The notes under the pieces were generated by a model. It did not search any database. It was not told the origin of the DNA and was given only the letters and a program-made list of their open reading frames with translations. From an uncultured Clostridium sp. (GTDB taxonomy: Bacteria; Bacillota; Clostridia; TANB77; CAG-508), in contig CAMMVE010000002.1 in NCBI GenBank assembly GCA_946500265.1, positions 758 through 64,757 of the forward strand: DNA of 64,000 nucleotides. The letters are read 5' to 3'. Positions 1 to 64,000 of the stretch are shown here, in pieces. Each line of letters opens with the position of its first letter. The stretch's first letter is position 1. Both the position numbers and the translations under genes were made by a program.

Positions 1-465
1 TACCCAACCAACTGCAACTGCTGCTGTAGGTCCATTAAATGGTATATCAGAAATTTCTAATGCACAAGCTGCACCTATCATGGCACATACTTCTGGACTA
101 TTATCTTGCTCAACTGATAATACAGTAGCTGTAACACATACATCATTTCTGAAATCTTTTGGGAATAAAGGTCTTAGTGGTCTATCAATAGCTCTTGATG
201 TTAAAATAGCTTTATCTGCTGGCTTTCCTTCCCTTTTAGTATAGCTTCCTGGTATTTTTCCTACTGCATATAGCTTTTCTTCATAATCTACAGATAATGG
301 GAAAAAGTCTATTCCTTCTTTTGGTTCTTTTGCTGCAGTAACATTTACCATTACAACAGTATCTCCATATTTTACTACTACACTTCCATTTGCAAGTCCT
401 GCAATTTTTCCTGTTTCAATTGTTAATTCTCTTCCTGCTAATTTTGTACTATAACTTTTAAACAT
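1..465 (-). CDS. pnp: polyribonucleotide nucleotidyltransferase (PNPase), first 155 codons; the gene continues past the window start
   Basis: Own translation from ATG 465..463: [75 protein letters not shown]..., the conserved PNPase N-terminal domain. Classic rpsO-pnp synteny. Confidence 0.9.
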
Positions 466-863
466 AATTTTCTTTGTATAATTTTTTAACTTTTAATTAA
501 AAATTATACCCTCCTCATAAATATATTTAGGCTTTTGAAAGGATACCCATAAACCTTTTGTAATATTTTTAATTATTAGCACAAAATTAGTTGTAACCTC
601 TATACTATGCTTTGAAAGTAAAGCACATTATACAAGCTACTTACTAATTATTTGTGCTAGTAATTATTTTTAACAGAATTATAAAAAATATAATCAAAAA
701 TAAATTATTCAATTTATTTTTAATCAAACAAATAATGTTCCTAGAAAATGATGCTATTAAAACATATAACTAAACTCAAAGTGAATTTTTACATAGTTAC
801 TGTAAAATTATTCTCTTGTAAATGGACGTTCAGGCAATAGTGCCAAAACGCCCATAACAAAAA

Positions 864-1127
864 TTATTTTCTTAATCCTAATTTTTCAACAATAGTTCTA
901 TATCTTTGAACATCTTTTTTTGCTAAATAGTTAAGTAAATTTCTTCTTGAACCAACCATTTTTAAAAGTCCTCTTCTAGAGTGATTATCTTTCTTATGAA
1001 CTTTTAAATGTTCTGTTAATTCATTAATTCTTTCTGTTAGAAGAGCTATTTGAACTTCTGGAGAACCAGTATCTTTTTCATCTCTTCTATATGTTTTAAT
1101 AATTTCTTGTTTTCTTTCTACTGTCAT
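864..1127 (-). CDS. rpsO: 30S ribosomal protein S15
   Basis: The 87 aa ORF ([68 protein letters not shown]...) is a full-length bacterial S15 and lies directly upstream of pnp. Confidence 0.97.
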
Positions 1128-1217
1128 AATTACACCTCCTAATTTTTTATTATCCTTAAACTGAGTTAAAGTGGTGTGATATCCTAAAACTAAGTATAAG
1201 GTCCTTTAACGTATACT

Positions 1218-1246
1218 ATTGTATCATATAATTATTGAAAAATCAA
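1218..1246 (-). promoter_or_regulatory. candidate sigma-A promoter of rpsO (TTGATT, 17 bp spacer, TACAAT, preceded by TGA)
   Basis: Minus strand reads cTTGATTtttcaataattatatgaTACAATag about 90 nt upstream of the rpsO start. -35 = 1246..1241, -10 = 1223..1218. Confidence 0.45.
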
Positions 1247-1323
1247 GGGTGATTTCTTGGTTTTCCCCACTTTTTTGTTACTATTTAAAGCTTCAAATGA
1301 ATTTGAAGTTCTCATATGAAGCT

Positions 1324-2595
1324 TTACTTCAATTCCATAATTTTAGTATCTCTTTCTGAATATTGCTCTGGTTTTAGTCCGACCTTTTTTCTCATATTTT
1401 CAAGCATAAGAACTACAATTATTGCAAGTACGCATCCTAATATGGTAAATGTATTTGCTGTAGTAGTTACCCTTAATAAGTTTGATGCTGCAAATGTTAT
1501 TAAAAATCTCAAAATATTTTCTAATAAATTAAATGATGACGATATTTTTGTACGTAAAGTAGCTGTTGTGAAATTGTTCAAGTATTGCTTTATTAAAGGG
1601 TAAAATGGTCCTCTTGCAATGTACTGTATCAAAAATACTATTAATACTACTCCTACATTAAATTCATACCCTATATTTACGCTACAGCACACCCCTAGAA
1701 TAATGCATGAAAATACTAATGGAATTGCTAAACTTGCTAGTGTTTTATTTTTAAATTTCTTATGAAATCTATTTTCATTTTTAGCTGCAATTCCTGAAAT
1801 AAGTCCCAGCACTGCGAAAATTATTCCAAAATATTGTGATGGTATTCCTATATCTTGCATAATACTGCTTCTAAGCATTGTTAATGATAATATAATTGCT
1901 GAAACTAATGCACCAAAAAATATTAGATTCTTAAGTCTTGGAGACTTTCCAAATAGCTTAAATGAATTAAATAAATCTTTGCATTCCTTAAATACTTCGT
2001 ATTTATTAACTTTCTTTCTCTCGTCTATATCTTTAAATTTTGTAGAAAGATATAGAGAAGTAATTGTACATATTAAACATAAAATCATTGGAATATATCC
2101 GTTTATTGAAAATAAAAATCCTGCTATAACAGATGAAATCGCATCTATGTAATAATAATATGAGGTCCCTTGCCCCTCTATTTTTGCAAATCTTGCTCCT
2201 CTTTTTTCATTTTTCTCAAGTGAATCATATATCATATTTGACTCACATACACCTTTTATTATAAATCCTATTGCTGAAAGCAATTCCCCTATAACAATAA
2301 AAGCAAAATTTAAACCTATAATATACACAAGAATTGCCAAAAACACGAAAAAATTACCTATTATTAAGCTTTTTCTTTTTCCTAATGAATTAATTAAAAT
2401 TGTTGCTGGCACAAGAAAAATTATTTTAAAAATTGGATAAAAAGATTCTGCTAAAAGTACATCTGCTGCACTAATCCCTTTAGTTTGTGTAAAAAACAAG
2501 AATATTATTGCATAATAAAATAATAAATCCCATGATAGCATTTTATATCTAGTATATAAATTTACATTTATCTGTTTAGCATTTGTGTTTTCCAT
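1324..2595 (-). CDS. polytopic membrane transporter, MFS-like
   Basis: 423 aa, hydrophobic throughout with about 12 helix-length segments and short basic loops. No specific substrate family recognised. Confidence 0.6.
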   Translation of the reverse strand: MENTNAKQINVNLYTRYKMLSWDLLFYYAIIFLFFTQTKGISAADVLLAESFYPIFKIIFLVPATILINSLGKRKSLIIGNFFVFLAILVYIIGLNFAFIVIGELLSAIGFIIKGVCESNMIYDSLEKNEKRGARFAKIEGQGTSYYYYIDAISSVIAGFLFSINGYIPMILCLICTITSLYLSTKFKDIDERKKVNKYEVFKECKDLFNSFKLFGKSPRLKNLIFFGALVSAIILSLTMLRSSIMQDIGIPSQYFGIIFAVLGLISGIAAKNENRFHKKFKNKTLASLAIPLVFSCIILGVCCSVNIGYEFNVGVVLIVFLIQYIARGPFYPLIKQYLNNFTTATLRTKISSSFNLLENILRFLITFAASNLLRVTTTANTFTILGCVLAIIVVLMLENMRKKVGLKPEQYSERDTKIMELK

Positions 2596-2607
2596 ATGTT
2601 ACTCCTT

Positions 2608-3760
2608 TTAATAATAGTCTATTTCAGATAACTCAGGGAAGTCGAATTCCATTCCATTTGATGTAATATATCCATCTTCTGTATGTGTTTCAAAAAATGT
2701 TCTGCTTCCTTTTAAGAAATGCCTATATTGTAGCTCCTCTGTCAAATATCCATTTCCTATTATTATTGGATCATCCCATGTTACATCTATTGCATACCAT
2801 TTTCCTTCTATTTGAACATAATTCCATGCATGCGATTCTGTTTCACCATCAGAGTTTGTTCCTATTCCACTGATTAATACACATGGTACTCCTAGTCCAT
2901 CCATTATATACTTAAAACTTCTTGCATATCCTTCACAAACCGCTTCGCCTTCTGTTAAAGCCCCTATAATTGAATATGGTTCATCTGTTGATAAGTCTAC
3001 GTCATATTCTACATTTTCTATTAGCCAATTATGTACTTGTCTTACTTTATCAATAGTGCTATAGTTTTGTAACTGCCTACATATTTCACTTCTCATAGCC
3101 TCTAAGCTTAATAATTGATTATTTATAATTGACTGTGAATTAAAATTATCATCTAAATAAGAAGCATTCTCCCCATTTGATAATTCTACTGTATATGTAG
3201 AAAAACTTCCAATAGAAGTTGTAGTTGTTGTTAACGTTAATTTTTCTACATCTATATAAAACACATCCATATTATCATATGTATAAGCATTCCATGCAGA
3301 CTGAAATGCTGTATTCAATATTTGCTCTCCATTTTCTTCATGTAATAAATCATTAAACTGTCTTTCAAAATCAATTCTGTATGTCCCTGTTTTCATATTT
3401 TCTTTATTATTTTTTATTGCATCATAAATTATTTTTCCATATTGATCTAATTGATTATAGTAAAAACTATTAACTGATGTTTCTCCGATAGCTATTATTT
3501 GTATTGGCACCATATAAATTGCTATTTTGTAATTCCCCAATATTTTGTATACTATTGTTCTCGACTAATTGGTTTTCTGAAGAATATATGCTATTTGCAA
3601 CACTATTTACACTAGCACTATCCACACTTATTGCACTTTTATCTGGAAAAATCCCCAAAATGTCTGCATTTATCATTTGGTATAGCAAAAAACCAGCAAT
3701 TGCTAAAATTAATACTATCAAAATAAATGATATTATTGATATTCCTTTATTATTTTTCAT
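2608..3760 (-). CDS. membrane-anchored transglutaminase-like (papain-fold) protein; track pieces 3470..3760 and 2608..3540 join by a +1 shift at in-frame CGG 3487..3485
   Basis: The C-terminal piece has the transglutaminase core context (AVCEGYARSFKYIMDGLGVPCVLISG, SHAWNYVQIEGKWYAIDVTWDD). The N-terminal piece MKNNKGISIISFILIVLILAIAGFLLY is a signal anchor. Skipping the C of AGC TAT CGG AGA gives ...NNSY-G-ETSVNSFYYNQLDQ in one frame. Confidence 0.65.
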
Positions 3761-4969
3761 TAATCTACCTCACGCATTTGTTTTATCATTAAATCTCCAA
3801 AAACACCATATCCCATTTGTGAATCATTTACAAGTACATGTGTCACTGCTCCAATTAATTTACCATTTTGAATTATCGGTGCTCCGCTCATTCCTTGTAT
3901 TATACCACCTGTTTTTTCTATCAAATCTTCATCAGTTATTTTAATTAACATACTTTTATTATTTTCATTATTTTCCAAAAAAATTTTTTGTATTTCTATT
4001 TCATATGTTCCTATGTTACCATTCTCTAACTCGCATAGAATTTCTGCTTTTCCAGTTTTAATTTCACTTCTATTTGCGACTTCTATTTCTTTTGTTCTAT
4101 CTATTTTCAAATTAAATGTATCTGAAATATCTCCATATACGCCATATCCAGTATTTTTTGAAATACTTCCTAATGCTCCGGTTTCTCCAAGACTTCCTCT
4201 TATTTCTCCTGGAGTTCCATTCTTTCCTTTTACTATTTCTACTATATTTGCATCAACTAATTCTCCATTTGCTATGTCAATTAATTCGTAAGTATCTACA
4301 TCATTAATTCCATGTCCTAATGCTCCAAATTGCCCTGTAGACGGCTCATAAAATGTGAGTGTACCAACTCCTGCTGCTGCATCTCTAACCCATAGCCCCA
4401 ATTTATATTCGTTATTCTCGGTTTTTACTGCAGACATATTTGCAGTTTCTTCTCCACTATCATTAACATATTTTATTTCCATCGTTTTGCCTTTAGAAGC
4501 ATTTACGCAAGCTATTAAATCATTCGTGTTATTTATTTCTGTATTATCTATTTCAATTATCTTATCTCCAGCTTCAATTCCAGTATTTTCGTATGGTTTT
4601 TTTCCTTCTATTTCAGTCATTCCTACAATCAATACTCCATCCGTATATAATTTCATTCCTATTGCCTTACCTATTGGTATTACTGTAGTTTTAGGTATTA
4701 CATTTACTGTTACATCTTTTACTGGGAACAGATTAAACAGGCTCAATTCTAGATTCATTTTTCCGGTTTCATTTACAATACTATTATTTAAGCTACTGGA
4801 AGCCTCCATGGTTTGCGTTCCTTTTACATTTATTCCGAAAAAGAGTATCTAAATTAAGTAAATCCCCCTGCATTAGAACAATATCATTTGGCATCATACT
4901 TATATTACAAATATAAATATATACTATTATTAAAAAAACTATTATTAATATCTTTTTATAAAATTTCAT
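3760..4969 (-). CDS. spoIVB: SpoIVB sporulation signalling serine peptidase (S55, PDZ-containing); N-terminal anchor and body join by a +1 shift at in-frame CGG 4837..4835
   Basis: The body has GTLTFYEPSTGQFGALGHGI and GGIIQGMSGAPII (His and Ser contexts of SpoIVB) plus a PDZ-like region. A 58-codon N-terminal piece from ATG 4969 (MKFYKKILIIVFLIIVYIFICNISMMPNDIVLMQGDLLNLDTLF) is in another frame. CTT TTT C GGA ATA joins them as DTLF-G-INVKGTQT. Confidence 0.8.
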
Positions 4970-5110
4970 GGTTATCCTTCTTTCTATATTTATAGGATAA
5001 CCATTGTTGAAATTTTTAAACTTAAATTTTATTTTTATTATATAGTTGAAAGCTAGTAATTGTTTTGTAATTGTTAAAGTACTTCATTAGTTGTTAATAA
5101 CTATATTACC

Positions 5111-6922
5111 TTAGTCAGTAACTCTCATCTCTAAATCAAAGTTTGATTTGTATAAATCATATCTTTCCCTTGCTAAAGCTTTCAAGAAAGCCGTTCTTAC
5201 TTCTCTTATATCATTTTCATTATATAAAATATTTGTTTCGTCTTCATAATGTTCTATTTTTCCATCTATAATATCATTAATGTCATAATCACCAGTTGCA
5301 TCTACTATGCAGTTATAGCATCCTGTTAGTATATCTCCACCAGTTGCTTGATAATAAAAATATCTTTCATCATTTTCAGAAATTTTAACTGTTTGTCTTT
5401 GGAAACTTGCAATAGGATATGCTCCTATAATTGTTAGTTTTCCACTCTTTACTCCTTCAATTAAATCTTTGCAACCAGGTTGATGATATTCTTTATTATT
5501 GCTTCCATCTTCTTTTGCAATAATATAAATATTTTCAGGTTTAACTACTTCTTTATTTATATTGTTTGTTACTATCGCGTAATTATTGTATGGTCTAAAT
5601 CCAATAGACATGCCTTGCATAAATGCAACTACTGAAACATTATTAAGTATTCTGTACCAGTCACTTTCTGTTAGTTCGGGCATTGCATAGTCGTAAAGTG
5701 TTGTTGTTTTATAATTTGAAATTACAATATTTAAACTAGTTTCTATTGTTTTTCGTATAATTGATAACCTATGATTATTAAATACTGAACCTGAAAGCAT
5801 CGGATCATTATTTTCATCAGCATAGAACAATTTAGCATCTCCTGTATTTTCACTTAAATATGGAACTTCTTCTCCTGTTTGCTCATCTGTATACCATACA
5901 TTATCACCTACTGGAGTTATACCATCTTCCACTCTTAAAGTATCTGCAAATTCAATATCTCCTAATTTATCTCTTGCCCATTCACTAAAATCCTTTGCCT
6001 CATAATAGTAGTCAAAAGCACTTGTACTCCTCATTCCACAATTTGTTGCATACTGTCTTATTGAAGCATCATTAACATATGTTTTTTGATAATTATTATA
6101 CCAGAAGATTTTTAATGTACCATCATCATTACGTAGTGGATTACCTGCATCATCATGGTCTAAATATATTTTATCATTTTGATAAAATATGTAAACATAA
6201 TCATCTGTTTTTGTTGTACCTCTTTCTTGATCTTCAATTGTAATTAATCTTTCTGTTAATGCCTCTGGGCCTATTTCCACACCATCATATTTTAAAGTTT
6301 TTGCATTCACATCTATATCTTTTACCAAATCAGGATTTATCAAATATCCAGATCTTGTTATATATCCTTCTCCATCTCCGAAATCTCCATATACAGTAAT
6401 TTCATTATCTAAAGTATAATTTACAACTATAATATTGCCATTTTTTAATCTATACTTTGCAGAATAATATATATATGGTTTTACGCCATTTTGATAATTC
6501 TTTCCATTCAATTTAATATCTACTTTTTGATTTTCGCCTTCTCCTATTGTTGAATATACATTATCATAATTTGTACTAATATATAGTCCATCATATAATG
6601 TAAATAAAAGTGCTGGAATATAAAGTTTTACATCATCAACTGAATATGAATATTGTACCATAGCGGTATTTAAAGTATTATAAAAAGTATTTACTGCTGC
6701 TTCAATATCTCTTATTTTTGAATCACTAATACTTGAATATTTATTATTGGTAGTATTTATCTGAAATCCTTTAACAGCATCATATGTTGCATTAATCAAA
6801 TTTCTATCAAAATCTGCTTGCATTTGTATAGCATCAATTTGATTTTGTATGTATGCTGACATTATTAAAGATATTGGTACAATAATTATAACAAAAATTA
6901 TCGCTAAATATTGTATTTTCAT
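5111..6922 (-). CDS. large N-terminally anchored extracellular protein, last gene of the filament locus; function unknown (adhesin or tip protein is only a guess)
   Basis: 603 aa with a single N-terminal hydrophobic helix (MKIQYLAIIFVIIIVPISLIMSAY); the rest is hydrophilic and Asn/Tyr/Asp-rich. Same strand as, and downstream of, the pilin-like genes. Confidence 0.55.
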   Translation of the reverse strand: MKIQYLAIIFVIIIVPISLIMSAYIQNQIDAIQMQADFDRNLINATYDAVKGFQINTTNNKYSSISDSKIRDIEAAVNTFYNTLNTAMVQYSYSVDDVKLYIPALLFTLYDGLYISTNYDNVYSTIGEGENQKVDIKLNGKNYQNGVKPYIYYSAKYRLKNGNIIVVNYTLDNEITVYGDFGDGEGYITRSGYLINPDLVKDIDVNAKTLKYDGVEIGPEALTERLITIEDQERGTTKTDDYVYIFYQNDKIYLDHDDAGNPLRNDDGTLKIFWYNNYQKTYVNDASIRQYATNCGMRSTSAFDYYYEAKDFSEWARDKLGDIEFADTLRVEDGITPVGDNVWYTDEQTGEEVPYLSENTGDAKLFYADENNDPMLSGSVFNNHRLSIIRKTIETSLNIVISNYKTTTLYDYAMPELTESDWYRILNNVSVVAFMQGMSIGFRPYNNYAIVTNNINKEVVKPENIYIIAKEDGSNNKEYHQPGCKDLIEGVKSGKLTIIGAYPIASFQRQTVKISENDERYFYYQATGGDILTGCYNCIVDATGDYDINDIIDGKIEHYEDETNILYNENDIREVRTAFLKALARERYDLYKSNFDLEMRVTD

Positions 6923-7037
6923 ACTCTAACCCTTTCTAATAAAATCAAATGGCAAATTTAAATTTGTCATTTAAATATTTACTAAAAATAGGAGTAGAAT
7001 ATATAATCCCACCCCTACATGTATTTTTTATTGTAGA

Positions 7038-7057
7038 GACAGATTAAAATATCTGTC
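7038..7057. repeat. inverted repeat GACAGAT-N6-ATCTGTC in an intercistronic gap of the filament locus
   Basis: Read directly: gacagat taaaat atctgtc. The same arms recur at 16560..16583. Confidence 0.6.
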
Positions 7058-7066
7058 CAACAATTA

Positions 7067-7600
7067 TTATCTTTCGCTTGTACTTCCATTAACAGTAACT
7101 ACACCCGTATGCTCTCCTTCTATTAAATATGAATCATTTCCTGATATCATATAGAAGAAATTTCTAAGCATTTGTGAAATTGTCTGATTTGTATTTTTTG
7201 CAGTAACAGTAATAATGTCTCCTTCTTTCAAATTTATTCTACCTGTTGAGTTAAGTTGTTGTTCAACCTGTGTAGTATAAATATTGTAATATAAATTTTC
7301 TCCTATTTTTGTAGCTTCGGCTTGAGTAGTTTTAACACCTGGGTTTTCATCTAATTGTTGTATAAGTATTTCAACATCGAATGTATTTCCAGTTGATGCA
7401 ATATTACTTAAATATGCATCATATTCTTCTAATGTTATCTTACCGGTTGTTCTAGCAGTATCCACAAATTCAGTAGTTGCTGTTTGAACTGCAAGTGATG
7501 ATATATCATCTGTACGCTCAGCAAGTGACATTAGTGGAAATATAAACATTAATATTGCTGCCAAAAATATCGCTACAACTGTTATTAAACTATCTCCCAT
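7067..7600 (-). CDS. N-terminally anchored small protein of the filament locus (possible minor pilin or TadE-type assembly protein)
   Basis: 177 aa. N-terminus MGDSLITVVAIFLAAILMFIFPLMSLAERTDD, then a Thr-rich soluble domain. Position is next to the pilin-like paralogues. Confidence 0.45.
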   Translation of the reverse strand: MGDSLITVVAIFLAAILMFIFPLMSLAERTDDISSLAVQTATTEFVDTARTTGKITLEEYDAYLSNIASTGNTFDVEILIQQLDENPGVKTTQAEATKIGENLYYNIYTTQVEQQLNSTGRINLKEGDIITVTAKNTNQTISQMLRNFFYMISGNDSYLIEGEHTGVVTVNGSTSER

Positions 7601-7695
7601 TTTTTCTTCCTACCTTTCTTTATTTAGTTTTAAGTAATTAGTTTTATAATTTATCCCAATAAAAGATATAAATTATATCTCTCATAGCTACTTAT

Positions 7696-7724
7696 ATTAT
7701 ACAACATTTTTTTAATTGTTTCAA
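7696..7724 (-). promoter_or_regulatory. candidate internal sigma-A promoter (TTGAAA, 17 bp spacer, TATAAT)
   Basis: Minus strand reads TTGAAAcaattaaaaaaatgttgTATAAT inside the 206 bp gap upstream of 7067..7600. Confidence 0.4.
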
Positions 7725-7806
7725 CGCAATATATAATTTATTACGTATTTACACTAAATTTAACTTAATCTTACTATATAGAAAAAATTTTGCTACAATA
7801 ATAGTA

Positions 7807-8490
7807 TTAATCAATTAAAGTATACACTATTACTCTCTTTGTTTTTGATTGTACATTTGTAAGTCCTTCTCCCATCGAAGAGTTTACTTCATTATACTCG
7901 TATTCTCCAAGACTTTCTCTAAATTGATCATCTTTAAATTCATCAATAAAGCTTCCGCCTCCCCAGCCATTGGTCTTTAGGTCTGAATAATCATAATTCA
8001 TACCATTACCGCTAGGTGATACAAAAGTACCTCCAGAAAGAAACATATCCAAATTTTGTTTATAATAATTTGTATTACCTGTCCATGGCTCATGACGTCT
8101 CGTTTCCTCATCTACATCAAATGAGCAAACTTTTAAATCTTTATTATTAGTATAATATTTATTTGTATAGCCCTCACTCCATAAATCAACATTCGTTTTT
8201 GTTGAATAAATTTCCATTGGAGTACCATCAGGGTTTAAAAATATTACAGTATAGTTCTCTTTATAGTATTTATAAAGAGTTGGAATAATAGTTTCAAGTC
8301 CAACAATTCTCTCATCACCGATCATTTGACTTGATTCTATATATTCCATGAACCTCGTAACATCTGAACTTGCTAGTACTTCATCGCTAGTGGCTTTTGC
8401 TTTATTAAACATAAATATCGAAAGTGATAGAGCCATAGTAAATACAAATATTGCAAATGCCATTTTTATGGCGTCTACTGCATTTTCCAT
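7807..8490 (-). CDS. pilin-like protein, paralogue 4 (divergent N-terminus MENAVDAIKMAF)
   Basis: 227 aa. N-terminus MENAVDAIKMAFAIFVFTMALSLSIFMF aligns with the MENASKAL paralogues: a short polar leader followed by one about 20 aa hydrophobic helix. Confidence 0.5.
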   Translation of the reverse strand: MENAVDAIKMAFAIFVFTMALSLSIFMFNKAKATSDEVLASSDVTRFMEYIESSQMIGDERIVGLETIIPTLYKYYKENYTVIFLNPDGTPMEIYSTKTNVDLWSEGYTNKYYTNNKDLKVCSFDVDEETRRHEPWTGNTNYYKQNLDMFLSGGTFVSPSGNGMNYDYSDLKTNGWGGGSFIDEFKDDQFRESLGEYEYNEVNSSMGEGLTNVQSKTKRVIVYTLID

Positions 8491-8515
8491 AATTTAATTC
8501 CTTCTTTAGAATGGT

Positions 8516-8971
8516 TTATGCACCTGCTGCTTGAACTCCTACTTGTGTAAGTAAGCTAGAGTCTGCGTCATACCCAAAAGTTACAGTATATGTTCTTCCA
8601 GATAAAATAGTACCCTTTAATGTATTGATAGCACTATTTGCTGTTGTAGATGCATCCTCTGCTGTTGGTGCTGGTGTTGGGTCTGTTGCTTGTCCTTCTA
8701 CTACATTTATTACTCTTGATGGGTCATCTTGTCCTTGTGTTCTATTGTGGGTTGATATTACATCAAGTAAACTTCTGACTTGTGAACCACTTTGACGTCC
8801 CTCATACATAGTAAACTCTTGGTTATATGTTCTAATTTGATCTGCAGACATATCTGCTCCATCTTTAATTGTCTCTTGAACATTTTGGAATACATACATT
8901 CCTACTCCTATAATTGCAATTGAAAGTAATATTGCACCTGCAATAATTAAAGCTTTTGATGCGTTCTCCAT
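8516..8971 (-). CDS. pilin-like protein, paralogue 3 (smallest; candidate major subunit)
   Basis: 151 aa. MENASKALIIAGAILLSIAIIGVGMYVFQNV, then a small Thr/Ala/Pro-rich globular part (PTPAPTAEDASTTANSA). Confidence 0.55.
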   Translation of the reverse strand: MENASKALIIAGAILLSIAIIGVGMYVFQNVQETIKDGADMSADQIRTYNQEFTMYEGRQSGSQVRSLLDVISTHNRTQGQDDPSRVINVVEGQATDPTPAPTAEDASTTANSAINTLKGTILSGRTYTVTFGYDADSSLLTQVGVQAAGA

Positions 8972-9027
8972 AAAAAATTCCTCCTTAAAATTATTTATCT
9001 ATTTGTTTTTAATATTAAAATCTAATC

Positions 9028-9462
9028 TTATGTTTCTGTAAAAACAATAGCTTTTACATTACCTGTTTTTTCATGATAACTAATTTCTTCACCTTTAAAA
9101 CTTGCTGTACCATACGTTTTTATAAAATTATCAGTACCATCTTGTAATATTTTTTCTATTTCTAAAGTAGTATAATCATCTTTATATTTAAGTTTTATAT
9201 ATACTTTTATAGAATTTGTATCATTTTCTATATACATTCCTTGTTCGTTTTTGTCAACATTATTTTTATTATTAATATCTTCAGTTTTATTAATTACACT
9301 AACAAGTTCTGTCCCAAGCATTTGCGCATTATAATAACTTTCAAAAATTCTATTTGTTTCTTGCGATGCTTTATATTGTACTCTATAGTTATATACAAAA
9401 TAGGATGCTATTGCTAATATAACTAAAAAGACTATTAAAATTAATAAAATTTTATTTTTCAT
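9028..9462 (-). CDS. N-terminally anchored protein of the filament locus, unknown function
   Basis: 144 aa. MKNKILLILIVFLVILAIASYFVYNY anchor. Lies between pilin-like paralogues. Confidence 0.5.
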   Translation of the reverse strand: MKNKILLILIVFLVILAIASYFVYNYRVQYKASQETNRIFESYYNAQMLGTELVSVINKTEDINNKNNVDKNEQGMYIENDTNSIKVYIKLKYKDDYTTLEIEKILQDGTDNFIKTYGTASFKGEEISYHEKTGNVKAIVFTET

Positions 9463-9513
9463 ATGTCACACTTTCATTATAATATTTTTGTTTTTTTTAT
9501 GCAATAGTTTTTT

Positions 9514-10044
9514 TTAAATTTCTACAAATTTCATATAATTTACTAATCTGGTATGTTCTGCATATCCAATTTCTTCGCACATAAAATATTGCGTATTTGC
9601 TTTTGTTTGGTCAGCCTCTTGCGTATAATATATTGAATTATTCTTTACCAGATTTATAAGCTCTTCTTGACTCATTGCCTCTATATGTTCAAAAACTTTA
9701 TGACCTATTTTTAAGTCTATTTGAATATAATATGAATCATCTGAAATCTCTTCAACTTCTTCAAATCCGTACTGAGTATTTATTTTTTGTGCTAAGTTTG
9801 CCACACCAACTATCTCATGAATTGTACATTCAATTGGATGTGGATCTTCTCCTTGAATTGCTGTTGTTCCATAATATTGTAAAAATTGTTGATTAAACTG
9901 TGTTATTTGAGCATCTTCCATTCTGGAGGTGGTATTTGCACTGTATTCGCCCATTGTCATAATAAGATATACCGCAATACTAATAATTAAAACACCTACT
10001 AGTATTTCAGCTGCCATAATTAGAGCTTTACTTGCGTTTTCCAT
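9514..10044 (-). CDS. pilin-like protein, paralogue 2
   Basis: 176 aa. MENASKALIMAAEILVGVLIISIAVYLIMTM. Confidence 0.55.
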   Translation of the reverse strand: MENASKALIMAAEILVGVLIISIAVYLIMTMGEYSANTTSRMEDAQITQFNQQFLQYYGTTAIQGEDPHPIECTIHEIVGVANLAQKINTQYGFEEVEEISDDSYYIQIDLKIGHKVFEHIEAMSQEELINLVKNNSIYYTQEADQTKANTQYFMCEEIGYAEHTRLVNYMKFVEI

Positions 10045-10067
10045 ATACCCCTCCTTTATATTAAATG

Positions 10068-10781
10068 TTAAATTTCTTCATAAGTCATTGATACAATTCT
10101 GCCATTATAATCGTCATATTTTATATCAGTGCATTTAAATCGCTTACCCGTTCTAAAAGTATTATATATTGAATTATTTAATCGTGTATACTCATCTATC
10201 TCTCGGATCAAGTTTTTTGTATCAACATTCCCATATCCGCCTTCCAAATATTGCACTCTTATATCATAATCCGTCATGTTTGTTGGTGGATCCATATCGA
10301 AGTCTATTGCTATTTCTCTATATGTTTTTTGAGAATAATATTTAACACTTCTATTATTATACTCTTTTCTATTTTTTTCATAATTTGAAAGTTGGTTTTC
10401 TATAGTTTCTTGTTGACTTGCAAGTTGTTCTATTTGATAAGTTCCTGGTGTAAAATATGGAGAATTTGAAATTTCTTTTTTTATAATTACAGTAATAGAT
10501 ACAGACTGATAACCATCTTGATTTTCTCCTCCATATCTTCTTATTGCAGTGTTATAATCTTCTTGTAAATTGCCAAGTGATAGAAGTTCACTTCCATATA
10601 ATGTTCTATTAAATTGTTCAAATCTTGCCATATATTCAGATAATTCTATATTATCCTGAGTATCCTGCTTTGTTTGTTCTAATGCTGATAAATTTGTATA
10701 ACCATATACTAAAAGTGCAATTACTAATACCGATAATAGAATTGATCCTGCCATAATAAGCGCTTTTGATGCATTCTCCAT
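10068..10781 (-). CDS. pilin-like protein, paralogue 1
   Basis: 237 aa. MENASKALIMAGSILLSVLVIALLVYGYTNL. Confidence 0.55.
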   Translation of the reverse strand: MENASKALIMAGSILLSVLVIALLVYGYTNLSALEQTKQDTQDNIELSEYMARFEQFNRTLYGSELLSLGNLQEDYNTAIRRYGGENQDGYQSVSITVIIKKEISNSPYFTPGTYQIEQLASQQETIENQLSNYEKNRKEYNNRSVKYYSQKTYREIAIDFDMDPPTNMTDYDIRVQYLEGGYGNVDTKNLIREIDEYTRLNNSIYNTFRTGKRFKCTDIKYDDYNGRIVSMTYEEI

Positions 10782-10804
10782 ATCTTATAACTCCCATAAA
10801 TATT

Positions 10805-29019: not shown

Positions 29020-29982
29020 CTACCCAGATATAAAGTTTTGTCCTACTAATGTTAAATCCATAAAATGTTCATTATTTTTAAATGTATGTTTTGCTTTTTC
29101 TACTAGCATAAAATTTTTTAGTTTAACATCACCTAAATCTAAATTTACAATAATAAGAGAACCACCCCTAACACGAACATCTCCAAGTGCATTTTTTATC
29201 TGAAGACTTCTTGTTTTTTGATTATACAAATCTAATAATGCTCTTGCTTTTACTGCTCCATTTGTTTTTTCATCTATGGTATCAAAATATTGTAATACAC
29301 CCCATTTTTCTATATTACTTGAATCCTTTGCCATATATATTTCTCTTTTTCCCGTTTCTGAATTGTCATATGTTAACTTTATTTGATTATATGTATCTGA
29401 ATCTATTGAACTTTCGTAATCATAGTTTTCTCCTGTTTCTTCATCAATTACTAATCCTACTTTCATTCTTTCTAAATTTTTTAAACATAGTTTTCCATAA
29501 TCATCGTATAACACATACATTTCTTTTCTATTTCTTATTGTTTCATCTAATGCATTCAATATCATATCAAATAAAGATTGATTACTTTCTGCTTTTTTAG
29601 CTATTGCATAACCAGTATTTTCTAATGTTCCTACATTTAACTGATACTCGTTTGCAATCATTTTTACTAATTCATCTGCTCTTTTATTTACATATGTTTT
29701 TGTATCTTTATTTTTCAGATATCTTAATTGGTCATATGCTGTTGTTGTTATAATTTTTTCTTTATCCCTTTTTTTCTTAAAAACAAAACCATAAAATAAA
29801 TTTGTATTATCAACTCTAAATGCAACTGGATTACCTTCTTCAAAATTTATAATATTGTCCTTTACAACTTTAAATTCAAGTTTTCCAGCTGCGCCTTTTC
29901 TTTCAGTTGTCCATGTAACTTCATCTTGAATTACTGGTTCATATACAGTGTTTCCATTTTGAATTAATAATTGTTGACTCAT
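29020..29982 (-). CDS. XkdQ-like tail/baseplate hub protein (late control D-like)
   Basis: 320 aa, between the LysM protein and the plug protein. Confidence 0.55.
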   Translation of the reverse strand: MSQQLLIQNGNTVYEPVIQDEVTWTTERKGAAGKLEFKVVKDNIINFEEGNPVAFRVDNTNLFYGFVFKKKRDKEKIITTTAYDQLRYLKNKDTKTYVNKRADELVKMIANEYQLNVGTLENTGYAIAKKAESNQSLFDMILNALDETIRNRKEMYVLYDDYGKLCLKNLERMKVGLVIDEETGENYDYESSIDSDTYNQIKLTYDNSETGKREIYMAKDSSNIEKWGVLQYFDTIDEKTNGAVKARALLDLYNQKTRSLQIKNALGDVRVRGGSLIIVNLDLGDVKLKNFMLVEKAKHTFKNNEHFMDLTLVGQNFISG

Positions 29983-29991
29983 CTTTTTCTC

Positions 29992-30669
29992 CTATGCTGG
30001 TATCCATAACACTTGATTAGGATATATTAAGTTAGGGTTTTTTATTTTATCTCTATTCGCATTGTAAATCTTAGTATATTGGCTTCCGTTTCCATAAAAT
30101 TTCTTTGCTATATTCCATAAACAATCTCCACTTCTTACTGTGTAATTTTGACCACTAGGTTTTGATGCTGCAGCTGTATTATTAGTAGTTACCGTTCTTG
30201 TTACCACTGGTGGTTTATATTGTTTTATTGTTACTTTAACAGTTTTTGTAGAATACTCTCTATATTGCTTTAATTTGATTTTTACTGTAGTATCAAAACC
30301 TTCATCAGTTGAGTCTGTTATTGTGTAATCTTCTAATGATACTTTAATATTTGTGTCAAATATACCTGTACCATTAGGAAATTTCCTAATAACTATGAAT
30401 TGAAATGCAGATTTATTTACTTTTAAATTTTCTAGTATTCCTAAAAAATATTTAGCATTTTGAAAATTGTTTTTATAGGTAGCAAATGGATACTTTACAT
30501 TTGGAAGTAATATATCAAATTCTATACTTGTTAATCCTGGACTTTTTAAAACATTTATTTCTGAGTAGTTCATCAAATCATAAGTTTTATTTTGATTACT
30601 AATTTTTAATTCTAATTTTTTAGGAGGAATGGGAAGAAGCACATTTCCTAAATAAAAATAATATGCCAT
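29992..30669 (-). CDS. LysM-domain tail protein (XkdP-like)
   Basis: C-terminus YTVRSGDCLWNIAKKFYGNGSQYTKIYNANRDKIKNPNLIYPNQVLWIP is a LysM domain. Confidence 0.8.
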   Translation of the reverse strand: MAYYFYLGNVLLPIPPKKLELKISNQNKTYDLMNYSEINVLKSPGLTSIEFDILLPNVKYPFATYKNNFQNAKYFLGILENLKVNKSAFQFIVIRKFPNGTGIFDTNIKVSLEDYTITDSTDEGFDTTVKIKLKQYREYSTKTVKVTIKQYKPPVVTRTVTTNNTAAASKPSGQNYTVRSGDCLWNIAKKFYGNGSQYTKIYNANRDKIKNPNLIYPNQVLWIPA

Positions 30670-30683
30670 AGATTCTTTCCTCC

Positions 30684-33024
30684 TTATTCATGTACTCCAT
30701 CAGAAACATATTCTAGTTCTTCTTCTAATCGAGTAGTTAATTTATTAGTTACTTGATCTACAATTCCGTCTATATCTTGTTCGCCATTTATACTGTTGTT
30801 ATTTGTTAAATTAATTGTTAATGGTACAGTTGTGAATCTATTAATTGTATCTCTTTCAGCTAAATCGATTAAATATTTCAAATCTTCTTCTGATATTTCA
30901 GCAGTATTATTTGCAATATCTTTGGTATTTCCAGCAATATCTCCAAGAGTACCTGCATTATCCGTTCCAAAGCCTGATGTATCTAAAGAAAAATTACTTA
31001 GTGCATTTTTTACTGCATCTCCAGCACCTTTAGCCCAATCATTTCTACTATCAACTCTATCTTGTCTAGTAGAATTTAATTCTATTGCTTTATTTTGAAT
31101 ATTAGTAGCAGAAGCACTAAGGTCTGTTCCCATTTTTCCCTTAATAGTATTTATTTGGTCCATAGTCCCATCCATTTGGCTAGCCATTTCTTGCAATTTT
31201 GAATTTCTGTCAATAATATTATTTGCCATTTTATCTGCAAAATCATCTGCAAAATGTGCTGCCTCGACTGTGTCTATTTCAACTCCTGGTATTTTATTTA
31301 ATACTGTTATGATTGCATTAACAATAGATACTATTCCGTTATATAAGCCTTGAAATATTGTTAATACTCCAAGACAAACAGCTTCAACTCCAGTTTGGAA
31401 ACCATACCAGGCTGTCATTAAACCTAATACAACAGTTTGAATTCCAAGCCATAAAAATAATGCAGCTAATTGTAATGCATACCAAACTGCTTGTATTCCT
31501 AATCCTGCCGCCATAATTCCTAATTGTAAAGCATCCCATAAATATAAAATACCATACGCAACTTGATCGTTGGTAAACCATAGGTATGCTAAAACTGCTA
31601 TCAATGCAATAATTAATATTACAATCCATGTAATTGGACAAGCAAGTAATGCAGTATTCAATCCCCATTGTGCAGCAGTAGCTGATAATGTTGCTCCAGC
31701 TTGCATCATACTAGCAGCAGCTTGTATTCCTTGTACTAAACTCATAATTGCCAATACTCCACTTACAATTCCAGAAATAATATTAAATGCTACATATGCA
31801 GCGACTATTCCAAGAATTACTGGTGCAACTGGTTCTAATACACTTACTAACCATGATATACCTTCAATTAATGCTAATATTGCTTGTGCCGCTAAACTTG
31901 CTCCATTTATAAACATATTAAACATTTCTTGAACTTGTTGATTATTTGCCAATTCATTTATTTTTACTAATACTGGATCCAATGCTTTAATAGCCACATT
32001 TTTAATTCTAGTCCAAATTTGTGCCCATGTCATAGGCATTTTATTATATCTTGCATTTATTTGGTCTGCAGAAGCAAACATGGCATTTTTTATGATATCT
32101 GCTGTAATTAATCCTTCAGAGGATAATTCTTTTAACTCTCCTTTAGATTTTCCTGTATATTCAGCAATTGCCTCAGCTAAAAGTGGTGCATTTTCCATAA
32201 TAGAACGGAACTCGTCTCCTTGTAATTTGCCGTGCTGCCATTGCTTGAGTCAATTGATACATCGCTGCTGTCTGCTCTTGAATACTTGCTCCAGAAATAG
32301 CAAAGTTTTTATTCATAAGCTCTGTAAAAGCAACTATTTCATCAGTACTTTCAAAACTTTCTCCTGCTAATATTCCTAATTTAGATACTACACTTGTTGT
32401 TGCAAGAAAATCTGATCTTGTTCTATTAGACATAGCAAAAATTTTATTTTCTAAATCAGCGACACTACCATTGTCATCTACAATTAATTCCAATCTAGCC
32501 CTATTACTTGTTGTTGCATCAGACAGATCAACTACACCTTTTACTGCAGTAATTCCACCAAGAGTAAGAGCAATATTCTTTATCGTACTTAAAAGGGTAT
32601 TACTACTAGTATTTGCAGTATTTATACTATTGTTAAATTGCTCTTGATTATCATGTCCATTTTTTATACTTTTTGCAACGTTATCATAATTCCCTTTTAA
32701 ACTTTGTACTAAACTTCTTTGCTCTCTTACACTCGCTATAATGTCTTGTGCTCTTGCTGTCTGAGTACCTTCAGCAGCTATTATTTTTCTTGCTTCAGCT
32801 TCTACTTGTCTTAATACTTGCAATTCTGCTTGATAAGTTAATTCTGTTTGTAAAGCTGATTGATTTAATTTTTCGGCATTGTTTATAGCTTTTGTAGGTG
32901 CAACTGACATTTCATTATTTAAATTTTTAAAACCTCTAGTTGTTCTATTTAGATTTGAATTTATCCTAGCGAAAACAGAGGAAGCCATATCTTGAACCAC
33001 TATTGAACTTCTTATAGTAGCCAT
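30684..33024 (-). CDS. tail tape measure protein; two track pieces joined by a +1 shift at in-frame CGG 32232..32230 (CGG-C)
   Basis: GCA GCA C GGC AAA TTA CAA GGA GAC GAG TTC CGT gives QLTQAMAA-G-KLQGDEFRSIMENAPLLAEAI, the conserved TMP core motif. A long hydrophobic/Gly-Ala-rich middle follows. Confidence 0.85.
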
Positions 33025-33056
33025 ATTTTCCTCCTTTTAGAAAAAATAAGATATTT

Positions 33057-33637
33057 TTACTTTTTCTTTATTTTAGCTGCCTCTCTCTTCTCATCTTCTA
33101 CTCTTAATTGTATTGATGCAATGACAAAGGCTTTTTCTTTAAAATCTAAATTTAAAAATTCATGCGGAAATCTATGAAGTTTTTGAAGGCAAAAGTGAGC
33201 ATATACAGCTTCACTATCACCTTCTTGAATTAGTTTTTTGCTTCTTCAACCGCATCCTCTAAACTATAACCATTTATTCTTTGAATTTCAGACATAAGAT
33301 CATCATATTCTCCTGGATTTAATAAATGTTTTTTTAGTAATTTAATTGAATCCATTTCTCCATAAAAGTTTTGTAAATCTACATTGTGTAGATCTGGATA
33401 AACAATACATTTATCTGCTAATAATTCTAAATATTTTACAGTATCAAATTCTTGTTTCATTCTTTTTCCAGCTTGAACTTGTTTATAACATTGTTTCCTT
33501 ATATTATCATTCTCATCTGCAGTAATAGTTTTTAATTTCCATTTTTCAATGTTTCCTTCTTTATCTTTAAATCTACTTGAAGCAATATATTCTACTTCTT
33601 TTACTTCATCTTTCAACATAAAACTTTCTAAACTCAT
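33057..33637 (-). CDS. tail assembly chaperone (XkdN-like); short form 33230..33637 plus a -1 frameshift-extended form ending at 33057
   Basis: The short ORF ends ...EDAVEEAKN. The -1 frame after A_AAA_AAC is open for about 60 codons: KKLIQEGDSEAVYAHFCLQKLHRFPHEFLNLDFKEKAFVIASIQLRVEDEKREAAKIKKK. Canonical gpG/gpGT arrangement upstream of the TMP. Confidence 0.7.
33233..33239 (-). promoter_or_regulatory. -1 programmed frameshift slippery heptamer A_AAA_AAC
   Basis: Minus strand GCA AAA AAC TAA. The heptamer sits on the last two codons of the chaperone ORF. Confidence 0.6.
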
Positions 33638-33675
33638 ATCTTATCTTTCCTTTCTAGTTTTAATTTTTTTGCTTA

Positions 33676-34149
33676 TTATTGCATACCTGCTAGTTGTGTA
33701 AATTTAGTTGGATTTGCAAAGTCTTCAAATGTGAAGTTTATTTCTTGTTCTAAGAAATCTCCATCAACATCAAATGCTGCTAAAACTCCACCATCAACAT
33801 TACATCCTTTGAATACCATTGTACAAATTCCTGCTGCAGATGTAGGATCATCATTTGTTACCTGGATATCAAAATACACATCTTCTCCTGTGTTTTTATA
33901 TCTTTCCATTAATTCATCAAATATTGATGTGTTTTTATATATAGTAATTTTACCTGTTCCTTTCCAACCTGTTGATTTGTTACCAGAACCAGTTTTACCT
34001 AATATATTAATTTCCTTTTTTGTTTTCTCAAATTTTGCCTCAAAATCTTTACCTTGCATTAACAAATATCTTCTATTTTCAATTGTAACAAAGCATTCAG
34101 CTAGTTTTGCACTAATGGCATCCTTTGCATTCATTGTTATATTAGCCAT
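33676..34149 (-). CDS. tail tube protein (XkdM-like)
   Basis: 157 aa immediately after the sheath gene. MANITMNAKDAISAKLAECFVTIENRRY is typical. Confidence 0.75.
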   Translation of the reverse strand: MANITMNAKDAISAKLAECFVTIENRRYLLMQGKDFEAKFEKTKKEINILGKTGSGNKSTGWKGTGKITIYKNTSIFDELMERYKNTGEDVYFDIQVTNDDPTSAAGICTMVFKGCNVDGGVLAAFDVDGDFLEQEINFTFEDFANPTKFTQLAGMQ

Positions 34150-34200
34150 TTCTTAATTCCTCCTTATAAAAAAATTAAGAGAACAATTACTTGTCCCCTT

Positions 34201-35493
34201 TTATTCTACAACTACTGTCATATATAATTTTTCCATTGCATTAATTACCTGTACACTTGTATTAATAGTTACTGACTTTTTATCATTTCCTATTTCAACA
34301 CTTATATCATCATCTTCAAAATTTTCAATTGCTTGAAGAGTTTGATAATCTTTAAACAATGTAACAATATCGCTCCAAAGTGAAGTTCTTCCAGCTTCAT
34401 TGTTTGCTATTTTTCCGAGATATTTAGAATTAAATACACTAGCAACGTCTGAAGCAATTTGATCTAATACTCTTATTGTTTGATTAGATTTGAATACCTC
34501 TCCTTTTTCACTTGTTGTATCTACTAAGCTATTAATGTCTACTAACACTCTAATTTCGTCTCCAACTTTATGAAGTACAAATTCCCCATTATCAATTGAG
34601 GTTTCTAATTGAGCTTGTGTGTAATCAGCATTTATAGTATATTCTCCATCATATGTCTTGTTTGTATTTGATTTATTTATTTCGCAACCAGCAATTACTC
34701 CGGTTACCCAATAAACAAGTGCTGATTCATCCTCAACAGTAGAATTTTTAACATTCACAACACCTTCATAATTTGCAGCATTATTATATAATACTACTTG
34801 GAACTTTATACCTTGTTCATCTCTTAATCTTTTAACATATTGAACATACAAATTAGATGTAGACTGATCTTTTGCAGTACAACCTACTGCATTTACTTGA
34901 TATGACTCTAATTTATCTAGGAAATTCTGATGAGCTTCTCCACTTACATCTCCATTTGTTCCTCCAGTTAAAGCTTTACCTGCAGTAACTTCAAGAGTTT
35001 CCATAGTAAATGTTACATAATCATTATCTACTAATTCACTAACTTGTTTTATGGTTTGTTTATCAACCTCTTTTGTTCCTAAATATGTACTAACATCATA
35101 TTTAGTATCATTATCTATATTTTTTGCAACTACTATTCTCAAATCATTTCCTCGTGTACCACTACATTTTGCAGTAGCAATATCCGTTGTTGCTTTATTT
35201 CCAGAATTTAATCTATAAAAATATGCTTTTTTAATATTTTTAAATAGATCTCTTAATCCTTTTAATTTTTCATTCGAATAATCATATCCAAATATTTTTA
35301 AAGAATCTTTTGCAAAACTTTCAGATGTGACTTCAATTATTTCTCCATCTTTTCCCCAGTCCATTTCAATTGCCATTGCAGCTACTCCTCTTTCTCCAAT
35401 TGATGATGAGGCACTTTGTGCAGATGCAAAATTAATATATGTACCAGGTAATTTTTTATTTTGGCTTATAAAAGTTCCTCCGCCTAATGACAT
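34201..35493 (-). CDS. contractile tail sheath protein (XkdK-like)
   Basis: 430 aa. MSLGGGTFISQNKKLPGTYINF is a typical N-terminus for the family. Confidence 0.8.
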   Translation of the reverse strand: MSLGGGTFISQNKKLPGTYINFASAQSASSSIGERGVAAMAIEMDWGKDGEIIEVTSESFAKDSLKIFGYDYSNEKLKGLRDLFKNIKKAYFYRLNSGNKATTDIATAKCSGTRGNDLRIVVAKNIDNDTKYDVSTYLGTKEVDKQTIKQVSELVDNDYVTFTMETLEVTAGKALTGGTNGDVSGEAHQNFLDKLESYQVNAVGCTAKDQSTSNLYVQYVKRLRDEQGIKFQVVLYNNAANYEGVVNVKNSTVEDESALVYWVTGVIAGCEINKSNTNKTYDGEYTINADYTQAQLETSIDNGEFVLHKVGDEIRVLVDINSLVDTTSEKGEVFKSNQTIRVLDQIASDVASVFNSKYLGKIANNEAGRTSLWSDIVTLFKDYQTLQAIENFEDDDISVEIGNDKKSVTINTSVQVINAMEKLYMTVVVE

Positions 35494-35494
35494 A

Positions 35495-35680
35495 TTAGTT
35501 CACCTTTCCTTTCTTATAATTTTCAATTATTTTATTAATTTCTTTTTTACTATAGCTTTTATCTTCTAACACAGCATTTAATAAATCTCTGTTATTAATA
35601 AAAGTTTTAGAATTAACAATTTGCTCTTTTGAAAATTTATCTTCAGTTACTTTTTTTATTTCCTTTTTAGATGTTCTCAT
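35495..35680 (-). CDS. small hypothetical structural-module protein
   Basis: 61 aa, tightly packed between the connector genes and the sheath gene. Confidence 0.4.
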   Translation of the reverse strand: MRTSKKEIKKVTEDKFSKEQIVNSKTFINNRDLLNAVLEDKSYSKKEINKIIENYKKGKVN

Positions 35681-36122
35681 CTTTTTTTACCTCCCCAGTC
35701 AAATCATAATTATCCATTTTAATTGTTGTAGTTTCATCTTTCTTAATAAATATTTCATAGTCTATAAAGAAATGTAAAATCCCATCTTCAACTTCTGGGT
35801 GTAATTTATAAGCTCGTAATAGAGTCTTATCAGTAAGTTCTATATATTCTAGTTCATATAAATTATCTATCATATCGTATAGAATATCAGAATTTCCATC
35901 TTCTGTATAACCTATAATTACAAAATTTAATTTATCTTTATAAAATCTATCTTGTAATCCTATTTCTCTATTTTCTTCGCCTTTTAAATATTTAATAAAA
36001 AAACAAGGTTTATCAACCCCTTGTTGCTCTCCATCAGTATAAATAGGATATTTATTCTCATATATTTTATTAATTTTTGTAGCTATACCGATTACTACTT
36101 CTTTTACAACACTATCAACCAT
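35667..36122 (-). CDS. tail completion/terminator-type protein (XkdJ position)
   Basis: 151 aa. Assigned by position only. Confidence 0.4.
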   Translation of the reverse strand: MVDSVVKEVVIGIATKINKIYENKYPIYTDGEQQGVDKPCFFIKYLKGEENREIGLQDRFYKDKLNFVIIGYTEDGNSDILYDMIDNLYELEYIELTDKTLLRAYKLHPEVEDGILHFFIDYEIFIKKDETTTIKMDNYDLTGEVKKDENI

Positions 36123-36666
36123 TATTAAAACACTCCTCTATATATTTTTTCATTTTTCTTTCAATCAATGCGGGAATTTCAGATTCTAGTTCTTTTTCAG
36201 ATATAGTCAACATATATTTTCCTTCAACCCAAGATGCTTTTAATCTTTTACCTATTGCTGGCACATATCTTCCTGGTTCTTGACGATGGCCATATTCGAC
36301 ATAAGAAGCATATTTAACAGGGTTTTCTACAATTATTATATAATTGTTTCCCATTCTAGCAATTCTTAAAGATTTTGCATATGTTGTTGCATCTGGTACT
36401 GCTCCTCCCTCAGCTTCTGCTTCAGTATTAGCAGTCCATCCTCTTCTTAGTGTTCCTCCACTTTTTATTGTGTACCTTTTTCCACCTTTAACCTCAAAAC
36501 TTCCTTGACCTACTGGTGTTCTTGGAATTACTTTAGAGAGTAATCTTGCAGCAAGTTCTTTTGCTACCTCTTGACAAAATCTGTCTATATCTATTTTAGA
36601 TAATCTTTCAAATTGCTTTTGCAATTTTTCTATCTCACTAAAATCACACTCTCCCCATTTAGCCAT
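36115..36666 (-). CDS. HK97 gp10-family head-tail joining protein
   Basis: 183 aa. ...VIPRTPVGQGSF...GGTLRRGW... is the usual gp10-family pattern. Confidence 0.6.
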   Translation of the reverse strand: MAKWGECDFSEIEKLQKQFERLSKIDIDRFCQEVAKELAARLLSKVIPRTPVGQGSFEVKGGKRYTIKSGGTLRRGWTANTEAEAEGGAVPDATTYAKSLRIARMGNNYIIIVENPVKYASYVEYGHRQEPGRYVPAIGKRLKASWVEGKYMLTISEKELESEIPALIERKMKKYIEECFNNG

Positions 36667-36667
36667 A

Positions 36668-37042
36668 TTAAGCCCAACCTTTCCATAGCTCGAGCATTAT
36701 TTCTTGATGTGTGTTATAAATAGCTGGTTCTCCACTATTTTTATATGTCGTGGTTCTACCTCTTCCGGTAACAACAATTTTGCTTCCAGGTTTAATTACT
36801 AATTCTGGTGCTATAAATAATTTGATTTTCTGATTTTTTTTAGATTCGGTATCTGTTTCTGTATTTACGTATATATCTTCAAAAGAAATTCTACAAGGCT
36901 TTTGTGACTCGACAGTAACTTCGTTTTTATTTTTTGTAATATTATTTTCTACTACTGATTGTTGCTCTATAATATCACAAACAGAATCATAATTACTTTC
37001 TATTTCTTTTCTAGCTATAGCAATATAATCCATAGTTACCAC
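36668..37042 (-). CDS. head-tail adaptor / head closure protein
   Basis: 124 aa. Assigned by position only. Confidence 0.4.
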   Translation of the reverse strand: MVTMDYIAIARKEIESNYDSVCDIIEQQSVVENNITKNKNEVTVESQKPCRISFEDIYVNTETDTESKKNQKIKLFIAPELVIKPGSKIVVTGRGRTTTYKNSGEPAIYNTHQEIMLELWKGWA

Positions 37043-37503
37043 CTCATCTTTCTATGCCTATATAAATCTTTTTTATACTTTTCTATTAGTCCATCCTCAG
37101 AATATTCAACGGTACCTGTACTATATGTAATACCGTTTATTTCTACTTGTGAATTTGTATCTGCAAAAGTTGTTGTTGTATCACCAATCTGTAAACTTTT
37201 AACCTTTACATTCGATTTAGAATTTCCTTCTTCTTCTGATGTATCGTTAAATAATTTATCATAACCATTTAAATACCAATAATCTTTTGTCATTCTTAAC
37301 CATGTCGTATATAATCCATCTGGTATTTTTTCTTGATGAATAGTATCTAAAATTATAACTAATGTATCTAATAATGAATATTCTACTTGAGCAGTAGTAT
37401 CTGCATTATCTTCTTTTAGTTTTAATTCCTTTATTAACCTTTTCTTTAATGATTCGACATCTATATTGTTTGTCCTTTTTTTTATTTTTTCTAAAACTGA
37501 CAT
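37036..37503 (-). CDS. head-tail connector (gp6-like) protein
   Basis: 155 aa. Assigned by position after the capsid genes. Confidence 0.4.
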   Translation of the reverse strand: MSVLEKIKKRTNNIDVESLKKRLIKELKLKEDNADTTAQVEYSLLDTLVIILDTIHQEKIPDGLYTTWLRMTKDYWYLNGYDKLFNDTSEEEGNSKSNVKVKSLQIGDTTTTFADTNSQVEINGITYSTGTVEYSEDGLIEKYKKDLYRHRKMRW

Positions 37504-37511
37504 AATATCAC

Positions 37512-37976
37512 CTACTCTCCTTCTGGATTTTGGTTTTCTCCTGATTCAGGTTCTTTTTCTTCAATCTTTTTTATGATTGTTTCTTTTTTCATATTATGAG
37601 TTACAGTAATTCCTAATTCTTTTGCTCTTTCTTTTAATGCTTCTAATTCTTCGTCTTCGCCTTCATTATCTTCTCCATTTTCTCCTGTATCTTCTTGAGT
37701 ATTCTCGCCAATATTATCTTCTGACTCTTCCTTGGGCTGTTCTTCACTAATTTCTTTTTCTGTTTCATTGGCACCGACATTTATGTCGCTACCATCAACA
37801 CTTTTGTTTTCTTCCTTTAATTTTGTATTTGGATTTTCTTCTATTTCTTCAATAACTTCTACATATTCTTTGTTCTCTTCATACTGTGCTTCATCTATTA
37901 CTGCTACTTCATTAATATAACACCATATATTATTTAGCTTAACTCCTGGACCTTTTACTCTTACTTTTCTTTTCAT
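37512..37976 (-). CDS. acidic protein with a Rho-N/SAP-like motif
   Basis: 154 aa, a long Glu-rich stretch, then EELEALKERAKELGITVTHNMKKETIIKKIEE. Confidence 0.45.
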   Translation of the reverse strand: MKRKVRVKGPGVKLNNIWCYINEVAVIDEAQYEENKEYVEVIEEIEENPNTKLKEENKSVDGSDINVGANETEKEISEEQPKEESEDNIGENTQEDTGENGEDNEGEDEELEALKERAKELGITVTHNMKKETIIKKIEEKEPESGENQNPEGE

Positions 37977-38021
37977 TTTTTTCTCCTTTCAAAATAAGAT
38001 AAAGGCTTATTCGCCTTTATC

Positions 38022-39041
38022 TTATGATAATTTCATAGTAGCTTGGAATACCTCATCTGAGTATGGGAATGTTGGAAGTGCAGTAGCCACAGCCTTTTCC
38101 CATGTTGATACAGGATCCTTATCCTCTTCATATACCATAGCTAATATTTTTCCTACTTGTCTAATATCTATTGATGGATCTCTTTGAAGTCTAATTTCTT
38201 CTGCAGTTGGACCATATAATGTTTCTCCTAATTTTCCTTCTGGGAACATTACAAATGAATCCTCTGGGAAGTATCTTTTTATTTCTTCTGTTCCATCCTC
38301 TTTTACCTTTCTATATACCTCATCATAAGTATATATTTTTGGTAATTTTAAACTTTCTAAGTAAGTGTTTAATTCTCCAATACTAGCTATTCTTGTTGTA
38401 TCTTTACCAAATAAAGCATTAACAACGTTTTGATTTGAAAGAATTTTTGCTAATACAGTATTAGAAGTTAAAGCTCTCTTTGGTTTAACAGTCATTTTAT
38501 TGTACCAAGAAATCATATCATTGATAGGATTTGCTGTTGCTATACTCCAATCAACATTTGCAACTTTATGTGCTGCTGGAATACCATAATCAATAACCGC
38601 ATCTAAACCATTTTCATCTAAAGTTACTGTTCCTTTTGCAAGAATTTCCATTCTCATTACTTCTACTCTAGCTCTAACACCTTGAACTAATGCATCTATA
38701 TCATCATATACTTCTTGCATTAATTCTTCTTTTTCTGCTTCGTTTCTAGGTGATTCTAAAGCAATTATATCTTCCTCTGTTAAAGGTAATTTTCTTTTGA
38801 TTAATGCTAATTCAATAGCTTTCTTTTGTGCTTTTCTTTGACCGATTTCAGATTCTGTATCAAACCCATGCACACTTGCAATAACTGGTGTTTTACTTTT
38901 ATTTACAATCATATCAAATTTTAATGATCTTTTCTTTACTTCTGGGAATAATTCCTCTCCCATTAATGCAGGATATTTTCTATCCTTTTGATAATTTAAA
39001 ACTTCTTTTTGACTAAATAATTCTAATACACTTTTTCCCAT
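38022..39041 (-). CDS. major capsid protein (lambda gpE / XkdG family)
   Basis: 339 aa downstream of the scaffold gene. Size and N-terminal pattern (...KDRKYPALMGEELFPEVKKRSLKFDMI) fit capsid protein E-like proteins. Confidence 0.7.
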   Translation of the reverse strand: MGKSVLELFSQKEVLNYQKDRKYPALMGEELFPEVKKRSLKFDMIVNKSKTPVIASVHGFDTESEIGQRKAQKKAIELALIKRKLPLTEEDIIALESPRNEAEKEELMQEVYDDIDALVQGVRARVEVMRMEILAKGTVTLDENGLDAVIDYGIPAAHKVANVDWSIATANPINDMISWYNKMTVKPKRALTSNTVLAKILSNQNVVNALFGKDTTRIASIGELNTYLESLKLPKIYTYDEVYRKVKEDGTEEIKRYFPEDSFVMFPEGKLGETLYGPTAEEIRLQRDPSIDIRQVGKILAMVYEEDKDPVSTWEKAVATALPTFPYSDEVFQATMKLS

Positions 39042-39066
39042 TATAATTTCCTCCTATTTTTTTATT

Positions 39067-39435
39067 TTATCCTTGTAATTCTGTTTGTTCAGAGTCAGCT
39101 TCTGCTGGTTCTTGTTCTTCATATTCGTCTTTAAAATGAATACCTGTCATTGTTGCTTTATCTTCTGCAGATATTGTTTCTGGTAATCTTGCTGCTAGTA
39201 CCCAGCCTTCATACATAACTGCACCTGGTTGTTTACCTTCTGTTACATCAACATCATTAAATACTAAACCAATAGCAACCCCATTTGAATTTCTATAAAC
39301 AGTACCTGCCTTTATGATTTTTCTACCTTTTGCATTTGCTGTTACACCATCTGGACTAAATTGTCTTGTAAAATTACGGTATTTAGCAGATGCTAAAAAA
39401 TTAACTTCATTTACTTCTTCACTTTTAACATACAT
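39067..39435 (-). CDS. small head protein (decoration or accessory), function uncertain
   Basis: 122 aa between the scaffold and capsid genes. Confidence 0.4.
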   Translation of the reverse strand: MYVKSEEVNEVNFLASAKYRNFTRQFSPDGVTANAKGRKIIKAGTVYRNSNGVAIGLVFNDVDVTEGKQPGAVMYEGWVLAARLPETISAEDKATMTGIHFKDEYEEQEPAEADSEQTELQG

Positions 39436-39457
39436 AATAGTTACCTCCTAAATTTTT

Positions 39458-40066
39458 TTAATCAAAGAACTGGCTTTTTTCTGCTTTATCTTCAGCATTA
39501 TTTCTTTTAGCAAAATTAGAAGCCATACTAACTTCGCCATCGCCATCACCTTTGTCTCCTTCTGGATCTACTGGCGAATATCCAGAGGCTTTTTTCTCAA
39601 AGAAATGAGGTGCTTGCTTTTTATAGTTTTCAATTAGTTCTTTTAATCCAACTATTGATTTCTTATCATCAGAAATTTTAGTTTTATCTTTATCTTTGTT
39701 TATTAATGAAATTATTGCTGTTCTTGTAAATTCGTCTTTTAGCACTTTGGCATCATCAAGACCTTTATTTAATAAATCATTATAAACATATTCTTCATTT
39801 TCTTTTTTTGCATTTTCCTCGATTTCTTTAACTTTTTTGTCATATTCTTCTTTTGAAATACTATTTTTTTGTAATTCTGCAATTGCTTTTTCTTTATCTT
39901 CTTTTTCTTTTGTAATGACTTTTTTGTCATTTTCTAGTTGTGCTTTTTCAGATTTTAAGGTTGTAATCTGAGTATTAAGTGCAGCAACCTCTGCACCATT
40001 TTTTGCCATAACAGATTCTACTTGTTCATCTGTTAATCCCATAGCTTTTAGTTCTTCTCTTTTCAT
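39458..40066 (-). CDS. capsid scaffolding protein
   Basis: 202 aa, coiled-coil and Lys/Glu-rich. MKREELKAMGLTDEQVESVMAKNGAEVAALNTQITTLKSEKAQLE is typical. Confidence 0.6.
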   Translation of the reverse strand: MKREELKAMGLTDEQVESVMAKNGAEVAALNTQITTLKSEKAQLENDKKVITKEKEDKEKAIAELQKNSISKEEYDKKVKEIEENAKKENEEYVYNDLLNKGLDDAKVLKDEFTRTAIISLINKDKDKTKISDDKKSIVGLKELIENYKKQAPHFFEKKASGYSPVDPEGDKGDGDGEVSMASNFAKRNNAEDKAEKSQFFD

Positions 40067-49442: not shown

Positions 49443-49629
49443 ATAACCCTCCTTTTAAACTAGGAAATTGCAACTTTATACTTTTGTATATTATAATTCT
49501 ATATTTACATTTTATAATACAATTTTTCCTATTTATTTTTGATACCATTTCAATTCCCTTACTAATGTATCTATCGCTTCAATATATCCATAACTATCTG
49601 TATTATCTTTTCTCACTTGAATATATTGT

Positions 49630-49995
49630 TTATTTTTCATTTTCTGCTTCAGTTCGTTGGCCTTTTTTATTGCTTCCTTTATTTCCATTTTTCATTTGGT
49701 CCTCCTGTTCTTTTGGAATATTTGTATATAATTGTTTTTCAATAAAATTCTCCCAGTATGGACTATCTGTAAAAGTTACTTCAAAGAATATTTGATTATT
49801 TTGGTTTCCTAATATTGATTGATATCCATTCAATACTCTCCACTTTTTCTTTTGTTCATCCCATAAAGGTTTACCCAATAATAATAATATTTGTACCCAA
49901 CCTAATTTTTGAGTATTTACTTTTTGCTTTTCATTACTGTCAATTTTTTTATGAATTTTGTTTGATTTTGTCTCATCTTCTTTTTTCTTTGGCAT
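49630..49995 (-). CDS. hypothetical protein with basic termini
   Basis: 121 aa ORF with no motif recognised. Confidence 0.4.
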   Translation of the reverse strand: MPKKKEDETKSNKIHKKIDSNEKQKVNTQKLGWVQILLLLGKPLWDEQKKKWRVLNGYQSILGNQNNQIFFEVTFTDSPYWENFIEKQLYTNIPKEQEDQMKNGNKGSNKKGQRTEAENEK

Positions 49996-50021
49996 TTAAA
50001 TACCTCCAATCATCTATTTTC

Positions 50022-50822
50022 TTAAAATAATCCCCATTCTGCAAATTTTTCAAATCCACCTATAACATTTATATATTTTTTTGCAATTTCAACTATTTCT
50101 GAGTATGGTTTTCCATCAATCTCTGTATCTCCTATCGCACAGCATAAATTTACTTCTTTTCTTGTTTCTTGTGCTTTTAAAAAAGCATATATATTTACAG
50201 AAACATCAGCCTTACTTAAATCCTTTCCGTGAAGTCCTCCACCTGTTACACTATCAGCCATATCACTTCCAATTTTTCTGTTAGTAGCCCCTGTGTCCAC
50301 ATTTATTCCACCAGTCCAATCCCCTAATGGATTTACTGTAAATTTATAATCAAATTTTTTTAAATATTTTAATAATTCTTCTGTTTTTGCATTACTTTGA
50401 CATATTATAAAATGATCTTTATTTAATATGTATTTTCCATCACTTTTATATTTACTATATAAATCTCTGGCAATATTTGATATTTCACATTGCTCTTTTG
50501 TTAATGGTACACCTTTAAATATCCCATTATCGCCACAACGAATCTCATTTTCTTGATTTTTTGCTAAGTGCTCATCTTGTTTTGCCATTATTATTTCTAT
50601 TTTTACATTATTTGTTTCAGCAATTCTATATACTATGTCAAATATATCAGTTTCATTAAATATGACCGAACTTTCTATAATTATTTTACAGTTTCCATGC
50701 CCTATTAACACTTCAACCGCTATTTTAGGATTTTCCTGTATTTTATATCCTAAATCTACTATTGCTCCTGCTATTCTATCAGCTACTTTATCTGGATGCT
50801 TTGGATTTACTTTTTCTATCAT
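50022..50822 (-). CDS. compact S-adenosylmethionine synthetase (MetK/MAT)-like protein
   Basis: 266 aa. KHPDKVADRIAGAIVD (MetK GHPDKIADQISDAVLD), CGDNGIFKG (GAGDQGLMFGYA), VNPLGDWTGG...NRKIGSDMADSVTGGGLHGKDLSKADVSVNIYAF ([31 protein letters not shown]). About 120 aa shorter than bacterial MetK. Confidence 0.65.
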   Translation of the reverse strand: MIEKVNPKHPDKVADRIAGAIVDLGYKIQENPKIAVEVLIGHGNCKIIIESSVIFNETDIFDIVYRIAETNNVKIEIIMAKQDEHLAKNQENEIRCGDNGIFKGVPLTKEQCEISNIARDLYSKYKSDGKYILNKDHFIICQSNAKTEELLKYLKKFDYKFTVNPLGDWTGGINVDTGATNRKIGSDMADSVTGGGLHGKDLSKADVSVNIYAFLKAQETRKEVNLCCAIGDTEIDGKPYSEIVEIAKKYINVIGGFEKFAEWGLF

Positions 50823-51334
50823 TTTCTACCTCCTAATATCAAATCTAGTTTTTTGTCTATATTTCTTATTGTATTAAAAAAGCTCTCTTGTGCATTATAT
50901 GAATGCACAGTCATTGTTACTATTGTCTCCTTTAGTCCTTCTATTTGTTCTTTATATTGGTTTCGTAATGCTTTTATAGCAAATTCGTGTTGCTGCTTTA
51001 ATTCTTTATTTTCTTTTCTTAATTTACAGAATTCATCAAATCTTATTTCATTTAATTTATTTATGTTTATTTCCTCAAGTAATCCCGCTTCATCTAAATC
51101 ATAAATAAATCTGCCTTTTTTCTCTATATATCCTATCCATTCTTGATCTGCTGCATCTTGATATAATCTAGTTTTTACGATTCTATCTTCTTTGTTAATT
51201 TCAATAGTCTCAAAATATGTCCAGCCTTTATTTGTGTCTTTCATTACTTTTTTTGAGTAATTTCCTTTTGCATCTTGTTTATATCCAAATTGTTCTAACT
51301 CCTTTAAATCCCTTTCAATTTTAATTCTATACAT
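50819..51334 (-). CDS. hypothetical early protein
   Basis: 171 aa, ATGA-type overlap with the next gene. Confidence 0.45.
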   Translation of the reverse strand: MYRIKIERDLKELEQFGYKQDAKGNYSKKVMKDTNKGWTYFETIEINKEDRIVKTRLYQDAADQEWIGYIEKKGRFIYDLDEAGLLEEININKLNEIRFDEFCKLRKENKELKQQHEFAIKALRNQYKEQIEGLKETIVTMTVHSYNAQESFFNTIRNIDKKLDLILGGRK

Positions 51335-51806
51335 TTTTCTTTTCCTCCCTTTTTGATAAAATTAATTTCAATATATCTAATAATTCAAGCCATTCTTTTT
51401 TGTCGCAATCCCAACCATAATCATTGCATTGTTCAATATCTCTAATCATTACTTTTAAATCCTTTGTTGTAAGTAAATGTGTATTTCCACCTATAACTTC
51501 ACAGGTCCATTGAACTATATATGTCTGTCTTCCTAATGCATATCTTTCTGCACTTAATAGAATCATACTTATATCTTCTATTTTTCCATTGAAATTTATG
51601 TCCATAATTTTTTTATTATCTTCTTTCTCAGGATTATCCAGTAAGTTTATAAATTCTTCTGATAATACTTCTTTATAAGATAGTCCTGATGTTTTAGATT
51701 TTTTCTTTGCATTTTCAACGATTTCTTTTGCTTTTTCTGGTTTTGCTATGGAATATATCTTGGCAATATACACATTAACTTCAGTCATTTCATTTTCTTC
51801 TCGCAT
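51327..51806 (-). CDS. hypothetical early protein
   Basis: 159 aa ORF, tightly packed. Confidence 0.45.
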   Translation of the reverse strand: MREENEMTEVNVYIAKIYSIAKPEKAKEIVENAKKKSKTSGLSYKEVLSEEFINLLDNPEKEDNKKIMDINFNGKIEDISMILLSAERYALGRQTYIVQWTCEVIGGNTHLLTTKDLKVMIRDIEQCNDYGWDCDKKEWLELLDILKLILSKREEKKNV

Positions 51807-52006
51807 AATTTTTTCCTTTCAATTTTTATATTTTCTTTCATTACATCAAGTTCTTTTATTTTTGGATTAACATATAAGCATATGTCATAAGAATCGTTTT
51901 CTTTGTCACATTGTAAATTAAAACAAATATTCCTTTTATCCTTATACTTTTCATAAAACTTTCTAATTTTTTTATGTATTTTTTTACAATCTCTTTCAAT
52001 ACTCAT
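51785..52006 (-). CDS. hypothetical small protein
   Basis: 73 aa ORF. Confidence 0.35.
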   Translation of the reverse strand: MSIERDCKKIHKKIRKFYEKYKDKRNICFNLQCDKENDSYDICLYVNPKIKELDVMKENIKIERKKLCEKKMK

Positions 52007-52007
52007 A

Positions 52008-52397
52008 TTACAACAACCTTCCTAAATATTTATCTTCATATTCTTGTTTTAGTTGAGTAGCTGTTTTTTCTAATGATTCATTCACATTAATATTTAATCG
52101 ACTATTTATGTGTTTTGCAATTTCATCCAAATTTATTGGCACTTTTGTATCTTTATCTATTCTTATTTCTGCTATATTTTCTTCTATTGTAGCAGCTACT
52201 GGCAATGAAAGTGTAGTCCTATATGCTACAGCTAGTCCAACAAATTTAATATTTTTAACTTTTGCCCATTCTAGATTTTTTTTAGAAATTTCAAATGTTT
52301 TTAGTGTATAAATATTGCAATCTCGCATTCCTCGTATTATACTATATATTTCCTTATTGCTTTTACAAGGATTTTCTGCTGTTCCTAATTTTTTCAT
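52008..52397 (-). CDS. hypothetical early protein
   Basis: 129 aa ORF. Confidence 0.45.
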   Translation of the reverse strand: MKKLGTAENPCKSNKEIYSIIRGMRDCNIYTLKTFEISKKNLEWAKVKNIKFVGLAVAYRTTLSLPVAATIEENIAEIRIDKDTKVPINLDEIAKHINSRLNINVNESLEKTATQLKQEYEDKYLGRLL

Positions 52398-52912
52398 TTC
52401 TGCACCACCTCAAAACTATTTTCTTCAAATTGTTCGTGTGTTAATATTCTTAATAATTTAACTTCTCTATTCCTTATACTTTCTTTTATATCAGAATAAC
52501 TAAATGTAGTTGTATCTTTCTTAATACCTATATAAAAAATATCGCCATCTTCTTCAATTTCTAACACATCTCCTGGTTCTATTAAATCAAGAATATCTTT
52601 ACTATGTTTTTTTATTTCTTCTAAATATGCACTAGCCATTGTAGTATCACATACAAAATATGTTGATTCCATTTTTTCATCTGGTAATAGTATTTTTATT
52701 ACAATTCCTATATATCCATCTTCATTTCTAATATAATCATTTATTTCGATGCAATTCTCATTTGGACATCCATACTTTCCGTTTATTTGCTTAACTATAC
52801 TACATAAATCTTTATCATTGGATTTATTTAAACATTTATTACAGTTAAGTTTCACAAAATTTATATCATTCATCTGCAGTACCTCCTTCATATTTAAATT
52901 TATAGTAATCAC
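52394..52912 (-). CDS. hypothetical early protein with an N-terminal Cys cluster
   Basis: 172 aa. CNKCLNK...CSIV...GCPNENC. Confidence 0.45.
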   Translation of the reverse strand: MITINLNMKEVLQMNDINFVKLNCNKCLNKSNDKDLCSIVKQINGKYGCPNENCIEINDYIRNEDGYIGIVIKILLPDEKMESTYFVCDTTMASAYLEEIKKHSKDILDLIEPGDVLEIEEDGDIFYIGIKKDTTTFSYSDIKESIRNREVKLLRILTHEQFEENSFEVVQK

Positions 52913-53072
52913 AACTGCAATTCATTTTATATCTGTAATTTATGTATTTATCACACCAAATAACATCATCTAATACTTTTCCATTTTCTTTTTTATTTCC
53001 TATGTTATATTTGCAACTATCACAAGTATAATCAAATTTAACTTCTTTTCCAGTAAAAAAATCAATTATCAT
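52866..53072 (-). CDS. small Cys-rich (zinc-ribbon-like) protein
   Basis: 68 aa. CDSCKY...WCDKY...CSC. Confidence 0.4.
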   Translation of the reverse strand: MIIDFFTGKEVKFDYTCDSCKYNIGNKKENGKVLDDVIWCDKYINYRYKMNCSCDYYKFKYEGGTADE

Positions 53073-53078
53073 TACCTA

Positions 53079-53582
53079 TTACCTCACTACATCCCTTTGC
53101 ATACTTCTTAACATAGATGATAATATTACTTCTTTATCTGCTTTTAATTCTTGCTTTCTTGCAGGTTTGATGCAATATAACTCCTTTAATCCATCTACTG
53201 GCTCTGCCCACTGCTTTGTCCATTTGTTACCAAATACATCTATTGTTTCTTCTTTCTTCTTTTCCATTTTTTCTATTGCTACATATACTCCTATCTCTCT
53301 GGGTATTTCATCTTTTACTTTTTCATATAACTCATATGGCATTACAAAATAATTTTTATTTCCAAAAAAACTTAATTTATTCTTACTATGAAAATCTTGT
53401 ACACTTTGTTTTATTTCATAACAATATACTTGTCTATCACAGTTATACATTACACAATCTACAATTTCAGAGCCATACCAGCCTAAAGTACACTCAAATA
53501 CATAAAATTCATTTCTATTGTTAAAATGATTTTTTAGTAATTCTTCTAGTCTCTTTGTTTTTTCAGTTTTCATTTTACTCAC
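53079..53582 (-). CDS. MmcB-like / PD-(D/E)XK-fold nuclease-like protein
   Basis: 167 aa. ...EIVDCVMYNCDRQVYCYEIKQSVQDFHSKNKLSFFGNKNYFVMPYELY matches the D...E-x-K...F..P pattern I associate with MmcB-type proteins. Confidence 0.45.
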   Translation of the reverse strand: MSKMKTEKTKRLEELLKNHFNNRNEFYVFECTLGWYGSEIVDCVMYNCDRQVYCYEIKQSVQDFHSKNKLSFFGNKNYFVMPYELYEKVKDEIPREIGVYVAIEKMEKKKEETIDVFGNKWTKQWAEPVDGLKELYCIKPARKQELKADKEVILSSMLRSMQRDVVR

Positions 53583-53613
53583 CTACTTTTCGACACATAT
53601 TTTTTTCCTTATC

Positions 53614-53760
53614 CTAAGCTGCACAATTTTCTTTATAGCATTCTTGGAATCCCTGTGTTTCAATTAAAATATGATATTCTCCTTTAACCGTATTATCTAT
53701 ATCTAATATTGGTTTTCTTATATTTTGCTGTATAACTTTATATCTTTCAGGACATTTCAT
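53614..53760 (-). CDS. small hypothetical protein (48 aa, below the ORF-track cutoff)
   Basis: Own translation: MKCPERYKVIQQNIRKPILDIDNTVKGEYHILIETQGFQECYKENCAA. Confidence 0.3.
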   Translation of the reverse strand: MKCPERYKVIQQNIRKPILDIDNTVKGEYHILIETQGFQECYKENCAA

Positions 53761-53767
53761 TTTGAGT

Positions 53768-53905
53768 TTACTCCCTTATCTTTTCTATTTCTTGATCTAA
53801 TGCTTTTATTCTGCTTTCTATACTTTTTTTAATCATTTCTAATTCATCTAATGCAAATTGCATTCCTTCTCTTTGACCAATTAACTGTTGTTTTAATTCT
53901 TTCAC
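53768..53905 (-). CDS. small coiled-coil protein (45 aa, GTG start)
   Basis: Strong RBS GGAGGGGGAT 7 nt before GTG. VKELKQQLIGQREGMQFALDELEMIKKSIESRIKALDQEIEKIRE. Confidence 0.4.
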   Translation of the reverse strand: MKELKQQLIGQREGMQFALDELEMIKKSIESRIKALDQEIEKIRE

Positions 53906-53922
53906 TATATATCCCCCTCCTT

Positions 53923-54369
53923 TTACTTTATAACTGGTATTCCACAAGCATTGCTATCTTTTTTCTTTAAGATTCTTCTATCTAACTTGAAATAACTCAT
54001 ATTTTCTTCAAGAGGTCTTGGTTCTGGTAGATTTATATCATCTTGCCAATTTATATGTTTTGCCATTCCTCCACATTTACATCTTATTATAAATGGACAT
54101 GGCATTATTTTGTATTTTCCTTCAACTCCTATTTCAAGCCACATTTTCCAGGTCTTCCCACATTTTTCACATTCATAGGTCATTGCACCATGTACTAAAG
54201 TAATCCCCATTTCTTCTTCCACTTTTATTAAAGTTTTTATTTTTTCTTCGTTTTCTAATATTTCTTTTTGCAAATTTTCTTCTCTCTGTCTTTCTAATTT
54301 TTCTATATTAATACTCTCTGCTCTATTTCTTCTTCGTTCTTTTGCTCTTTTATTTCTTGCATAACTCAT
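53923..54369 (-). CDS. hypothetical protein with a zinc-ribbon core
   Basis: 148 aa. CEKCGK...PCPFIIRCKCGG. Confidence 0.45.
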   Translation of the reverse strand: MSYARNKRAKERRRNRAESINIEKLERQREENLQKEILENEEKIKTLIKVEEEMGITLVHGAMTYECEKCGKTWKMWLEIGVEGKYKIMPCPFIIRCKCGGMAKHINWQDDINLPEPRPLEENMSYFKLDRRILKKKDSNACGIPVIK

Positions 54370-54379
54370 ATTATCCCTC

Positions 54380-54553
54380 CTACTCTATCTCAAATAACAC
54401 TTCAGCAAAAACAATTTCATTTGTCCTTTTATCATAATATTCTCTAACTATCATAAATAATGGAATTTGATTCTTGCTTTTAAAAGATATTGATATTCTC
54501 GTTTTTTCAAATTTCGATTTTTTATTCTTCTTTCTGTATATATGTATTTTCAT
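54380..54553 (-). CDS. small hypothetical protein (57 aa, below the track cutoff)
   Basis: Own translation MKIHIYRKKNKKSKFEKTRISISFKSKNQIPLFMIVREYYDKRTNEIVFAEVLFEIE. ATGA overlap with the upstream mini-ORF. Confidence 0.3.
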   Translation of the reverse strand: MKIHIYRKKNKKSKFEKTRISISFKSKNQIPLFMIVREYYDKRTNEIVFAEVLFEIE

Positions 54554-54654
54554 TCTTCATCATCCTTTGCAATTTGTAATATACACATCAGACTAACACC
54601 TACTAATCCACCAATAATTAAACCTACTATAAATCCAAATATAAAGTTAATCAT
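54550..54654 (-). CDS. 34 aa single-helix membrane peptide
   Basis: Own translation MINFIFGFIVGLIIGGLVGVSLMCILQIAKDDEE. Confidence 0.3.
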   Translation of the reverse strand: MINFIFGFIVGLIIGGLVGVSLMCILQIAKDDEE

Positions 54655-54663
54655 TTGTAACAC

Positions 54664-54906
54664 CTACTTTCCATATATGTTATACATATATATCGTTTCT
54701 CTTAACGAATCTAATTCTACATATTGTTCATTAATTTTATTTTCTTTTTCTTCTATCAATTCATTTAGCTCATTGATTTTAGCTTGTGCTTCCATATTCA
54801 TAGTAAAACATCCTACTATAAAACCTATTAAAAATGGTATTATAATTACTATTGCTGCTTTTATTTTCTCGTTTCTATTGTATATTTCTTTATCATAAAA
54901 TTTCAT
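54664..54906 (-). CDS. small membrane-anchored coiled-coil protein
   Basis: 80 aa with one hydrophobic helix (AAIVIIIPFLIGFIVGCF). Confidence 0.4.
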   Translation of the reverse strand: MKFYDKEIYNRNEKIKAAIVIIIPFLIGFIVGCFTMNMEAQAKINELNELIEEKENKINEQYVELDSLRETIYMYNIYGK

Positions 54907-54916
54907 TTGTATTTCA

Positions 54917-55126
54917 CTACCTTTCTATAAATTTTTTTCCCTTACACCACATATAGTTATCTGTTGGGCAAAATTCATCATATACATTTGCAAATCTTTC
55001 ATGTTCATTGCAGTACATATCTCCATGTTCTATATATGTACAATTTATACAGTTTTCACAAGTTCTTACTACTTTGTTTTTACTTCTATTTCTTTGTACT
55101 GGTTTGTCCATAAATTCTCCCTTCAT
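54917..55126 (-). CDS. small Cys-rich protein
   Basis: 69 aa. CENCINC...YCNEH...FCP...WC. Confidence 0.4.
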   Translation of the reverse strand: MKGEFMDKPVQRNRSKNKVVRTCENCINCTYIEHGDMYCNEHERFANVYDEFCPTDNYMWCKGKKFIER

Positions 55127-55175
55127 ATATTTTTATTATCCAAGCTGTTCAATTTATTGAACAGCTTTTTTGATC

Positions 55176-55377
55176 TTAATATAGTTCAATATCACTAATA
55201 CCAATAAAATCTAAAACTTTCACATAGCAGTCTTTACATAGTCTTGTAAGTTTTTTGTTAGTGTATATATCCGCTTTTTTTAACAATATCATGTGTCTTT
55301 GAGGTAATTTCTTTCCGGCACATTGGACATATATCATAATATCTATCTTCACTTTTCCAACTATTATAATTTCCCAT
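55176..55377 (-). CDS. small zinc-ribbon protein, paralogue of 55379..55618; needs a +1 shift at in-frame CGG 55317..55315
   Basis: Not in the ORF track. ATG 55377. ATG TGC C GGA AAG AAA gives MGNYNSWKSEDRYYDICPMC-G-KKLPQRHMILLKKADIYTNKKLTRLCKDCYVKVLDFIGISDIELY. This aligns with the neighbour: CVRCGNF...RKLCNMCKDCYIDMLDYLGVSDIEE. The unshifted frame stops after 39 codons. Confidence 0.65.
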
Positions 55378-55378
55378 T

Positions 55379-55618
55379 TTACTCCTCTATATCGCTTACT
55401 CCTAAATAATCCAGCATATCAATATAGCAATCTTTACACATATTACATAGTTTTCTTGGAGAATTTCCATTTTTAGCAACAGAAATAGTAATTCTATCTA
55501 ATGTAAAATTTCCACATCTCACACAAAACTTTTGATTGCTACTTTGAATTCTGAACATAAATTGTTCAAATTCTTGCTTTGACATGTTTTTTATATCTTC
55601 AAAATTTACCGGATTCAT
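55379..55618 (-). CDS. small zinc-ribbon protein
   Basis: 79 aa. CVRCG...CNMCKDCY. Confidence 0.5.
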   Translation of the reverse strand: MNPVNFEDIKNMSKQEFEQFMFRIQSSNQKFCVRCGNFTLDRITISVAKNGNSPRKLCNMCKDCYIDMLDYLGVSDIEE

Positions 55619-55641
55619 AGATTTTATTTTCTCCCTTCTAC

Positions 55642-55875
55642 TTAATATTTTCCTGTATCATTACCAAAGTTTTCTTCTGTTTTCTTTATCCATTCTTTCA
55701 TTGCTTTTACAATATCTTGTCTATTAGCATTAGAAACATACATCATTTCGTTATCTTTTCCTTCTCCAAAATTAAATGCTAATACTACGAACCCGTAACC
55801 ATTTGGTAGTTCCTCATCTACTTTTTTCGCAATTTTTTGCATTTTACTTTTTACAAATTCATTCATTGGATTCAT
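55642..55875 (-). CDS. hypothetical small protein
   Basis: 77 aa ORF. Confidence 0.45.
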   Translation of the reverse strand: MNPMNEFVKSKMQKIAKKVDEELPNGYGFVVLAFNFGEGKDNEMMYVSNANRQDIVKAMKEWIKKTEENFGNDTGKY

Positions 55876-55878
55876 TTC

Positions 55879-56232
55879 CTATTCCTCCTTTATTTTTAAA
55901 TTATATTTATCTTCAAATATTTTCTTCTTTGCTATATATTCCTTCGTTTTAAATCCTTTAGTATCAATTATTTCTGATGTATCGTCATTGTTAAATACTA
56001 TAAAATCAGCTTTATATTTTAGCCCTGGTGCTAGTATAAATACAGGCTGCAAACAAAAACCTTTGATGTCTCCGCTCTGCAGCCTCAATTTTAATTCACA
56101 GTAATAATCCGCTTCTTTTTTGCTATCAAATGTTTGTCCATCTACGGATGTTTTTACTGCACCATATTTACTTTTTTTATTTCCTTTTTTCTGATATTCT
56201 CTATATTCTTCAATACTCCAATGTTCTTGCAT
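55879..56232 (-). CDS. DUF1064-like protein (PD-(D/E)XK-type, resolvase-like)
   Basis: KYGAVKTSVDGQTFDSKKEADYYCELKLRLQSGDIKGFCLQPVF...YKADFIVF...IIDTKG matches the DUF1064 pattern. Confidence 0.55.
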   Translation of the reverse strand: MQEHWSIEEYREYQKKGNKKSKYGAVKTSVDGQTFDSKKEADYYCELKLRLQSGDIKGFCLQPVFILAPGLKYKADFIVFNNDDTSEIIDTKGFKTKEYIAKKKIFEDKYNLKIKEE

Positions 56233-56234
56233 AA

Positions 56235-56450
56235 CTATTCTCCTAAAAGTTCTTTATAAATATTTTTGAATTGGTCTTTAGTATATTTTTGTCCACCTGC
56301 TAAAATTAATGCTATGTCTTCTTGTTCAGATATTCCTTTACCCGTTCCAATATAAAATTTTATTTCTTCTGTAACGACATCTTGTGCTTTTATTATTCCA
56401 AGTATATTAACTCCAAAGTTACCTACCCATAATACTTTTAAAACTTTCAT
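56235..56450 (-). CDS. hypothetical small protein
   Basis: 71 aa ORF. Confidence 0.4.
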   Translation of the reverse strand: MKVLKVLWVGNFGVNILGIIKAQDVVTEEIKFYIGTGKGISEQEDIALILAGGQKYTKDQFKNIYKELLGE

Positions 56451-56740
56451 AGAATATTCCCCCAGCTTTCAACTTTCTTATATGCTGTTTTCATTCCTCC
56501 ATGTTCATCTAGCATTGGAATGATCTTTTGTATTTCTGGAAATTCTCTTTTTAATTGTTCCGCAACATCAATTAATGTTTTTGCCATTTGTGCCATTTCA
56601 ATTGGTCCACCATGTCCTTGCACAATAGATATTGGTGCTTTTTTAAAGTCTTTTGTTATTACAACTTCGCAAGTCAAACAATCATTTTCTGCTTTTATTC
56701 TATTTATTCTTTGCGTTTCTTGAATTTCTCTAAAATCCAT
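56447..56740 (-). CDS. hypothetical small protein
   Basis: 97 aa ORF. Confidence 0.4.
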   Translation of the reverse strand: MDFREIQETQRINRIKAENDCLTCEVVITKDFKKAPISIVQGHGGPIEMAQMAKTLIDVAEQLKREFPEIQKIIPMLDEHGGMKTAYKKVESWGNIL

Positions 56741-56745
56741 ATTAT

Positions 56746-57159
56746 TTATTCCTCCTTCTTTTTCTTAGCACATTTTAAGTCCTTTATTATTCTTGGTGTA
56801 TATTGTCTATTTTCTTGATTACTTTTTAATGTTTCAATATTTTTTATTGTTGTATCTGTTTCTGCACAAATACCTTTTGTTATAAATTTACTTGCATAAG
56901 GTTTTATTGTATTAATTAAATCTATTTTATCCTTTATACATCTTCTTTCTTTTAATACTGTTTCTAATTTCGAGTAAGTTTGCATTCTTTCTATTGCATT
57001 TAATTTACTCAATTCTATTTCATGTAAAAGGTCATCTCTTTCTCCTTCTTTGCTGTATAAATCTGTATTTAACTTTTTTTCTGTTTCGTCTATATTGTAG
57101 AAAAATTCCTTTATATTTTTTAATAAATCTATCGTTTCCTGCATGTTTTCTATTACCAT
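56746..57159 (-). CDS. hypothetical coiled-coil protein
   Basis: 137 aa ORF. Confidence 0.4.
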   Translation of the reverse strand: MVIENMQETIDLLKNIKEFFYNIDETEKKLNTDLYSKEGERDDLLHEIELSKLNAIERMQTYSKLETVLKERRCIKDKIDLINTIKPYASKFITKGICAETDTTIKNIETLKSNQENRQYTPRIIKDLKCAKKKKEE

Positions 57160-57254
57160 AATTTTACCGCCTTTCCTTTGTATCTTTTTTATAGGTTGTG
57201 TTTGTTTCTAATAATTCATATTTTCACAGTTTATTTATATTTTATGTTTACTAA

Positions 57255-57452
57255 TTACATACTAATATGCATTCCTGTTCTTTCTTTATAATGCTGACAA
57301 GTTTCAAATAATCCCATTTGTTTTCCAGTCAGTAAACAATGTGGAAATTCGCAACTAAGTGTCGGAACGCACCATTCACAGTTTTCACAAATTTTTAGTT
57401 TCCTTGATATAAGTTCATCCTCTCTTATTCCTGCCATTTTATTCTCCTTCAT
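57255..57452 (-). CDS. small Cys-rich protein
   Basis: 65 aa. CENCEWC...SCEFPHC...CQH. Confidence 0.4.
   Translation of the reverse strand: MKENKMAGIREDELISRKLKICENCEWCVPTLSCEFPHCLLTGKQMGLFETCQHYKERTGMHISM

Positions 57453-64000: not shown

Follow-up and report, generated by a model that had tools for sequence, protein, structure and literature searches.

A trimmed MetK-like protein encoded near two DNA methyltransferase genes in a Firmicute prophage

Why should a phage carry its own homologue of S-adenosylmethionine (SAM) synthetase (MetK, or methionine adenosyltransferase, MAT), and can such a protein be functional when it is far shorter than the cellular enzyme? The question arises from a single open reading frame in the window, by which we mean the whole 64,000-nucleotide stretch of DNA that was analysed. 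A first-pass annotation had described the product as a strongly shortened, phage-borne MetK homologue lying near two DNA methyltransferase genes. It had offered opposite readings of this protein, as a source of SAM for self-methylation or for countering host defences, and as a non-catalytic decoy or inhibitor of host MetK.

Sequence, predicted fold and active site

The reading frame occupies positions 50022..50822 of the minus strand and encodes 266 amino acids from an ATG start, with an AGGAGG ribosome-binding site 8 nt 5′ of that start. The MetK motifs reported earlier are indeed recognisable in the product, as HPDKVAD (residues 9-15), CGDNG (residues 96-100) and RKIGSD...GGGLHGKDLSKAD (residues 182-206). 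Compared with E. coli MetK (384 aa; reference sequence taken from NC_000913.3) the protein is 31% shorter, in agreement with the previous description of it as roughly a third shorter, and its identity to cellular MATs is 24-28%.

Curated family models recognise the protein to different degrees. The Pfam N-terminal domain model S-AdoMet_synt_N (PF00438) scores 36.2 bits, just above its cutoff of 33.1, while the C-terminal domain model PF02773 stays below its own (13.5 versus 25 bits) and the Pfam search gave no match to the central domain model PF02772. The NCBIfam MetK equivalog TIGR01034 reaches 40.9 bits, far short of its cutoff of 309.4. Because neither this model nor the full PF00438+PF02772+PF02773 architecture passes its curated cut-offs, the protein does not qualify as a MetK equivalog by score. 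Its full length matches phrog_1569 (“unknown function”) with an E value of 3.9e-72, residues 1-266 falling on profile positions 4-337 of 346.

PDB sequence searches returned only MATs below an E value of 0.1, with the best match at 2.8e-09 for the single sequence and at 1.8e-18 for the family profile. When the family alignment was compared with E. coli MetK by hhalign, a probability of 98.5% and an E value of 3.2e-15 were obtained over 266 aligned columns, colinear over MetK residues 8-343. Searches of Pfam, NCBIfam and the PDB and the hhalign comparison all led to MAT rather than to an unrelated family, and MAT/MetK is confirmed as the sole family related to the window protein by sequence profile and fold.

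Structure prediction, one of the checks proposed in the first-pass annotation, yielded a confident three-domain MAT fold. The AlphaFold2 model was built on a 34-sequence alignment and is very confident (pLDDT 95.7, pTM 0.93). Every listed Foldseek match to it in the PDB is a MAT, with E values of about 1e-19 to 1e-17 and query-normalised TM scores of 0.68-0.79, the best match having an E value of 4e-19 and a TM score of 0.79. Among the BFVD viral models, Foldseek found no significant match (best E value 1e-3, TM score 0.24).

In the model, the first unit consists of strand 2-5, helix 10-28, strands 34-41 and 44-51, helix 57-68 and strand 74-80. The second follows with strand 100-104, helix 109-124, strands 129-134 and 137-142, helix 147-154 and strand 160-163, and the third with strand 177-179, helices 184-191 and 205-220, strand 224-228 and helix 240-254. 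The window protein is thereby predicted to contain the three pseudo-symmetric beta-alpha-beta-beta-alpha-beta domains of the MAT fold. Since the order of secondary-structure elements reproduces all three MAT units, the loss of a whole domain is ruled out, and the AlphaFold2 model retains all three in trimmed form. As modelled, each domain is pared to its core: the protein lacks surface loops, a portion of the long beta-hairpin and ~40 residues at the C-terminus. The last of these losses follows from the alignment, which stops at about E. coli residue 343. The solved MATs matched in the PDB searches are all 377-430 aa long, and hence no MAT this small has been solved.

The catalytic and ligand-binding positions of E. 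coli MetK can be followed in order along the protein. Corresponding residues (window protein = E. coli) are H9=H14, D11=D16, K12=K17, E37=E42, E50=E55, Q82=Q98, D98=D118, W169=F230, D176=D238, R182/K183=R244/K245, K200/D201=K265/D266, K204=K269, D206=D271 and I230=I302. Across 120 close clusters, 21 counted positions are at least 99% conserved, so that the loss of catalytic residues considered in the first-pass annotation is not what careful alignment reveals. The same 21 ligand positions are kept in 27-32 of 32 divergent full-length representatives, and I230, which lies outside this count, is near-invariant in the 34-sequence alignment. The MAT signatures GHPDK, GAGDQG and D-x-G-x-T-G-R-K take the forms KHPDK, CGDNG and DTGATNRK, the fourth motif is GGGLHGKDLSKADVS, and the functional residues inside the signature motifs are conserved family-wide. 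That ligands contributed by both half-sites of the composite active site have been kept speaks for a catalytic protein rather than a decoy, and the retained methionine and adenine pocket residues favour ordinary SAM as the product.

The strand that follows the N-domain helix opens with a near-invariant D128-G-K130, in the topological place of E. coli D163-A-K165, whose D and K are ribose/phosphate ligands. MAFFT, BLAST, HMMER and hhalign disagree on this correspondence, with aligners pairing the segment with the E. coli DDGK hairpin. From the secondary-structure topology of the model, together with the invariance of these residues, D128-G-K130 is taken as the putative equivalent of D163/K165. 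In the gating-loop region the family conserves a sequence of its own, QDxxLAxNQ, unlike that of canonical MATs. A few divergent members of the family (38-43% identity) lack several ligands, and these proteins may be inactive.

The prophage and its methylase genes

From position 1 to ~19 kb the window is host chromosome of a spore-forming Firmicute, with genes for a SpoIVB peptidase, TruA and an MFS transporter. The prophage runs from an endolysin gene (20396-21406) to beyond 64 kb, with every gene on the minus strand. The earlier description of a phage-borne MetK homologue is borne out, with the qualification that the element is a prophage in a Firmicute chromosome. A 133-aa ORF at 19965-20366 on the plus strand, which matches MutS domain I only (E value 3.8e-12), abuts the endolysin gene on the minus strand. 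The prophage may have inserted into the 5′ part of host mutS, and its other junction lies beyond the window.

In the direction of transcription, RecT and MBL-fold genes and many small ORFs are followed by the 171-aa ORF, MAT, the 121-aa ORF and the gene for a 193-aa putative regulator. After a gap of 241 nt come ParB, the C5 methylase, the ParB-N6/N4 methylase, TerS, TerL and portal. The features from the ORF preceding MAT to the large terminase subunit are as follows.

50819..51334, minus strand: ORF of 171 aa without family match, overlapping the MAT start (ATGA)
50022..50822, minus strand: mini-MAT, 266 aa, PHROG 1569 (Pfam, PHROGs, PDB, Foldseek, hhalign)
49630..49995, minus strand: ORF of 121 aa, function not assigned, 26 nt downstream of MAT
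48861..49442, minus strand: 193-aa phrog_1558 protein, with weaker matches to transcriptional activator/regulator PHROGs
48809..48837, minus strand: sigma-70 promoter-like site, TTGACA-17-TATAAT, 12/12 (consensus match only)
48071..48619, minus strand: stand-alone ParB N-terminal-domain protein, phrog_620 (profile match)
47004..48074, minus strand: C-5 cytosine DNA methyltransferase, PF00145 (E value 1.7e-44)
45836..47038, minus strand: ParB_N-fused N6/N4 DNA methyltransferase, PF02195+PF01555 (E value 1.3e-32; phrog_498, E value 2.4e-173)
45066..45821, minus strand: putative small terminase subunit, from its position and N-terminal HTH-like sequence, without profile match
43682..45127, minus strand: large terminase subunit, readable only via three +1 frame changes

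The MAT start codon overlaps the stop codon of the 171-aa ORF, an arrangement that places MAT inside an early/middle operon. Both DNA methyltransferases named in the first-pass annotation are confirmed and lie on the same strand as MAT, and the order MAT, ParB, C5, ParB-N6/N4, TerS and TerL makes up a MAT-methylase module. The earlier statement that MAT and the methylases share a transcription unit direction holds for the strand, but in this phage the genes probably do not form one transcription unit, as they are ~2-3 kb apart with three ORFs and the promoter-like site between them. This site falls in the 241-nt gap between the regulator gene and the ParB/methylase/terminase block, and is a candidate promoter of the methylase-packaging unit. 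Such an arrangement suggests that MAT belongs to the upstream (replication/middle) unit, while the methylases head an apparent packaging/late unit. Judged by its family matches, the 193-aa phrog_1558 protein is likely to be a late-gene regulator.

Several other features of the element were observed. The TerL reading frame passes through frames 0, 1, 2 and 0, and independent metagenome contigs (100%, 98.3% and 85.7% identical) show the same split. A sequencing artefact was therefore rejected, and the split could reflect either a defective prophage lineage or recoding. The MBL-fold protein (58715-59455, minus strand) adjoins RecT (59455-60471). Its resemblance to the anti-Pycsar protein Apyc1 is sub-threshold (25.3 bits versus a cutoff of 50), and it is more likely to be a recombination-associated nuclease partner of RecT than an Apyc1.

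The minus strand also carries a diversity-generating retroelement, comprising a TR (24105-24217), a VR (24366-24478), an RT-like ORF (23386-23973) and a tail-fibre gene (24356-26194). One copy of its 113-nt direct repeat falls in the tail-fibre ORF, at the 3′ end, and the other in the spacer before the RT-like ORF; at all 17 mismatches between them, the spacer copy reads A. With just 195 aa and a weak match to RVT_1 (19.9 bits), the RT ORF may be fragmented.

Co-occurrence with methylases in related phages, a further check proposed at the outset, was assessed in two independent samples. The first comprised 80 loci from IMG/VR, 70 of which had at least 3 kb of downstream sequence, and the second 80 loci from GTDB genomes, where homologues of either the ParB-N6/N4 or the C5 methylase were counted. 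A ParB-N6/N4 methylase homologue is found on the same strand within 3 kb downstream in 50/70 IMG/VR loci and is adjacent (within 200 bp) in 31/70. The corresponding numbers for methylase homologues in the GTDB set are 43/69 downstream and 35/69 adjacent. Across both sets, 62-71% of loci have a same-strand methylase within 3 kb downstream and 44-51% have one immediately adjacent, counts that are descriptive because they cover MAT-positive loci alone. A methylase upstream of MAT is rare (6 loci in IMG/VR and 4 in GTDB). The ~30-40% of loci in which a limited homology and motif search detected no methylase represent an upper bound, since the motif search for other methylase types was crude.

The conserved order and adjacency of MAT and methylase genes are clear, and the ParB-N6/N4 methylase is a recurrent partner of mini-MAT in other phages. 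In Javan105, an adenine methylase gene begins 13 bp downstream of MAT and is followed by an overlapping cytosine methylase gene, and Gardnerella phage AB1 has MAT and then a DNA modification methylase. The surroundings of the module vary in other respects. The upstream neighbour of MAT encodes a DUF4406 protein in some copies and the 171-aa ORF in others, and one related contig (L007, 9234-10585) has an Amidoligase_2 and GGACT (gamma-glutamyl cyclotransferase-like) pair between MAT and the ParB/methylase block.

Distribution of the family

The short proteins form a very large family. A word-indexed search yielded at least 8,000 clusters at 90% identity, all significant, and single clusters of this kind occur on up to 522 contigs. 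An exhaustive search of 50%-identity representatives gave 207 clusters below an E value of 1e-30. Full-length members are 258-337 aa long, with a median of ~288. The best-scoring representative, P0121 (582 aa), resembles the N-terminal part of mini-MAT over its first ~196 residues and has no Pfam match in the remainder; either a fusion or an artefactual frameshift may account for it.

Matches occur in at least 556 IMG/VR stretches and in at least 532 stretches of GTDB species-representative genomes. The hosts are mostly Clostridia, Erysipelotrichaceae, Lactobacillales and Peptoniphilaceae-type bacteria, together with some Prevotella/Segatella and Treponema MAGs. Twenty-five GenBank phages carry the gene, including Streptococcus Javan prophages, Gardnerella AB1, Terrisporobacter phages and gut Oscillospiraceae/Acutalibacteraceae phages, and most of these copies are annotated as ‘hypothetical protein’. 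In the assembly collection, 59 blocks list a protein identical to that of the window (21 contigs inspected).

When the 16 kb around the gene was compared with GenBank phages at the nucleotide level, the sole match was ~130 nt at the 5′ end of MAT (85.6% to S. constellatus Javan phages), an indication that this segment is strongly conserved. The same search revealed no close sequenced relative of the 16-kb region among GenBank phages. Longer relatives of 320-415 aa were considered as a bridge to canonical three-domain MetK. This idea was rejected, as they match the N-domain model alone, which makes their extra length a lineage-specific insertion and the clade a separate MAT subfamily.

As far as searchable texts go, neither enzymology nor a structure turned up for the mini clade, and literature searches for a truncated methionine adenosyltransferase in phage or for an anti-defence SAM synthetase returned nothing relevant. 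The family itself has already been noticed and is under-annotated. The window gene adds one more member to it, so that novelty is low to moderate and the value of the finding lies in prompting biochemistry.

Possible function and comparison with known systems

The best explanation for these observations, to which we assign a probability of roughly 0.6, is that the protein is an active minimal SAM synthetase, expressed together with replication genes, that feeds phage DNA methylation before packaging. Its conserved residues suggest that mini-MAT would make SAM from ATP and methionine, and by analogy with all MATs it would do so as a homodimer whose active sites form where the two subunits meet. 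Expression within the phage replication/middle operon would raise SAM production in the infected or induced cell. The orphan ParB-N6/N4 and C5 methylases, encoded just upstream of the packaging genes, could then fully methylate many new genome copies before these are packaged, and the modification would shield progeny DNA from restriction in the next host.

Methylating about a hundred 45-kb genomes at frequent sites takes, by rough estimate, ~1e4-1e5 SAM molecules. This demand is comparable with the SAM pool of a cell, and supply could therefore be a bottleneck. Type I/III restriction and BREX, however, use SAM as a cofactor too, and more of it is not automatically good for the phage, a point that counts against the proposal.

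A more specialised form of SAM supply can be imagined, although we regard it as quite improbable. Mini-MAT might be a dedicated partner of the ParB-fused methyltransferase, either by handing SAM or a SAM analogue directly, within a joint complex, to the methylase as it sits on phage DNA, or by escaping the product inhibition and regulation to which host MetK is subject. Together, MAT and methylase would constitute an autonomous ‘epigenetic protection cassette’, operating whatever the SAM status or SAM-directed defences of the host, and built on the smallest functional MAT scaffold known.

Expression of MAT in the lysogen could alternatively alter SAM-dependent host physiology (methylation, polyamines, AI-2, aggregation or biofilm) and benefit the host-prophage pair, with phage methylation being secondary. 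Deletion and complementation of the MetK of S. agalactiae prophage 12/111phiA have been linked to autoaggregation, chain length and glycocalyx, although complementation was partial and confounded by secondary mutations (PMC8223999). The element studied here is likewise a prophage in a chromosome, it may be defective given the three frame changes needed to read TerL while its MAT is kept intact, and the recurrence of the identical protein in the assembly collection favours the same view. We nevertheless consider such lysogenic conversion unlikely. Translational coupling ties MAT into the lytic-cycle operon, with the replication module on one side and the packaging module on the other; the gene neither occupies a moron position nor has its own promoter, and a role in host physiology leaves the conserved adjacency to methylases unexplained.

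Slightly less plausible again is a change of specificity or a role in SAM homeostasis and counter-defence, whereby mini-MAT would bypass host MetK when SAM supply collapses or is attacked, or would make a SAM analogue for neighbouring transferases. The distinctive gating-loop sequence is consistent with this view, as is the separation of the clade from cellular MetK, with longer relatives matching the N-domain model only. The pocket residues corresponding to E. coli E55, Q98, D238, K269, I302 and F230 (aromatic W in the phage family) are kept, however, the partner enzymes belong to ordinary N6/N4 and C5 methylase families, and a SAM-depleting defence is not implicated at the locus.

Very improbable is the decoy of the first-pass annotation, a non-catalytic, dominant-negative inhibitor that would trap host MetK in dead heterodimers or sequester it, much as T3 SAMase polymerises MetK (PMC8406200; bioRxiv 10.1101/2023.02.27.530186): this precedent for phage targeting of MetK and the beta-sheet dimer face retained in the modelled fold speak for it, but a decoy needs no full set of Mg, K, triphosphate and methionine ligands, yet the catalytic and substrate-binding residues of both active-site halves are essentially invariant, and lower SAM would starve the phage’s own adjacent methylases.

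If mini-MAT is active as a SAM synthetase, it would represent the minimal catalytic core of an ancient universal enzyme, with ~265 rather than ~380-400 aa, and may be the smallest natural MAT as well as an extremely widespread one. It would be useful for enzyme engineering, in the synthesis of SAM and SAM analogues, and would help to separate the parts of MetK needed for chemistry from those that serve regulation or oligomerisation. Activity would also mean that temperate phages of gut, oral and streptococcal origin, a very large group, invest in the cofactor for their own DNA methylation. This would bear on restriction evasion, on host-range prediction and on the reading of ‘auxiliary metabolic genes’, because phage metK would serve epigenetic protection and not sulfur metabolism.

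With cellular MetK (E. coli, 384 aa; Ureaplasma MAT 6rk7, 377 aa), mini-MAT shares the three-domain fold and the catalytic and substrate-binding residues. It differs from solved MATs in being ~31% shorter, with trimmed loops, hairpin and C-terminus, and in being phage-borne and methylase-linked.

The idea that a phage SAM synthetase supplies self-methylation is not new. In S. pyogenes Phi1207.3, described in 2014, orf29 encodes a SAM synthetase, orf32 a ParB-methylase and orf33 a C5 methylase, upstream of the terminase, and the authors proposed that the methylase draws its methyl donor from the synthetase (PMC4260502). The module of the window has the same content and the same position upstream of the terminase. 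The orf29 product is a canonical-type protein of 353 aa with strong matches to all three Pfam MAT domains (PMC4260502), whereas the window protein belongs to a separate clade of 260-290 aa that is recognised through the N-domain model only.

The MetK of S. agalactiae prophage 12/111phiA was reported in 2021 to have a ‘135-aa truncation’ and was studied genetically (PMC8223999). This prophage resembles Javan-like prophages of S. constellatus and S. equi (PMC8223999), and Javan-like phages of these two species carry the mini-MAT family at 62-69% identity; the likeness of the 12/111phiA protein itself is drawn from its description. That work addressed host phenotypes such as aggregation and biofilm, and not enzymology or phage methylation (PMC8223999).

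Passages of Kieft et al. list metK genes of gut and environmental phages, describe their conserved MAT motifs and purifying selection, and figure S. suis phages with metK and dcm (bioRxiv 10.1101/2021.01.05.425418). In these passages viral metK is framed in terms of organosulfur and sulfide metabolism rather than DNA methylation, and its short length is not discussed. Finally, the SAM lyase (SAMase) of T3 is, like mini-MAT, a phage protein that acts on the host SAM pool, and it acts on MetK as well. Unlike mini-MAT, it has an unrelated fold, destroys SAM and inhibits MetK, thereby avoiding SAM-dependent restriction and BREX.
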